Sequence record: MW822011
DNA from: Shigella phage TB004
Direction: 5' to 3' (one strand)
Length of the DNA: 64,000 nt
Shown here piece by piece: positions 1 to 64,000 of the stretch. Every line of letters begins with the position of its first letter. Within the stretch, counting starts at the first letter, position 1. The notes beneath the pieces were generated by a model. That model did not search any database, was not told where the DNA came from, and saw only the letters and a program-made list of their open reading frames with translations. The translations under genes and the position numbers were made by a program.

Positions 1-110
1 TGGGCAGTGTATGTTTTAGTTGCTACTTCTGATTTAGTACTCTGTCCGGCTGAAATTTTCTCACCGGACTTTTTAATTAAATCAGCAGTTATTTCTTTAA
101 CAATTGCCAT
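1..110 (-). CDS. 48: gp48 baseplate tail-tube cap, N-terminal fragment (gene continues beyond window start)
   Basis: Reverse complement of 1-110 starts with ATG and reads MAIVKEITADLIKKSGEKISAGQ...; lies directly downstream of gene 29 as in T4. Confidence 0.55.
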   Translation of the reverse strand, partial: MAIVKEITADLIKKSGEKISAGQSTKSEVATKTYTA

Positions 111-118
111 ATTATTCC

Positions 119-1891
119 TTAATTAACTCCAGTCGCATCAAATACACCAGGAGCAGTCGTGCTCGTTACGGGTGTCATGTTATGAACGACAGTATTTTTC
201 TTAACAACGTTATTAGTATTATTGATCGAAGGAGATGCTTGTTGAACAGGAGCTTGCTGTGCTTTGTTCTTTTCTATTACCTGGACTTGTTTTGCTTCTG
301 GCGATTTAGCAGAAGTTTGAGGTTTGGCATTAGGCTGATTTTTCTTGAGCTCTTGATAAGTAGCATCAATTTTAGAAAATCTAGCAGCAAGTTCTTTTTT
401 AACTGCCGGTGAATTATTTAAATCCGGGTCATCCATCCGTTTTTTAAGGTCTTCATAGGCAGCTTCAACTGATTTAACTGTCGAGTCTTTACTCATATCA
501 GCTGAATCAGCATATTTTTCAAAACGAATCATCGCGGCCCGAGCTTCATTAGCCTTCATTAAAGCATTTTTTCTTTCTTCTGGTGAAAGTTGCTTTAATT
601 TTTCTTCTTCTGCTGCGCGTTCTTCGTCGGTAGTTAGTGCTTCTTTATTATCAACGCCACGAATCCAGTTAGATGCACGAGTTTTCCAATTAGCAATTTT
701 ATCTAATCCTTTTGCTATCGGACCAAGGTCTCCGTTCATTCGTTTATCTTGATAATTTGCAACTTTTTCCTGGTCTTCTTTATTGAGAGATGCTCCAGTA
801 GAATTTTGGAAATTTTCTAGTGCTCTTCCTTCTACTTCATCAGCAGTATCCTTCATACCAGGAATGACTCGAAGAATTGCCGCAGATAATTTAGCCATAC
901 CTAATTGAATAAGTTCACCTAAATTGTAAAGAACCTTTCCAAGCCCTTCTACAATAGCTACCGTCAAACCGCCCCAATCTCCCTCTTCCCAGAATTTTTT
1001 AATTTCATCAATAGAACTAAAGATGCTCTGTAATAAAGGACCCCATGTTCCAGTTTCGCTAGAGAATTTAGTAAAGTTTGAACTAAACAAATCCCAAGCC
1101 TGCGAAAATTTATCTGACCAATATTTAAAGTGAACCATCAGCAGATCTATTCCAACAACAACAGCCAATATCATTGCAGTCATTTTAGCAGCTTCAATAG
1201 CAGCACTGACAGTATACTTAAATAGCATGCTTGATATTTTATCAGTAATTGAAATGGATTTCTTAAATCCAAAATCAACAGTCTTCGTTAATTTATCTAA
1301 AGCTTGAGATAATTTTAAGTTAAATGCGTCTTTTTTCTGTTTTTCTTCTGGTGATTCTTGTTTGGGTTCAACTGGCTGAGGGGTAGGGAAAAAATCAGCA
1401 TCAGGATCATTATTAACTGCTTCAGGAGCTGGTAATAAAGGACCCACAGATTCAGCTGTATCGTCCTCAACAACTTTAACAGGAATAGCGCTTTCAACCG
1501 TGGCTAAACTAGTTCCTGTTTGTTGAATTCCGGCTGTCTGAATTTTTTGCTCTAGTAAACTTGTTAATTTATCTAATTTGCTCCCGAGCGATTCACCGAT
1601 TTCTTTATTAATATTATTGCCAATTTCAACAGTTTCAGCAATTAACTCAGAACCAGCAGTAGTATCACTCACTGCGCTTTCTACATTGTCAATTGCTCCA
1701 ATTATTTCATTCGATTTTTCTTCGACAGTTTGAGCAATTAATTCAGAAGCAGCTTGAGCATCATCCAATTTCGTAGATATATCGTTAAGTCCAGATAAAG
1801 TGTTGGAAGCGGATTTAGCCGCTTCCTGTGTTGGTTTATTATCTGAAATAACTTTTCTACGCATCGTTTGCATTTCTTGTGGCTTTTTCAT
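119..1891 (-). CDS. 29: gp29 baseplate hub / tail length determinant
   Basis: 590 aa ORF, same length and position as T4 gp29. Confidence 0.85.
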   Translation of the reverse strand: MKKPQEMQTMRRKVISDNKPTQEAAKSASNTLSGLNDISTKLDDAQAASELIAQTVEEKSNEIIGAIDNVESAVSDTTAGSELIAETVEIGNNINKEIGESLGSKLDKLTSLLEQKIQTAGIQQTGTSLATVESAIPVKVVEDDTAESVGPLLPAPEAVNNDPDADFFPTPQPVEPKQESPEEKQKKDAFNLKLSQALDKLTKTVDFGFKKSISITDKISSMLFKYTVSAAIEAAKMTAMILAVVVGIDLLMVHFKYWSDKFSQAWDLFSSNFTKFSSETGTWGPLLQSIFSSIDEIKKFWEEGDWGGLTVAIVEGLGKVLYNLGELIQLGMAKLSAAILRVIPGMKDTADEVEGRALENFQNSTGASLNKEDQEKVANYQDKRMNGDLGPIAKGLDKIANWKTRASNWIRGVDNKEALTTDEERAAEEEKLKQLSPEERKNALMKANEARAAMIRFEKYADSADMSKDSTVKSVEAAYEDLKKRMDDPDLNNSPAVKKELAARFSKIDATYQELKKNQPNAKPQTSAKSPEAKQVQVIEKNKAQQAPVQQASPSINNTNNVVKKNTVVHNMTPVTSTTAPGVFDATGVN

Positions 1892-2421
1892 TCAAATAAT
1901 CCAATAATATTGCCAATTCCGGTTATTGGACCATTAGGGCCAGGAATTGCTAAAGTTGTAAAAATATCATTTGCCCATTTTAAAACGAATGCTGGCATCT
2001 CAAGAAAATTAATTTCTTTAACTTCATCATTGACCTTAAGCAAGCATTTGGATAACATATCGCTCACAGTTAAAAACTGTTCAAATTTTCCAGGCGGTCT
2101 AAAATAAAATGTATTTCCTTGGTATTGAAATTCTAATCTTTGGCATACATAAACATCATTAATGTCATAAGTATAACCATCTATTTCTTTACGAGATTTA
2201 ATCTTTCCATTAAATTCCAATAAATGAATAGAAACGAAATCAACTTCTGCCGGTGATAAATTCGGACAAATAGAATCGATAAGAAGTTTTAAATTTTCAT
2301 CAGGACCTTTAACATCCTTTAAAATGTTATAATGTTTAAGACCCATTTTAGGAATAGAAACTTCTTTATTGCTTATTGGAAGAACTACTTTCTTCAGTGG
2401 TAGTATCAGATTTAAATTCAT
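1888..2421 (-). CDS. 28: gp28 baseplate hub distal subunit
   Basis: 177 aa, T4 order 27-28-29. Confidence 0.8.
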
Positions 2422-3541
2422 TTTTAACCTTAACTGGGTCTATTGTTTCCAGTTTCGTTGCATTAGTGAACATATATAGATGAGTTACTGAATTATTATT
2501 TGATAATTCATGGATAACTTCATCAACGTAAAATTCTGTTTTAAATTGGTTTTTACTATCATTAAAAATAATTTTAACGCCAGGGGTTAAGTTAAAATTA
2601 CCGACAGTAGAACATTTAGCATAGCCATCATATTGTGCCATAGTTTGAAGACGAATAGCTTCTTCATACCCGTTCCTATAAGTCATTTCAGAATAAGCAC
2701 CTGATCTTGACACTACAATAGAGTTTTCTCCCTTTCCTGTAGTAATCATTGGCAATGAAGAATCTAAAAATGAATGCGCATAGATAGTAGCGTTTTTCAT
2801 TGGGTCACGTTTGTGAGGATTCGATTTAGTCAACCAAACGAAATCATATGCTAATGGATATTTTAATTCTTGGATGAATTGACCTATTAAAGATGGCTCA
2901 CCGACAATCATTGGATATGGTTCTTGATTTATCATCATATCATAGTCCATCATGTTAACTCCCATGATGTCTTGCCACACAAACACAAATTTGTCACTTC
3001 CTACAGCTAGAGCAACTTCTCTAACATACGATAAATAGTTTTCAAATGTACTAGTCCACGGAATATCAGGAACATAAGCATTTATAGCATTTATTGCTGG
3101 AGTTAATAATGTGCGATCTTGATAAATGACGCCAAGCATTTCCTTTATAGATTCACCTGCATCAGGGAAAAACGGTCTGCCAAATTTAAGATTTTCTATG
3201 GAATGAATAGTTCCCAATTCAATAGCAATGATGTTATCACCCTTTGAATCTACTGACACGGAAAAATGCTTACATCCATAAATTCTTGTTTTAACATTAT
3301 TAATATCGTTTGCATTAGCTACAGAAATCTGAATTATTTCATTTCCATCCATTTTTGTATGGATGTTTTTAGAATCATAAAACTGCAGCATTCCTTCATT
3401 TCGGCCATAAAGAGAATCCCGCATAGTTAATGTGGTAATAGTAGCAGCTAATTCAACAAATCTATTATTACTCCAAGCGTCGTAACTATCAAACAATTTA
3501 ACGCTGAGATTTGGATATCCTGGGCGTTGCAACATACTCAT
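2366..3541 (-). CDS. 27: gp27 baseplate hub subunit
   Basis: 391 aa, matches T4 gp27 length and position. Confidence 0.85.
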
Positions 3542-4290
3542 TATTGTTTATCCTTCTCAATCAGTTTTAATACGAATCCGCGCTCGGCAGGAATCATTTT
3601 CATTATTGAATTTAAGCTATAATTACTTTTTACAAGTGTGTGGTTAATTTGATAAAAAGTAAATATTTCATCTGGGTTAACTAATAGCTTAAACACATCT
3701 ACTATATCAGTGTATTTTTTTACATACTTATTACAACATGACATATGCAATGTTAAATTAATAGGATTCATTGCATCGAGAATTTTTTCTAATGTTTCTA
3801 TCTCGATGGCATCAACAAGTTCTATTTGACTCGATTCGCTAATTTCCTTCCAATCATACCATGTTTCATCTACTTGAACAGAATGAATATTTTCAGTAAT
3901 CATCTTTGCTTTATTTTCATAAAACTCAGAAGGAAACTTTAATTTAATTTTAACATTAGCTACATCAAAAACAGGTTCCTTTAATTCTTTTTGATATATT
4001 TCAAATGGAACTGTCTTTTCTTTTTTACATTTTGGACATACAAATGTGACCGGTACTTTAGTTTTACCTATTGACCCTACAAATACCTGCAAAAATATAA
4101 ATGGTTGCCAAGTCTTCGGATAGTCTCCAAAATAATCAGCAATTAAATCAGCAATTATTTCTTTTTGTTCTTGTGGTGACCGATGTTCTATATCGTTTCG
4201 AACTAACAAAAAATCTCGATAATCTTCTACCGTAAATGGTTTAAAACGATGAACACCATCTGGTAATTTACAACGAATAATGTTTGCCAT
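3541..4290 (-). CDS. 51: gp51 baseplate hub assembly catalyst
   Basis: 249 aa, divergent from gene 26 as in T4. Confidence 0.8.
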
Positions 4291-4307
4291 AGATGCTCCT
4301 TTTATTC

Positions 4308-4319
4308 TATTTATAAATA
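4308..4319. promoter_or_regulatory. overlapping divergent late promoters for genes 51 (minus) and 26 (plus)
   Basis: TATTTATAAATA: TATAAATA on both strands. Confidence 0.6.
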
Positions 4320-4340
4320 TGATAAATAAAGGAGCTAAAT

Positions 4341-4967
4341 ATGTATGAATATAAATTTGATGTGAGAGTTGGTTCTAAAATAATCAACTGTCGCGCATTT
4401 ACTCTTAAAGAATATCTAGAACTTATTACTGCTAAAAAGAACGGTTCAGTAGAAGAGATCGTTAAAAAGCTAATTAAAGACTGTACAAATGCAAAAGATT
4501 TAAACCGCCAAGAATCAGAACTACTGCTGATTCATTTATGGGCGCATTCTCTTGGAGAAGTTAATCACGAAAACTCCTGGAAGTGCACCTGTGGAACTGA
4601 AATACCAACCCATATAAATCTATTACATACACAAATAGATGCACCAGAAGACCTCTGGTATACACTGGGCGACATTAAAATTAAGTTCCATTACCCTAAA
4701 ATTTTTGATGATAAAAATATAGCTCACATGATAGTATCATGTATAGAAACGATTCATGCTAACGGTGAAAGCATTCCAATTGAAGACTTGAATGAAAAAG
4801 AGTTGGAAGATTTATATTCTATCATCACAGAGTCAGATATTGTAGCTATAAAAGATATGCTTTTAAAGCCTACTGTTTATTTGGCTGTTCCAATTAAATG
4901 TCCAGAGTGTGGAAAATCTCACGCTCATGTAATAAGAGGACTCAAAGAATTCTTTGAGCTATTGTAA
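4341..4967 (+). CDS. 26: gp26 baseplate hub subunit
   Basis: 208 aa, TATAAATA late promoter upstream. Confidence 0.8.
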
Positions 4968-5365
4968 TGGCAAATATTAATAAGCTTTATTCTGACATTG
5001 ACCCAGAAATGAAAATGGATTGGGACAAAGATGTTTCTAGATCTCTTGGATTAAGGTCAATTAAAAATAGCCTTTTGGGAATTATTACAACCAGAAAAGG
5101 GTCGAGACCATTTGACCCGGAATTTGGATGTGATTTATCTGATCAGCTTTTTGAGAATATGACTCCTCTTACTGCTGATACTGTTGAGCGTAACATTGAA
5201 AGCGCAGTAAGAAACTACGAGCCACGTATTGATAAATTAGCAGTTAATGTAATACCAGTTTATGATGATTATACTCTGATAGTAGAAATACGCTTTTCGG
5301 TCATCGATAACCCTGATGATATTGAGCAGATAAAACTACAACTGGCTTCCAGTAACAGAGTATAA
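4967..5365 (+). CDS. 25: gp25 baseplate wedge subunit
   Basis: 132 aa, start overlaps gene 26 stop. Confidence 0.85.
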   Translation: MANINKLYSDIDPEMKMDWDKDVSRSLGLRSIKNSLLGIITTRKGSRPFDPEFGCDLSDQLFENMTPLTADTVERNIESAVRNYEPRIDKLAVNVIPVYDDYTLIVEIRFSVIDNPDDIEQIKLQLASSNRV

Positions 5366-5391
5366 TGCTTCACGTATAAACGTGGTATAAT
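5364..5391 (+). promoter_or_regulatory. MotA-dependent middle promoter upstream of uvsY
   Basis: MotA box AATGCTTCA (5364-5372), 13-nt spacer, TATAAT (5386-5391). Confidence 0.6.
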
Positions 5392-5431
5392 GAATCTAAG
5401 TCCATCCAATAACAATTGAATAGAGAACAAT

Positions 5432-5845
5432 ATGAGATTAGAAGATCTTCAAGAAGAATTGAAGAAAGATGTGTTTATAGATTCGACTAAATTACAGTAT
5501 GAAGCAGCTAATAATGTGATGTTATATAGTAAATGGCTCAATAAGCATTCAAGTATTAAAAAGGAAATGCTTAGAATTGAAGCGCAGAAAAAAGTTGCTC
5601 TTAAAGCTAAATTAGACTACTACTCGGGACGAGGAGATGGTGATGAATTTAGTATGGACCGTTATGAGAAATCAGAAATGAAGACAGTTCTATCAGCTGA
5701 TAAGGATGTTTTAAAGGTTGATACCTCGTTACAGTATTGGGGGATTTTATTAGATTTCTGTAGCGGAGCTCTTGATGCTATTAAATCACGTGGATTTGCT
5801 ATTAAGCATATTCAAGACATGCGAGCATTTGAGGCTGGAAAATAA
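5432..5845 (+). CDS. uvsY: UvsY recombination mediator
   Basis: 137 aa, MRLEDLQEELKKDVF... matches T4 UvsY; MotA-type middle promoter upstream. Confidence 0.9.
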   Translation: MRLEDLQEELKKDVFIDSTKLQYEAANNVMLYSKWLNKHSSIKKEMLRIEAQKKVALKAKLDYYSGRGDGDEFSMDRYEKSEMKTVLSADKDVLKVDTSLQYWGILLDFCSGALDAIKSRGFAIKHIQDMRAFEAGK

Positions 5846-6069
5846 TGAAATATAGCATTGATGATGCTTTTAATTATGAAGAAGAATTTGAAATGGAAAT
5901 TCAATTCTTAATGAAAAAGTATAATCTCAAGCGTCAGGATATTCGTATCCTGGCCGACCACCCATGCGGTGAAGATGTACTTTATATTAAAGGAAAATTT
6001 GCCGGATATCTTGATGAATATTTTTATTCCAAAGATATGGGTATTGATATGCATATGAGAGTTATATAA
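5845..6069 (+). CDS. small hypothetical protein (uvsY.-1 position)
   Basis: 74 aa ORF with start overlapping uvsY stop. Confidence 0.6.
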   Translation: MKYSIDDAFNYEEEFEMEIQFLMKKYNLKRQDIRILADHPCGEDVLYIKGKFAGYLDEYFYSKDMGIDMHMRVI

Positions 6070-6097
6070 ATAGATATATAATTTAGAGGAGACAATC

Positions 6098-6265
6098 ATG
6101 TCAGATAAGATTTGTGTTGTCTGTAAAACTCCAATCGATTCTGCATTGGTTGTTGAAACAGACAAAGGTCCTGTACATCCTGGGCCTTGCTATAATTACA
6201 TCAAAGAACTACCAGTTTCAGAAAGTTCGGAAGAACAATTAAATGAAACACAACTTTTGCTATAG
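6098..6265 (+). CDS. small Cys-containing hypothetical protein (uvsY.-2 position), not in the ORF track
   Basis: ATG at 6098, 55 codons, MSDKICVVCKTP...PGPCYNY; RBS GGAGGA upstream. Confidence 0.4.
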   Translation: MSDKICVVCKTPIDSALVVETDKGPVHPGPCYNYIKELPVSESSEEQLNETQLLL

Positions 6266-6288
6266 TGTGACCTTTAGTCTATAGTTTT

Positions 6289-6317
6289 GGCCCTTCCTTT
6301 TTGGTTGGGCCTTTTTT
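6289..6317. terminator. bidirectional stem-loop between convergent uvsY.-2 and uvsW.1
   Basis: GGCCC...GGGCC stem followed by T6. Confidence 0.5.
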
Positions 6318-6320
6318 AAT

Positions 6321-6563
6321 TTAAAAGCTTTCTTCTACTTCATCGTCTGAATCTTCTAATTCAGCTCTTTTTCCTGCCAAAGCATCTCTCACAGAGATGT
6401 CATCAGTATCTTTTAATTCAGTTTCTTTAACTCTTTTCTTGTAATAAGCTTCAAGTTCTTCTAGACCTTCTAATGTTTGACAAGAGGCAATTTTACCCAT
6501 AAATTCATCAATAGAAGCTTCATAAAGAAATTGTTTAAATTCTAGTAACATCTTTTTCTCCAA
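6321..6563 (-). CDS. small acidic protein (uvsW.1 position)
   Basis: 80 aa ORF immediately downstream of uvsW. Confidence 0.6.
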   Translation of the reverse strand: MEKKMLLEFKQFLYEASIDEFMGKIASCQTLEGLEELEAYYKKRVKETELKDTDDISVRDALAGKRAELEDSDDEVEESF

Positions 6564-6576
6564 AGGGCCGGAGCCC

Positions 6577-8085
6577 TTATAAATTAACTGTTTTCATTAC
6601 GTAATTAAATTTTTCATCTGCGTAGCGCTGAATACGATCAATGCCGTGTTTTAAAAGATAGTTCAAATGAACGTATTTCTTTTTCGTATTAGCAGATTTT
6701 GGTCTAACGCCCGCGTCATCTATGAGGTCCCAGACCGTTGCGATTGTTTTAGAACCATGCTTACGTAATACACGACCTATTGTTTGCAATACAATAATTT
6801 TAGATTTAACACCGTGTGCTAAAACAACGTGATGCAGATTTTTAACTGAAATACCAGTAGAAAATACACCATAACTAGCTACTATAATTATTCCTTTACC
6901 GTTTTCAGCTAAGGTTTTCATTACGTTGCGTGTTTCGGTATCAACTTCCCCTGATACGTAATAAACTTTATCGTATTCATTTTTAATTAAATCGAAAATA
7001 GCTTTACCGTGCGATACGTGTTTAAACATGACAAAAGCGTTTTCATCTTTTTGTGCAAGTTTAATAGCTAATTTAGCGATCCATTTATTTCTTTTACTGA
7101 GCCCAGTAATAATTTTTATTTCTTCTTGGTAAGTTTTTCCCTTTAATTTAGTAGTGAACTCATCGGGATAGCGAAGAAAAATACTATTAATTTTTAACTC
7201 AGTTACTTGTCCATCTTCCATTAATTTAGAAGTTGTTACTGGCTTAAATATTTCACCAAACATTCCAACATACTGCATGATATTAGCTTTGCCATCGCGC
7301 AATGAACCGGACAAACCGAATTTGAACATGCAGTTATTTAAACCTGATATGATAGATGAAATACTTTTTCCTGTAGCAAGATGACATTCATCATTCATCA
7401 TCATTCCAAACTGTGAGAACCATTCTTTTGGTTGTTTTACTACAGTTTGCCATGTACCAACAACGACCGGTGCATCATTTTTATATTTATCATCTTTTGA
7501 TGCTCCACCACCGATTTTCTTTATCATTGCATGACTAAATAAACGATAGTCAACAAAGTCATCAGCCATCTGAGTTGTCAGAGCAGTTGTTGGAACAATG
7601 ATAAGAATTTTACCTTCATAATTTTCCAAATAATAACGTGCAAGCAAAGCTTGAATTAAAGATTTACCTGCGGATGTTGGAAGATTAAGAATTCTACGAC
7701 GATTAACTAATCCTTCGAACACTGCATCTTTTTGATACCAATGCGGTTCAATTCTTTTATTTCCTGAATAGATTTCTAATTTAGAAAGCCATTCATCAAA
7801 ATCTTTTCTTGATAATTCTTCTTTTTCGTTAATCTGCGGGTCAATCCAGGCTTTATAGCCAAAGTTATCACAGAACTTTTTAATTTGCCCGACTAAGCCA
7901 AATGGAAGAAGGCGATTATAATCTAAAAGACGGATTCGTCCATCCCAGTTGCCATATCTGAAGCGAGGATTAAACCTATATCCATCGGCCTCAAACGAAA
8001 AGAAATCTCTTAATTCGTGGAACGTGCTCTCTTCACAATCGATGCGTACATGACTGAAGTCGTGAAAATGTACTTTAATATCCAT
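6577..8085 (-). CDS. uvsW: UvsW DNA/RNA helicase
   Basis: 502 aa, helicase motifs (LPTSAGKS Walker A, DECH box). Confidence 0.9.
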   Translation of the reverse strand: MDIKVHFHDFSHVRIDCEESTFHELRDFFSFEADGYRFNPRFRYGNWDGRIRLLDYNRLLPFGLVGQIKKFCDNFGYKAWIDPQINEKEELSRKDFDEWLSKLEIYSGNKRIEPHWYQKDAVFEGLVNRRRILNLPTSAGKSLIQALLARYYLENYEGKILIIVPTTALTTQMADDFVDYRLFSHAMIKKIGGGASKDDKYKNDAPVVVGTWQTVVKQPKEWFSQFGMMMNDECHLATGKSISSIISGLNNCMFKFGLSGSLRDGKANIMQYVGMFGEIFKPVTTSKLMEDGQVTELKINSIFLRYPDEFTTKLKGKTYQEEIKIITGLSKRNKWIAKLAIKLAQKDENAFVMFKHVSHGKAIFDLIKNEYDKVYYVSGEVDTETRNVMKTLAENGKGIIIVASYGVFSTGISVKNLHHVVLAHGVKSKIIVLQTIGRVLRKHGSKTIATVWDLIDDAGVRPKSANTKKKYVHLNYLLKHGIDRIQRYADEKFNYVMKTVNL

Positions 8086-8087
8086 AA

Positions 8088-8705
8088 TTATGCCTTACTA
8101 AATTTGCCTTTAGAGTCTCTTTTCATGAGACGACCTTTAATAAATCCGTCGGGAATAATACCGTCTGGTTGTATTAATTTATTTATTACGCCATTATTGA
8201 CCCAAAAAGTTCCTGTGGTAGTCGGTTTAACTTTACATCCTTTTCTAGACTTTCTATTAGGATGAACCATCCCTTTTACAAATCCTTCTGGAACAAGTTC
8301 TCCAGGTTTAATAAAAATATTTTTAGTTCCATTAGTGTAACAAGTTTTACCTAATACCGTGCCTGGTGAGTTTTCAAATCTTTTAGCGGAAGATTCTTTC
8401 ATCTTTGCTATAACCTCTGTAGTCATAACAATTCCACCAATTCCACCGGGTTTCATATTATAATAATTTTTGCTTTTTATTAGTTCAGGAGTTATAATTT
8501 CTTCTTCATACATGTACGCTTCTTCGGAAGTTTTAAACTCTTTTAGTATTTTTCTAGAGAAATTGTTTTCACCATATTTCTTTATAGCCTGCTGAATTGC
8601 CTTACCGGAACCAAGGTAACCATCATTCAAGTCGTCAGTAGAATGCTTTCCTATATACTTTTTACCGTTTATTAGATTTGTTGTTTCATATACAAAGTGG
8701 TACAT
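8088..8705 (-). CDS. segD: GIY-YIG homing endonuclease (SegD-like)
   Basis: 205 aa, N-terminal GIY-YIG motif (HFVYETTNLINGKKYIGKH...YLGSG), between inh and uvsW as T4 segD. Confidence 0.65.
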   Translation of the reverse strand: MYHFVYETTNLINGKKYIGKHSTDDLNDGYLGSGKAIQQAIKKYGENNFSRKILKEFKTSEEAYMYEEEIITPELIKSKNYYNMKPGGIGGIVMTTEVIAKMKESSAKRFENSPGTVLGKTCYTNGTKNIFIKPGELVPEGFVKGMVHPNRKSRKGCKVKPTTTGTFWVNNGVINKLIQPDGIIPDGFIKGRLMKRDSKGKFSKA

Positions 8706-8754
8706 ACTATTTTCCGAGTAATAAATATATCTATATTTATACTGAGGAAATATT

Positions 8755-9435
8755 ATGATAGATAAAGATTATATTGCAGAGCTGAAGGCTCTTGATGATA
8801 ATAAAGAAGCTAAAGCTAAATTAGCTGAATATGCTGAACAGTTTGGTATAAAGGTCAAAAAGAATAAATCTTTTGATAATATCGTTGTTGATATTGAAGA
8901 AGCCCTCCAGAAGCTCGCTAGTGAACCTATGCCAGAGACTGATGGGTTATCTATTAAAGACTTAATCAATGCTGCTGATGCCGCAGAGGGATTAAAATAT
9001 GACGATGAAGAAGTCAATCCAGAAGCAGCACTTCTGATTGATTCTCCGGTTAAATCTGACATTAAAATTGAAGTAGTAGAAACGGATAAAATTCCCGAAA
9101 ATACCGATGTTTTGATTGAAGATACTCCTTTTGTTGAAGAAAAATTCGAGCAAGCTGTAGCTGAGATTATTGAATCTGAAAAGCCGTCTGTATTTACTCT
9201 TCCGGAAAACTTTAGTCCGAATCTTCAGCTGATTGGAAAAAATCCAGGATTCTGTACTGTTCCTTGGTGGATTTATCAGTGGATTGCTGAAACTCCGGAT
9301 TGGAAATCTCACCCAACTAGTTTTGAACATGCGTCGGCACACCAAACTTTATTTAGCTTAATTTATTACATTAATCGCGACGGATCAGTTCTAATTCGTG
9401 AAACACGCAATTCTTCTTTCGTAACATTAAAATAA
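8755..9435 (+). CDS. inh: Inh, inhibitor of prohead protease
   Basis: 226 aa, adjacent to hoc as in T4. Confidence 0.7.
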   Translation: MIDKDYIAELKALDDNKEAKAKLAEYAEQFGIKVKKNKSFDNIVVDIEEALQKLASEPMPETDGLSIKDLINAADAAEGLKYDDEEVNPEAALLIDSPVKSDIKIEVVETDKIPENTDVLIEDTPFVEEKFEQAVAEIIESEKPSVFTLPENFSPNLQLIGKNPGFCTVPWWIYQWIAETPDWKSHPTSFEHASAHQTLFSLIYYINRDGSVLIRETRNSSFVTLK

Positions 9436-9444
9436 GGATAACTT

Positions 9445-10575
9445 ATGGCTTTTACAGTTGATATAACTCCTAAAACACCTACTGGAGTTATAGATCAGAC
9501 TCAGCAGTTTACTGCTACACCCAGTGGTCAAACTGGAGGTGGAACTATTACCTATGCTTGGACTGTAGACGATGTTCCACAGGATGGAGCTGAAGCAACT
9601 TTTAGCTATGTACTAAAAGGACCTGCCGGTCAAAAGACTATTAAAGTAGTTGCAACAAACACAGTTCCAGATACTGATGCTGAAACAGCAGAAGCTACTA
9701 CAACTATCACAGTTCAAAATAAGACACAGACAACTACCTTAGCTGTAACTCCTGATAGTCCTGCTGCTGGAGTGATTGGAACTCCTGTTGAATTTACTGC
9801 TGCTTTAGCTTCTCAACCATCAGGCGCATCTGCTACGTATCAATGGTATGTTGATGACTCTCCTGTTAGTGAAGCAACTTCCGCTACATTTAGCTATACT
9901 CCAACTACAAGTGGAGTAAAAAGAATTAAATGCGTAGCTCAAGTAACAGCGACAGATTACGATACAAAAGAAGTTACTTCTAATGAAGTATCACTAACTG
10001 TTAATAAGAAGACAATGAATCCACAGGTTACATTGACTCCTTCTTCTATTAACGTTCAGCAAGATGCTTCGGCTACATTTACGGCTAATGTTACTGGCGC
10101 ACCTGACGCAGCACAAATTACTTACTCGTGGAAGAAAGATTCTTCTCCGGTAGAAGGGTCAACTAATGTATACACTGTTGATACCTCATCTGTTGGAAGT
10201 CAAACTATTGAAGTTACCGCTACTGTTACCGCTACTGATTATGATAGCAAAACTATCACAGCAGAAGGTCAAGTTCAGGTAACTGATAAAGTTGCTCCGG
10301 AACCAGAAGGTGAATTACCTTATGTTCATCCTCTTCCACATCGCACTTCAGCTTACATCTGGTGCGGTTGGTGGGTTATGGATGAAATCCAAAAAATGAC
10401 TGAAGAAGGTAAAGATTGGAAAACTGACGACCCAGATAGTAAGTACTACTTGCATCGTTACACTCTTCAGAAGATGATGAAAGACTATCCAGAAGTTGAT
10501 GTTCAAGAATCGCGCAATGGATACATCATTCATAAAACTGCTTTAGAAACTGGTATCATCTATACCTATCCATAA
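9445..10575 (+). CDS. hoc: Hoc, highly immunogenic outer capsid protein
   Basis: 376 aa, repeated Ig-like beta-rich Thr/Val-rich modules. Confidence 0.85.
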   Translation: MAFTVDITPKTPTGVIDQTQQFTATPSGQTGGGTITYAWTVDDVPQDGAEATFSYVLKGPAGQKTIKVVATNTVPDTDAETAEATTTITVQNKTQTTTLAVTPDSPAAGVIGTPVEFTAALASQPSGASATYQWYVDDSPVSEATSATFSYTPTTSGVKRIKCVAQVTATDYDTKEVTSNEVSLTVNKKTMNPQVTLTPSSINVQQDASATFTANVTGAPDAAQITYSWKKDSSPVEGSTNVYTVDTSSVGSQTIEVTATVTATDYDSKTITAEGQVQVTDKVAPEPEGELPYVHPLPHRTSAYIWCGWWVMDEIQKMTEEGKDWKTDDPDSKYYLHRYTLQKMMKDYPEVDVQESRNGYIIHKTALETGIIYTYP

Positions 10576-10580
10576 TCATA

Positions 10581-10607
10581 AGGGGCTTCGGCCCCTTTCT
10601 TCATTTT
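10581..10607 (+). terminator. intrinsic terminator after hoc
   Basis: AGGGGC-TTCG-GCCCCT then T-rich tract. Confidence 0.6.
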
Positions 10608-10664
10608 GAAAGCACACAAAACACAATCAGAAAATGATGTATATAATGGCACCAACTCGATAAC

Positions 10665-10880
10665 ATGAGATTGATTATGAGAACTGAGGTTGTGGTGTTT
10701 ACTCTTCATGAGTCTGGAAAGTCATTCATTGAAATTGCTCGTGAATTGAACTTACAGGCGAAAGAAGTGGCTGTATTATGGGCTCGAGCTATGACTGCTA
10801 AGAATAAATTTGAGACTCGAGAAAAAGTTGTCTATAGAAAAAGACATATTAATAAAAAGGTGAAAAATGGAACAGTATGA
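10665..10880 (+). CDS. small hypothetical protein with helix-turn-helix-like segment
   Basis: 71 aa; SFIEIARELNLQAKEVAVLWARA resembles an HTH. Confidence 0.45.
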   Translation: MRLIMRTEVVVFTLHESGKSFIEIARELNLQAKEVAVLWARAMTAKNKFETREKVVYRKRHINKKVKNGTV

Positions 10881-11145
10881 TCTTTATGAAAATGAATCTT
10901 TTGCTAATCAATTACGCGAAAAAGCACTTAAAAGTAAACAGTTTAAACTAGAGTGTTTTATTAAAGATTTTTCGGAACTTGCTAATAAAGCAGCTGAACA
11001 AGGTAAAACATATTTTAGTTATTATTGTACTGCTCGCGATAAATTGATTACTGAAGAAATTGGTGATTGGCTGAGAAAAGAAGGATTTAGCTTTAAAGTC
11101 AATAGTGATCAGCGTGATGGTGATTGGTTAGAAATTACATTTTGA
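10867..11145 (+). CDS. hypothetical protein
   Basis: 92 aa ORF between hoc and rnlB. Confidence 0.5.
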   Translation: MEQYDLYENESFANQLREKALKSKQFKLECFIKDFSELANKAAEQGKTYFSYYCTARDKLITEEIGDWLRKEGFSFKVNSDQRDGDWLEITF

Positions 11146-11154
11146 GGATTAATT

Positions 11155-12159
11155 ATGTTTAAAAAGTATAGCAGTCTTGAAAATCATTACAATTCTAAAT
11201 TCATTGAAAAACTTTACAGTTTAGGATTGACCGGCGGCGAATGGGTAGCTCGTGAAAAGATTCATGGCACAAATTTCTCACTGATTATTGAACGCGATAA
11301 AGCAACTTGTGCTAAACGTACTGGACCGATTCTTCCTGCTGAAGATTTCTTTGGGTATGAAATTATTCTAAAGAATTACGCTGATTCCATTAAAGCAGTA
11401 CAAGATATTATGGAAACTTCAGCAGTTGTATCTTATCAAGTCTTCGGCGAATTCGCCGGACCTGGCATTCAGAAGAATGTTGATTATGGTGATAAAGATT
11501 TTTATGTATTTGACATTATTGTTACTACAGAAAGTGGTGATGTGACTTATGTCGATGATTATATGATGGAATCATTCTGTAATACATTCAAATTTAAAAT
11601 GGCTCCACTTTTGGGTCGTGGTAAATTTGAAGAACTTATTAAATTGCCAAATGATTTAGATTCTGTCGTTCAGGATTATAATTTTACAGTAGACCATGCT
11701 GGATTAGTTGATGCAAATAAATGCGTTTGGAATGCCGAAGCAAAAGGCGAAGTATTTACTGCTGAAGGATATGTATTGAAACCTTGTTATCCTTCTTGGA
11801 TGCCTAATGGCAATCGTGTCGCTATTAAATGCAAGAACTCTAAATTTAGCGAAAAGAAAAAGTCTGATAAGCCTATTAAAGCTAAAGTTGAGTTGTCAGA
11901 AGCTGATAATAAATTGCTGGGAATTTTAGCTTGCTACGTTACACTGAACCGAGTAAATAATGTTATTTCTAAAATTGGCGAAATTGATCCAAAAGATTTT
12001 GGAAAGGTGATGGGGCTAACTGTTCAAGATATTTTGGAAGAAACTTCTCGTGAAGGTATTACTTTAACTCAAGCGGATAATCCTTCCTTGATTAAGAAGG
12101 AATTAGTTAAAATGGTACAAGATGTACTTCGTCCGGCTTGGATTGAATTGGTAAGTTAA
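11155..12159 (+). CDS. rnlB: RNA ligase 2
   Basis: 334 aa, [25 protein letters not shown]...KIHGTNFS (ligase KxHG-type motif). Confidence 0.9.
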
Positions 12160-12161
12160 AT

Positions 12162-12190
12162 AAAAAGGGACCTTTCGGTCCCTTTGTTTT
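12162..12190. terminator. bidirectional terminator between convergent rnlB and gene 24
   Basis: A5-GGGACC-TTTC-GGTCCC-TTTGTTTT. Confidence 0.65.
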
Positions 12191-13472
12191 ATTCATCAAT
12201 GATAATTTTTGGTAGCTTAACACCTAATAAAACAGACAAATCTGAACGACCCGCCATTTTATCCATGTCTCCACCATCAATTATTCTTGCTTCTTTTTCA
12301 TCTTTTGCTACAGTGTAAGGATTTGCAGATAAAGCATATCTAACCAATAAACCGATAGATGGTTGTAAGCTTTCTGGATCAACTACAACTTTAAATGCAC
12401 CTACATGTTCAGGGTCATCTAAGTCAAGACCTTCTGTATACGGAGCATAGAAAATTGATCCAACAATTTCTTTTTCGCCAATATTTTCTACTACACCAAC
12501 GATTACATAATCTAATGGGCTGTTAGTATCGCAATAAAGCGGTAAACCATTAGCTAAGAACCCATAGGCATTTTGTGAAAGATATTTGTCATCTTCTGGT
12601 TTATGTTTTAACCAACCTGATGCAGCAAGAATCGCAGCGGCACGAGCTGAAGCAACACAGAACGTTGCAGTATAAGTTGATTCTTTCTGGATATGTGAAA
12701 CCATTTCACACACCATTCGGTATAATGAACGACCAGCTTCAGGTGCAGATGCATAACTCAAATCAATGAATCCAGTATCAGTAATTCCTGTAACTTTATA
12801 GCGTTTTGATACTGTAATCAAAGACTGTAGAATATCTTTATTGATTTCATCTGCCATTTCAGTTGCAAGCAAATCTTCCAAGAAATTAGGAGCATCGAAT
12901 CCATTTGCTTCTAAATCTTGTGCTAATTCAACTGTAATGCCAGTTTTAAGTTTACGAGATTTAACTGCGGTTTGCCATTTATTAATCTGGAATCTAGCAT
13001 CCGCAATTTCGCTATCAGAGCTTTCAAATTTGCTTGTTACTGCAGCATCAGAAAATAGACGAACCTTTAAAAGAACAATTGCAATCTGAAGAGCTAATTC
13101 TAAATCGCTTTCTTCAATATCAGCAAATGGTGTATCTTCTAATACTTTATAAACGATATTATTATATTTGAATAAATCGCCTTTATTGAGAGTTAATTTA
13201 GACTCTTCTGTTAATTCTGTGATTTGTTCTCGGTCTACGTACCCAGCTTCGCCAGCGTAAGTAGCACCAGTTTTAAATGTAAATTCGTTATCTGGGTTAA
13301 GGTATTTGATACCATAAAAAGCAGCAACAGGTTGATTAGTTCTTTGCGTTGCTACAATGTCAGAATATATTAATTTAGTGGTAGCGCGAGTCAAAGCAAC
13401 GAGATTTGGGCGACCGATTGAGTTGCTATTCGTTGTGGTTGATTCGCGCAGAAGTTCGTTGATTTTAGCCAT
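12189..13472 (-). CDS. 24: gp24 capsid vertex protein
   Basis: 427 aa, paralog-like to gp23. Confidence 0.9.
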   Translation of the reverse strand: MAKINELLRESTTTNSNSIGRPNLVALTRATTKLIYSDIVATQRTNQPVAAFYGIKYLNPDNEFTFKTGATYAGEAGYVDREQITELTEESKLTLNKGDLFKYNNIVYKVLEDTPFADIEESDLELALQIAIVLLKVRLFSDAAVTSKFESSDSEIADARFQINKWQTAVKSRKLKTGITVELAQDLEANGFDAPNFLEDLLATEMADEINKDILQSLITVSKRYKVTGITDTGFIDLSYASAPEAGRSLYRMVCEMVSHIQKESTYTATFCVASARAAAILAASGWLKHKPEDDKYLSQNAYGFLANGLPLYCDTNSPLDYVIVGVVENIGEKEIVGSIFYAPYTEGLDLDDPEHVGAFKVVVDPESLQPSIGLLVRYALSANPYTVAKDEKEARIIDGGDMDKMAGRSDLSVLLGVKLPKIIIDE

Positions 13473-13499
13473 TGCGCTTTCCTTTTGGTTTATATGATT

Positions 13500-13507
13500 T
13501 ATTTATA
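13500..13507 (-). promoter_or_regulatory. late promoter upstream of gene 24
   Basis: TATAAATA on minus strand about 30 nt before gene 24 start. Confidence 0.6.
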
Positions 13508-13523
13508 CCATAAAAACAACTAA

Positions 13524-13541
13524 AGGGACCCGAAGGTCCCT
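13524..13541 (-). terminator. stem-loop between genes 23 and 24
   Basis: GGGACC-CGAA-GGTCCC; T-rich tract follows on minus strand. Confidence 0.55.
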
Positions 13542-13555
13542 TAAATCGTCAAAGA

Positions 13556-15121
13556 TTAGATACCTTTAACATATACACGGCGGAAGTAAGCGTTTTTACC
13601 AAGGCTATTCAGAATAGAAGGCATACCGCTCTGGATGCGAGAAGCCGGAGCCTGAGCAGCGGATTCTGCAAATGGGTTGATACCAATACCGTAACGAGTT
13701 TTGAATCCCATTACTGGTTGGAAGTTCTTCGGATCGGAACCACGCAGCGGAGTCAGAGCTACATATGGAGCATAGTAAATACCAGCATCCATTTCGTTCG
13801 GACCTTTATAACCTACAGTGAAATAATCCTGTTTAGCATACTGGTCGATATATACACGGTATTTACCACCCAGAACACCAGCAAATACTGACTTGGTAGT
13901 ATCAGTGTTAAAGCCGGTAGCCAGACCCTGTGCAGCATAAGAAATGCCGGTATCAACTGAAGCCAGAACGTTAACTACGTTACGGGAAGCGATAATGAAG
14001 TTACCTTCACCACGACCGGTCTGACGAGCAATTTCAACTGCTTCTTTGTCAATCTGGAACAACAGAGCTTTAAAGGATTCACCCGCCCAGCGAGCACCAC
14101 GAATATCAATCGGATCCTGGAAGTCAAATACACCAGCTTTAGAACCTGGAGTCAGGGTCATACCAGATTTACCAACCTGAGCTGAGTAGTTAATCCAATC
14201 AACAACTTCACGGTTGATTTCCAGCATGATTTCGGTAGCCAGAATACCAGACAGTTCAGCATCAGCATCCATACCGTGAACAGCGCGGAGGTCTTGTGCT
14301 AATTCGATAGAGTAAGCAGCTTTCAGCTGACGAGATTTAGCTTCGATAACTTGTTTATCGATACGGAAGCCCATTTCATTCCATGGGTTATCGGTAGAAC
14401 CGTTGAAACTTTCCTGAAGTTCAGCGATAGAAGTAGCCATACCTTCAGCGATTTCTACCAGTGCACCAGCTTCCATTTGTTTCTTAATTTCAGCATCTAA
14501 TTTAGCTGCATCATCTGCAGTAGAACTAATTGTTACTTGAGCAGAAGCCTGCAGATACACAGTGCCAGTGTCCTGGAAGAAGTGAGTATAGATATCACCT
14601 ACTGTGGTTTGTGTGCTAGCAGCCAGAGCTGTGAATTTCTTAGCAGCACCCTGACCAGAGAACATTGCATCTGGACCATACATTGGGTGGAATGCTTCTT
14701 TAGCACCGGCAGCGATTGGGTCTTTACCATATACTGCACGCAGTGCGAATACCTGGCCAGTCGGGCTGTTCATCGGCTGAACACCACAAATATCGAAAGC
14801 AATCAGGTTAGGAATAGCACGACGTACCATACCCATAACAGCTGGGCCAATCTGAGTTACTGCGCCAGAAGTCTGACCAGCAGCAATGTTAGTAGCGTTG
14901 TAACCGTGATCACCACCGATTTCAGCTTCTGTTAAGAAAGAACCGAACGCCTGAGCAATTTTTTCGTCTTTGTACTCTGGAGCTGTCTGGAAATCTTTTT
15001 CCTGGTTTTCAAAGATTTTAGCGATAATCGCTTGTTTGCTATTAGCAATTTCCGGTAAACCTTCACCTTCCAGTAATGGTTTCCATTTGTTCAAAAGTTC
15101 AGCTTTAGTTTTGATAGTCAT
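13556..15121 (-). CDS. 23: gp23 major capsid protein
   Basis: 521 aa, MTIKTKAELLNKWKPLLEGEGLPEIANSKQAIIAKIFENQEKDFQ; higher GC and codon bias. Confidence 0.95.
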   Translation of the reverse strand: MTIKTKAELLNKWKPLLEGEGLPEIANSKQAIIAKIFENQEKDFQTAPEYKDEKIAQAFGSFLTEAEIGGDHGYNATNIAAGQTSGAVTQIGPAVMGMVRRAIPNLIAFDICGVQPMNSPTGQVFALRAVYGKDPIAAGAKEAFHPMYGPDAMFSGQGAAKKFTALAASTQTTVGDIYTHFFQDTGTVYLQASAQVTISSTADDAAKLDAEIKKQMEAGALVEIAEGMATSIAELQESFNGSTDNPWNEMGFRIDKQVIEAKSRQLKAAYSIELAQDLRAVHGMDADAELSGILATEIMLEINREVVDWINYSAQVGKSGMTLTPGSKAGVFDFQDPIDIRGARWAGESFKALLFQIDKEAVEIARQTGRGEGNFIIASRNVVNVLASVDTGISYAAQGLATGFNTDTTKSVFAGVLGGKYRVYIDQYAKQDYFTVGYKGPNEMDAGIYYAPYVALTPLRGSDPKNFQPVMGFKTRYGIGINPFAESAAQAPASRIQSGMPSILNSLGKNAYFRRVYVKGI

Positions 15122-15139
15122 TTGTGTTAACCTTTAAAA

Positions 15140-15949
15140 TTAGAAACGAGATGCGACTTTCGCATATACACTTACAATATCTTCTGCACCAGGTGCAGCT
15201 TTATCTTCTACAGCTTCAGTGACGAAATTCAGTCCGGCTGCTTCAGTATCAGGAGTATTTATACCCTCAGTAATAGTGCTTTCATCTTTATTAGACTTCT
15301 TCACCATTTCTACGATGGCACTCAATTTACTTGAGAATTCATCTGAATAATCCATACCTTCGACCAGAGCAGAGACTTTTTCTTTTTGAGACTCAGTCAG
15401 ATCTTTAGTACTTTCGCTCAATGCCACTTCACGCTGCACATAATTGATATATGCGTCGCGCATATTGAGTTCTTCGAACAGACGAGCTGATTCTTCTTTA
15501 TGTTCTTGCAGCTCTTCTTCCATTTCAGCCACAACATCAACTGATTCTTCTGGAACAACAACGTTGTGTTCAACAAAGAGCTCTTTTAATCCACCAAGCA
15601 TGGATTCAAACAGTTCGGCTTTGATGCCTTTATCAACTGCTAATTTATTTTCAGCGAGCCATTCTTTCGCAAGATGGTCGATGAATTTAGAAGCTTGCTC
15701 AGCGATTTTCTTCTCAGCTTTTTCTTCGGCTTCTTCTTTATTTTTTTCTACTTCTTCTTCTGCTTTTTCAGCAATTTTAGCGATATGAGATTCAGCTAAT
15801 TTAACGGCGTGCTGCTTGACGGTAGCTTCGAATACAGTGCCGAAAGTTTCTTTTGCTTCCGGAGAAATATTAACTGATTCGAAAATACTATCAAGAGCAA
15901 CGGAAGCATCAATTTTTTGCGCTTCAGCAATCAGTTGTTCTTTAAGCAT
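15140..15949 (-). CDS. 22: gp22 prohead core scaffold
   Basis: 269 aa, highly acidic coiled-coil protein. Confidence 0.9.
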   Translation of the reverse strand: MLKEQLIAEAQKIDASVALDSIFESVNISPEAKETFGTVFEATVKQHAVKLAESHIAKIAEKAEEEVEKNKEEAEEKAEKKIAEQASKFIDHLAKEWLAENKLAVDKGIKAELFESMLGGLKELFVEHNVVVPEESVDVVAEMEEELQEHKEESARLFEELNMRDAYINYVQREVALSESTKDLTESQKEKVSALVEGMDYSDEFSSKLSAIVEMVKKSNKDESTITEGINTPDTEAAGLNFVTEAVEDKAAPGAEDIVSVYAKVASRF

Positions 15950-15975
15950 TTTGTAGTCCTGTTGTTTAGATAATA

Positions 15976-15983
15976 ATATTTAT
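15976..15983 (-). promoter_or_regulatory. late promoter upstream of gene 22
   Basis: TATAAATA on minus strand. Confidence 0.6.
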
Positions 15984-16618
15984 AACGCTTTTTTCATGGC
16001 CTCTGCGAGAGCCATATAGGCGTCATCGGCACTTGTATCGGCTTCCGCCGTCTGTGATTCGGTAATTTCCTTAGGAGTTACCCATGCATCTGGAGCACTT
16101 GGACCCCATACTGCATCAACACCTACAGTTAATTTGAATCCTTCGTTTACGATACGATAACCTTTATTTGTGTCAGTCAATGAACCTAATCCACGAGAAG
16201 AAACTCCTGGAATCCATCCGGCACGAATATTAGCTGCTAATTTATCTCCAGGACCATGGTCACCTTCAATAACACGAGCTCGTCCGTATACGTCATTTCC
16301 TTTCCACCACATATCTTCTATAATGATAGCGGCTTGCATCGGGTCAACATTAGCGCGTGGAGGATGATTTAATTCTCCGAGAGCTTGTTTAGTTAAAACT
16401 TGCTCATTGATATAGTCTTTTACCGCTTTTTCTAATATGCGTTTTGGATAAAGACGTTTATTTCTATTGACGACTTCCGCTTGCATGAATATTCCTTCGA
16501 TGTATAAACCAGGTTTTAAACCTAAGTCTTTTCCATCATGGGATTCAAGCATTGGCACACCATCAATAATTTCGCCAGGTTGACCCCAAGTTTCAATTAG
16601 TAATTGGGGTTCATTCAT
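15980..16618 (-). CDS. 21: gp21 prohead core protease
   Basis: 212 aa, position 22-21-68. Confidence 0.9.
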   Translation of the reverse strand: MNEPQLLIETWGQPGEIIDGVPMLESHDGKDLGLKPGLYIEGIFMQAEVVNRNKRLYPKRILEKAVKDYINEQVLTKQALGELNHPPRANVDPMQAAIIIEDMWWKGNDVYGRARVIEGDHGPGDKLAANIRAGWIPGVSSRGLGSLTDTNKGYRIVNEGFKLTVGVDAVWGPSAPDAWVTPKEITESQTAEADTSADDAYMALAEAMKKAL

Positions 16619-17043
16619 TAGCTTAATCCTAATGCTTTACGGCGTTTAAGAGCTTTTTTACGCTTACGCTGAGCACGAGATTGACCTGCTGGATTGGCAA
16701 TCTTCGTTTTGGTAGCTTTGCGAGCAATTTGTCTACGTTTTGCTTTAGACAGCCCAGTGGTTTGAAATGCATTACGTTCGCGTGTTTTGCGGTCTTTAGT
16801 ACGTGTAATTTCACCACGAGCTGAAACATGCTTAACAATGAATTCATTTAACGGCATATTTTCATTAATAGAAGCTAATGCAACTGCTAAATCAGTTTCA
16901 TCATCAAGCATATTCTCGACAATTGTATTTATATCGTCTTTATTTAAAGCAGAAGACAATTCGTCAAAGCGACCCTGTGCTTCAGGAATAAGTGCTTCGA
17001 CATTCTCGAGAACTAATTCATGAGTTTCAGGGATCAGAAGCAT
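16618..17043 (-). CDS. 68: gp68 prohead core protein
   Basis: 141 aa, basic C-terminus. Confidence 0.8.
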
Positions 17044-17284
17044 TATTCATCATCCTCGTCTTCGTCATCTTCGTCAGAGTCTTTGTCTTTTTTGTCGTCT
17101 TTATCATCACCATCTTCGTCATCATCCTCGTCTTCAGGTTCTTCACCTTCGATTAAGAAATTACGAGCGATAGCGATTTTTTCTTCTTTAATTAAATCAA
17201 TCGTTCTTGCAGCCATGGCTTCAGCAAAGAATTTACGAGCGGCTACGAGGTCGTTTGATTTAATAGCTTCAATTAAACCTTCCA

Positions 17285-17285
<1 letters not shown>
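17043..17285 (-). CDS. 67: gp67 prohead core protein
   Basis: 80 aa with poly-Asp/Glu tail. Confidence 0.8.
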
Positions 17286-18910
<1,625 letters not shown>

Positions 18911-18942
18911 TTAAGCAGGATGGGGATTTCTCCCCATTCATT

Positions 18943-19434
18943 TTATTCCCAATAATCGAGAGCGAGAGTTACTTCAAAGGTTTGGATTTCATTGTTTGAA
19001 TCCCAATCTAATTGAAGTTCACCCACGTTGGTAGGCCACAAGCCTTTAATTTCGACTTCTTTTGTTACAGTTTTAGCGTCACGAGCATATTGGCGAACAA
19101 CAGCGCTCTTTTTATACTCTGCTGGTTTTCCACCAGTAATTTCGTTCCCTTGCCCAGCAGCAATGCTTTGCCAATCAACAAACTTCTGGCGAGCATCATG
19201 TGCCTCATCGTTCATTACTGTAACAGTCCAGTCATCGAATGTACGATCGCCTGCTACGTTAATTTTACGGTTCATAAATCCGACTGGAATTTTTTCTACA
19301 ATACCAGCTGGTAAAGCAGTAGCTTTACATTGAAACGTAAAATTTTGTCCAAGATAAGAAATTTCTACTTGGAATAAGTTAGGTCGAGCAAAATCACCAG
19401 ATTCAAACGCTCGTGTTACATCATCTACAAACAT
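18943..19434 (-). CDS. 19: gp19 tail tube protein
   Basis: 163 aa. Confidence 0.9.
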   Translation of the reverse strand: MFVDDVTRAFESGDFARPNLFQVEISYLGQNFTFQCKATALPAGIVEKIPVGFMNRKINVAGDRTFDDWTVTVMNDEAHDARQKFVDWQSIAAGQGNEITGGKPAEYKKSAVVRQYARDAKTVTKEVEIKGLWPTNVGELQLDWDSNNEIQTFEVTLALDYWE

Positions 19435-19448
19435 ATTAGCCTCTGTAG

Positions 19449-19456
19449 TATTTATA
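19449..19456 (-). promoter_or_regulatory. late promoter upstream of gene 19 (second copy at 19508-19515)
   Basis: TATAAATA on minus strand. Confidence 0.55.
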
Positions 19457-19516
19457 TCCCTATGTTTAACCTAGGGCATATAGAATTAAAGAATTAAGGA
19501 TATAGTGTATTTATAT

Positions 19517-19537
19517 GGCCTGCCGAAACAGGCCTTT
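19517..19537 (-). terminator. stem-loop between genes 18 and 19
   Basis: GGCCTG-CCGAAA-CAGGCC. Confidence 0.5.
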
Positions 19538-19550
19538 AGAATGCACCGTA

Positions 19551-21530
19551 TTAACCTGCAAGACCAGTTAACTCATCGAAATCTGCACCAGTAGCAGTTG
19601 CGACGAAATTAAGTTGGATATAATTTATACTTCTAGCCGGTTGAATGTAGAATGTTGCAACAAACTCATTTCTATCAATTACTGACGGAGTGTTATTTGT
19701 TGTATCGCAAACTACACGATATTCATAAATTCCACCGAGAGCTTTAATTCCCTGTAAGTATTGGGCAGTTTCTGTGCGGAACGATGAACGGGTAAACGCG
19801 TTGTTTAATTCGAACAAACGATATTTTGAACTACGTCCGATATTCGTTTTCAACATATTAAACAGACGACGAACGTTAATACGATCAAATGGAGAAGGAA
19901 CAGAAGTAGCTGTTTTATCACCATACAATACGTAACCATCACCACCTGTACCGGTTACCGGGTTGATAGCTTCTTGGTATAAACGGTCGCGCTGCGCCTG
20001 GCGAGTTTCAATAGCAAGTTTAATAACGTTAAGAATCTGGCCACGATTATAACCAGCTGGAGACATCCAAGTATGAGAAACGTTATCAGTTCTTGCGCAT
20101 AAACCAGCAATATCAGCTGCTAATGGAACCCAACGATTCACATCATTATATTTGTCATACTGATACTTGTAGTTACCATCAATTGCTGCGTAGGTTGAAC
20201 TGATATTAAAGTTATTATCAGTGTATGAACCTGCCGCAGTTCTCCAATTGACTAAGTTATCGACAGCACGAGTTACAGGAATTCCAACTACAGTTTCACG
20301 CGGTGGTGAGCATAATACTAAGCAATCTTGACGAGCATCCCCAATTGAAACGACGTGTTTTTGGACAGTAGATGCTGTTTCTAAAGATTCACCGGCACAA
20401 GAACCCGCAATAAACAACTGAACGTCAACAGATTCACGGTCAGCAAAGAAGTCCCAGGCTTCCATCAAATCTCCTGCTGTTACTTCAGCATTTGACGATA
20501 ATCCACCAGACAGAGTTAAAATTCCAGAGAAGCCTTCTGGCCAGTTTTGTGCAGTTGCGAAAATATATTCTGAACCACCTTTTGCGAAAAAGTCATCAAT
20601 ATAGATGTTACTATCGTAAATATCTTTTTCACCACGCTTCGTTGAAAGAACAACGCTTTGAACAATAGCATCATTGCGACGAACTATAATAGCGTATTGT
20701 GAATCAGTTTGCGGTCCATATCCAAACACTGCCTTGGCAGTAGATGCGCGGGTTCCGCCACCTGGATAAATTGGGAGTAATGCAGAAGCTCCTTTTGCGT
20801 AGTCAGCTTTAGATACGATTTCAATTTCGATTTTATCACCCAACTCGCCTGGATAAAGAGCTACTACTCCTGGAATTCCATATTTTTCGAGATTTGCTTG
20901 AAAGTCAACAGCTGCCATAGCAGCTTCGGCATTTTCAATTTCAGCTAATAAAATACCAGAATCAGTAATAATTTTTCCAAGAGTTATTACTGCAGCTAAA
21001 CCAGAGGAAGACGAAGAAATTTCCGCGGTCCAGTTAGAACCTAATTCTGGATATTCGCCTACTTCTTTCGCTTTAGCGATAATTTTTGCAGTAGGAATAT
21101 TAATTTTCTTAATTTTTCCATCAGCATCTACTTCGGTAATTTTACCTTCCGTTTCAATGTCTTCTGAAACATACTTAACCGTGATTTTATCTCCAACCGC
21201 GTAGTTACTACCTGGGGTAGAAATAGTGTATTCAATATTACCGGCAATCGGAGATGAGTTTTTAGCGGTATCTCTATCGACAGCACGCACAACTCGCAAA
21301 TCATTTCCGTACTGTAAGAAATTCATTGCAGACATAAAATAGTCAGCAGTTTCAGCTGTAGGTTGACCAAAAGTATTAACTAAATCTACTTCGTTTGTAA
21401 CCTGTTTAATTTGAAAAGCAGGACCCCACTGGAATTTACCGGCCAGAGCTGCTGTACCAGTAGAGTTATTAACCACGGTGCTTTGAACCGTAGTTTCTTT
21501 GAGCTCAATGCCCGGAGATAATAAAGTCAT
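19551..21530 (-). CDS. 18: gp18 tail sheath protein
   Basis: 659 aa. Confidence 0.95.
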   Translation of the reverse strand: MTLLSPGIELKETTVQSTVVNNSTGTAALAGKFQWGPAFQIKQVTNEVDLVNTFGQPTAETADYFMSAMNFLQYGNDLRVVRAVDRDTAKNSSPIAGNIEYTISTPGSNYAVGDKITVKYVSEDIETEGKITEVDADGKIKKINIPTAKIIAKAKEVGEYPELGSNWTAEISSSSSGLAAVITLGKIITDSGILLAEIENAEAAMAAVDFQANLEKYGIPGVVALYPGELGDKIEIEIVSKADYAKGASALLPIYPGGGTRASTAKAVFGYGPQTDSQYAIIVRRNDAIVQSVVLSTKRGEKDIYDSNIYIDDFFAKGGSEYIFATAQNWPEGFSGILTLSGGLSSNAEVTAGDLMEAWDFFADRESVDVQLFIAGSCAGESLETASTVQKHVVSIGDARQDCLVLCSPPRETVVGIPVTRAVDNLVNWRTAAGSYTDNNFNISSTYAAIDGNYKYQYDKYNDVNRWVPLAADIAGLCARTDNVSHTWMSPAGYNRGQILNVIKLAIETRQAQRDRLYQEAINPVTGTGGDGYVLYGDKTATSVPSPFDRINVRRLFNMLKTNIGRSSKYRLFELNNAFTRSSFRTETAQYLQGIKALGGIYEYRVVCDTTNNTPSVIDRNEFVATFYIQPARSINYIQLNFVATATGADFDELTGLAG

Positions 21531-21558
21531 TTTTAATCCTCTTTAATATGCTTTAATA

Positions 21559-24699
<3,141 letters not shown>

Positions 24700-24740
24700 G
24701 ATTTCTCCTAATCTGGGCTTTAATTAGTTTATAATATTTA

Positions 24741-26442
<1,702 letters not shown>

Positions 26443-26456
26443 TTAAAAAATCCTTT

Positions 26457-26472
26457 GGGGCCTTGCGGCCCC
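26457..26472 (-). terminator. stem-loop between wac and gene 13
   Basis: GGGGCC-TTGC-GGCCCC; T-rich on minus strand. Confidence 0.5.
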
Positions 26473-26475
26473 ATG

Positions 26476-27939
26476 TTATGCTGGTGATAAAAAGGTAGAA
26501 AGTAATACCCATTCGCCGTCTTTACGAACGTAAGCTTGACCATCTTTTGGAGCTTCAGGAATATAACCTGCTTCTTGTAGAGCTTGAACATCACCTTGCA
26601 GAGAAGATATACTACCTTTGGCTGTATTCACTTCTTGTGTAACTGATGCAATGTTGGTTTCGTTAGCTTTTATTGAATTGGTTAATCCACGTTCTTCGAC
26701 AGTTGAACCATTTGGATTAGTTCCATTTACTAAAGTATTTAACGCTACAACTTGCCCTTTAATTCCTGTGCTGTTATTACCAATCTCTACTTGTAGGTTT
26801 TGAACATCGTTGTTCAAGCTTGAAACAGAAGTTTCAATTGTAGAAACTCGGTTTAAAAGAGACCCAGGAGGAGAAGGTTGTCCACCGCTAGAATCAGTTC
26901 CAACAATTTGGTTTAACCACGAAACATTCGCTCTTAAACCGGATGAAGTGTTTTCACCGACGATTCCATTTAGAGCTTCGATTGAAGTTGTATTATCTTT
27001 GATTTGGCCTTTAATACTCGAAGGAATATCATCTGAACCAATAGAAGTTTCAATAACGGTTAAACGCTGTTTAATACCTCCACTTTGATTTAGCTCTAAA
27101 TTAATAGATGCAATATTATCAGTGTTTGTATTAACACTCGTGATAATCGAATTATTTCCTGGATATCCTATTGAGGTCTTAATAGCACTAATGTCAGACT
27201 CAACTGTTGTCTGTTTAGTGTCAATTTCATTTAAACGACTATAAACAGTTTGGGAAAATGACGGCGGTTTCGGTCCAAGCTCTTCGCGAAGATTACCAAC
27301 TTCAATAGTTAAAGAACCTACATCAGATTCAATAAATTTTGTTTCTAATTCGCTTAAACGTATTCCCTGTGAAGTGATGACATCAGTATTATTAATAATG
27401 CGATGCTTCATTCCTGTGCTAGGATTTCCTACAACAGGAAGACCATTAATATCTTGGCCTGTATATTGCCCAAGTTCACGCTTTATCCATAATAAATCAT
27501 TTCTGATCGTTCTGTATACAGAGTTGGCCTCGGAGTTAAATGGACCAATATCAGCAAGAATGCTGTCAACCGTGTTATTAGTTCCATTTAATATTTCTGT
27601 ATGTTCACTGGTTAGCGTTTTAAGGTCAGAAATATCCTTTTTATTGATACTTATTTGGGCCAAAGCTTCAATATCACCAGATACATCTAAGATGCCCTGA
27701 ATTGTTTTAATATCACTATTTGCGGTTTCTAAAGATGTTTTGAGTATTCCAATGTTTTTATCAAGAACTTCAACATTTCTTAGTACAGAAACTGTAGGTC
27801 TATTCATTGAGCCTTCACTTCCATACTGTGTGTCAGCTCCTAATATTTCTTCGCCGTTTTTAATCCAGGAAATGCGGCTCTGGCCCTCTGCAGGAGGGCC
27901 GTCAACGAATGGTAAGTCATTCAGTACAATATCTGTCAT
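26476..27939 (-). CDS. wac: fibritin (whisker) Wac
   Basis: 487 aa, long coiled coil, C-terminal foldon-like [27 protein letters not shown]. Confidence 0.9.
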
Positions 27940-29519
27940 TCTTTTACCTTAATTATGTAGTTTAAAGAAATGTTCCATGGACGTGTTTCATTTCCAATTA
28001 ATTCAGGACGATTTAATGTATATTTGGAATTTCGTTGTGATGCTGGGTCAATTTCATATCCATCATTGGTGAAGTATGAACGGTTATCCCAGTCAAGTCC
28101 TTTACGTGTACCAACAAAATTTGATCTACGGGTATTACCGAATGCTCCAGAATCATCATGCTCACCAAATCCGCCAGCGTGTTTATGATAAGACATCTGC
28201 TGTTTTTGTACTTCACCAACATATCCACCGGTACAACCTACACCTAATCTAGGCTTACCAAATTGGTCATTACCATTAACGTTTGGATTTGTTAAGTGAG
28301 AGCCACGACCAGAGCCACGAACAAAAAGACCACGCATATCAGGTAATCCAGGATTTGATGAGCTTCCGCCGTATCTTGTTCCAATTCTAGAAGCATATAA
28401 TGGGCAATCCGACGCTGAAACAGTTCCGCCATGACAGAAGCGCCAAGCATCACTAGGAAGACTATCTGCCGCCCACATCATAATAGCTCCGACAGGAATA
28501 GTTCTATCTATTTCATTCTGTGTTACAACACGCTTACCCTGAATATAACCACCGGTCATGTTAACTGTTCCGGTAATATTTGCTCCACCTGAAGCTATTG
28601 TGAGCGTATTATTAATGCGAAGTGTTCCATTAATCGTTTGACCACCTCTTTGGTGGATAACATCAGCATTCCAAGCTAATGCTGATGAAGCATCGCCTCC
28701 ACTCTGTGAGCCGGCAATTGTAGTTAATTTAACTACGCCTCTCATTGACGTTGTAGAACCACGACCATTAAGAGTTGCACCAGTAACCGCAACAGAAGCA
28801 TTATTCGAGTTAACTTCTGATTGTGTTCCTAATTTAATTACGCCTTTATATTCTTCAGTAGCAGTAGAATTCATGAACGTATAAGGAGAAATTGCATAGC
28901 CTTCTCTTAAAGTTCCTTGACGAACTTGAGCTACTGTCGCTAATTGAACAACACCTTGGGCCGATTCGGTAGCTGTGGATTCAGAAGGAGCGATTTGCGC
29001 AATTAGTTTAATAGCTAACTGCTGCGTTTTTAATGGAGTCATTGCAGTAGTATCATCTGCGCCAGCTAATGCTTGCGGTAGAGATGAAATTTTAATAACT
29101 CCATTTGATGATTCAGTTGAAACTCGTGTTTCAAAGGCATTATTAAGGGCAACAGTAAATTTAGCAGGAGTTATAGAAGATTCATTATTAACTCCAGCAA
29201 TCGCTTCATCATTGGTTGAATATCTTGTTAATCCGTAAACAGTTTCAGTTGCGTTTGGATAAGATAATCTTGTTGCTAACGTTGCTGGTGTAACTGCTTT
29301 GGTATTATCAGTTCCGTCAATAACTTCCTGTTCAGTGGCAAGAAATAAAATTCCTTTTGTTGTTGATGATGCATCAGGAACTCCATTTACACCAGCAGGA
29401 GAAATGGCTGCTATAGCAGCCTGAACATCAGTAATCTCTGCTGGAAAATTTGTGCCAGTTGGATCAAATTTTACATAGCGAGATTCATTAGAAACGTGTT
29501 GGTATGTATTATTACTCAT
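27936..29519 (-). CDS. 12: gp12 short tail fiber
   Basis: 527 aa. Confidence 0.9.
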
Positions 29520-30175
29520 GCTGTTCTCTCAAAATGATAAAGTACTATTGGAGTTTGCTGATTATCTAAAGTTACAGTTTGTGCACCAAGCAAATTCCAT
29601 GTGCCATATCCAGGCTTAGATTCGGAAATAATTTCTTGGGAAATAGTTATTCCATATGTAGAATATGTGCTTAATACATGTTTCTGATTATCTAAATAAG
29701 TAACTTCTAATTTACTACCATCGGTTGGATGGTCTTTATATGAATTGATAGCAGTAAATGACGCAATAGCTTCTTGCAGTGCAACACGAACTTTGGCGAC
29801 AAACTCAATAGCTGTCATTCCAGTTGTTGCTGAAACTGGAAGACCAAATACTAATACAGTAACAGGAGAACCAGGAGGAAGCGAATCATCTGTCACAGTT
29901 CCTGAAAATGCCCAATAATCAGTTTGAGAAACACCCTCAGGAGAAACACCAGTTTTATTAGTAATAATTGTACCAACGTCTTTTATAGAAAAATTATGAA
30001 CATCATTAATAGCTGATTCTATGTTTGGTTCATAAAATCCTTTCGCTAATTGAGAAATTGTCACTGACCCAACTGATTGACGATTCATTACATCGATGTC
30101 GCCAGTTTTAGGTCTAAAACCAAGAAAATCGGCTAAGCGGGAAATAACTCCCGCTTTATTATTAAGTAAACTCAT
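29516..30175 (-). CDS. 11: gp11 baseplate wedge / short tail fiber connector
   Basis: 219 aa from [11 protein letters not shown] (ORF track extends upstream to 30193). Confidence 0.85.
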
Positions 30176-31983
30176 TATGCAATCCTTATCCAACGATAAA
30201 CTGTAATATATGGTTGAATGTTAGTTATTGATGTTGGCGGAGTGTGAGTAGAGTTAGTAGATGCTTTAGCTTCACGGTATTTCGTGTAAACTGGACCAGA
30301 TTCATCTGGATCGTATTGACATCCACCAACAATGACTGATCCATTTTCATCAACTATTAGAACTTCTTCATCTGTTTCAGTTGCAGGAAGATTAGCATTT
30401 TCCAACGTGACAGAAGTAGAACCACCTGTTCCGCCTGCAGTATGTGAAGGATTTCCACCCGAATCTAAATCGTTGTTATTTAGAGCAAAGTTAGGGTCCG
30501 AAATATCTTCATTCCATCCAACTAAAACTTTTCCTTGCCCAAATAATTTCCATGAGCCGAATCCCATATATGTAACAGGGTTATTTGGATTGACAGCGTT
30601 TTCATATATAGTTCCAATAGGATAAATCGTATCAAAGATATTTGAAACAGCATTAAATTCACGTTGATAGGATTGAACTGCTTCTACATTTGGCCAACCA
30701 ATTTTGTCGAAGTCTGTTAAATTTACATCACCGGAAATATCTACTCCTGGCCCTTGCGATACATAGAGATTATCAGTTTCATCAATAATCTCATCTTTTG
30801 TTAATAATGTGCCTAAATCATTATTAAACCAGGTGATATTGATAATGTCGCCATGCTCAAATACTCTATCGAAATGTAAAATTTCTGGTATGCCGTTTTC
30901 ATCAGTTTCAACTGAATAGTCGGTATGAGACTGTTCCCAAGTTCCACCCAAAACAGAGCATTCTACTTCATCGTCTGAATCAGCACCAACACAATGAAAT
31001 AATGGCATTCCAACTGTTCCAGCCAATTCTTGTAAAATTCCATTAAAACGAACCTCAAGAGAATTAGGATTAATAGGTTCACCTGGAATTAATCCAAAAG
31101 CTGAAAACGGAATTGATTTCATTGTTGATAAATCAGTAACGTAAATACTTCCTTCTAAAGAAGTTTTTGACGTTAATTTTGAATCTAACAATCTAATTTG
31201 ACGTCTTGTATATGAACTTCTCCACTGCGATACACCATCCATAAATGTTTCAATTTGAACAGTGTCACCAATATTACAAGGCTGTCTTAATCGAATATTA
31301 AATCCATCAAGAGGAACTAGTTCTCCTTCATTTTCGCCCGGAGAGCCAAAATCGCTGTTTTCGCTAAACACATCGCCGTAATACAATTCGTTACCACGAT
31401 GTTTTACTCTGATGTTATTTACATTATAACTGGTTCCACGGAAAACATCTAAAAAGTCTGTTTGTCCTTGAACTTCGACTAAAAATTCTTTACGAGCTAC
31501 ATTACTAATGTCTGAACTGGTAATTTTGTCAATTTGCTTATTTTTGACATATTCCCAACGTCCTGGGGCGCAATACACTAATTCCAAATCACTGAATTGA
31601 ACATTAATTTCAACTGGTACTGCAGACCCTTTAATCGTATCGCCGGAAGCAGCTACTAGTGTAACTGGGTTGACGTTCCATGTAGCAAATACGTCTCTAG
31701 CTCTAATTACCTTGTTGTAATCATTAACTGTACCCTTTGGAAGATTTATAGTTACTCTTCCAGAAGAGGTATTAATAGCGTATGATTTTCCCCACTCAGC
31801 TTTTAATGTTTGACCAGATGAAGCATCATAAGTTTTCCAGGCACCGGCTGAATATGGAACATCTCCATCACCAAGCTCGTAATAAAGCTCATCAAAGTTT
31901 TCATTTATTTTTATACCACCTTTACGCAGGTAGTCACCGGTACCATCATCTACAACATTACCGATATTAATATTTTGTTTCAT
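30175..31983 (-). CDS. 10: gp10 baseplate wedge
   Basis: 602 aa. Confidence 0.9.
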
Positions 31984-32849
31984 TATTGAGCCACCCCGAT
32001 TTTCTGCGTAGCGATAACTTTAACTGCTGCTCTCATACCGACAGTTGAAGAACTTATAGTCGCCGTTACATAATTTTCTTTAATACTAAATGCAATATTA
32101 GCGATTTCGTCTTCTTCGGTTTCATTCCCAACTCGCATGACAGCATATTCAGAAGAAATGACCTCTGAATTAACAGTATCCACAAGAATATTTATTTCTG
32201 CTGTTTTAATTTTTCTTCCATCTACTGATTGGCACGTAACTAACAATTTAGCCATATTGTATTCAGTACGATGAAATAGTGGAATATCAACTGATCCAGA
32301 TGTAGAAATATTCCATGTACCTTCAGCTGGTGATTCCTTTTGTCCAAACATGCTTTCAATAGAATAATTCCAAACCGATGTAGAATTATCAGATGAAATA
32401 CAACGTAAAGTTACTTTACTATATGGGCTAGTTACTACTAAATTACCTGAAACACCTTTAATTGAATCAATGGCTTGAATTGTTAAAGGATTAGTAACTG
32501 ATATTGATCCATTTGAGTTAATAAATTCAACACAGTCGCCAAGTTCGCCTCTTTCAATGATAACTTTAACACCTACAGTAGAAGTATCAATATCGTGCCT
32601 AGTGCCAACTTTTACTGGAGTTGCGTACTCTGCAATAGAGTGTTTTTGATAATATCCAGTAGCATGGATAATTTGGCCATCTGCTCCAGTTCCATTTGCT
32701 ACTGCCATTTTACGTTGATCGCCAAACGCATTATAAATTGCGTTAAAATCACTATTAATTTTATTACCACCGTCGAATAAGATATCACCAGTAGAAGCGT
32801 TACCAATTTCGCCGGTATCAATCAATTTCTTTGGTTCTTGAATGAACAT
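31983..32849 (-). CDS. 9: gp9 baseplate wedge, long tail fiber socket
   Basis: 288 aa. Confidence 0.9.
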   Translation of the reverse strand: MFIQEPKKLIDTGEIGNASTGDILFDGGNKINSDFNAIYNAFGDQRKMAVANGTGADGQIIHATGYYQKHSIAEYATPVKVGTRHDIDTSTVGVKVIIERGELGDCVEFINSNGSISVTNPLTIQAIDSIKGVSGNLVVTSPYSKVTLRCISSDNSTSVWNYSIESMFGQKESPAEGTWNISTSGSVDIPLFHRTEYNMAKLLVTCQSVDGRKIKTAEINILVDTVNSEVISSEYAVMRVGNETEEDEIANIAFSIKENYVTATISSSTVGMRAAVKVIATQKIGVAQ

Positions 32850-32873
32850 AGCGGTTTCCTTATGAGTTTATAG

Positions 32874-32881
32874 TATTTATA
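32874..32881 (-). promoter_or_regulatory. late promoter upstream of gene 9
   Basis: TATAAATA on minus strand. Confidence 0.55.
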
Positions 32882-32889
32882 AAGAAAAA

Positions 32890-32907
32890 GGGAGCCCATG
32901 GGCTCCC
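32890..32907 (-). terminator. palindromic stem-loop between genes 8 and 9
   Basis: GGGAGCCCATGGGCTCCC perfect palindrome. Confidence 0.5.
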
Positions 32908-32912
32908 TTAAG

Positions 32913-33917
32913 TTAAAATGTAAACAGAATATTGATTTCTTCTGTTTGATCCATTGCCATGATAATAGGTGGCCTATTTTCCATATAAATCATTTCGCCC
33001 GAATGCCTCATTAAATCTTCCGGATCATAATAATCCTTTTCAGCTTTAACGTTTGGGTCATTTGGATGAGCTTTAGCTTCAAGAGGATTCGTGATTATTG
33101 ATATTTGCCTAAATCCTTTATTTCCCGGCAGTGCAGCTTCAGGAAAATAAACTGAATCTAAATATGCTTTAAAACGGATAGTATTTGCCTTAACACGGTA
33201 AATTAATCCAAAATCATCTTGTTGCCAAGTGAGGTTATCTTCATACCCCCATCTAGTCGGGTCTTCTTTTAATTCTTCCGGCCAAGGAACCACGATATAT
33301 TCATTCGTACATCTATTTATAGATACATCAGGCGGAATCTCAAAAAGATATTCCCATACATACCCGTCTCCAGGTTCGATTGTTCCTTCCGCGTCTCCTC
33401 GACCTTCAGGAGGAGTCATTGACCTAGCAGAAGGAGTCCATTTTCCACCTAACTTAAGGCATTCATCCTTATTAGTTAAAGACTCAATTGAACACATTCC
33501 TGTGTCAGGAACATCTAAACAGCGATATACTAACCAGCCTGCGCCTGATTCGGTAGCATTGTAAGGAGCTGAGTTACATACTACAATATCGTTAATTCTA
33601 AATGTGTATGGATCCGGATATCTAGTATCTCCCCAATCTCTACGAGGAATAACTGCATCGAGCATAGATGGAAGAACCTTTACAGTTCCCATCATATGAG
33701 TCCACATGTCAGTTACACCTAATACAGAATCGGTGGGATAAGGTGGGGCAAATCCCACCTCATTTTCATTTGATGACCATGGTTCTGATCTTCCAAATGT
33801 GATAAAGATAGTGTTTTTATCCGGACCACTTCCAATTGAATTATAAAAATTCAACATTTTTTCTGTTCTAAATTTTGAAGTAACTATCGCACGATAGATA
33901 ACACTTGAATCATTCAT
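32913..33917 (-). CDS. 8: gp8 baseplate wedge
   Basis: 334 aa. Confidence 0.9.
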   Translation of the reverse strand: MNDSSVIYRAIVTSKFRTEKMLNFYNSIGSGPDKNTIFITFGRSEPWSSNENEVGFAPPYPTDSVLGVTDMWTHMMGTVKVLPSMLDAVIPRRDWGDTRYPDPYTFRINDIVVCNSAPYNATESGAGWLVYRCLDVPDTGMCSIESLTNKDECLKLGGKWTPSARSMTPPEGRGDAEGTIEPGDGYVWEYLFEIPPDVSINRCTNEYIVVPWPEELKEDPTRWGYEDNLTWQQDDFGLIYRVKANTIRFKAYLDSVYFPEAALPGNKGFRQISIITNPLEAKAHPNDPNVKAEKDYYDPEDLMRHSGEMIYMENRPPIIMAMDQTEEINILFTF

Positions 33918-36900
33918 CTATTTTAACCTGTGTTGGATTTTCAGGGTCTCTTGGATTTCCTATATTATCTTTTAGACGTTTATTAACTAAATCTCTAAAT
34001 TGCGCAAATGTTGTTCCAGATGCATCAAATAAAGGACTCATTAATTTGCGTCGTTCAGATGGCAATTGACCTTGAAATATTGAATTATTATTTTCAGCAT
34101 TATAGTCATCAGGAAGAGGATATTTTACACCAGCCATTGGGCCAGGTTCATAAATTGCTTCGCCTGTTACCGAATCATGCTCAATTTCACCGGTTGGAGT
34201 TAATTTAGCTACTCTATCAGCATATTCAGTAGGCAATCCAGAATCCCATTTGTAGTTTTTGTATTTATTAATTATAGTCTCTGTGTGTTTAAGAGTTAAA
34301 CCAACATTAATAAACATTGTTAAAAGAGTAATTGCTATAAATCCAAATCCTACTGGATGAACAAAACGAATAACGTCAGATTTCCAGCGGGAAGAAGGTA
34401 AATTGGATTTAATTTTCATTACATAATATGATCTACTTCTATTAATATAGTCTATATTATTTTGAAGCAAATCCTTCCCTTTAACCCCGCGAATAATTTC
34501 GCCTTCAAAACTAGGGAGTCTTTCTGCTTTAACTTCTTGACCGGCAATTAATCTTCCCAAAAGATTATGAATAGTTACGGTCCATTGCAATTTACCGTTA
34601 GAATAACTTCTTTCTATATAAGTAACATTACATCTTCCTGTGGCTGTATAAATCGTTTGTCCTACTAAGTCTTCAGTCAAAGAATCAGATTGAACGATTA
34701 TATCATATTCAGTACCAGCCCCAGATTCAATTTCAATTTCAACCTCTTCATTATAAAGAACTTTAAAAAGAAATTTGTATGATGCTTCAATTCCTTTAGT
34801 AGAATAAAAATCATAGCTACGTGATTCAAAAAATCTTGCAACAGCATCACGTTTGTCAGCATTTAAATAAATGTTTCTTTTATATATCTCTGACCACAAA
34901 TATTCCCATGCATGCTCTTCTCGTGGATATTTGTTACGAATTAAATTTCGTAAATTGTTATACTGAGTTCCATATCCATCAGAAAGATATTGAATATATG
35001 CTTCGCAAAATGCTTCAAAATTCGAATCCTGTAACAAATAAGAATCAGGCATCATTGTGCCAATCAACGGTCTTAAATCAGGGTCAGCTAATCCACGCTC
35101 TTCTTCGGGCGACCAAGGAGTTTCATGCTCTTGGTTTTGTAAAAATGCTTTTAAAAATACTTCAGTTGGCTTCCAAATAATTTCGACAGTGTCTCTAACA
35201 CGATAGTTAAAATCATAGTAAGAAATTATTTCACCAGAGGCTTTATAGAAAAGCATCCCAGATGCATATTTTTTAAATCCAGTGAATTTAACATTTGGCA
35301 TTACTATAGTGCAATCGCCATCGTCCCAATATTCATGAACTAATCTATCTGGTGATGTTTCCGGAATATTTTCTATAACTTTAGTGTATTTTAAATCAGC
35401 ATAAACTACTACAACCCTATCAGAGTTGTTTATCCAACAACGTGTGTTAGATTTTTTAGACCAGTTAAAGAATGGTTCAGCGTAGTATTTCATCGGCTGA
35501 GGAGTAAAAGTTTCCCAATCAGACTTTTCATCTGCTATAAATGCCATCATATGATAATGCTTATCAGCTAGCCATTCACGAGGAAATTCATATTTAACGG
35601 CACCGATTAACTGATATTTTGCTGCAGTTTCAGGGTCATTAACAACATTATCACTTAAAAATTTAAAATTACTCGATGATAGAGAAACTAATTTACCATC
35701 AGTTGACATATTCGCATACCCTGGTTGAATACGTCTTCTTTCTTCTTCAGTGTTGCCAAAAACTCTTTTCCATGTTTTTGTGTCATGATTTAAAACATAT
35801 ATTCCTTTATCAGCAGAATCAATTATTTTTGATGTTCTAGGATTAGCATTTAATGTTTCAACTTCACCAATAATAAGAGCAAAAACTTTATCACCGACAG
35901 AATCCATTTTATAGCATACTGCTTTAGGATTTCCGGTTATAGTCATTGTATCAGGTTCAAAAAGTCTTTCCGAATATGTCGGAGATAATGGATCAGAATC
36001 TATAGGTGCATTACTAGTTTTTATGTATCTAACTTTGTCTCTGGCGACAACGTAAATGTAATCATCGGTGCAAGTAATAGCTTCTGCAATACGGTATACA
36101 TTCGCCGGTAAAGTCGCGTAAGTAGCAAAAATTTCTACATCAAATCCTAAATGTAATTGGTCGCCAAGTTTAGCGAATGTTATATCCTGAGAACTAAATC
36201 TGACATCATCAGCTGACCATCTAACATCAGTCGATTTGCGGCCATAGAAAATCTTGTCGTATCCTAGAACGTATGTTGTGTTCGCAGATTGGTAATATAC
36301 TGTCTTAGATAAAGGATATCCTACGCGGTCATTGAAGAGCTTTACAGCTTTCCAAGTTTGTCCTTTATCATTGGATACTTTAACTACAGGTTGATAACGC
36401 TCAAAAAGGTATAAAATCCCTTCTGATTCCATCAAATAAACTCGGTTAATATCCTTACATACTTGCTGAATAGAACCTTGTATTTCATGATACTCATTTT
36501 CACCAATAATAAAATTGCTTATTGATGAAACGTCAACATATGATGGGCTGAACTGAAATGATTCATTCATTAATGCAGCCATTATAGTGTCATTATTAAA
36601 ATTGACATAATCAGAATTATTAAGAGTAAATTTTTCCTGAATGAATTTATTAGCTAATTGCATTTCAATCATGTTTTGAAATGTATAAGCATTTGTAGCA
36701 AAAGTTTCAAACTCTTCGGTATAAATCCAATCAGACTGCTCAAAATCTTGTGCAGCTGTAGCTACTCTAATAACGTATGATGTCAATGGGTCAGCATCAT
36801 CAAAAAAGAAGCTGTTATTTGCAGTATATCCTAAGTTAATCCATCTGTATTGATTACTCGGGAGATTTTCCCCCGAGTTTGTTTTTGTCTCAGCGATTTC

Positions 36901-37008
36901 TACAAAATAGTAGAAATTAGCACCAACGTCATCCCAGCGTACTTGCACCTGATTTGCGGATAACTTGGAAATTCTGAGACTAGTGACTGAAGGTGCTTTT
37001 ACTGTCAT
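33910..37008 (-). CDS. 7: gp7 baseplate wedge initiator
   Basis: 1032 aa. Confidence 0.9.
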   Translation of the reverse strand: MTVKAPSVTSLRISKLSANQVQVRWDDVGANFYYFVEIAETKTNSGENLPSNQYRWINLGYTANNSFFFDDADPLTSYVIRVATAAQDFEQSDWIYTEEFETFATNAYTFQNMIEMQLANKFIQEKFTLNNSDYVNFNNDTIMAALMNESFQFSPSYVDVSSISNFIIGENEYHEIQGSIQQVCKDINRVYLMESEGILYLFERYQPVVKVSNDKGQTWKAVKLFNDRVGYPLSKTVYYQSANTTYVLGYDKIFYGRKSTDVRWSADDVRFSSQDITFAKLGDQLHLGFDVEIFATYATLPANVYRIAEAITCTDDYIYVVARDKVRYIKTSNAPIDSDPLSPTYSERLFEPDTMTITGNPKAVCYKMDSVGDKVFALIIGEVETLNANPRTSKIIDSADKGIYVLNHDTKTWKRVFGNTEEERRRIQPGYANMSTDGKLVSLSSSNFKFLSDNVVNDPETAAKYQLIGAVKYEFPREWLADKHYHMMAFIADEKSDWETFTPQPMKYYAEPFFNWSKKSNTRCWINNSDRVVVVYADLKYTKVIENIPETSPDRLVHEYWDDGDCTIVMPNVKFTGFKKYASGMLFYKASGEIISYYDFNYRVRDTVEIIWKPTEVFLKAFLQNQEHETPWSPEEERGLADPDLRPLIGTMMPDSYLLQDSNFEAFCEAYIQYLSDGYGTQYNNLRNLIRNKYPREEHAWEYLWSEIYKRNIYLNADKRDAVARFFESRSYDFYSTKGIEASYKFLFKVLYNEEVEIEIESGAGTEYDIIVQSDSLTEDLVGQTIYTATGRCNVTYIERSYSNGKLQWTVTIHNLLGRLIAGQEVKAERLPSFEGEIIRGVKGKDLLQNNIDYINRSRSYYVMKIKSNLPSSRWKSDVIRFVHPVGFGFIAITLLTMFINVGLTLKHTETIINKYKNYKWDSGLPTEYADRVAKLTPTGEIEHDSVTGEAIYEPGPMAGVKYPLPDDYNAENNNSIFQGQLPSERRKLMSPLFDASGTTFAQFRDLVNKRLKDNIGNPRDPENPTQVKIDE

Positions 37009-38987
37009 TGTGATATAGGCTCCAAATCGATAGTTAAGTATTGTGGACGTAAGTCATTTTCAAATACAATCAGTGAACCATCGCGAGTAAAGATAACATC
37101 ATCGGTTGGGTCAGAATATAATTCAATAGTCTGAACTTCAAATTTTTCAGATGTTAAATTAATTTTAGCGATATTCCAATAAATCACATCAGCTGGGTAA
37201 TTTATTTCACCGATAACATAGTATTTGTCGCGTCCATCAGAATTTGCTAATTTGTTAAAATCGTTGCCTGTATATGGCTGAATGTTTTCATTTTCTGTAA
37301 CATCGCCAGAAGCAAATGGACCAATAATAACTTTACCAATTCCTTTAGAATCTCGGTCTGTTGATACTATGCGAACGTCATATAATACATCTTCTTCTAA
37401 ACCAGTATCAGGATTCACAACCTTTCGTCCAGAATTAAATGAAAACGTATTAGATTCCATAGAACGATCTTTTATTTGATTATTGTATTTAATACCTGCT
37501 TCAGGCGTTTTATAGAAGTTTTGTACTTCACGAACAATTTGAATTGTCGCTGATGAACCAATGATAGAATGATCTGCATCATCTACATATGTCAACATCT
37601 TAGATTTAGCGAAAGATGAGTTAAAAATTTCTACGTCTTCGGTATAATAACGATCAATTTTATCAATTATTTGACCTTCAAGCCACTGTTCGGATTCTTG
37701 CAACTTATTTAAAGCATATGTGACTTTTAAATTAGTCTTAATAAAAAGATAATTAGGAGAAATAATTGATGGCGTAATAGGAGCTAAATTATAGTCTTTG
37801 AGATAATTTTTAATATCTTCGCGTTGTACAGTAGTTAAATACAACCCTGATTTAGGTTTAGCAGCAATAAATGCATAACCAGGTTTAGTAGAATCAGTGA
37901 AAGTCTGAACTGCTTGAATAATAGAACCAAATCTCTCTGAAACGAATGTATCATAGTCAGTCGCAGTTACGCAGCGTTGCTGGGTTTCGCGTTTAATAGT
38001 ACCCAATTCGCGAATACGCTCAATATCTTCTGGATCGCCGCCGCCATCTGCCCCAACAAAATCTGGGTCATCGTTTGGATTTTCATTAATGTTGATGACA
38101 GTTATATTTGTCAATGTATCTGCATATGAAAATCCGACAGCGCCATTCGCATCTGCGCCGTTAGTACTGATGTACTCAATAACAATCGTAGAGTTCTGGG
38201 TAGGTTTAAGACCCCCAATATAATTAGCAGTCAATGCTCCTTCTGCCGCATTAACAGAAATCTCACCTTCACCAAAATAAAACTCAGTATTTCCATCAAT
38301 AGTTTCACGCATGTAGTAAATTGTTGATGTAGAACCAGCATGAACCATTGACTTTCTTGTCCAGTTAATCCATTCTGCTCCATCAACGTATAGTTTAACT
38401 TGGTTTCTATCTATATTTTTGTCATAAATGATAATAGGTGTTAATTTATCATAAATGATTTCAGTTCTTACTATACGTCCCTGGGCCAATTTTAAACGCG
38501 GAAAATATTGGTTATTTTTATCGCGAATAGCAATAACATCTTCGGTAGAGACAAAGTTATAAGGATTAACTGAAGTATCTTTTGCATATGCTAAAAAGCG
38601 AGTACCACGAGGAATAGTAATGTAATTTCTATTCAATGCGTCTGTACAAGTTAGCATAATTTCAGTTTGAGCAGCTGATTTTGAAGTAGGTAAATATCCA
38701 TTATCTTGTGCAGCTTGAACTACTGAACTGCGCAAATTAGCAGTACGCATAAAGCTTTCATATACGGCAGCATTACCAAACTGCTGAATGTATAATGTAT
38801 TATAAGCCAAAAGGTCGCACAGAACGTTTAATCTTGAGCCTTCAAAATCATAATCCAAAAATTCATTTTGGCCATTAAGCCATTCAATGAGGTTTTGTTT
38901 TATTTCAGCAAATGTACCCCCGACGAATATCTCGGGAATAGCATTTGCTGTTCTTGTTAATTGATAATTTACAGGGGTATTTGCCAT
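37005..38987 (-). CDS. 6: gp6 baseplate wedge
   Basis: 660 aa. Confidence 0.9.
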   Translation of the reverse strand: MANTPVNYQLTRTANAIPEIFVGGTFAEIKQNLIEWLNGQNEFLDYDFEGSRLNVLCDLLAYNTLYIQQFGNAAVYESFMRTANLRSSVVQAAQDNGYLPTSKSAAQTEIMLTCTDALNRNYITIPRGTRFLAYAKDTSVNPYNFVSTEDVIAIRDKNNQYFPRLKLAQGRIVRTEIIYDKLTPIIIYDKNIDRNQVKLYVDGAEWINWTRKSMVHAGSTSTIYYMRETIDGNTEFYFGEGEISVNAAEGALTANYIGGLKPTQNSTIVIEYISTNGADANGAVGFSYADTLTNITVININENPNDDPDFVGADGGGDPEDIERIRELGTIKRETQQRCVTATDYDTFVSERFGSIIQAVQTFTDSTKPGYAFIAAKPKSGLYLTTVQREDIKNYLKDYNLAPITPSIISPNYLFIKTNLKVTYALNKLQESEQWLEGQIIDKIDRYYTEDVEIFNSSFAKSKMLTYVDDADHSIIGSSATIQIVREVQNFYKTPEAGIKYNNQIKDRSMESNTFSFNSGRKVVNPDTGLEEDVLYDVRIVSTDRDSKGIGKVIIGPFASGDVTENENIQPYTGNDFNKLANSDGRDKYYVIGEINYPADVIYWNIAKINLTSEKFEVQTIELYSDPTDDVIFTRDGSLIVFENDLRPQYLTIDLEPISQ

Positions 38988-38995
38988 TTTAAATC

Positions 38996-39289
38996 CTATT
39001 TAATGAATACTTTAGATGATGCCTGAGCCACAGTATCACCGCATGATATTGGATCAGCCATTTGAACAGCTTTCTTTCCAGTGACATATACCTTAGAAGT
39101 TCTAGGTTGTGTCACTCCGCCATGTGTTTCATATGGCTTTTTAATTTCTGTATGTTCTGTAATTGGATCACCTGCCACGAGAACAGCAATTCCTCCAGTG
39201 AATACTTTACTTTGTGTGGCATTCACAACCGTTGGAGGCCACGCTTCATGGCCAGCAGTAACACACTTATCATAACTTAATCCTGACAT
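38996..39289 (-). CDS. 5.4: gp5.4 PAAR-repeat spike tip protein
   Basis: 97 aa, PAAR-like Cys/His pattern. Confidence 0.8.
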
Positions 39290-39848
39290 TTATGGCCCTC
39301 TCATACACGTAGCTTCTCAATTTATTAGCCCAACGACTCCAATTTCCAACTATAGTTTTTGTGTAATTTTTAACAAGAGTTTTTCTTATTGGAGCTGGAG
39401 GATTCGTTGGTTCAGTAGTATCAGAAGATGACCTAGAATTACTGCCAGAACCTCCAGATTCACTTTGTTCTTGGTAGTCATATATTAATGTTACTTCGTA
39501 AGTGAATGTCTTCTGGAGGTTTTGAGGAGCTTTCCATAGATATAACTGAGTGTTAGAATCAGTTGGAAGGTCTTCCCATGAAGCAGCGGTTTTAAATTCA
39601 TTATCTAAACGATATTTCAACGCATCATTTCCAAATCCAAATACAGATTCATACGTTCCATATAAACGATTTTCTTCTACTAAAACCCCAGGAGTTTCTT
39701 CGTAACTAGTTATATTTATAGATACTAACGTTTCACCTGTTTCTAATTGAGCGGTAAAGGTGACGTCGATAGAAGAACCTTCCATGGATTCTCCTAAATC
39801 AGCGCTCATTGGAAGTATATTAGCCAATGTCAATCCTCGATCCATCAA
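39270..39848 (-). CDS. hypothetical protein (gp5.1 position)
   Basis: 192 aa ORF between gene 5 and 5.4. Confidence 0.6.
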
Positions 39849-41547
39849 TTGTGTATTGTCCAGATGAAATAGAACTCATAGATGCCATTTTTTCTGTCCA
39901 ATCACCACCAACGTCCCAATCAACTGTCCCAGCAACCTTCCAAGAAAGATTTCCATTTACTGTATTAGTCTGATTTCCTTCAACTAAAGTAGTAGCATCC
40001 CCTTTAACTGTAATGTCAGCATTACCTTCAACTACAATAGTAACATTACCTTTGACTAGGATAGTTCCATTACCTTCAACCGTCTTAGTTTCATCGCCAC
40101 GCACAAATATTGTATTGCTTCCATCTATTTGGTGGAGACGATTATCCATGTTGTAATAAATTTCTGATCCACCGACGTTAGTCTTTTTATCACCGGCTAC
40201 CAAAAAATTACCATCAGCATTTGTTATATCATACAAATTATCGACAGTTTTTCTTGTTCTTCTTCCTGATGGTGATACTTCTTCATAAGTTCCTGTCGGA
40301 TGAACTAATCTGTATCGTTCTTGTCCCGGGGTATCATCAAATTCTTGAATATGACCGCTTTCAGTTTCCATTGTATGCACATAAGGATATTCGCCTTTAT
40401 ATGAAGAAACTGGTTCTTTGAATAAAATTCTCGAGTCATTTGGAATAGGAGGGTCAGCAGGGTCAGAAGATTTAGCTACAGTAGCAGCCATTGCTGATAG
40501 AGACCTAGCTGGGGTTTTCACTTCAACACCGTATGATTCCAAATTTCCCGTAAGAATAATCATGGTAACACGGGATGCACGGCCTTTTGTTTGTTGATAC
40601 CACAATGAATCACGACCGGCTTTATATGCTTTTTCCCAATCTCCGGCTAACATAGCTGTTAACATTGTGTTAAATTTAGCTACACCGCCAACGCCCATCT
40701 GAAATGCCATATTTTCTAATGCCATTTGACGAGAACGATTAACTGCTTTCCAAACTGGGCCAACTTTAGAATGTGATTTAATGTCACGTTGCATATCAGC
40801 TAAATCACGTTCAAATAAAGTTACCGCTTCTTCCATTGTAATAGAACCCGGATTTCCGGTAATTTCACGACCAACTTGTTTTGATAAAACTTTATTAATT
40901 TGAGTCATATCACGAACTGGCTGCTTCATGATAAGATGACCAATACCAATTGTCGGATATCCTTCGGTATCCCAATAAACTTTTAGTCTTAATCCTTCAT
41001 CACGGCGAAGCATTTCAGCCATTGACATATTTGGATTATCATCAGTTGGAATCTCTGATAGTGGTCTATCATCGGGATTTATCGCAGTATCTAAATTACT
41101 ATCTTGGATAATATTAGAAGACGAATCATATCCTACTTCACCACCTTGGTTTAATACGTTCGTATCACTACCTAAACGTCGCGGATACTGGCCTGTCGGG
41201 TCTGAAAAACCTTCAAGTCTATTAGGCTTTTCACGTACTATTCCGCCATATGTACCAAGTACAATCCCGTTTGTTTTCCATTTGTCTAAAAAATGACCAT
41301 AAACTCTAGTTCCTTCTACCGGACCAGTAACGGAGCCTCCAATTCCAGACATTGCTGCAGAAGTTATAGGTTGAATAACTGACATCCATGGTAATTTATC
41401 GGTTGGAATACCCATTACGTCGCCTTGCGCTCTTTGAGGTGGATGCAGACCAACTACACGAACACGAACACGACCTAATTTTAATGGGTCCATTCTATCT
41501 TCAACAACACCAACAAACCAATTGAGGTTATTACTTATCATTTCCAT
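39820..41547 (-). CDS. 5: gp5 baseplate hub with lysozyme domain and beta-helix
   Basis: 575 aa; lysozyme motif MAEMLRRDEGLRLKVYWDTEGYPTIGIGHL; C-terminal VxGxxxxx beta-helix repeats. Confidence 0.95.
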   Translation of the reverse strand: MEMISNNLNWFVGVVEDRMDPLKLGRVRVRVVGLHPPQRAQGDVMGIPTDKLPWMSVIQPITSAAMSGIGGSVTGPVEGTRVYGHFLDKWKTNGIVLGTYGGIVREKPNRLEGFSDPTGQYPRRLGSDTNVLNQGGEVGYDSSSNIIQDSNLDTAINPDDRPLSEIPTDDNPNMSMAEMLRRDEGLRLKVYWDTEGYPTIGIGHLIMKQPVRDMTQINKVLSKQVGREITGNPGSITMEEAVTLFERDLADMQRDIKSHSKVGPVWKAVNRSRQMALENMAFQMGVGGVAKFNTMLTAMLAGDWEKAYKAGRDSLWYQQTKGRASRVTMIILTGNLESYGVEVKTPARSLSAMAATVAKSSDPADPPIPNDSRILFKEPVSSYKGEYPYVHTMETESGHIQEFDDTPGQERYRLVHPTGTYEEVSPSGRRTRKTVDNLYDITNADGNFLVAGDKKTNVGGSEIYYNMDNRLHQIDGSNTIFVRGDETKTVEGNGTILVKGNVTIVVEGNADITVKGDATTLVEGNQTNTVNGNLSWKVAGTVDWDVGGDWTEKMASMSSISSGQYTIDGSRIDIG

Positions 41548-42121
41548 AAGATTTCTCCATTATACGTATAAGGTCGTTCATAAATGAATTGATGTCTGAT
41601 TTTGCTATTATTTTTATTTGACGAAGTTTTTCATTTTCAAGAACAGCAGCTTCATACGTATCGACCGCAGCAAGTGCTCCTTCATATTGAGGATATTTTC
41701 TAGCTTTATCGCCTTTGTCATACCAAACATATGGATTATCATCGTATGATATTAAATTATAGAATTTTTCACCGTTCTCATTCACATGATATACTATTTG
41801 GTCTCCACCTACGTTTTTGTATTTTTGTATAGATGCTTGATAAGCAGCTTCTTGCGAAGTAATCCATCCATAATACGGATCATAATTATCGTTACACATC
41901 AATAAAACCCAATACAACTGCGGATTTCCATATATAGCATTTGCTAATTCTTCCGGTCGTGGTGAACCTTTAATATAATAAGTACGTAAGCGGTATCCCG
42001 CAAGAGCACGTTTGAAATAGTCTTTATAGTTTCTAAAAATATCTGTCATAGGAATAGTCGGCGCGTTTTTATTCACCGTTTTGGCCGCATATTCAATCGG
42101 ATCAAAAAATGTAAAGAGCAT
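41531..42121 (-). CDS. 53: gp53 baseplate wedge
   Basis: 196 aa, divergent from gene 4. Confidence 0.85.
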   Translation of the reverse strand: MLFTFFDPIEYAAKTVNKNAPTIPMTDIFRNYKDYFKRALAGYRLRTYYIKGSPRPEELANAIYGNPQLYWVLLMCNDNYDPYYGWITSQEAAYQASIQKYKNVGGDQIVYHVNENGEKFYNLISYDDNPYVWYDKGDKARKYPQYEGALAAVDTYEAAVLENEKLRQIKIIAKSDINSFMNDLIRIMEKSYGNDK

Positions 42122-42134
42122 GGGCCCTCCTGTT

Positions 42135-42157
42135 TATAAATATATTATCTATTTATA
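42135..42157. promoter_or_regulatory. divergent late promoters for gene 4 (plus, 42135-42142) and gene 53 (minus, 42150-42157)
   Basis: TATAAATA on each strand within the 47-bp divergent intergenic region. Confidence 0.6.
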
Positions 42158-42168
42158 AGGAGAATCCA

Positions 42169-42621
42169 ATGGCATATTCTGGAAAATGGGTTCCTAAAAA
42201 TATATCAAAATATAGAGGTGACCCTAAAAAAATTATGTATAGATCAAATTGGGAAAAATTCTTTTTTGAATGGTTAGATAAAAATCCAGAAATTATTGCA
42301 TGGGGTAGTGAAACAGCAGTAATTCCTTATTTTTGTAATGCAGAAGGGAAAAAACGTAGATACTTCATGGATATTTGGATGAAAGATTCTTCTGGGCAAG
42401 AATTTTTTATTGAAATAAAACCTAAAAAAGAAACACAACCACCAGTTAAACCGGCACATCTAACAACCGCAGCGAAGAAAAGATTTATGAATGAAATTTA
42501 TACATATTCCGTTAATACTGATAAATGGAAAGCAGCGCAAGCTTTAGCTGAAAAGCGTGGAATAAAATTTAGAATTCTAACAGAAGATGGATTAAGAGCT
42601 CTTGGCTTTAAGGGGGCATAA
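42169..42621 (+). CDS. 4: gp4 head completion protein
   Basis: 150 aa. Confidence 0.8.
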
Positions 42622-43445
42622 TGGCTATTTTTCAAATAATTAATGAAAGCACTCCCCAAGTTCCAAAGGTTAAGCAATCATTAAACGAAAAGAAATGGAT
42701 TCAGATAGGTCTTGAATACAAAAAGGCCAAAGCAAAAGGAATGACAGGAAAGCAATTTGCTGAAGAAAGAGGAATCAAATATTCTACGTTTACTTCGGCA
42801 ATGTCAAAATATGCTTCAGGAATTAAAACTGCTGAAAAGATTCAAAAGCTTGAATCAAAACCAATGAATAAACTCAATAAGCAAGAAAGACAACTGCTTA
42901 TGATAAATTCATTCAGGCAAACGTTGCGTGATAAAATTCGTAATGAAGGTGCAGCAATTAATAATAAAACCAGAAAGTGGTTTGCTGAAACTATTAAGCA
43001 GGTAAAAGGACATAAAGTTGTTCGCCCGCAGCCGGGACGAATATATGCTTTTGCTTATGATGCTAAACACAAAGAAACTCTTCCTTATTGGGATAAATTT
43101 CCTTTGATAATTTACCTCGGTTTAGGTAAACATAATTTAATGTATGGATTGAACTTGCACTATATTCCACCTAAAGCTCGTCAACAGTTTCTAGAAGAGC
43201 TTTTAAAGCAATATTCAAATACACCTACTATTACTAATAAAACAAAATTAAAAATTGATTGGAGTCAAGTGAAAGGATTTAGGGGTGCAGACCAAATGAT
43301 TAAGGCATATATACCCGGTAATATTATGGGTAGCCTTGTTGAAATCGCCCCGAAAGACTGGGCGAACGTTGTGTTAATGCCACTTCAGCAGTTCGTTTCA
43401 AAAGGAAAACGTTTCTCTGCAAACAAAGTCTGGTCAAATATCTAA
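42621..43445 (+). CDS. 2: gp2 DNA end protector
   Basis: 274 aa. Confidence 0.85.
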
Positions 43446-43551
43446 TTCTATTATCTTCCATTCTTTTCTATTGTTTGTTCTAATTGGAATTGAATGGAAG
43501 GGACTTAGACCCATTATACCACCAACATTTATAAAGCATTATGAGGAATAT

Positions 43552-44082
43552 ATGTCGCAAGCACTGCAACAAATTTTTAACCAAGCAAATACAACTAACT
43601 TTGTAGTATCAATACCGCATAGTAATACTACATCTGCTTTTACTTTAAATGCTCAGTCAGTTCCTATTCCAGGAATTAGAATACCTGTTACTGATACCGT
43701 GACTGGGCCGTTTGGACTAGGCCGAGCACAGCGTCCAGGAGTTACATTTGAGTACGATCCACTCATCGTGAGATTTATAGTTGATGAAGAGCTTAAGTCG
43801 TGGATAGGAATGTATGAATGGATGCTAGGAACTAGTAACTATCTTACAGGCGAAAATACTGCCCAAAAAACAGGTCCTGAATACATTACTCTTTACATTT
43901 TAGATAATAGTAAAACTGAAATCGTGATGTCAATAAACTTTTATAAGCCTTGGGTTTCTGACCTGTCTGAAGTAGAATTTAGCTACACGGAAGATTCAGA
44001 CCCAGCCTTAGTATGCACAGCAACGATTCCTTATACGTATTTTCAAGTAGAAAAAGATGGTAAAATTATAGCAGAAGTTTAA
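43552..44082 (+). CDS. 3: gp3 tail tube terminator
   Basis: 176 aa from MSQALQQIFN (ORF track begins at an upstream alternative start). Confidence 0.8.
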   Translation: MSQALQQIFNQANTTNFVVSIPHSNTTSAFTLNAQSVPIPGIRIPVTDTVTGPFGLGRAQRPGVTFEYDPLIVRFIVDEELKSWIGMYEWMLGTSNYLTGENTAQKTGPEYITLYILDNSKTEIVMSINFYKPWVSDLSEVEFSYTEDSDPALVCTATIPYTYFQVEKDGKIIAEV

Positions 44083-44131
44083 TGCTTAAGTTTCATGTGT
44101 TATAATCTTAACTAAATTTGAGGAGAAACAT

Positions 44132-44844
44132 ATGAAACTAATCTTTTTAAGTGGTGTAAAGCGTAGTGGAAAAGATACTACTGCAGATTTTATCATGAAT
44201 AATTATTCTGCAGTTAAATATCAACTTGCTGGTCCTATTAAAGATGCATTGGCTTATGCATGGGGTGTATTTGCAGCAAACACTGACTATCCTTGTTTAA
44301 CTCGTAAAGAGTTTGAAGGAATTGACTATGATCGTGAAACTAATTTAAATCTGACTAAATTAGAAGTAATTACGATTATGGAACAAGCATTTTGCTATCT
44401 TAATAGTAAAAGCCCAATTAAAGGTGTGTTTGTTTTTGATGACGCAGTTAATTTCGTAGCATTTAACAAGATTGCTGACGTTATAAATAATATTGAAGAT
44501 CAATGGTCAGTCCGTCGTCTGATGCAAGCCCTAGGTACGGATTTGATTGTTAATAACTTCGACCGCATGTATTGGGTAAAATTATTTGCTTTAGATTATC
44601 TTGATAAATTTAACTCAGGTTATGATTATTATATCGTTCCTGATACTCGTCAAGATCATGAAATGGATGCGGCTAGGGCGATGGGTGCTACAGTAATTCA
44701 TGTAGTTCGTCCTGGTCAAAAATCCAATGATACTCATATTACAGAAGCTGGATTGCCAATTCGTGATGGCGATTTAGTAATTACAAACGATGGTTCTCTT
44801 GAAGAACTTTTTTCTAAAATTAAAAATACACTAAAGGTACTATA

Positions 44845-44845
<1 letters not shown>
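44132..44845 (+). CDS. 1: gp1 deoxynucleoside monophosphate kinase
   Basis: 237 aa, P-loop GVKRSGKDT. Confidence 0.9.
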
Positions 44846-45542
<697 letters not shown>

Positions 45543-45553
45543 TTTCACAAAGT

Positions 45554-45585
45554 TATTTACACGGGGTTTTAGTTGTGATACTATT
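45554..45585 (+). promoter_or_regulatory. T4-type early promoter (IP gene 1)
   Basis: ATTTAC -35-like and TGATACTAT extended -10. Confidence 0.5.
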
Positions 45586-45620
45586 ACCCTATCAAAACAA
45601 ATGAGTGATTGGAGAATAAA

Positions 45621-45893
45621 ATGAAAACATTTAAAGAATTTATCAATGAAGCTACTTTTAACGAAAAAGTAAAAATTAGTAAAGCTGTCAAGACTTTGAT
45701 TGCTGACATCAATTACCTATATGATATTGATTTAACTGACTATGTAACAGTTGGTAACAAACGTAACTTTTTCGTGTTTGACATCTCTGAACTTGACCAG
45801 AATCAAATTAACAACATTGAGCGTTTTGCTAATGATAAGGGTCTTCGTCATGAGTCAGCGGGTTATAAAAAATACGCAATTTATTTAAAATGA
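45621..45893 (+). CDS. internal protein with capsid targeting sequence (IPI locus)
   Basis: Starts MKTFKEFINE|A (CTS with I-x-E protease site); own early promoter; adjacent to 57B. Confidence 0.65.
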   Translation: MKTFKEFINEATFNEKVKISKAVKTLIADINYLYDIDLTDYVTVGNKRNFFVFDISELDQNQINNIERFANDKGLRHESAGYKKYAIYLK

Positions 45894-45923
45894 GTTTACT
45901 TTTAAATAGGGTTGTGGTACTAT
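45894..45923 (+). promoter_or_regulatory. T4-type early promoter (IP gene 2)
   Basis: GTTTAC ... TGGTACTAT. Confidence 0.5.
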
Positions 45924-45953
45924 TATCTCATCAAAATTAATTAGGAAAATAAA

Positions 45954-46262
45954 ATGAAAACATTTAAAGAATTTATCAATGAAGCGGCTGCGCCAAAGAC
46001 ATTCGTTATTAATACTCAGGCGAGTCTTGATGATGAATACGCGGAGGCAATTCTGAAGTCACTTGCTAAGAACGGTGTTGAAGTAATTGCTTCGGACTTT
46101 AAGAAAGGGGCTTCCGAGATGTTTATTTCTATAACTAAAGGATCTAAAGCTAAGATTAAATCATCATTCGGAGTTGCTCGTACCGATCAAATCGACAATC
46201 ATGACTTTAAACAAACTGGTGCTAAACGGCAGAATACAATTGCATCACGCGGAATAAAATAG
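45954..46262 (+). CDS. second CTS-bearing internal-protein-like ORF
   Basis: 102 aa; first 37 nt from ATG identical to previous gene (MKTFKEFINEA); own early promoter. Confidence 0.6.
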   Translation: MKTFKEFINEAAAPKTFVINTQASLDDEYAEAILKSLAKNGVEVIASDFKKGASEMFISITKGSKAKIKSSFGVARTDQIDNHDFKQTGAKRQNTIASRGIK

Positions 46263-46274
46263 TTTATAAAAACA

Positions 46275-46304
46275 GTTTACTTTTAGATAGGGTAGTGATA
46301 CTAT
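46275..46304 (+). promoter_or_regulatory. T4-type early promoter
   Basis: GTTTAC ... TGATACTAT. Confidence 0.5.
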
Positions 46305-46332
46305 TACCCTATCAACTACAGAGGAGAATAAA

Positions 46333-46518
46333 ATGAAACGTTGTGAATTAATTCGAAATGTTGCTATTGCAATTTCTGCTTCCGCTTTTAGTTTTTCAAT
46401 GTTTGTTGGATTTATATGCGGATTATTAACTACAGCAGAAAATGTGTTTTCACTTGTAGTAGCATTTTTAATTGGTTTAATTGCTATCGTTATGGATAAA
46501 ATTTCTAAAGGTGAATAG
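46333..46518 (+). CDS. small membrane protein
   Basis: 61 aa, two hydrophobic helices; early promoter cassette upstream. Confidence 0.5.
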   Translation: MKRCELIRNVAIAISASAFSFSMFVGFICGLLTTAENVFSLVVAFLIGLIAIVMDKISKGE

Positions 46519-46519
46519 A

Positions 46520-46900
46520 ATGTATAAAGTGTATGCGGATTATCAGGCTAATCCATCTGAAAAGCCAGGTTGTCAAATTGGATGGGCTCATGATACTTTG
46601 CTTGAAGCAGTAGATGCTGCTCAAAAATTGGGATATAAATATGTAGAGATTGTTCAACCGTCAGGAAAAGTTATTACTCTTGAAGAGTTCAATAACATTA
46701 AACCAAACTTTTTACTTTTTGCAGGTGATAATTATTATCCTCGTGGTGGATATGCTGATTTAATCGCGAAAGCCGCCACTGAAGATGAACTCCGTGATAT
46801 TATCAAAGAAAATGAAAACAAACTGATGTATGGTTCTAATCGCTTTGATTGGTGGCAAATTGTAAATGCCCATACTCATACTATTGTTGATGAAGGCTGA
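46520..46900 (+). CDS. hypothetical protein
   Basis: 126 aa from MYKVYADYQ; ATG overlaps preceding stop. Confidence 0.5.
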   Translation: MYKVYADYQANPSEKPGCQIGWAHDTLLEAVDAAQKLGYKYVEIVQPSGKVITLEEFNNIKPNFLLFAGDNYYPRGGYADLIAKAATEDELRDIIKENENKLMYGSNRFDWWQIVNAHTHTIVDEG

Positions 46901-46902
46901 TA

Positions 46903-47190
46903 ATGATTCTTTATGCGAAAGTATCGTCCGTTGAAAATGGATATAAATATGATCAAGATGCGGCTAAAGCCTTGATTGATGATTATGGCATTTTAACATG
47001 TTTTGAAGTTGAAAAGGTTTACATTGACCGTTCATCTTCTCAAGTTAAATTAGTAAAGGAAGACCGTAAATTTAATACAGTAAATTTTGATTTCTTTATT
47101 GAAACAGAAAAAGGTCCTCTTGAATATGATATTTTCAAGAATCCTTTGGGTCTTGAATGCATCGTAAATATGTATTATCATAAATGGTAA
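46903..47190 (+). CDS. hypothetical protein
   Basis: 95 aa ORF. Confidence 0.5.
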   Translation: MILYAKVSSVENGYKYDQDAAKALIDDYGILTCFEVEKVYIDRSSSQVKLVKEDRKFNTVNFDFFIETEKGPLEYDIFKNPLGLECIVNMYYHKW

Positions 47191-47263
47191 ATATGCTTTA
47201 AGAAATATTTGTTATTATTAACTCATATCGCACTGATTAATACCCTCTATCATCAAGGGTTCT

Positions 47264-47286
47264 TGCTTGAGAGCCTTTGTTAATAA
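47264..47286 (+). promoter_or_regulatory. possible MotA-type middle promoter just upstream of tRNA-Gln
   Basis: TTGCTTGA box followed about 12 nt later by TAATAAT. Confidence 0.3.
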
Positions 47287-47287
47287 T

Positions 47288-47360
47288 TGGGAATTAGCCA
47301 AGTTGGTAAGGCACTGGATTTTGATTCCAGGATGCAAAGGTTCGAGTCCTTTATTCCCAG
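47288..47360 (+). tRNA. tRNA-Gln (anticodon UUG)
   Basis: Cloverleaf by hand: acceptor TGGGAAT/ATTCCCA, anticodon loop TTTTGAT, T-arm AAAGG-TTCGAGT-CCTTT. Confidence 0.85.
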
Positions 47361-47361
47361 C

Positions 47362-47448
47362 GCGAGAATGGTCAAATTGGTAAAGGCACAGCACTTAAAA
47401 TGCTGCGGAATGATTTCCTTGTGGGTTCGAGTCCCACTTCTCGCACCA
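47362..47448 (+). tRNA. tRNA-Leu (anticodon UAA), long variable arm
   Basis: Acceptor GCGAGAA/TTCTCGC, loop CTTAAAA, T-arm GTGGG-TTCGAGT-CCCAC, encoded CCA. Confidence 0.85.
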
Positions 47449-47453
47449 AATTT

Positions 47454-47527
<74 letters not shown>

Positions 47528-47537
47528 ATTTAATTTA

Positions 47538-47611
47538 CTCCGTGTAGCTCAGTTTGGTAGAGCGTCTGCTTTGGGAGCAGAATGTCGCAGGTTCAAATCC
47601 TGCCGCGGAGA
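47538..47611 (+). tRNA. tRNA-Pro (anticodon UGG), no encoded CCA
   Basis: Acceptor CTCCGTG/CGCGGAG, loop TTTGGGA, T-arm GCAGG-TTCAAAT-CCTGC. Confidence 0.8.
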
Positions 47612-47613
47612 CT

Positions 47614-47703
47614 GGAGGCGTGGCAGAGTGGTTTAATGCACCGGTCTTGAAAACCGGCAGTCGCTCCGGCGACTCATAGGTTCAAATCCTATCGCCTCCG
47701 CCA
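47614..47703 (+). tRNA. tRNA-Ser (anticodon UGA), class II
   Basis: Acceptor GGAGGCG/CGCCTCC, loop CTTGAAA, long variable arm, CCA. Confidence 0.85.
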
Positions 47704-47708
47704 GTTTT

Positions 47709-47784
47709 GCTGATTTAGCTCAGTAGGTAGAGCAACTCACTTGTAATGAGAAGGTCGGCGGTTCGATTCCGTCAATCAGCACCA
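47709..47784 (+). tRNA. tRNA-Thr (anticodon UGU)
   Basis: Acceptor GCTGATT/AATCAGC, loop CTTGTAA, CCA. Confidence 0.8.
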
Positions 47785-47785
47785 A

Positions 47786-47860
47786 GGCCCTGTAGCTGGA
47801 AGGTTCAAGCAAGCGACTCATAATCGCCAGATGGTGGTTCAATTCCACCCAGGGCCACCA
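47786..47860 (+). tRNA. tRNA-Ile (anticodon CAU, lysidine type) or Met
   Basis: Acceptor GGCCCTG/CAGGGCC, loop CTCATAA, CCA; T4 carries Ile with CAU at this position. Confidence 0.8.
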
Positions 47861-47873
47861 AATTAAGAATTAA

Positions 47874-47960
47874 GGGGAGTTATCCCGTAGAGGTAGCGGT
47901 GTGGACTGTAAATCCATTGTCATTGCGACTCGGGTGGTTCGACTCCATCACTCCCCACCA
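47874..47960 (+). tRNA. tRNA-Tyr-like (anticodon GUA), class II, or tRNA-like stable RNA
   Basis: Acceptor GGGGAGT/ACTCCCC + A + CCA; anticodon loop CTGTAAA; T-arm GGTGG-TTCGACT-CCATC; D-arm imperfect. Confidence 0.55.
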
Positions 47961-47964
47961 ATTT

Positions 47965-48039
47965 GGATGTGTAGCTCAGTGGTAGAGCAGTTGACTGTTA
48001 ATCAATTGGTCCATGGTTCGAATCCATGCATGTCCGCCA
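47965..48039 (+). tRNA. tRNA-Asn (anticodon GUU)
   Basis: Canonical cloverleaf: acceptor GGATGTG/CATGTCC, D-stem GCTC/GAGC, loop CTGTTAA, T-arm CATGG-TTCGAAT-CCATG, CCA. Confidence 0.75.
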
Positions 48040-48164
48040 AATTTGTGACAACTGTCACATTAATATCTACTTGACGCGATTATAGGGTTGAACTGATCAC
48101 TCTTCTCTTAATTTCGTGTGAAGACATCTTGATTGTTGGAGTAGGTATTAATGTGAACTAATTA

Positions 48165-48241
48165 CGGGGTGTAACTCAATTGTATAGAGTAGCGGTCCTC
48201 TAAACCGCAGGTTAAAGGTTAGAATCCTTTCACCCTGGCCA
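48165..48241 (+). tRNA. tRNA-Arg (anticodon UCU)
   Basis: Acceptor CGGGGTG/CACCCTG, D-stem ACTC/GAGT, anticodon stem GCGGT/ACCGC with loop CCTCTAA, T-arm AAAGG-TTAGAAT-CCTTT, CCA. Confidence 0.7.
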
Positions 48242-48262
48242 AATTATTGAGAGAATAATATT

Positions 48263-48817
48263 ATGAGAAGTGATGTAGACTGGGACCAAATTAATTTGGC
48301 TATAAAAGCTGGATTAATATACCGTGGTAATTTTGAAATAACACAAGAACTAATTGAAAATGTTGCTTTTCTTAAAATAACAGACAAGAAAAAATTCTTT
48401 TCTATGACTAAAGCCAAACGCTTGTCAATATGGAAAGTATTTTGTAGGACTGCCGCCCTAAATCTTTTGAAATTTAAAGATGAATTTGATATAGAAAAAA
48501 GCTATCGGCAAGCTTTCGTATACATAATGGTAGATACTACAAATCCTAATTATTATAAAATAGGAAGAAGTATAGAACCCGATGTTAGAGTTATAACAGC
48601 AAATACATTTTCACCGTTTAAAAGTTTTAAAATAGTATCATTTAGATATTCCCAGGATGCAGTAGAACTTGAAAAATATATGCACAGCATTTATAATCAG
48701 GACCATATAAATGGCGAATGGTTTTTCTTTCATGACATAAGTTCCATAGTTAAAAAATTAGATACTAAATCTACACAATTTGAAATACCAAATGAGAAGC
48801 CGGGTCGCTACCGGTAA
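48263..48817 (+). CDS. hypothetical protein with C-terminal T5orf172 (GIY-YIG-related) domain
   Basis: 184 aa; C-terminal FVYIMVDTTNPNYYKIGRS...VELEKYMHSIYNQDHINGEWFFF fits T5orf172/MUG113 pattern; begins 22 nt after tRNA-Arg. Confidence 0.6.
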   Translation: MRSDVDWDQINLAIKAGLIYRGNFEITQELIENVAFLKITDKKKFFSMTKAKRLSIWKVFCRTAALNLLKFKDEFDIEKSYRQAFVYIMVDTTNPNYYKIGRSIEPDVRVITANTFSPFKSFKIVSFRYSQDAVELEKYMHSIYNQDHINGEWFFFHDISSIVKKLDTKSTQFEIPNEKPGRYR

Positions 48818-49126
48818 GTCGTCGGACTGATGTTCCCTGCGTAAGGACTGGTCTTAATAAATCTTTACGATTTGTTAATATCCCCTTACATCACAGCAGA
48901 AACGGCGCACCGAATTATCGATTCGAGGAAATATCTTTGCCGTAAGCCGAGTAGCGTTTTTGACGGAACGTTCGGATATGGTCGAGATATGGCCTTTTAA
49001 AAATATTGAGTAGCGTCAACTACTTAATAACCGGGTTCGAATCCCGGCGTTTCGTACAAACACTTGCCTTAGCAGGTGGAACCCCGACAAGGTATATAGC
49101 CCCTTCCGAAAGGTTGGGGCTTTTTT
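48818..49126 (+). ncRNA. candidate structured non-coding RNA region (possibly stable RNA(s) co-transcribed with the tRNA array) ending in an intrinsic terminator
   Basis: About 310 bp with no ORF of 60 aa or more on either strand in an otherwise compact genome; hairpins incl. CCGGG-TTCGAAT-CCCGG (49031-49047, tRNA T-arm-like) and AGCCCC...GGGGCT+T6 (49098-49126). Confidence 0.3.
49098..49126 (+). terminator. intrinsic terminator closing the tRNA-region transcript
   Basis: AGCCCC-(12 nt loop)-GGGGCT then T6. Confidence 0.6.
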
Positions 49127-49127
49127 G

Positions 49128-49135
49128 TATAAATA
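49128..49135 (+). promoter_or_regulatory. late promoter upstream of the 49171 ORF
   Basis: TATAAATA immediately after terminator hairpin. Confidence 0.55.
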
Positions 49136-49170
49136 TAGTAAACAATAAACCTACTTTCTAAGGACCATCA

Positions 49171-49551
49171 ATGTATACTTTTAATGAATTTTTAGCCGAA
49201 ACGGAAGTAATCACCGAAGCCGGCGTACGTATGACAAAAGAGAAATGGCAAGCTGCTTACGATGCTATTTCTGGTACAAAAACTAGTACAGAGTTTTTCA
49301 AAAACGTTCAAGCCATGTACGGTATCGACACTTCTAGCCAAAAAGAATATTACAGAGCTTCTAAAGCATTCAAAGATATTGTTAGTGGTGGTGTTTCTGC
49401 TAAATCGGGTTCGCCTAAAGTAAAACCTGCTCCTACCATTCCTAAACCTGCGACCCCTAAAGCAAAACCTGAGCCTAAGCCGGAAGTAAAAGCACCTCCT
49501 AAAGCTCCTGCTCTTAAGTTTGATACTTCTAGCCTGGAAAAAAAAATATAA
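49171..49551 (+). CDS. hypothetical Lys/Pro/Ala-rich protein, 5' part of a probable split gene
   Basis: 126 aa ORF behind TATAAATA late promoter; ends inside an A9 run. Confidence 0.5.
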   Translation: MYTFNEFLAETEVITEAGVRMTKEKWQAAYDAISGTKTSTEFFKNVQAMYGIDTSSQKEYYRASKAFKDIVSGGVSAKSGSPKVKPAPTIPKPATPKAKPEPKPEVKAPPKAPALKFDTSSLEKKI

Positions 49552-49792
49552 ACAACTATCTTCGCTTGTTCGTGATATTGAATCCGATACATCTTCACTC
49601 GTTCGTGAATTCAATAGTCTTCGCAATGGCCAACATATCAACAACCTTGATACCCCAGACCTTTATCGTCTTTATTTGACTATCGAAGGTTTGAAGTATA
49701 CTCAACCACTTCACGATGCGATTAAAGAAAAACTTCGTCAGGCAGGTCGTTTGGCTGCTGACGCTGCTCAGTATGCAAAAACCCGTAAATAA
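49520..49792 (+). CDS. 3' part of probable split gene (+1 frame relative to 49171 ORF)
   Basis: Overlaps previous ORF by about 30 nt across the A9 run; no good independent start/RBS. Confidence 0.4.
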   Translation: MILLAWKKKYKQLSSLVRDIESDTSSLVREFNSLRNGQHINNLDTPDLYRLYLTIEGLKYTQPLHDAIKEKLRQAGRLAADAAQYAKTRK

Positions 49793-49870
49793 TTAAGTTA
49801 CAATCACTTAAGCCCCTTCCTATGGTTGGGGCTTTCGGGCATCTAGGGCAGATAAATTTTTCACAAAGTT

Positions 49871-49899
49871 GTTTACTTCTCCTTGAGGTATGATACTAT
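49871..49899 (+). promoter_or_regulatory. T4-type early promoter
   Basis: GTTTAC ... TGATACTAT. Confidence 0.5.
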
Positions 49900-49929
49900 A
49901 GACCTATCAAAACAAATGAGGAAAACATT

Positions 49930-50433
49930 ATGAGTCTTTATACTGAACTGAATAAAAAATCTGAAGAATCGCGTGACGTTGTTTTTAAAAATGTACAAAA
50001 GCGTATTTTGGAAAAGATGTATGATGCTGCATCTAAAGGTGAAAAATCATGCCGCTTTCCGATGAGATGTTCTACAGATTTATGCTCAAATACTATTGAA
50101 TGGTTAGAAAGCGAAGGTCTTACTGTAGAGAAAAACCCGGCGACTTCTATTGACGGTGAATCATATATTAGTATTTCTTGGGATAAACCACAGGTTAATG
50201 AGAAAGACGGTGATTGGGTTGTGGATGTTAAGACTTCTGATGGTGGACGTTCTGTTGAAGTTTCAGCCGTAGTTAAAGGTACACATGGGCAAAATAGCTG
50301 GGGATGTGGTGGTGAAGAAAAAGAAATTGTTCTTAGTGTGATTGCAAGGTCCACTAGCAATAAAATTGCCCAGAGCATCATCTATGCTGCGTGCATTGAA
50401 GCTGGAAAAATTTGCAAAATTAAAAATAAATGA
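49930..50433 (+). CDS. hypothetical protein
   Basis: 167 aa; early promoter cassette upstream. Confidence 0.55.
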   Translation: MSLYTELNKKSEESRDVVFKNVQKRILEKMYDAASKGEKSCRFPMRCSTDLCSNTIEWLESEGLTVEKNPATSIDGESYISISWDKPQVNEKDGDWVVDVKTSDGGRSVEVSAVVKGTHGQNSWGCGGEEKEIVLSVIARSTSNKIAQSIIYAACIEAGKICKIKNK

Positions 50434-50494
50434 TGTACAAACACCAAGGACGGTGTTACTATAGACCTATCAAATCAAATGAGAGGAAAATAAA

Positions 50495-50722
50495 ATGGCT
50501 AAAGTTAGTATTGATGTCGTTGATTATGAATACACAGAAGAAGTTATTCGCAACCGCCACCCTGAAGTTCGTATCGATTCAGTCCAAGATTCCAAGTTCT
50601 GGACAACTGAGCTTAATCTGAGTGGTTCTTATGAAGCCGTTAAGAAGTTCATGGTTGAAGAATACTGCGAAGGCATGCACCCGGAAGACGCCGAGTTTTA
50701 TGTCAATTTGATTAAAAAATAA
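50495..50722 (+). CDS. hypothetical protein
   Basis: 75 aa ORF with RBS GAGAGGAAAA. Confidence 0.5.
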   Translation: MAKVSIDVVDYEYTEEVIRNRHPEVRIDSVQDSKFWTTELNLSGSYEAVKKFMVEEYCEGMHPEDAEFYVNLIKK

Positions 50723-50792
50723 TTTACAAACTCTTGAGAGCAGAGTATAATGCTCTCATTGGATAATAAACCACCAATTGAAAGGTAATAAT

Positions 50793-51386
50793 ATGAACAC
50801 ACTGAAGAAACTTGTTGAATTCATCCGCACTAAACTGGGTACTGCTATGGCTAAAAATCTGACTGTCGAAGAACAGTATAACGCAGCTGCAGATAAGTTG
50901 ATTACCCAGATCAAAGAACTAAAAATGGCTTCTGTTAAATCTATTAATGAAGAAAAACGTATTCGCGAACTTGTTATTGAAAAGAATAAGCAAGCCGCTT
51001 CTAAGGAACGTGAAATTCGTAAGCTCCTGGCTGAAGGACAAGATGTTACCATGCATGCCAAGCTTGGTCTTCTGTATCGTCGAACTGCCGAACAACTTAA
51101 TACAAAAGCTGACGGGTATGCCGCTATGCGAATTGAAATTGCTCGTAAGGTTGTTGAACTTGACGATGCTCGTCAGAATCTGGCAATCAAACTCGAATAC
51201 ATTCGTGAAACTCGAGCAGCTAATGCCCTTGGTATCTCTACGGCTGATGATGTAATTGAAATCGCTGCACTGACTAAGGTTGATATCGAAGACACTCTGA
51301 CTCGTGTTGAAACGTTCAATGGTAATATTTCTGGGGTTGAAACTACCTCTGCCGATGTTCAGGAATATATTAATTCTCTGAAATAA
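50793..51386 (+). CDS. coiled-coil protein (PspA/IM30-like by composition; uncertain)
   Basis: 198 aa from ATG at 50793; heptad-rich, followed by GC hairpin. Confidence 0.55.
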
Positions 51387-51391
51387 TGATA

Positions 51392-51407
51392 AGGGGCTTC
51401 GGCCCTT
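51392..51407 (+). terminator. stem-loop after coiled-coil gene
   Basis: GGGGC-TTCG-GCCCT (UUCG tetraloop). Confidence 0.4.
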
Positions 51408-51427
51408 ATTACTTGGAGTAAATAGGA

Positions 51428-52042
51428 ATGAAAATGAAAATGCAAAGTGATTTCAATTCAATGTTTGAAGAGTTCCAAAGACAGGTTGATGTTCCAGACC
51501 AATTACTAAATGCTCTTAAACGTATGGCAGAAGGACGTAATTATTATTGGGGTTCTTCATATGAAACTGATGAAAGTCTTTCTGGAAGATTTTCCAGAGG
51601 TAAAAAGTCTTTAATACGTCCTGGAATACTTATTAACAATATTGAATCAATTCATTTATTGACATGTGATTTTGATGTTGAATTTACTGATTTCATTTCT
51701 CCTGAATGGACAGTTTGTTATTTAAACGACGATTTTGATTATCTCGGTGTTTATAGTTTAAGTGACGCATGGTTTAAACGTAACTTACAAAAGTCAAATT
51801 TATTCTATATTGATACTACAGTAAAATTTCAGGGAAAGAAATATTTCTTTACTCTTATAGTTGATTCTGAAACGAAGCATGAAAATAAACGTATTCTTAG
51901 TAAAAGAAATATCTTGAATATTGTTGATGATCTTTTTGATAAATTAGTGGAAAATCCTAATTTTGAAAGTGATTTATTACTAGAAAAATTTGTTAAGGAA
52001 TGTAGAGAATATGTCAAAGCCATCACTATACCTTCCAAGTAA
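51428..52042 (+). CDS. hypothetical protein, member 1 of tandem family (soluble)
   Basis: 204 aa; C-terminal EKFVKECREY motif shared with next three genes. Confidence 0.55.
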   Translation: MKMKMQSDFNSMFEEFQRQVDVPDQLLNALKRMAEGRNYYWGSSYETDESLSGRFSRGKKSLIRPGILINNIESIHLLTCDFDVEFTDFISPEWTVCYLNDDFDYLGVYSLSDAWFKRNLQKSNLFYIDTTVKFQGKKYFFTLIVDSETKHENKRILSKRNILNIVDDLFDKLVENPNFESDLLLEKFVKECREYVKAITIPSK

Positions 52043-52403
52043 ACCTGTGAAGTATGAACTAAAGCGTCAGCTAATTCCTACTGATGTATTAATAGGTCCT
52101 GTGACAGCTATATCATTTGTAATTCTATTGATTGTTGGAATGGTTATAGACTTTATGACTGATATTGAATCTGGCGTAATATTTTTGTTAGTATTAATTC
52201 TTCCATTAGTAGTTCCATTTTTATTGGTACCTGTAAATTGGGTAGGATATTGGTATCAAGGAAGGCATTATCGTAAACGTGTACGTGAATGGAAAGCTCA
52301 GTGTAAAAAGATTGAAAAGGAACACCGGCTTAAACTCGCTGCGTATGAATTTGACGAAATTATGAAATTTGTTAAGGAATCACGATGCAAAAGCCAAAAC
52401 TAA
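52011..52403 (+). CDS. small membrane protein, family member 2
   Basis: 130 aa from MSKPSLYLPSKPVKY; two hydrophobic helices; C-terminal FVKESRCK. Confidence 0.55.
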   Translation: MSKPSLYLPSKPVKYELKRQLIPTDVLIGPVTAISFVILLIVGMVIDFMTDIESGVIFLLVLILPLVVPFLLVPVNWVGYWYQGRHYRKRVREWKAQCKKIEKEHRLKLAAYEFDEIMKFVKESRCKSQN

Positions 52404-52759
52404 ATAAAGTCAAATATTCGCTTCCTGAGTCATTTTTAATTTTTGCTGTGGCGTTGGCTGCAGCTCTTGCCGGTAGTCTTATTGGATTAATGATTGACTG
52501 TATTATTTTAAACATCCGCAGTAACGTCAGCGGTATAGTAGATATAATAGAAGTTTGGAGTGAACTTCATTATACTATAGCAATTTCATTATTTTCATTC
52601 TTTAGCATCATTTTATATTTTCATTATGATAATTTTAAAATAAATTGGCAAAGAAAAAAGGATTACAAAATACAATTAAAAGAATATAATAACTACATGT
52701 CTTATATTGAAAATGAATCAATGAAAGAGTTTGTGAGTGATTGTAGGAAAATCAAATGA
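52385..52759 (+). CDS. small membrane protein, family member 3
   Basis: 124 aa MQKPKLNKVKY...; two hydrophobic helices; C-terminal EFVSDCRKIK. Confidence 0.55.
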   Translation: MQKPKLNKVKYSLPESFLIFAVALAAALAGSLIGLMIDCIILNIRSNVSGIVDIIEVWSELHYTIAISLFSFFSIILYFHYDNFKINWQRKKDYKIQLKEYNNYMSYIENESMKEFVSDCRKIK

Positions 52760-52860
52760 TTTTAAAAACTCGCTGGTATGATTTAGATGATGGGGACGAT
52801 GGCATTTCAGTCGATAGAGTTGACTGGAGCGGCTGTTCCGAAGATATGAAAATTTGCTGA
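52756..52860 (+). CDS. very small acidic ORF (34 aa), not in ORF track
   Basis: ATG overlaps previous stop (ATGA); MILKTRWYDLDDGDDGISVDRVDWSGCSEDMKIC. Confidence 0.3.
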   Translation: MILKTRWYDLDDGDDGISVDRVDWSGCSEDMKIC

Positions 52861-52874
52861 TTAGGGAGTTTAGA

Positions 52875-53224
52875 ATGGGATATCAACCAGTTAAGCCATC
52901 TACTGCAACAGATGATAAATTCGTGTGTATTCGAAACGGCCGCGCTAAATTAACGAACGCTGATTGGTTTACAGGCAAGAATATGCTTCTATGGTATATC
53001 ATTAGTCTTCCTGTGTCATCATTCGTATTTTATTTCTTTGGAAAAAATCCAATGGATAGAATAGGAGATTGGGCTCTTTTTACTCTGCTTGTTAATATTT
53101 TTATAACAGCAATACTATCAGGAATATGGTGCGTGTTCATTGAAATGCCATGGCGGTTACGTAGACAGCAAAAGATTTTTGATGAAAAGAAATATACTCA
53201 AAATTTAAATAATTTTATCACCGA

Positions 53225-53243
<19 letters not shown>
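52875..53243 (+). CDS. small membrane protein, family member 4
   Basis: 122 aa from MGYQPVKP; two hydrophobic helices; C-terminal NFITECRKLK. Confidence 0.55.
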
Positions 53244-54210
<967 letters not shown>

Positions 54211-54214
54211 AGTT

Positions 54215-54244
54215 GTTTACTTTCTCCTAAAACTGTGATAGTAT
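54215..54244 (+). promoter_or_regulatory. T4-type early promoter upstream of ipIII
   Basis: GTTTAC ... TGATAGTAT. Confidence 0.5.
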
Positions 54245-54281
54245 ATTCACAGTTACTAATTAAAATATTTAAAGGAAACAC

Positions 54282-54849
54282 ATGAAAACCTATAAAGAAT
54301 TTATCGCTGGAAAAGGCCAAAGGCATTAATAAAGATGAGTGGACTTACCGAGGAAACGGCTTTGACCCTAAAACAGCCCCTATTGAACGATACTTAGCTA
54401 CAAAAGCTTCCGACTTTAAAGCTTTCGCTTGGGAAGGACTTCGCTGGCGTACCGATCTAAATATTGAAGTTGATGGGCTTAAATTTGGCCATATTCAAGA
54501 TGTTGTTGCTAGTAACTTGGATGCAGCTTTTGTTAAAGCTGACGGTGACCTTCGTCGCTGGAATTTAAAACTATTCTCTAAACAGAAAGGCCCGGTGTTT
54601 GTGCCTAAAGCTGGTAAATGGGTTATTGATAATAAATTAGCTAAGGCTGTCAACTACGCTGGTCTTGAATTCGCCAAGCATAAATCATCATGGAAAGGTC
54701 TTGATGCAATGGCCTTCCGTAAAGAATTTGCTGATGTTATGGCTAAAGGCGGCTTTAAGGCAGAAATAGATACCTCTAAAGGTACGTTTAAAGACGCTAA
54801 TGTTCAGTACGCTTACGCTGTTGCTAATGCAGCCCGTGGTAATTCTTAA
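54282..54849 (+). pseudogene. ipIII: internal protein III gene, apparently frameshifted after codon 9
   Basis: CTS MKTYKEFIA in frame 3 stops after 15 codons (54327-54329); body (…EKAKGINKDEWTYRGNGF…ARGNS) open in frame 1 from 54286; consistent with one extra G at 54309/54310. Confidence 0.7.
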
Positions 54850-54957
54850 TAAAGCCGAGTTCGAACCCGGTAATAGATAAATATAGAAACAGACAATTCG
54901 CACGCATGAATTGTCCCAAACTTAAAGAATAAAACTATTTACATTTAAAGGAAACAC

Positions 54958-55260
54958 ATGAAAACATATCAAGAATTTATTACTGAAGCGCGAGTGAGTG
55001 CAGGTAAATTAGAAGCCGCTATAAATAAAAAGGCCCATTCATTTCACGATTTGTCCGATAAAGACCGTAAGAAACTTGTAAGCCTTTATATTGACAAAGA
55101 GCGTATTCTCGCTCTTCCTGGCGCTAATGAAGGTAAACAGGCCAAGCCTTTGAATGCTGTCGAAAAGAAAATTGATAACTTTGCTTCTAAATTCGGTATG
55201 TCTATGGATGACCTTCAGCAAGCGGCTATCGAAGCAGCTAAAGTAATTAAAGGTAAATAA
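54958..55260 (+). CDS. ipII: internal protein II
   Basis: 100 aa, CTS MKTYQEFITE|ARV. Confidence 0.8.
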   Translation: MKTYQEFITEARVSAGKLEAAINKKAHSFHDLSDKDRKKLVSLYIDKERILALPGANEGKQAKPLNAVEKKIDNFASKFGMSMDDLQQAAIEAAKVIKGK

Positions 55261-55262
55261 CA

Positions 55263-55292
55263 GTTTACTTTCTCCTAGAATTGTGATAGTAT
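55263..55292 (+). promoter_or_regulatory. T4-type early promoter upstream of denV remnant
   Basis: GTTTAC ... TGATAGTAT, near-copy of the ipIII promoter. Confidence 0.5.
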
Positions 55293-55317
55293 ATTCATAA
55301 TTACTTGGAGGGGTAAA

Positions 55318-55541
55318 ATGACTCGTATTAATTTGACTTTAGTATCTGAACTTGCTGATCAACATTTAATCGCGGAATACCATGAATTGCCGCGTGTTTT
55401 TGATATAATTCGTAAACACGCGGCAAATGGAAAAATGATTATAATCCATGCAAATCAGCTATTAAGTTGAGTCAACAACGACTCGATGAAAAAATTTTAA
55501 TGAAGCCGCATTGGTATAAGTATTACGGCAAAAATATTTAC
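55318..55541 (+). pseudogene. denV: denV (endonuclease V, pyrimidine-dimer glycosylase) remnant with internal deletion and frame change
   Basis: N-terminus [28 protein letters not shown] then stop at 55468-55470; C-terminal homology SQQRLDEKILMKPHWYKYYGKNIY in a different frame; about 190 bp of the middle missing relative to the 138-aa T4 enzyme. Confidence 0.75.
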
Positions 55542-55692
55542 ATTCAAATAACATGGGAACAAGCTGGACCTCATGATTCTGTGAGGGATTCCCGCCAACC
55601 TGTAATAAGGTCGAGCCCAAGTGCGGTAATGGGTAAATACAGAAATGGACAATTCATGCGCCACGGAATGGCCCAAATTTAGAGATAACAAA

Positions 55693-56232
55693 ATGAGAAC
55701 ATTTTTAACTGGTCCTTATCTATCCCTGATGAATGCTTTTACACACCATTCTGATGCTAGAGTAGAAGAAATTTGTAAAAATGATTATATCCCACCATTC
55801 GAAGACTTACTCAAACAGTATTGCACACTTCGACTAGATGGTGGACGTCAATCCGGTAAATCAACTGCAGTAACTAATTTTGCCGCTAATTGGTTGTATG
55901 ACGGTGGAACAGTTATTGTTCTTTCTAATACTTCAGCTTATGCTAAAATTTCTGCGGGCCACATTAAAAAAGAGTTTTCTCGTTATTCTAGCGATGATAT
56001 TCGATTCCGCTTATTTACCGATTCTGTCCGTAGTTTTATCGGTAATAAAGGAAGCAAGTTCAGAGGTTTATCGCTTTCGCGGATTTTGTATATAATCGAT
56101 GAGCCTGTTAAATCTCCTGATATGGATAAAATTTACGATATTCATATTGAAACTGTGCACCACTGTTGCAATAGTAAATGCTGCATTGGTGGTATTACTC
56201 GTCCACAGTTTTTCATAATCGGAATGCAATGA
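55693..56232 (+). CDS. small P-loop NTPase-like protein
   Basis: Walker A GGRQSGKST and Walker B-like LYIIDEP; start at MRTFLTG. Confidence 0.55.
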   Translation: MRTFLTGPYLSLMNAFTHHSDARVEEICKNDYIPPFEDLLKQYCTLRLDGGRQSGKSTAVTNFAANWLYDGGTVIVLSNTSAYAKISAGHIKKEFSRYSSDDIRFRLFTDSVRSFIGNKGSKFRGLSLSRILYIIDEPVKSPDMDKIYDIHIETVHHCCNSKCCIGGITRPQFFIIGMQ

Positions 56233-56558
56233 TGACAGACACGCAACTTTTCGAATATCTTTATTTTTCGCCAAAAACTATTAAAAATAAATTGGTGAAT
56301 CATTTTGAAATTTTGGCAAATAACAACGTCTTGAGCGAATTTTATCCTAAGCAATACAAATTACAAAAAGGTGTATTCAAAGGATGCAGAGTTTTGTGCA
56401 CTGCTCCTAATGCAAGATTAATGAATAAAATTCCATATTTTACCATGGAATTTATTGATGGGCCTTTTAAAGGACTAATTACCCAAAGTTTAATGGCATA
56501 TGATTCTGAGCCATTTTTAATTAAAGAGCAATCTTGGATAAATTTATTTTCTAATTGA
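56229..56558 (+). CDS. hypothetical protein
   Basis: 109 aa, ATG overlaps previous stop. Confidence 0.5.
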
Positions 56559-56566
56559 GAGGTTAT

Positions 56567-56929
56567 ATGAAAGCATATCAAATTCTTGAAGGCACGCATA
56601 AAGGTACTATTTATTTTGAAGACGGTATTCAAGCACGAATTATTGTCTCTAAAACTTTTAAAGAGGACTCTTTTGTAGACCCAGAAATTTTCTATGGTTT
56701 GCATGCCCGTGAAATTGAAATTGAAACACAACCTACAGTTAAAATTGAGGGTGGTCAACACCTGAACGTTAACGTTCTGCGTCGTGAAACTCTGGAAGAT
56801 GCAGTTAAGCATCCGGAAAAATATCCACAGCTGACCATCCGTGTATCCGGTTATGCAGTTCGCTTTAACTCTCTGACTCCGGAACAACAGCGCGATGTTA
56901 TCGCTCGTACCTTTACTGAGAGCCTGTAA
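56567..56929 (+). CDS. autonomous glycyl-radical cofactor (GrcA/YfiD-like; T4 Y06I equivalent)
   Basis: C-terminus [60 protein letters not shown] carries the RVSGY glycyl-radical motif; this part is GC-richer than surroundings. Confidence 0.85.
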
Positions 56930-57150
56930 TGGCAAAGATAATTATTGAAGGTTCTGAAGATGTGTTAAATGCTTTCGCCGAGTGGTTTAGTAATTCAGGC
57001 GAACAGCAATTTAATGAAGCGTGGAATATGGGTGATATTGATGGAATTTATCCTACGACAGAAATTTCTGTTCAAGGATATGGAATTCATGAGCCTATTC
57101 GTTTAGTTGAATATGATTTAGGTACTGGTGAGGAAGTAAAATATGATTGA
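56929..57150 (+). CDS. hypothetical protein
   Basis: 73 aa ORF, start overlaps upstream stop. Confidence 0.5.
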   Translation: MAKIIIEGSEDVLNAFAEWFSNSGEQQFNEAWNMGDIDGIYPTTEISVQGYGIHEPIRLVEYDLGTGEEVKYD

Positions 57151-57409
57151 AGATATTAAGGGTTATAAGCCACATACTGAAGAGAAAATCGGTAAAGTGA
57201 ATGCTATTAAAGACGCTGAAGTTCGTTTAGGACTTATCTTTGATGCTTTATACGACGAATTCTGGGAAGTGCTAAATAATTGTGAAGACTATGAATTCGC
57301 GAAGAATTATGCTGAAAGCATCGATCAGTTAACTATTGCTAAAACGAAACTCAAAGAAGCCAGTATGTGGGCTTGTCGTGCTGTGTTCCAACCAGAGGAA
57401 AAATATTAA
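57143..57409 (+). CDS. hypothetical protein
   Basis: 88 aa ORF. Confidence 0.5.
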
Positions 57410-57687
57410 TGGCTCAATTAAGCGCAGGGTTTGGTTATGAGTATTATACTGCCCCTCGTCGTGTATCTGTTGCTCCTAAGAAAATTCAAAGTCTTGATGA
57501 CTTCCAGGAAGTAGTCCGTAAAGCTTTCCAGGACTATGCGCGTTATCTTAAAGAAGATTCACAGGACTGTCTCGAAGAAGATGAAATTGCTTACTATGAG
57601 CAGCGTCTTGAACAGCTTAAAAACCTACATGAGGTTCGTGCAGAAGTTTCAAAGTCTATGAATAAATTGATTAGATTTAAAGAATAA
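57409..57687 (+). CDS. hypothetical protein
   Basis: 92 aa from [12 protein letters not shown]. Confidence 0.5.
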
Positions 57688-57689
57688 CT

Positions 57690-57719
57690 GTTTACTTTTC
57701 CTCTTGACTGTGGTATAAT
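57690..57719 (+). promoter_or_regulatory. T4-type early promoter upstream of regB
   Basis: GTTTAC ... TGGTATAAT. Confidence 0.55.
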
Positions 57720-57746
57720 TTTTCTATCAGTTAAGAGGAGAATAAC

Positions 57747-58208
57747 ATGACTATCAACACAGAAGTTTTTATCCGTCGAAATAAGCTCCGTCGTCACTTT
57801 GAGTCGGAGTTTCGTCAAATTAACAATGAGATTCGTGAGGCATCAAAAGCAGCAGGGGTCTCATCGTTTCATCTAAAATATTCTCAACATCTTCTTGATC
57901 GTGCAATTCAACGGGAGATTGATGAGACATATGTTTTTGAATTATTCCACAAAATAAAAGACCATGTTTTAGAAGTTAATGAATTCCTGAGTATGCCTCC
58001 ACGCCCTGATATTGACGAAGATTTTATTGATGGTGTTGAATATCGTCCTGGGCGTTTAGAAATCACAGATGGAAATCTTTGGCTTGGATTTACAGTTTGT
58101 AAACCTAATGCGAAGTTCAAAGACCCGTCGCTTCAATGCAGGATGGCAATTATCAATAGTCGTCGTTTACCGGGAAAGGCTTCTAAAGCAGTAATTAAAA
58201 CTCAATGA
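57747..58208 (+). CDS. regB: RegB site-specific endoribonuclease
   Basis: 153 aa, early promoter upstream, position before vs/tk as in T4. Confidence 0.8.
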   Translation: MTINTEVFIRRNKLRRHFESEFRQINNEIREASKAAGVSSFHLKYSQHLLDRAIQREIDETYVFELFHKIKDHVLEVNEFLSMPPRPDIDEDFIDGVEYRPGRLEITDGNLWLGFTVCKPNAKFKDPSLQCRMAIINSRRLPGKASKAVIKTQ

Positions 58209-58215
58209 GGTAAGC

Positions 58216-58761
58216 ATGAGAAAAGCACTACTCGCTGGTCTATTGGCCATTTCAATGATGGCACATAGCTCCGAGCATACTTTCAGTAATGTCCAACTCG
58301 ATAACATGCGTTACGCGTATCAATTCGGGGAACAATTTTCTAAGGATGGAAAATATAAAACACATAAAAATATCCACAAGAGCGGATTAGGTCATATAAT
58401 GGCTGCTATTTTATGGCAAGAAAGCTCCGGCGGAGTTAATTTAAAATCTAAACCAAAGCATCACGCCTATGGAATGTTCCAAAATTATTTGCCGACCATG
58501 CGAGCAAGAGTTAAGGAACTTGGTTATAATATGACCGATGCCGAAATAAAAAGAATGTTGAATAAACGGTCCAATTCAGCTTCCTGGGCGTACATTGAAC
58601 TTTCTTATTGGTTAAATATACATAAGGGCGATATAAGAAAAGCAATATCCTCTTATAATTCGGGATGGAATGTTAAAGCAGGTTCTAAATATGCTTCTGA
58701 AGTCCTAGAAAAGGCTAACTACCTTAAAAATAATAAACTACTGGAAATAGTAAATGACTAA
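58216..58761 (+). CDS. secreted protein, possible lytic transglycosylase-like (vs.1 position)
   Basis: 181 aa with N-terminal signal peptide MRKALLAGLLAISMMAHS. Confidence 0.5.
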   Translation: MRKALLAGLLAISMMAHSSEHTFSNVQLDNMRYAYQFGEQFSKDGKYKTHKNIHKSGLGHIMAAILWQESSGGVNLKSKPKHHAYGMFQNYLPTMRARVKELGYNMTDAEIKRMLNKRSNSASWAYIELSYWLNIHKGDIRKAISSYNSGWNVKAGSKYASEVLEKANYLKNNKLLEIVND

Positions 58762-59101
58762 AATTTTGGTTTTATGTATAGGATTAATTTCATTTTCTGC
58801 TTCTGCGTCAGCAGATACATCATATACTGAAATTAGAGAATATGTAAACCGTACTGCCGCGGATTATTGTGGGAAAAATAAAGCATGCCAAGCTGAATTT
58901 GCGCAGAAATTAATATATGCATATAAAGACGGAGAAAGAGATAAAACAAGTAGATACAAGAACGATACTTTATTAAAACGATATGCTAAAAAGTGGAATA
59001 CCTTAGAATGTTCAGTTGCGGAGGAGAAAGATAAAGCCGCTTGTCATTCAATGGTTGACCGTTTGGTAGATTCTTATAATCGAGGATTGAGTACTAGATG
59101 A
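58754..59101 (+). CDS. small secreted protein (vs position)
   Basis: 115 aa, signal peptide MTKILVLCIGLISFSASASA. Confidence 0.5.
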   Translation: MTKILVLCIGLISFSASASADTSYTEIREYVNRTAADYCGKNKACQAEFAQKLIYAYKDGERDKTSRYKNDTLLKRYAKKWNTLECSVAEEKDKAACHSMVDRLVDSYNRGLSTR

Positions 59102-59577
59102 TTGTAAAATATATCAAGGGCGATATTGTCGCCCTATTTCTTCAAGGTAATATTATTGCGCACGGGTGCAATTGTTTTCATACTATGGGTTCAGGTGTAG
59201 CGGGTCAATTAGCAAGGGCCTATCCTAAAATTTTAGAAATAGATAAAACCACTACTGAGTACGGTTCTCGCGATAAATTAGGCGATATGTCTATTGTTTT
59301 TAAACATAGTCCTACGGGATTTGGCATATGCTATAACCTGTATACGCAATACGAACCGGGTCCTAATCTTGATTATGGTGCTTTAGTAAACTGCATGATA
59401 GAATTAAATCTACAGGCAGAAACCCTTTTGTTTAAACCAGTAATTTACATTCCACGCATAGGTTGTGGTATTGCTGGCGGCGATTGGGATAAGGTTTCTA
59501 AATTAATCGACATGTTTACTCCTGATATTGATTTAATAGTGGTGGATTATGAAAGCACATTACCCGCATCCGTTTGA
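59098..59577 (+). CDS. macro-domain (ADP-ribose binding/processing) protein
   Basis: 159 aa; motifs AHGCNCFHTMGSGVAGQLA and IPRIGCGIAGGDW typical of macro domains. Confidence 0.7.
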   Translation: MIVKYIKGDIVALFLQGNIIAHGCNCFHTMGSGVAGQLARAYPKILEIDKTTTEYGSRDKLGDMSIVFKHSPTGFGICYNLYTQYEPGPNLDYGALVNCMIELNLQAETLLFKPVIYIPRIGCGIAGGDWDKVSKLIDMFTPDIDLIVVDYESTLPASV

Positions 59578-59761
59578 CCCTAAAAACAAAGCAGAAATTA
59601 TTCGTCAATGGGAACGCATTTGCCGTACTAAATGCCCAATTAATAGTCCACATGATGTAGATAAAGACTATATTGGAACATTCGTTGAATATACCTTTAT
59701 TGATAAGAAAGGTCGTAAACAGCACGTAGAAGAATATTGCTTAAAGGTTACATGGTTATGA
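59549..59761 (+). CDS. hypothetical protein
   Basis: 70 aa ORF. Confidence 0.45.
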   Translation: MKAHYPHPFDPKNKAEIIRQWERICRTKCPINSPHDVDKDYIGTFVEYTFIDKKGRKQHVEEYCLKVTWL

Positions 59762-59964
59762 GCCAAACTAGTATTCTTAAAAATGCGCATTGTGAAAAGT
59801 GTAAATGGCCTGTTGTTTTTGCTTTATGCAATGATGAAATGGCTTGTGATTTCGATTATTGGTGCTATTGTTCTAATAAAGGATGCATAAATCATAAAGG
59901 CGAAGGATTTTATTCGGGATTTTATCCTTATCCCGATTTCATTAAAGAAGGTAAACCAAAATGA
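59752..59964 (+). CDS. small Cys-rich protein (possible zinc binding)
   Basis: CEKCKW...CNDEMACDFDYWCYCSNKGC; ATG overlaps previous stop. Confidence 0.45.
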   Translation: MVMSQTSILKNAHCEKCKWPVVFALCNDEMACDFDYWCYCSNKGCINHKGEGFYSGFYPYPDFIKEGKPK

Positions 59965-60134
59965 ATAATTTTGAGTTACAATATGAAGTGTTACGTGAGC
60001 TTGATAATTTAATTGAACTCGCTGTTAATAAAGGTTTTGCCATTGGAATTGGTCAAAAAGATACTGATCATTTAACTATGGAAATATTTAAGCAAAAGCG
60101 AATTATTTTAAAACTTCTGGAAATTAATATATGA
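59961..60134 (+). CDS. small hypothetical ORF (57 aa), not in ORF track
   Basis: ATG at 59961; ATGA overlap with next gene. Confidence 0.4.
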   Translation: MNNFELQYEVLRELDNLIELAVNKGFAIGIGQKDTDHLTMEIFKQKRIILKLLEINI

Positions 60135-60316
60135 GTCTAAGCATTAGTCAGAAAAGTAGATTATTTGAGCTTATTCATGAACTTCTAGATGAGCATGCAG
60201 AAGCAAACACCTTTTATGATGAATACGGCCCGCTATCTCCCGAACAACAGGAAGAATTTGCTGACCGGTTTGATAAGAAAGAAAACGAATTAATAGCTTA
60301 TGTGAATACGCTTTAA
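60131..60316 (+). CDS. hypothetical protein
   Basis: 61 aa ORF upstream of tk. Confidence 0.5.
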   Translation: MSLSISQKSRLFELIHELLDEHAEANTFYDEYGPLSPEQQEEFADRFDKKENELIAYVNTL

Positions 60317-60325
60317 GAAGGTGAT

Positions 60326-60907
60326 ATGGCTAGTTTAATTTTTACTTATGCAGCAATGAATGCTGGAAAATCTGCTTCTCTTTTGACTGCTGCACATAAT
60401 TATAAAGAACGCGGAATGAGTGTATTAGTTCTTAAGCCTGCTATTGATACTCGCGATTCTGTTTGTGAAGTCGTTTCTCGCATTGGAATTAAACAGGAAG
60501 CGAATATTATTACGGATGATATGGATATTTTTGAGTTCTATAAATGGGCTGAAGCACAAAAAGATATTCATTGTGTATTTGTAGATGAAGCCCAGTTTTT
60601 AAAAACTGAACAAGTGCATCAATTAAGTCGAATTGTTGATACATATAATGTTCCTGTTATGGCTTATGGTCTAAGGACTGATTTCGCTGGAAAATTATTT
60701 GAAGGTTCTAAAGAACTTTTGGCGATTGCAGATAAACTTATTGAACTAAAGGCAGTTTGTCATTGCGGTAAAAAAGCGATTATGACGGCTCGATTAATGG
60801 AAGATGGAACACCAGTTAAAGAAGGTAATCAAATCTGTATTGGTGATGAAATTTATGTTTCTTTGTGCAGAAAACATTGGAATGAATTAACTAAAAAGCT
60901 CGGTTAG
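60326..60907 (+). CDS. tk: thymidine kinase
   Basis: 193 aa, P-loop AAMNAGKSASLL, C-terminal zinc-ribbon Cys pairs. Confidence 0.95.
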   Translation: MASLIFTYAAMNAGKSASLLTAAHNYKERGMSVLVLKPAIDTRDSVCEVVSRIGIKQEANIITDDMDIFEFYKWAEAQKDIHCVFVDEAQFLKTEQVHQLSRIVDTYNVPVMAYGLRTDFAGKLFEGSKELLAIADKLIELKAVCHCGKKAIMTARLMEDGTPVKEGNQICIGDEIYVSLCRKHWNELTKKLG

Positions 60908-60949
60908 TGCAAAAGTTATAAATAGGTTTATCTAACTAAAGGGGTATAT

Positions 60950-61162
60950 ATGCTACAATTAACTGAAAAGCAACTTCGCAATCTTACTGTTCTTCAATTA
61001 GATGAAATTCGTAGGGAAGTTGGAAATATCATTTCAGCTTTGCGTCGAGAAGTATCACTCAACCAATCTCCGGCAGACTATACTAGATTGCGAAATTTTG
61101 AAAAATACCTTGATAAAGTTAAGGCCGTGCATCGGCATAAAGTAAATACAGGACAAAAATGA
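60950..61162 (+). CDS. hypothetical protein
   Basis: 70 aa ORF. Confidence 0.5.
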
Positions 61163-61174
61163 TAGGAGGCCTTT

Positions 61175-61468
61175 ATGGACTTAAAAGCAACGGCATTATT
61201 CGCCATGCTAGGATTGTCATTTGTTTTATCTCCATCGATTGAAGCGAATGTCGATCCTCATTTTGATAAATTTATGGAATCTGGTATTAGGCACGTTTAT
61301 ACACTTTTTGAAAATAAAAGCGTAGAATCGTCTGAACAATTCTATAGTTTTATGAGAACGACCTATAAAAATGACCCGTGCTCTTCTGATTTTGAATGTA
61401 TAGAGCGAGGCGCGGAGATGGCACAATCATACGCTAGAATTATGAACATTAAATTGGAGACTGAATGA
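61175..61468 (+). CDS. rI: rI lysis-inhibition regulator (membrane-anchored periplasmic protein)
   Basis: 97 aa, N-terminal signal-anchor, position next to tk as in T4. Confidence 0.8.
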   Translation: MDLKATALFAMLGLSFVLSPSIEANVDPHFDKFMESGIRHVYTLFENKSVESSEQFYSFMRTTYKNDPCSSDFECIERGAEMAQSYARIMNIKLETE

Positions 61469-61851
61469 AATTCAGCGACTTTTCACAAAGTGGAAAACCT
61501 TCAAAGGCAGATGAATACTTAGGTTTATTAATGGCTGCACAAGCTTATTTTCATTCTGCGCATTTTGAAACTAAAAGTTATGCTAGACACAAAGCATACG
61601 ATTTTATTTTTTCCGAGTTGCCAGATTTGATTGATAAATTTGGCGAGCAATATTTGGGGTATTCTGGTAGAAAATACACACCTTCAATTCCAGATGCCAG
61701 TAAACTTCCTACCGACACAATTAAAATGATTGATCGCATATTAGACCAATCTAACAGCATTTACAAAGAAATGCCTCCAGCCATTCAAAGCACGATAGAT
61801 GATATTACTGGAATGTTTTACCAGAGTAAGTATCTTCTTTCCCTCGAATAA
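61465..61851 (+). CDS. hypothetical protein
   Basis: 128 aa, start overlaps rI stop. Confidence 0.5.
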   Translation: MKFSDFSQSGKPSKADEYLGLLMAAQAYFHSAHFETKSYARHKAYDFIFSELPDLIDKFGEQYLGYSGRKYTPSIPDASKLPTDTIKMIDRILDQSNSIYKEMPPAIQSTIDDITGMFYQSKYLLSLE

Positions 61852-61864
61852 CATTAGTCTCCTT

Positions 61865-62006
61865 CGGGAGTCCTTTTTTCATTTTGCCAGTTTACTTTCC
61901 AAAATGAGTATGGTATAATAAAACTATCTTATAGATCGGGAGTCCTTTTTTCATTTTGCCAGTTTACTTTCCAAAATGAGTATGGTATAATAAAACTATC
62001 TTATAG
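61865..62006 (+). repeat. tandem direct duplication (2 x 72 bp) of an early promoter cassette
   Basis: CGGGAGTCCTTTTTTCATTTTGCCAGTTTACTTTCCAAAATGAGTATGGTATAATAAAACTATCTTATAG occurs at 61865-61934 and 61937-62006. Confidence 0.9.
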
Positions 62007-62017
62007 AGGAGAACATC

Positions 62018-62206
62018 ATGAAAATTGAAGCACTTAATCAAGAAGGAAATATCTACGTTATCATTAATGGTGATTTTTTCGTCGACATGGATGAAGTTAC
62101 TAGTGAAGAACTTGTAGAACTTCTTAAGAAACGTTATGATATGTGTGATGAAGCTGCAACTCATATGGCGTGTGCAATATTCTCTCTTTCATATGTGGTG
62201 GAATAA
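62018..62206 (+). CDS. hypothetical protein
   Basis: 62 aa behind duplicated early promoter. Confidence 0.45.
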
Positions 62207-62409
62207 TGATTAGTATCGAACAAGCAGATAAAATTAAAGAATTGGTAGCTTTAATTCGCAAAGCAGACGAGGAACTTAGTGACTTTGCTTGGTTTTCGTC
62301 AGGCATTGCAAATAAAGGTGCTGAAGAACTTGAAGCTAAGGTTGATAATGCCGTAGAAGCTTTAGATATGTTTCTTGATGAAATTATCGATCATAATACG
62401 AGAGTTTAA
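62206..62409 (+). CDS. hypothetical protein
   Basis: 67 aa from MISIEQ. Confidence 0.45.
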   Translation: MISIEQADKIKELVALIRKADEELSDFAWFSSGIANKGAEELEAKVDNAVEALDMFLDEIIDHNTRV

Positions 62410-62411
62410 GT

Positions 62412-62606
62412 ATGCTAACACGTGAACAGTTTGAAAAAATCATTAAATTAGCACGTGATGTTGAAATAGATTCATACCAATTGGCAGTTGAGCATTGTGA
62501 AGGATATTCATACGATGGTATAGAAGCGGCTAAAAAGGATTTGGATAAATCCAAAGCTAAGTTAGTTCAATATCTTGAAATGATTAGGTGGAATAATGAA
62601 AACTGA
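62412..62606 (+). CDS. hypothetical protein
   Basis: 64 aa. Confidence 0.45.
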   Translation: MLTREQFEKIIKLARDVEIDSYQLAVEHCEGYSYDGIEAAKKDLDKSKAKLVQYLEMIRWNNEN

Positions 62607-62769
62607 AAAGCAGATGTTTTTAATGAAGCTAATTGAAGAATATGCTAATGCAGTTTCTGACTATGAGTATTCTTCTCGTGAAAGAGGTACAGCTTTCGCA
62701 AAGGAAGAAATGAAAATCATGGTTGATGCTCACACAAAGCTTCAGAATTTTATTGAAAACGTCATTTAA
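62596..62769 (+). CDS. small hypothetical ORF (57 aa), not in ORF track
   Basis: ATG at 62596, MKTEKQMFLMKLIEEYANAV... Confidence 0.35.
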   Translation: MKTEKQMFLMKLIEEYANAVSDYEYSSRERGTAFAKEEMKIMVDAHTKLQNFIENVI

Positions 62770-62771
62770 TG

Positions 62772-62801
62772 GTTTACAAGTTGGCAAGGTTATGGTATAG
62801 T
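62772..62801 (+). promoter_or_regulatory. T4-type early promoter
   Basis: GTTTAC ... TGGTATAGT. Confidence 0.45.
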
Positions 62802-62933
62802 AATCTTGTCAACTGCCAAGGAGAAGAGAATGAAAATTTTGTTTGTTGTGTATGTGATGATTCAATATAATTACCCAATGTTTACTTATAATCTAGTGAA
62901 CAACATTATTGATATTATTCAAAGGAGTATGTA

Positions 62934-63119
62934 ATGACAAGTGAGCAGGCTTTTAAATTAAGAGAATTAATTGAGATGTATAGTAAAGCTGTTCATACAT
63001 CAACAGTTATTGATGAATCAGCTTTCTCTGGATATGCTAACAAGATTAAATACAAAACTCTTATGGAAGAAGCTAAAGTAAATCTTGATTCTTATATTGA
63101 AACTTTAACTGGTGAATAA
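62934..63119 (+). CDS. hypothetical protein
   Basis: 61 aa. Confidence 0.45.
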   Translation: MTSEQAFKLRELIEMYSKAVHTSTVIDESAFSGYANKIKYKTLMEEAKVNLDSYIETLTGE

Positions 63120-63387
63120 CATGAGCTTTCCTAAATTAGAAGTAGGCGATTTAGTTTTAACAAAATTATGGAATGGTGTTCAATCAGTAGAAATCTGCCA
63201 ATATCGTGGAGCAACAGGTAATTTGATGTACACGATTTATAATCCAGAAATTTTGTTAGAGTGTCATTTGGAACGCTTTATAAAAGACACCGATAGTATG
63301 CCTTATAGTGTATCAATTGTACGTAAATCTGATACAAAGGAATATTCTAAAATTTTAGAACAAATTCGTGCCAATAAAAAGGATTAA
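63112..63387 (+). CDS. hypothetical protein
   Basis: 91 aa. Confidence 0.45.
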   Translation: MNNMSFPKLEVGDLVLTKLWNGVQSVEICQYRGATGNLMYTIYNPEILLECHLERFIKDTDSMPYSVSIVRKSDTKEYSKILEQIRANKKD

Positions 63388-63388
63388 T

Positions 63389-63922
63389 ATGAAACGATTA
63401 GTATTAGAAGTTAGTCCGCTTTTTGGTGAATTGGCTATAGAAAAAGTAAATAACATGTATCGTTTGACGCAAGAAGACGATATGCTATATTTTACGCCTA
63501 GTGAAATCATTCATTTAACCCAAATTGAATATCCTTATACTGATAAAATAGTAAGCATCAATGATGAGCACAAAATTCATTTTTATTCTTCATGCCCAGG
63601 ATTTAATATTAAAAGTGAGTCAATGTGTTTATCAGTTATCCATTGGGATAGTTTTATAGATAAGATTAAATATTTTTATTATTCTAATGAAAGAAAACAT
63701 AGTTTAAAATGGCTCAAAAATTGCAATGCTATTATTACTAACGCTTGCAATCAGAATGATGAAACTCTTTTAAATGTATCAAAATGTTATGAAGAAGGAG
63801 ATGTCTTAACTATTCGTCAAATTGACGATTTTCGATCACATATTGTCACATTTACCAAAGACGAAGCTATTGCGCTAAAGACTTATCTTGATTCTGTCAT
63901 TCCAACTATGATTTCAAAGTGA
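63389..63922 (+). CDS. hypothetical protein
   Basis: 177 aa from MKRLVLEV. Confidence 0.45.
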   Translation: MKRLVLEVSPLFGELAIEKVNNMYRLTQEDDMLYFTPSEIIHLTQIEYPYTDKIVSINDEHKIHFYSSCPGFNIKSESMCLSVIHWDSFIDKIKYFYYSNERKHSLKWLKNCNAIITNACNQNDETLLNVSKCYEEGDVLTIRQIDDFRSHIVTFTKDEAIALKTYLDSVIPTMISK

Positions 63923-63928
63923 GGAAAT

Positions 63929-64000
63929 ATGTTTATTTCAAGTGAAAGTGGTTTAATTCGTGTTGAATTTAAAAATGACATCTTCCTTATTCAAGGAGAT
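63929..64000 (+). CDS. start of a further ORF, truncated by window end
   Basis: ATG at 63929 after RBS GAGGAAA. Confidence 0.3.
   Translation, partial: MFISSESGLIRVEFKNDIFLIQGD

What the first reader, a model, noticed from the sequence alone, without database searches (positions are those of the whole stretch)
59098..59577. Macro-domain protein in the tk-vs early region
Motifs GDIVALF…AHGCNCFHTMGSGVAGQL…IPRIGCGIAGGDWDKV are characteristic of macro domains (ADP-ribose binding / de-ADP-ribosylation). In a phage, such a protein is a candidate counter-measure to host ADP-ribosylation- or NAD-based defenses, or a regulator of the phage's own ADP-ribosyltransferases.
Basis: partly seen in the sequence, partly recalled or inferred. 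Interest (0 to 1): 0.4.

Follow-up and report, generated by a model that had tools for sequence, protein, structure and literature searches.

The report
Phage T4-type Tk.4 (AdfM) macrodomain

Summary
The ORF at 59098-59577 (+) is real. It encodes a 159-aa single-domain macrodomain: Pfam Macro scores above its gathering threshold, and the AlphaFold2 model (pLDDT 93.9) matches TARG1, Poa1p, BT1257, DarG and SCO6735.

It is gene tk.4 of a Tequatrovirus, lying between vs and tk.3. Identical proteins are already in GenBank as "macro domain protein" or "phosphatase". A 2025 preprint found T4 tk.4 to be the single gene conditionally essential on DarTG2 hosts and named it AdfM.

Three points refine this:
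- The window carries a different allele, only 58% identical to T4 Tk.4 and 93% to Dhakavirus JS98. It sits in a ~465-bp cassette with T4-like flanks, and this allele has not been tested.
- The family has an invariant Gln where DarG and TARG1 have the catalytic Lys, as in SCO6735, which cleaves thymidine-linked ADP-ribose. It is not a DarG-type enzyme and is barely alignable to PhiKZ "AdfM".
- Its closest biochemically assayed relative (39%) is Adpp, an ADP-ribose-1''-phosphate phosphatase. No NARP1 partner genes occur in the window.

Verdict: already known, modest interest.

The parts
59098..59577 (+). tk.4 coding sequence: 159-aa single-domain macrodomain (Tk.4 / AdfM family). Family-invariant residues are H22 G23 N25 C26 G33 A35 D49 N80 Y82 Q84 P119 G122 G124 W130.
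   Evidence: ORF and translation; Pfam Macro; PHROG 335; family alignment; AF2 model pLDDT 93.9; Foldseek PDB hits.
59082..59101 (+). Translation start region: GAGGA Shine-Dalgarno-like sequence at 59082-59086, and an ATGA overlap of the vs stop codon with the tk.4 start codon at 59098-59101, which suggests translational coupling with vs.
   Evidence: Read directly from the sequence. The same vs/tk.4 4-nt overlap is annotated in T4, Shfl2 and JS98. Coupling itself is inferred.
59136..59600 (+). Mosaic cassette of about 465 bp, of Dhakavirus (JS98) type, set in a T4-type backbone. It covers tk.4 codons ~14-159 and the first ~17 codons of tk.3.
   Evidence: Identity to T4 DNA is 93-100% up to ~59140, 38-70% within 59141-59560, then 85-97%. 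Identity to JS98 is 80-97% across 59116-59595 but only 41-70% in vs and vs.1. Junctions were read from three-way alignments.
59118..59134 (+). Palindrome GGGCGATATTGTCGCCC in tk.4 codons 7-13, conserved in T4 and (with one loop change) in JS98. It lies immediately before the left mosaic junction.
   Evidence: Folding of 59075-59160 gave z=-1.43, not significant. Any role is speculative.
58754..59101 (+). Upstream neighbour vs (valyl-tRNA synthetase modifier, 115 aa), T4-type sequence.
59549..59761 (+). Downstream neighbour tk.3 (70 aa). Its start overlaps the last 29 nt of tk.4, as in JS98; T4 has a 4-nt overlap.
57691..57719 (+). Best sigma-70-like promoter match (TTTACT-17-TATAAT, with TG) upstream of regB. 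It is a candidate early promoter for the closely packed regB-vs.1-vs-tk.4 gene string.
   Evidence: Promoter-like sites in the region are not more frequent than in shuffled sequence (15 found vs 18.7 expected), so this is only a candidate.

Best explanation
The ORF encodes Tk.4 (recently named AdfM in T4). It is a small early-region macrodomain enzyme of the TARG1/ALC1-like class. Proposed mechanism: the protein binds the ADP-ribose moiety through the conserved macrodomain loops (H22-G-C-N25-C, G31-S-G33, P119-R-I-G-C-G-I-A-G-G-D-W130) and hydrolyses the bond at C1'' of the distal ribose. Its biologically relevant substrate is most likely ADP-ribose attached to thymidine in phage single-stranded DNA by the host toxin DarT2. 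Removing it would restore replication, making the protein an orphan 'antitoxin' carried by the phage. Catalysis would not use the DarG/TARG1 lysine. The family has an invariant Gln84, held by Asn25, at that position, as in SCO6735, where Gln85 and Asn27 are required for cleaving dT-ADP-ribose through a water-mediated mechanism.

Shown here: the ORF, the macrodomain fold, the synteny, the conserved residues and the allele mosaic. Shown elsewhere for the T4 allele: the genetic requirement on DarTG2 hosts. Inferred: that the window allele does the same, and that the mechanism is enzymatic de-ADP-ribosylation of DNA.
For: - Macrodomain identity.
- Positional orthology with T4 tk.4 between vs and tk.3.
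- Similarity to T4 Tk.4: 58% identity over the full length, E=1e-70. All 14 family-invariant residues are present.
- T4 genetics: tk.4 was the single DarTG2-specific hit and its knockout sensitised T4 to DarTG2. T2/T4 lacking AdfA and AdfN remain DarTG2-resistant, which had predicted such a factor.
- Active-site equivalences: Q84 aligns with TARG1 K84 and with SCO6735 Gln85; H22=His24, N25=Asn27, G122/G124=Gly126/128.
- SCO6735 biochemistry: it cleaves dT-ADPr DNA, and Q85A and N27S abolish or nearly abolish activity.
- DarG models: weak but specific hits to NCBIfam and PADLOC DarG.
- Expression: T2 Tk.4, identical to the T4 protein, was detected in an infection proteome.
Against: - No biochemical assay exists for any Tk.4-type protein. 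The T4 preprint infers hydrolysis only.
- The window allele differs from the tested T4 protein at 42% of positions, mostly after residue 46.
- The closest biochemically characterised homologue is Adpp of Vibrio phage Gary (39%, E=1.6e-25). It is an ADPR-1''-phosphate phosphatase and shares the same H-x-C-N-C / N-x-Y-x-Q / G-C-G-L-A-G-G-D-W signature.
- The two SCO6735 lysines that position DNA (K34, K89) are not conserved; the window has S32 and G88.
- The protein is acidic, pI 5.0.
- PhiKZ AdfM, the phage macrodomain with in-vitro DNA de-ADP-ribosylation data, is Lys-type and barely alignable, so its data do not transfer.
Confidence: 0.6

Rival explanations
1. Its primary activity is ADP-ribose-1''-phosphate phosphatase (Poa1p/Adpp-like), acting on a small molecule rather than on DNA. 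It would clear ADPR-1''P made by RES-type NAD+ phosphorylases such as aRES, or by RNA-repair or tRNA-splicing-type reactions. This could also coexist with DNA de-ADP-ribosylation in one promiscuous active site.
For: - Adpp of Vibrio phage Gary, shown by LC-MS to convert ADPR-1P to ADPR, is 39% identical to the window protein (E=1.6e-25). That is closer than any other biochemically characterised protein, and Adpp shares the family signature.
- Poa1p matches by sequence (1.6e-9) and by fold. Poa1p His23 aligns with the invariant H22.
- PHROG 335 and RefSeq name the protein 'phosphatase'.
- More distant homologues sit beside NARP1 genes (Liucustia) or beside polynucleotide kinase and RNA ligase (Vibrio phage D491s).
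Against: - No Adps or Namat (NARP1) genes were found in the window by tblastn.
- No Escherichia, Shigella, Enterobacteria or Klebsiella phages appear in the preprint's table of NARP1-associated macro proteins. The phosphatase would therefore have no downstream pathway to feed.
- The only phenotype reported for T4 tk.4 is DarTG2-specific.
- Poa1p Phe152 is Ala126 here, as in SCO6735 and BT1257.
Confidence: 0.2
2. It protects mainly without catalysis, either by binding and inhibiting DarT2 directly (interaction-inhibition) or by sequestering ADP-ribosylated DNA or ADP-ribose.
For: Catalytically dead SCO6735 Q85A, DarG K80A and TARG1 K84A still inhibit DarT in vitro, with SCO6735 the strongest. 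The variable surface segment between the two alleles (residues ~46-75 and 121-155) could reflect co-evolution with a protein partner.
Against: Active-site residues (H22, N25, Q84, G122, G124) are invariant across 68 diverse homologues, which argues for selection on catalysis. The protein lacks the C-terminal DarT-binding domain of DarG: it is 159 aa against a 338-position DarG profile.
Confidence: 0.07
3. It is an eraser or regulator for the phage's own ADP-ribosyltransferases (Alt, ModA, ModB), as the first reader also suggested.
For: T4-like phages encode three ADP-ribosyltransferases (established knowledge), and a co-encoded hydrolase would make that modification reversible.
Against: - Alt and Mod modify arginine, a linkage not known to be cleaved by TARG1/ALC1-like macrodomains (established knowledge; the arginine-specific macrodomain MavL is a separate type, see the title listed).
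- tk.4 is dispensable on plain E. coli K-12 and becomes required only with DarTG2.
- There is no gene linkage to alt or mod in this region.
Confidence: 0.05
4. It is an O-acetyl-ADP-ribose deacetylase or RNase III regulator (YmdB/MacroD-like), as some automatic annotations say.
For: JGI and some GenBank names for homologues read 'O-acetyl-ADP-ribose deacetylase (regulator of RNase III)' or 'RNase III inhibitor'.
Against: The NCBIfam O-acetyl-ADP-ribose deacetylase model scores 15.7 bits against a cut-off of 291. The structural and sequence neighbours are the TARG1/Poa1p/SCO6735 class, not MacroD/YmdB. The name derives from a broad COG label.
Confidence: 0.03

Closest known systems
T4 Tk.4 = AdfM (anti-DarT factor Macrodomain; bioRxiv 10.1101/2025.11.20.689424)
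   Same: Same locus between vs and tk.3, the same 155-159-aa single macrodomain, and 58% identity over the full length. All family-invariant residues are shared.
   Different: It is a different allele. Divergence is concentrated after residue 46. The window keeps the consensus phosphate-binding loop GIAGGDW where T4 has GIGKGNW. The window allele is of Dhakavirus JS98 type (93%) and has not been tested against DarTG2.
SCO6735 of Streptomyces coelicolor (PDB 5E3B; PMC9411070)
   Same: TARG1/ALC1-like macrodomain with Gln in place of the catalytic Lys. His24, Asn27, Gln85 and Gly126/128 are conserved as H22, N25, Q84 and G122/124, and it shares the PRIGCG[IL]AGGxW loop. It is a stand-alone enzyme that neutralises DarT by cleaving dT-ADPr.
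   Different: Only 25% identical. The DNA-positioning residues Lys34 and Lys89 are not conserved (S32, G88). It is bacterial and chromosomal, not from a phage.
Adpp of Vibrio phage Gary (NARP1-AP pathway; bioRxiv 10.64898/2026.01.28.702374) and yeast Poa1p (PDB 6LFQ)
   Same: Adpp is 39% identical and shares the H-x-C-N-C / N-x-Y-x-Q / GCGLAGGDW signature. It is a phage-encoded single macrodomain with an anti-defence role. Poa1p is a top sequence and fold match.
   Different: Adpp sits inside an Adps-Namat (NARP1) operon and acts on the small molecule ADPR-1''P. The window gene has no such neighbours. Poa1p has Phe152 where the window has Ala126.
DarG antitoxin macrodomain (PDB 5M31/5M3I) and PhiKZ gp104 'AdfM' (Cell Rep 2026, PMC13309987)
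   Same: Macrodomain fold (TM 0.73-0.78). The proposed substrate, DarT2-made thymidine-ADP-ribose on ssDNA, is the same, and both play the antitoxin-like counter-defence role.
   Different: DarG and gp104 have the catalytic Lys (PTK motif); the window has Gln. DarG has a second, DarT-binding domain. The DarG equivalog model scores 27.7 bits against a cut-off of 250. gp104 aligns over only a 23-residue patch. The name 'AdfM' has thus been given to two macrodomain lineages with only marginal sequence similarity.
Human TARG1 (PDB 4J5R)
   Same: Best Foldseek match (E=6e-10, TM 0.74/0.83). TARG1 also removes DarT-type thymidine ADP-ribose (title and abstract of PMC8501950, listed).
   Different: The Lys84/Asp125 catalytic dyad is replaced by Gln84/Ala126. 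Identity is 23%.

Membership tests
Macro domain superfamily (Pfam PF01661) | Profile score above Pfam's gathering threshold over the whole domain | tested here: met
   32 bits against a cut-off of 22, profile positions 2-117 of 118.
Macro domain superfamily (Pfam PF01661) | Three-layer alpha/beta macrodomain fold | tested here: met
   AF2 model with pLDDT 93.9 and pTM 0.89. 157 PDB macrodomain chains match at E<=1e-3, with top TM-scores of 0.7-0.83.
Macro domain superfamily (Pfam PF01661) | Binding of ADP-ribose | not testable with these tools
   Only the conserved binding loops can be shown. A binding assay is needed.
T4 Tk.4 / AdfM (anti-DarTG2 factor) | Positional orthology: gene between vs and tk.3 in the regB-tk early region of a Tevenvirinae genome | tested here: met
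   Same gene order in the window, Shfl2, T4 and JS98.
T4 Tk.4 / AdfM (anti-DarTG2 factor) | Full-length sequence homology to T4 Tk.4 | tested here: met
   58% identity, 155 of 155 residues aligned with no gaps, E=1e-70.
T4 Tk.4 / AdfM (anti-DarTG2 factor) | Required for plating on DarTG2-expressing hosts | not testable with these tools
   Shown only for the T4 allele.
DarG antitoxin (NCBIfam NF048014, PADLOC DarG) | Score at or above the equivalog cut-off | tested here: not met
   27.7 bits against a cut-off of 250. Only the N-terminal ~142 of 338 profile positions match.
DarG antitoxin (NCBIfam NF048014, PADLOC DarG) | Catalytic lysine (TaqDarG Lys80, equivalent to TARG1 Lys84) | tested here: not met
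   The family has an invariant Gln84 at this column.
DarG antitoxin (NCBIfam NF048014, PADLOC DarG) | C-terminal DarT-binding domain and an adjacent darT gene | tested here: not met
   The protein is a 159-aa single domain, and its neighbours are vs and tk.3.
TARG1-type hydrolase | Lys84/Asp125 catalytic dyad | tested here: not met
   Profile alignment puts Q84 and A126 at these positions.
SCO6735-type (Gln-type) dT-ADPr hydrolase | His24, Asn27, Gln85, Gly126 and Gly128 equivalents | tested here: met
   H22, N25, Q84, G122 and G124 are all invariant in the family.
SCO6735-type (Gln-type) dT-ADPr hydrolase | DNA-positioning lysines Lys34 and Lys89 | tested here: not met
   The aligned positions are S32 and G88.
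SCO6735-type (Gln-type) dT-ADPr hydrolase | Cleavage of thymidine-linked ADP-ribose on ssDNA | not testable with these tools
   Needs a gel-shift assay on a DarT2-modified oligonucleotide.
Adpp / NARP1-AP phosphatase | Homology to Vibrio phage Gary Adpp | tested here: met
   39% identity over 142 aa, E=1.6e-25, with shared signature motifs.
Adpp / NARP1-AP phosphatase | Location in or next to an Adps-Namat (NARP1) operon | tested here: not met
   No tblastn hit to Adps or Namat anywhere in the 64-kb window. No coliphages appear in the preprint's NARP1-macro table. The rest of the genome was not available.
Adpp / NARP1-AP phosphatase | ADPR-1''-phosphate phosphatase activity | not testable with these tools
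   Needs an enzymatic assay (LC-MS, as described).
Poa1p-like macrodomain | Residues probed in the Poa1p mutant structures (His23, Ser30, Phe152) | tested here: inconclusive
   His23 aligns with H22 (conserved), Ser30 with T29 (conservative change) and Phe152 with A126 (not conserved). The offsets were derived from the alignment and the mutant names.
PhiKZ gp104 AdfM (DarG2-like phage macrodomain) | Detectable full-length homology | tested here: not met
   BLASTP aligns only a 23-residue patch (E=0.001) and a second weak patch.
MacroD/YmdB O-acetyl-ADP-ribose deacetylase | NCBIfam equivalog score | tested here: not met
   15.7 bits against a cut-off of 291.

The most novel reading that the evidence does not exclude
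Tk.4-family macrodomains are general C1''-hydrolases that serve two anti-defence roles with one Gln-type active site. One role is removing DarT2-installed ADP-ribose from thymidine in phage DNA. The other is dephosphorylating the ADPR-1''-phosphate made by RES-type NAD+ phosphorylases. The sharp allele replacement seen here (a Dhakavirus-type cassette in a T4-type backbone, with at least three allele classes circulating among T-even phages) would then reflect selection for different substrate or DarT2-variant specificities.
Probability: 0.2. Interest if true: 0.55.

Novelty: already known. Interest (0 to 1): 0.28.

Why it matters
This is a known gene, so the value lies in calibration and in two refinements.

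- **Annotation transfer.** The anti-DarTG2 label now attached to T4 tk.4 rests on one allele. At least 312 sequenced phage records carry the 58%-identical allele found here. That is at least as many as carry the T4 type at 90% identity or more (224 records). Whether protection transfers to this allele is an open and easily tested question.
- **Mechanism.** The family lacks the DarG/TARG1 lysine, and its nearest assayed relative is an ADPR-1''-phosphate phosphatase. The assumed mechanism, "like DarG", is therefore unproven. The name AdfM also currently covers two macrodomain lineages that are barely alignable.

Resolving this would show how much substrate range one small viral macrodomain has. 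That question also applies to coronavirus and alphavirus macrodomains.

Tried and rejected
- **Transferring the PhiKZ AdfM biochemistry.** Rejected. gp104 is Lys-type and aligns over only 23 residues.
- **Filing the protein as DarG.** Rejected on score, domain architecture and catalytic residue.
- **Looking for NARP1 partner genes** to support the phosphatase rival. None were found in the window, and no coliphages appear in the published NARP1-macro table.
- **Looking for a DarT neighbour** next to a bacterial homologue (Pelagimonas, P0094). The gene is stand-alone there, so this says nothing about origin.
- **Promoter and terminator scan.** Promoter-like sites are no more frequent than in shuffled sequence. 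The 'terminator-like' hairpins at 59117-59135 and 59155-59172 lie inside the coding sequence, and the local fold is not significant (z=-1.43).
- **Net charge as a discriminator of DNA-acting enzymes.** Uninformative. Tk.4 has pI 5.0, but PhiKZ gp104, which does act on DNA, has pI 5.05.
- **Finding which Adpp residues were mutated** in the aRES preprint. They are not recoverable from the text or the supplements.
- **First structure job.** It was rerun without that sequence.
- **TARG1 sequence.** The K84/D125 equivalence does not rest on that. It rests on the PDB-derived alignment.
Full report
**Observation.** The window has an ATG-initiated ORF at 59098-59577 on the + strand, encoding 159 aa. 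The start codon overlaps the stop codon of the upstream gene (ATGA at 59098-59101) and is preceded by GAGGA at 59082-59086. The protein matches Pfam Macro (PF01661) above the gathering threshold: 32 bits against 22, E=1.3e-7, covering nearly the whole profile. It matches PHROG 335 ("phosphatase") at 1e-71. It also matches solved macrodomains by sequence: BT1257 at 4e-10, Poa1p at 1.6e-9, SCO6735 at 8.5e-8, M. tuberculosis DarG at 5e-5 and TARG1 at 0.01.

**Identity and context.** The surrounding DNA is 97% identical to many Tequatrovirus genomes, including EcNP1, Shfl2 and HY01. The gene order is regB, vs.1 (58216-58761), vs (58754-59101), this ORF, tk.3 (59549-59761), three small ORFs, then tk (60326-60907). 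That is the annotated order in Shfl2, T4 and JS98, where this gene is called tk.4. Proteins 100% identical to the window protein are already in GenBank, for example as "macro domain protein" in vB_EcoM_OE5505.

**What is known about the gene.**
- A November 2025 preprint (HIDEN-SEQ, 10.1101/2025.11.20.689424) found tk.4 to be the single significant conditionally essential T4 gene on E. coli expressing DarTG2.
- It confirmed that a clean knockout sensitises T4 to DarTG2, and named the gene adfM.
- It proposed, but did not show, enzymatic removal of ADP-ribose from DNA.
- Earlier work had shown that T2 and T4 lacking AdfA and AdfN remain DarTG2-resistant, and had predicted a further factor.
- T2 Tk.4 protein was detected in an infection proteome. 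It is identical to the T4 protein.

**The window carries a different allele.** The window protein is only 58% identical to T4 Tk.4, but 93% identical to Tk.4 of the Dhakavirus JS98.

At the DNA level:
- Against T4, the window is 93-100% identical through regB, vs.1 and vs up to about 59140. Identity falls to 38-70% across 59141-59560 and returns to 85-97% in tk.3.
- Against JS98 the pattern is the reverse: 80-97% within 59116-59595 and 41-70% in vs and vs.1.

Three-way alignments place the junctions:
- The left junction lies immediately after a conserved palindrome, GGGCGATATTGTCGCCC (59118-59134).
- The right junction lies at about 59595-59605, inside tk.3.

So a cassette of about 465 bp of Dhakavirus type sits in a T4-type backbone. 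In the phage collection, 312 records carry the window-type allele at 90% identity or more. For the T4 type, 224 records are at 90% or more and 159 at 80-90%. The differences between the two alleles are concentrated after residue 46. In the phosphate-binding loop, the window allele keeps the family consensus GIAGGDW where T4 has GIGKGNW.

**Fold and class.** An AlphaFold2 model built from a 68-sequence alignment is confident (pLDDT 93.9, pTM 0.89). Its best Foldseek matches in the PDB are:
- TARG1 (E=6e-10, TM 0.74/0.83)
- Poa1p
- BT1257
- the T. aquaticus and M. tuberculosis DarG macrodomains
- SCO6735

All of these belong to the TARG1/ALC1-like class, and coronavirus and alphavirus macrodomains rank lower. 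A profile of the family gives the same neighbours by sequence: BT1257 3e-19, TARG1 1e-16, SCO6735 2e-16, Poa1p 8e-14 and DarG 2e-11.

**Active site.** Across 68 homologues reaching down to 38% identity, the invariant residues are H22, G23, N25, C26, G33, A35, D49, N80, Y82, Q84, P119, G122, G124 and W130.
- The profile alignment to TARG1 puts Q84 at the catalytic Lys84 and A126 at Asp125. The TARG1 dyad and the DarG lysine are therefore absent.
- An alignment of family member P0094 to SCO6735 (PDB 5E3B) puts the invariant Gln on chain residue 105. That is native Gln85 if the chain carries a 20-residue tag, an offset I inferred rather than looked up. On the same numbering, H22 corresponds to His24, N25 to Asn27, and G122/G124 to Gly126/Gly128.
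- The SCO6735 paper (PMC9411070) shows that this enzyme cleaves thymidine-linked ADP-ribose on DNA without the lysine. Q85A abolishes and N27S nearly abolishes activity. It proposes a water-mediated mechanism in which Gln85 positions the distal ribose.
- The two SCO6735 lysines that position DNA (K34, K89) are not conserved; the window has S32 and G88.

The window protein is thus a Gln-type enzyme, mechanistically closest to SCO6735 and not to DarG.

[quoted passage not shown] Adpp converts ADPR-1''-phosphate, the product of the aRES defence, to ADP-ribose so that NARP1 can rebuild NAD+.

I recovered the Adpp sequence from that preprint's supplementary table. It is 39% identical to the window protein (E=1.6e-25). 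For comparison, BT1257 is 27%, SCO6735 25%, DarG 26% and TARG1 23% identical. Adpp shares the H-x-C-N-C / N-x-Y-x-Q / GCGLAGGDW signature. A 33%-identical homologue in Acinetobacter phage Liucustia lies directly after Adps-like and Namat genes and is listed in the same table. Another, in Vibrio phage D491s, lies two genes downstream of polynucleotide kinase and near an RNA ligase.

One protein family has therefore been given two experimentally based functions within months. For the window gene the phosphatase role lacks its context. There are no Adps or Namat genes in the 64-kb window. No Escherichia, Shigella, Enterobacteria or Klebsiella phages appear in the NARP1-macro table. The two activities could still coexist in one active site.

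**What it is not.**
- It is not a DarG. It scores 27.7 bits against a cut-off of 250, has one domain instead of two, and has Gln instead of Lys.
- It is not related in any useful way to PhiKZ gp104. That protein is also named AdfM and has in-vitro DNA de-ADP-ribosylation data, but BLASTP aligns only a 23-residue patch and gp104 has the DarG-type PTK motif.
- It is not a MacroD/YmdB-type deacetylase (15.7 bits against a cut-off of 291), although some automatic annotations use that name.

**Most likely mechanism.** The gene lies in a tightly packed string of ORFs downstream of regB. The best candidate promoter in the region is at 57691-57719, although promoter-like matches are not enriched over shuffled sequence. 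Early expression is assumed from what is established for this region of T4, not shown here.

In the proposed mechanism, the protein binds ADP-ribose attached by host DarT2 to thymidine in single-stranded phage DNA. It hydrolyses the C1''-N bond using the Asn25/Gln84-positioned, water-mediated chemistry described for SCO6735. That releases ADP-ribose and restores replication.

Shown here: the fold, the conserved residues, the orthology and the mosaic. Shown elsewhere: the T4 genetic requirement, and the SCO6735 chemistry. Inferred: transfer of function to this allele, and the enzymatic step itself. I put this at 0.6. The rivals are the phosphatase-first reading at 0.2, non-catalytic inhibition at 0.07, an eraser of the phage's own ADP-ribosyltransferases at 0.05, and an O-acetyl-ADP-ribose deacetylase or RNase III regulator at 0.03.

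**Novelty and score.** The gene, its macrodomain nature and its anti-defence role are already known, so novelty is "already known" and interest is modest (0.28). Three things remain open and easily testable:
- whether the common Dhakavirus-type allele protects against DarTG2;
- whether Tk.4-type enzymes act on DNA, on ADPR-1''-phosphate, or on both;
- why this locus is an allele-swapping hotspot.

Noticed in passing
window 59136-59600: The body of tk.4 is a Dhakavirus (JS98)-type cassette with sharp junctions in an otherwise T4-type region. Several allele classes of tk.4 circulate among T-even phages: 312 records carry the window type at 90% identity or more, 224 carry the T4 type at 90% or more, and 159 are 80-90% identical to the T4 protein.
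   Followed up: yes
window 59118-59134: A perfect palindrome, GGGCGATATTGTCGCCC, lies in codons 7-13 of tk.4. It is conserved in T4 and JS98 and sits exactly at the left recombination junction. The scan flagged it as terminator-like, but the local fold is not significant (z=-1.43).
   Followed up: partly
window 59737-60316: Between tk.3 and tk the window has ORFs of 75, 57 and 61 aa where T4 has tk.2 and tk.1, and this stretch is only 13-50% identical to T4 DNA. The 75-aa ORF is cysteine-rich (CEKC...CNDEMAC...CYCSNKGC) and resembles a small zinc-binding protein. It is annotated only as hypothetical (RB32 orf111c-like) in Shfl2 and JS98.
   Followed up: no
window 58754-59101 (vs) and 58216-58761 (vs.1): Both upstream proteins begin with signal-peptide-like hydrophobic N-termini (MTKILVLCIGLISFSASASA and MRKALLAGLLAISMMAHS). 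That is odd for a 'valyl-tRNA synthetase modifier'. vs.1 is annotated as an SLT-type transglycosylase in one relative. The HIDEN-SEQ preprint reports that vs is the most depleted T4 gene in minimal medium.
   Followed up: no
literature (PMC13309987 vs bioRxiv 10.1101/2025.11.20.689424): The name AdfM has been given independently to two phage macrodomains. PhiKZ gp104 is DarG-like, Lys-type and tested in vitro. T4 Tk.4 is Gln-type and has genetic evidence only. They share only marginal sequence similarity (a 23-residue BLASTP patch, E=0.001), so annotation transfer between them would be misleading.
   Followed up: yes
L005 (Acinetobacter phage Liucustia) 901-4474; L004 (Vibrio phage D491s) 1-4495: Distant Tk.4 homologues (33-35% identical) sit in different functional neighbourhoods. 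In Liucustia the homologue lies directly after Adps-like and Namat genes (NARP1), with RNA ligase 2 upstream. In D491s it lies two genes downstream of polynucleotide kinase, with an RNA ligase further upstream. This suggests the family is used for small-molecule ADP-ribose metabolism or RNA repair in other phages.
   Followed up: partly
window 59549-59577: tk.3 starts 29 nt before the end of tk.4, the same arrangement as in JS98; T4 has a 4-nt overlap. The four extra C-terminal residues of this allele (156-159, low pLDDT) are encoded entirely within the overlap.
   Followed up: partly

Follow-up and report, generated by a model that had tools for sequence, protein, structure and literature searches.

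A chimeric, partly duplicated early promoter cassette upstream of mobD.5 in Shigella phage TB004, probably copied from the soc/mrh.2 cassette

The region upstream of mobD.5 in Shigella phage TB004 (sequence record MW822011; the window is the whole analysed stretch of 64,000 nucleotides) most probably carries a chimeric and partly duplicated cassette of the promoter-early stem-loop (PeSL) type. In this reading, to which we assign a probability of about 0.8, a copy of the cassette from the soc/mrh.2 intergenic region replaced the rI.-1/mobD.5 cassette, and 72 bp of it were then doubled. The reading draws on features legible in the sequence: the duplication, the identity of the donor, the two intervals of exchange, a hybrid hairpin with a mismatch, and a second copy that has no hairpin. 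The first-pass annotation had taken the cassette as duplicated only; we find two events, a replacement and a duplication, in a cassette foreign to its locus. As it stands, the cassette is a degraded PeSL followed by a stem-less half PeSL.

Genomic context

The window comes from a Tequatrovirus. About 500 phage records match positions 61300-62700 at 90-97% identity, and the best match to the window over 8 kb is at about 97%. Genes were named from the T4 annotation of the orthologous region and the ORF list.

60326-60907, + strand: tk (T4 annotation, ORF list)
60950-61162, + strand: rI.1 (T4 annotation, ORF list)
61175-61468, + strand: rI (T4 annotation, ORF list)
61465..61851, + strand: rI.-1 (= mobD.6), 128 aa, DUF5856 (Pfam E=5e-33; T4 orthology; identical protein on many contigs)
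62018-62206, + strand: mobD.5 (ORF list, T4 name)
62206-62409, + strand: mobD.4 (DUF7438)
62412-62606, + strand: mobD.3 (DUF7438)
62596-62769, + strand: mobD.2a (DUF7438)

The final gene of the rI operon, rI.-1, lies directly upstream of the cassette. The ORF at 62018, noted in the first-pass annotation, is real and corresponds to T4 mobD.5. It opens the cluster mobD.5 to mobD.2a (62018..62769, + strand), four ORFs of 57-67 aa downstream of the tandem promoters. A comparison with the T4 rI-nrdC region had been suggested, and by the T4 annotation the cassette does lie there.

The genes mobD.4, mobD.3 and mobD.2a are three neighbouring DUF7438 paralogues. Further DUF7438 copies are found in relatives upstream of tk and further downstream, and their number differs between phages. 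A promoter-like site follows mobD.2a at 62772-62801. It has the form GTTTACA-N17-TATAGT with TG (10/12) and is followed by AGGAGAAGAGAATGAAAATT (62819-62838), which is 85% identical to the Shine-Dalgarno and start region of mobD.5 (repeat family D3). This site belongs to the same general cassette family and has no upstream hairpin. Elsewhere on the + strand, promoters of the T4 early type (GTTTAC..TG.TACTAT or TATAAT) cluster at 45556-46304, 49871-49899 and 57690-57719. Two near-identical ones, at 45894 and 46275, are about 380 bp apart, and each is followed by a similar leader and ATG; they look like further paralogous cassettes.

Structure of the tandem repeat

The gap between rI.-1 and mobD.5 is 166 nt long in the window and 95 nt in all 22 relatives (22/22), and the repeat occupies it. 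A repeat search found two 72-bp units in tandem with 100% identity, at 61864-61935 and 61936-62007. Tandem Repeats Finder returned the same array (61864-62007, period 72, 2.0 copies, 100% matches, score 288), and on direct reading of 61500-62500 the sequence TCGGGAGTCCTTTTTTCATTTTGCCAGTTTACTTTCCAAAATGAGTATGGTATAATAAAACTATCTTATAGA is present twice, back to back. The perfect 72-bp tandem duplication proposed upstream of the ORF at 62018 is thus confirmed by both programs. The initial coordinates, 61865-61934 and 61937-62006, describe the same repeat and fall 1-2 nt short at both ends. The main features of the cassette are as follows.

61856..61879, + strand: hybrid terminator hairpin and T-run (left arm AGTCTCC of rI.-1 type, TTCG loop, right arm GGAGTCC of soc type, TTTTTT)
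61859..61870, + strand: left exchange interval, the 12-nt hairpin core CTCCTTCGGGAG (recipient type upstream, donor type downstream)
61864..61935, + strand: copy 1 of the 72-bp unit (begins in the hairpin loop, takes in right arm, T-run, -35, spacer, extended -10 and leader, ends with TATAGA; Tandem Repeats Finder and repeat search)
61890..61919, + strand: promoter P1 (GTTTAC; TTTACT at 61891-61896, 17-nt spacer, TGG and TATAAT at 61914-61919; sigma-70 scan)
61935..61936, + strand: duplication junction TATAGA|TCGGGAG (no microhomology; creates GATC and AGATCGG)
61936..62007, + strand: copy 2 of the 72-bp unit (starts inside the hairpin loop, without the left arm; 100% identical to copy 1)
61962..61991, + strand: promoter P2, identical to P1 (sigma-70 scan)
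62005..62012, + strand: right exchange interval and Shine-Dalgarno box, the 8-nt AGAGGAGA (recipient type downstream, ACATCATG)

Each unit contains the T-run, GTTTAC (61890 and 61962), TGGTATAAT (61911 and 61983) and the leader. Copy 1 stops short of a Shine-Dalgarno box; GAGGAGA (62006-62012) and the ATG at 62018 come after copy 2. Only copy 1 has the left arm of the hairpin ahead of it and keeps the stem CTCC-TTCG-GGAG (61859-61870), as the first-pass annotation had correctly stated, and copy 2 begins in the loop. The bases bordering the unit differ on both sides, T/A at 61863/61935 and T/G at 61936/62008. Hence the repeat comprises exactly two units (144 nt), and their junction has no microhomology.

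Apart from this pair, the 64-kb window contains no large tandem repeat. The 30-nt promoter core of the unit was found there exactly twice, where 0.00 were expected from 100 shuffles. Two imperfect short-period arrays were also observed, at 39977-40080 (24 nt x 4.3, 73% match) and 17047-17135 (18 nt x 4.9 copies, 63% match); both are probably coding repeats.

The native cassette in relatives

In each of the 22 relatives that were read (22/22) there is one cassette, and its spacer, -10 box and leader are unlike those of the window. All 20 contigs with identical flanking proteins, drawn from GenBank phages and from assembled metagenomes of the gut and other sources, have the 95-nt gap, a single copy and the native core. 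Every listed Tequatrovirus match aligns across the repeat in two pieces.

The native hairpin of the 22 relatives is AGTCTCC-TTCG-GGAGACT, followed by T6-7 and CATTTT[A/G]CC[G/A]. The native core consists of GTTTACTTTC, then [C/A/T][G/A]TTTGAGCTGTG[G/A]TA[C/T]TATACAAC..ATC.GATAAAGAGGAGAACATCATG; after CC[G/A] it can also be written TTTGAGCTGTG[G/A]TA[C/T]TATACAAC..GATAAAGAGGAGAAC. The window departs from its relatives from the spacer onwards (CCAAAATGAGTATGGTATAATAAAACTATCTTATAGAGGAGAACATCATG): the native spacer and -10 box (..TTTGAGCTGTGGTACTAT..) and the leader have been replaced.

In the older T4 record U76612, the annotation at this intergenic site comprises a terminator and, after it, the -35 and -10 boxes of "early promoter 57.9"; the T4 records AF158101 and NC_000866 contain no promoter features at either cassette site. 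In T4-infected cells, primer extension gave a reverse-transcriptase stop at the mobD.5 promoter (PMC1702504); this experimental support for a promoter at the site concerns the native T4 promoter only. The window shares with T4 PE57.9 and the rI.-1 terminator the position, genes and orientation, the hairpin core, the T-run, the -35 box GTTTAC and the Shine-Dalgarno box. However, the native stem has 7 bp (-10.8 kcal/mol), whereas that of the window is mismatched (-5.7), and relatives have one promoter at the locus where the window has two.

The donor cassette

An 80-nt query centred on the duplication junction found its best match in relatives elsewhere in the genome, at 96-99% identity; the alignment fell into two pieces in circularly permuted order, which span 72 nt. 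This other place is the soc/mrh.2 intergenic region. The unit of the window differs at 1/72 positions from the soc/mrh.2 cassette of W143, and from that of ECO07P1 by one T fewer in the T-run, the rest being identical. The differences amount to 2 nt in sutha, 3 nt in CHD2BS1 and 7 nt in T4. The 30-nt core from -35 to -10 is identical in the soc/mrh.2 cassettes of T4 and 8 other relatives. In these 9 independent relatives, which include T4 and IMG/VR contigs, it occurs solely upstream of mrh.2 (ATGTTAAATCG...), and among the sequences compared only the window has it ahead of mobD.5. Judged by these sequences, the duplicated cassette is not native to the mobD.5 locus and is of the soc/mrh.2 type.

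No exact 72/72 donor allele was found among the soc/mrh.2 cassettes compared, the best being 71/72 or one indel, and a scan of IMG/VR with a 61-nt core gave 0 matches. The soc/mrh.2 cassette lies about 43 kb from rI.-1/mobD.5, and the phage's own copy would lie about 43 kb past the end of the window. Either this genome itself or that of a co-infecting phage could have served as donor. Close as the unit is to the soc/mrh.2 cassettes of Tequatroviruses (71/72 for W143; 72/72 bar the T-run indel for ECO07P1), these differ from the window in being single-copy, in having a perfect 9-bp stem (-15.1 kcal/mol), and in being followed by mrh.2, not mobD.5.

When phages are compared, the variable positions directly before the -35 box (TTTT[A/G]CC[G/A]G) are seen to segregate in both paralogous cassettes, a hint that the two loci are still evolving in concert; both loci of one genome were at hand for a few phages.

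Exchange points and the hybrid hairpin

The donor and recipient cassettes have several blocks in common: CTCCTTCGGGAG, the T-run, CATTTT.CC.GTTTACTTTC, and AGAGGAGA. Exchange intervals were derived by comparing the window with 22 sequences of the recipient locus and 9 of the donor locus. On the left, the window is of recipient type up to AGT|CTCC and of donor type from GGGAG|TCC. On the right, it is of donor type up to TTAT|AGAGGAGA and of recipient type from AGAGGAGA|ACATC. Since both flanking genes are in their usual places, no rearrangement took place: the exchange was either non-reciprocal or the product of a double crossover.

The left switch joins the left arm of one terminator to the right arm of another, and the resulting stem has a T-T mismatch. 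RNA folding of the copy 1 hybrid hairpin gave -5.7 kcal/mol (z=-1.8; 11/200 shuffles fold as well), compared with -10.8 kcal/mol (z=-4.5) for the native rI.-1 terminator and -15.1 kcal/mol (z=-5.1) for the native soc terminator. The region of copy 2 and the junction reaches -0.7 kcal/mol, has no hairpin and folds no better than shuffles. A terminator scan detected both native cassettes as terminator-like and detected none in the cassette of the window. The weak hairpin of the first-pass annotation is indeed weak; what had been missed is the cause, namely its chimeric make-up from the arms of two hairpins.

These observations suggest the following course of events. Firstly, the paralogous cassettes of T4-like phages offer common blocks, namely the UUCG-loop hairpin core, the T-run, the -35 box GTTTAC and the Shine-Dalgarno box. 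Secondly, a short non-reciprocal homologous exchange, by gene conversion or double crossover, would have swapped in the soc/mrh.2 cassette, its ends falling within the common hairpin core (12 nt) and the common Shine-Dalgarno box (8 nt). Finally, in a later or the same repair event, 72 bp from the loop to just before the Shine-Dalgarno box would have been joined head to tail without homology. Both changes might stem from one event, if a break arose in the cassette, both ends invaded and copied the soc/mrh.2 cassette, and the extended ends were then joined without homology. Such a single-event scenario is economical but unproven.

Apparent partial conversions in other phages

Shorter patches of donor sequence were observed at the same locus in two other phages. 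EcNP1 (MK886800) combines the exact hybrid hairpin of the window (GGGAGTCCTTTTTT) with the native promoter core. Ec_MI-02 (OP856590; L031:4001-4046, GGGGAGTCC) also retains the native core, and its hairpin is near-identical to that of the window. Both patches are apparent short conversions from the soc/mrh.2 cassette. They imply that exchange between the two cassettes recurs and that tract lengths vary; the full core swap and the duplication occur in the window only. In both phages, in EcNP1 at L030:4001-4045 (GGGAGTCC), the patch places a donor-type right arm at the rI.-1/mobD.5 terminator and weakens the terminator stem.

One possibility is that the window arose in two steps, from an EcNP1-like ancestor that already had the donor right arm (GGAGTCC) and later underwent conversion of the spacer, -10 box and leader together with the duplication. 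The donor arm would lengthen the homology to about 50 nt, so that the left crossover could lie anywhere from the hairpin to the -35 box. The hairpins of EcNP1 and Ec_MI-02, next to native cores, are of the kind expected for such an intermediate, and, judged by the right flank, EcNP1 ranks with the closest relatives (97.9-98.8%). However, it is not the closest on the left flank. Moreover, the allele of the window upstream of the -35 box, TTTTGCCAG, matches the donors W143, ECO07P1 and sutha and not the EcNP1 recipient allele TTTTACCGG, so that the tract must still start upstream of that point. This history is a variant of the main explanation and equally compatible with the data; taken by itself we hold it to be possible, though doubtful.

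Another variant of the origin assigns an active role to the terminator hairpin. Four boundaries fall inside the 12-nt hairpin core. Two belong to the window, where the conversion tract and the 72-bp duplication both have their left ends there (that of the duplication exactly in the TTCG loop); the other two are those of the patches in EcNP1 and Ec_MI-02. The hairpin might be a preferred point of breakage or exchange, for example through a structure-specific nuclease acting on an extruded hairpin or cruciform, followed by ectopic repair that produced swap and duplication as one event. The idea of hairpin-targeted exchange was speculated on by Arbiol et al. (PMC2839356), and we consider it unlikely here.

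Two other routes to the repeat were rejected. Microhomology slippage between the GGAG motifs of the hairpin arm and of the Shine-Dalgarno box would give TATAGA-GGAG-TCC and a 69-nt unit, and the observed junction is TATAGA-TCGGGAG. Integration of a PeSL mini-circle would place a gene between the copies; there is none, and a circle of 72 bp seems implausible.

Rarity of the arrangement and alternative origins

Neither the swapped form nor the duplication was found in the approximately 500 Tequatrovirus records, which, in the search for the swapped form, included T2, T4, T6 and Shigella, Yersinia and Salmonella phages. The de-duplicated hybrid (151 nt) had no match above 89.6% among 50,697 phage records, a set that excludes the window's own record. 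The duplication junction and the left and right hybrid junctions gave 0 exact-pattern matches in IMG/VR; this negative is weak, since positive controls show only 4-5 relevant contigs there. The duplication junction and the right hybrid junction likewise gave 0 exact matches in uncalibrated scans of JGI metagenome contigs and GTDB genomes. Rarity is therefore best judged against the approximately 500 GenBank Tequatroviruses and the 20 contigs with identical flanking proteins.

The swapped cassette might have been imported from an unsampled phage in which a promoter of this type is native to mobD.5, so that only the duplication would be new. Tequatrovirus genomes are indeed mosaic, and the identities of the flanks to relatives vary between left and right. 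On the other hand, the swapped form is in none of the approximately 500 records, and the agreement of the unit with soc/mrh.2 alleles at 71-72/72 points to a very recent copy and not to an old lineage-specific promoter. The hybrid hairpin, too, is a recombination scar exactly at the limit of homology. We regard such an import as very improbable.

An assembly or library artefact would mean that the phage really has a single cassette, native or swapped, and that paralogues were mis-assembled or reads were chimeric. The 100% identity of the copies fits this, as does the uniqueness of the structure among all sequences searched, the duplication and hybrid junctions resting on a single assembly. Paralogous cassettes sharing about 50 nt in every Tequatrovirus genome could tangle an assembly graph. 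In addition, the junction reads AGATCGG, the 7 nt with which the Illumina TruSeq adapter begins; at 61933-61939 it is the sole + strand occurrence of this motif in the 64-kb window. However, the junction is bordered by native phage sequence to the left and to the right and contains no inserted adapter bases, and for this reason the likeness is treated as a coincidence, which it probably is. Adapter trimming would remove such reads rather than create them, and trimmers could clip genuine junction reads. The duplication junction overlaps native sequence by 0 nt and the right hybrid junction by 8 nt, too little for mis-joining by k-mers or overlaps, so that the junctions should be present in the reads themselves. 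Finally, EcNP1 and Ec_MI-02 were sequenced independently and show that the exchange is biologically real. An artefact is thus, in our judgement, decidedly unlikely, and on present evidence we treat the chimeric, duplicated cassette as a real feature.

Promoters and predicted expression

Both promoter-like sites proposed before the small-ORF cluster were recovered by the sigma-70 scan. P1 and P2 (TTTACT-17-TATAAT) each match the consensus at 10/12 positions and have TG upstream of the -10 box. The same scan found a 10/12 TG promoter in the donor cassette. In the native recipient cassette no promoter reached the 9/12 threshold of the scan, although this promoter is active in T4 (PMC1702504). The start of P1 would be near 61926, and that of P2 near 61998, 20 nt before the mobD.5 ATG.

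No hairpin or terminator was predicted between P1 and the mobD.5 ATG by the scan or by RNA folding. The P1 leader was considered as a terminator or as a structure occluding the Shine-Dalgarno box, and was rejected as such: the fold of 61926-62045 (z=-0.03) is no better than shuffles. Transcripts from P1 would be expected to reach mobD.5 and not to stop at copy 2, because the left hairpin arm is absent there and the P1 leader has no structure beyond that of shuffles.

The rI operon has a late promoter between tk and rI.1 and is also reached by transcription from an early promoter farther away (PMC2962797). With its terminator presumably weakened, more read-through into mobD.5 may occur. Two identical extended -10 promoters 72 bp apart would presumably fire immediately after infection. 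Since P1 and P2 match the sigma-70 consensus with a higher score than the native promoter does and the terminator would be weakened, early expression of mobD.5 to mobD.2a is predicted to exceed that in other Tequatroviruses. Tandem promoters can interfere with each other, however, and the gain could be slight overall.

Relation to known systems

PeSL cassettes of T4-type phages were described by Arbiol et al. 2010 (PMC2839356) and Comeau et al. 2014 (PMC4122927), and the assignment of the cassette to this type in the first-pass annotation holds, since it combines a terminator hairpin, here degraded, with an early promoter as described there. In PST and T4 the consensus is TTTACW-N17-TAYWAT with a stem-loop upstream (PMC4122927), and the window contains a sigma-70-like promoter fitting it twice. 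Like published PeSLs, the cassette is an intergenic composite of stem-loop, early promoter, Shine-Dalgarno box and ATG amid small ORFs, and is repeated in the genome, although its stem-loop is degraded in copy 1 and absent from copy 2, unlike the stable stems of the two parental cassettes. It lies in a hyperplastic intergenic region immediately upstream of a small ORF, and has the Shine-Dalgarno box and start codon of the downstream gene at its 3' end. A recombining paralogue is present at soc/mrh.2 in relatives; indeed, about 500 records have two places that match the hairpin query.

Recombination between PeSLs yields chimeric PeSLs (PMC2839356), and degraded and multiple copies of -35 and -10 boxes near indels have been ascribed to "recombinational slippage" (PMC4122927). 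In the published cases, genes between PeSLs are shuffled by deletion, insertion or mini-circles, whereas in the window no gene moved: one core was written over that of another PeSL at a distance of 43 kb, and the doubling is confined to 72 bp of the cassette. The terms "tandem" and "gene conversion" do not occur in Arbiol 2010 (PMC2839356). Transplantation of a promoter core between distant PeSLs without movement of genes, followed by a tandem copy, is mentioned in neither PMC2839356 nor PMC4122927. Still, the swap and duplication are an instance of the known process of PeSL shuffling and not a new kind of element.

Tandem amplifications in T4 usually use microhomology of 2-10 bp, as at dmd-tifA (Srikant et al. 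2022, PMC9391042, where the Hp17 amplifications of Wu et al. 1991 are cited). The repeat in the window resembles them in being head to tail in a T4-type genome and in that it could raise the expression of neighbouring early genes. However, T4 amplifications cover hundreds to thousands of bp, contain genes, are often present in more than 2 copies and have 2-10 bp of microhomology at the junction, whereas the repeat in the window is 72 bp long, contains no gene and has exactly 2 copies. The junction without microhomology is thus atypical for T4.

The cassette may be seen as a natural snapshot of the rewiring of early transcription in T4-type phages, in which the mismatched hairpin survives as a scar of recombination. 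Regulatory cassettes of this kind can shuffle the genes between them; here, one appears also to have overwritten the promoter core of another at a distance and to have been duplicated. If the duplication is real, the phage should over-express the uncharacterised genes mobD.5 to mobD.2a in the early phase of infection, measured against its approximately 500 sequenced relatives. The native cassette, the hairpin-only patch of EcNP1, and the full swap with duplication form a natural allele series, which would be useful for studying the function of the mobD.5 cluster, exchange between PeSLs, and the strength of T4 early promoters in their context.
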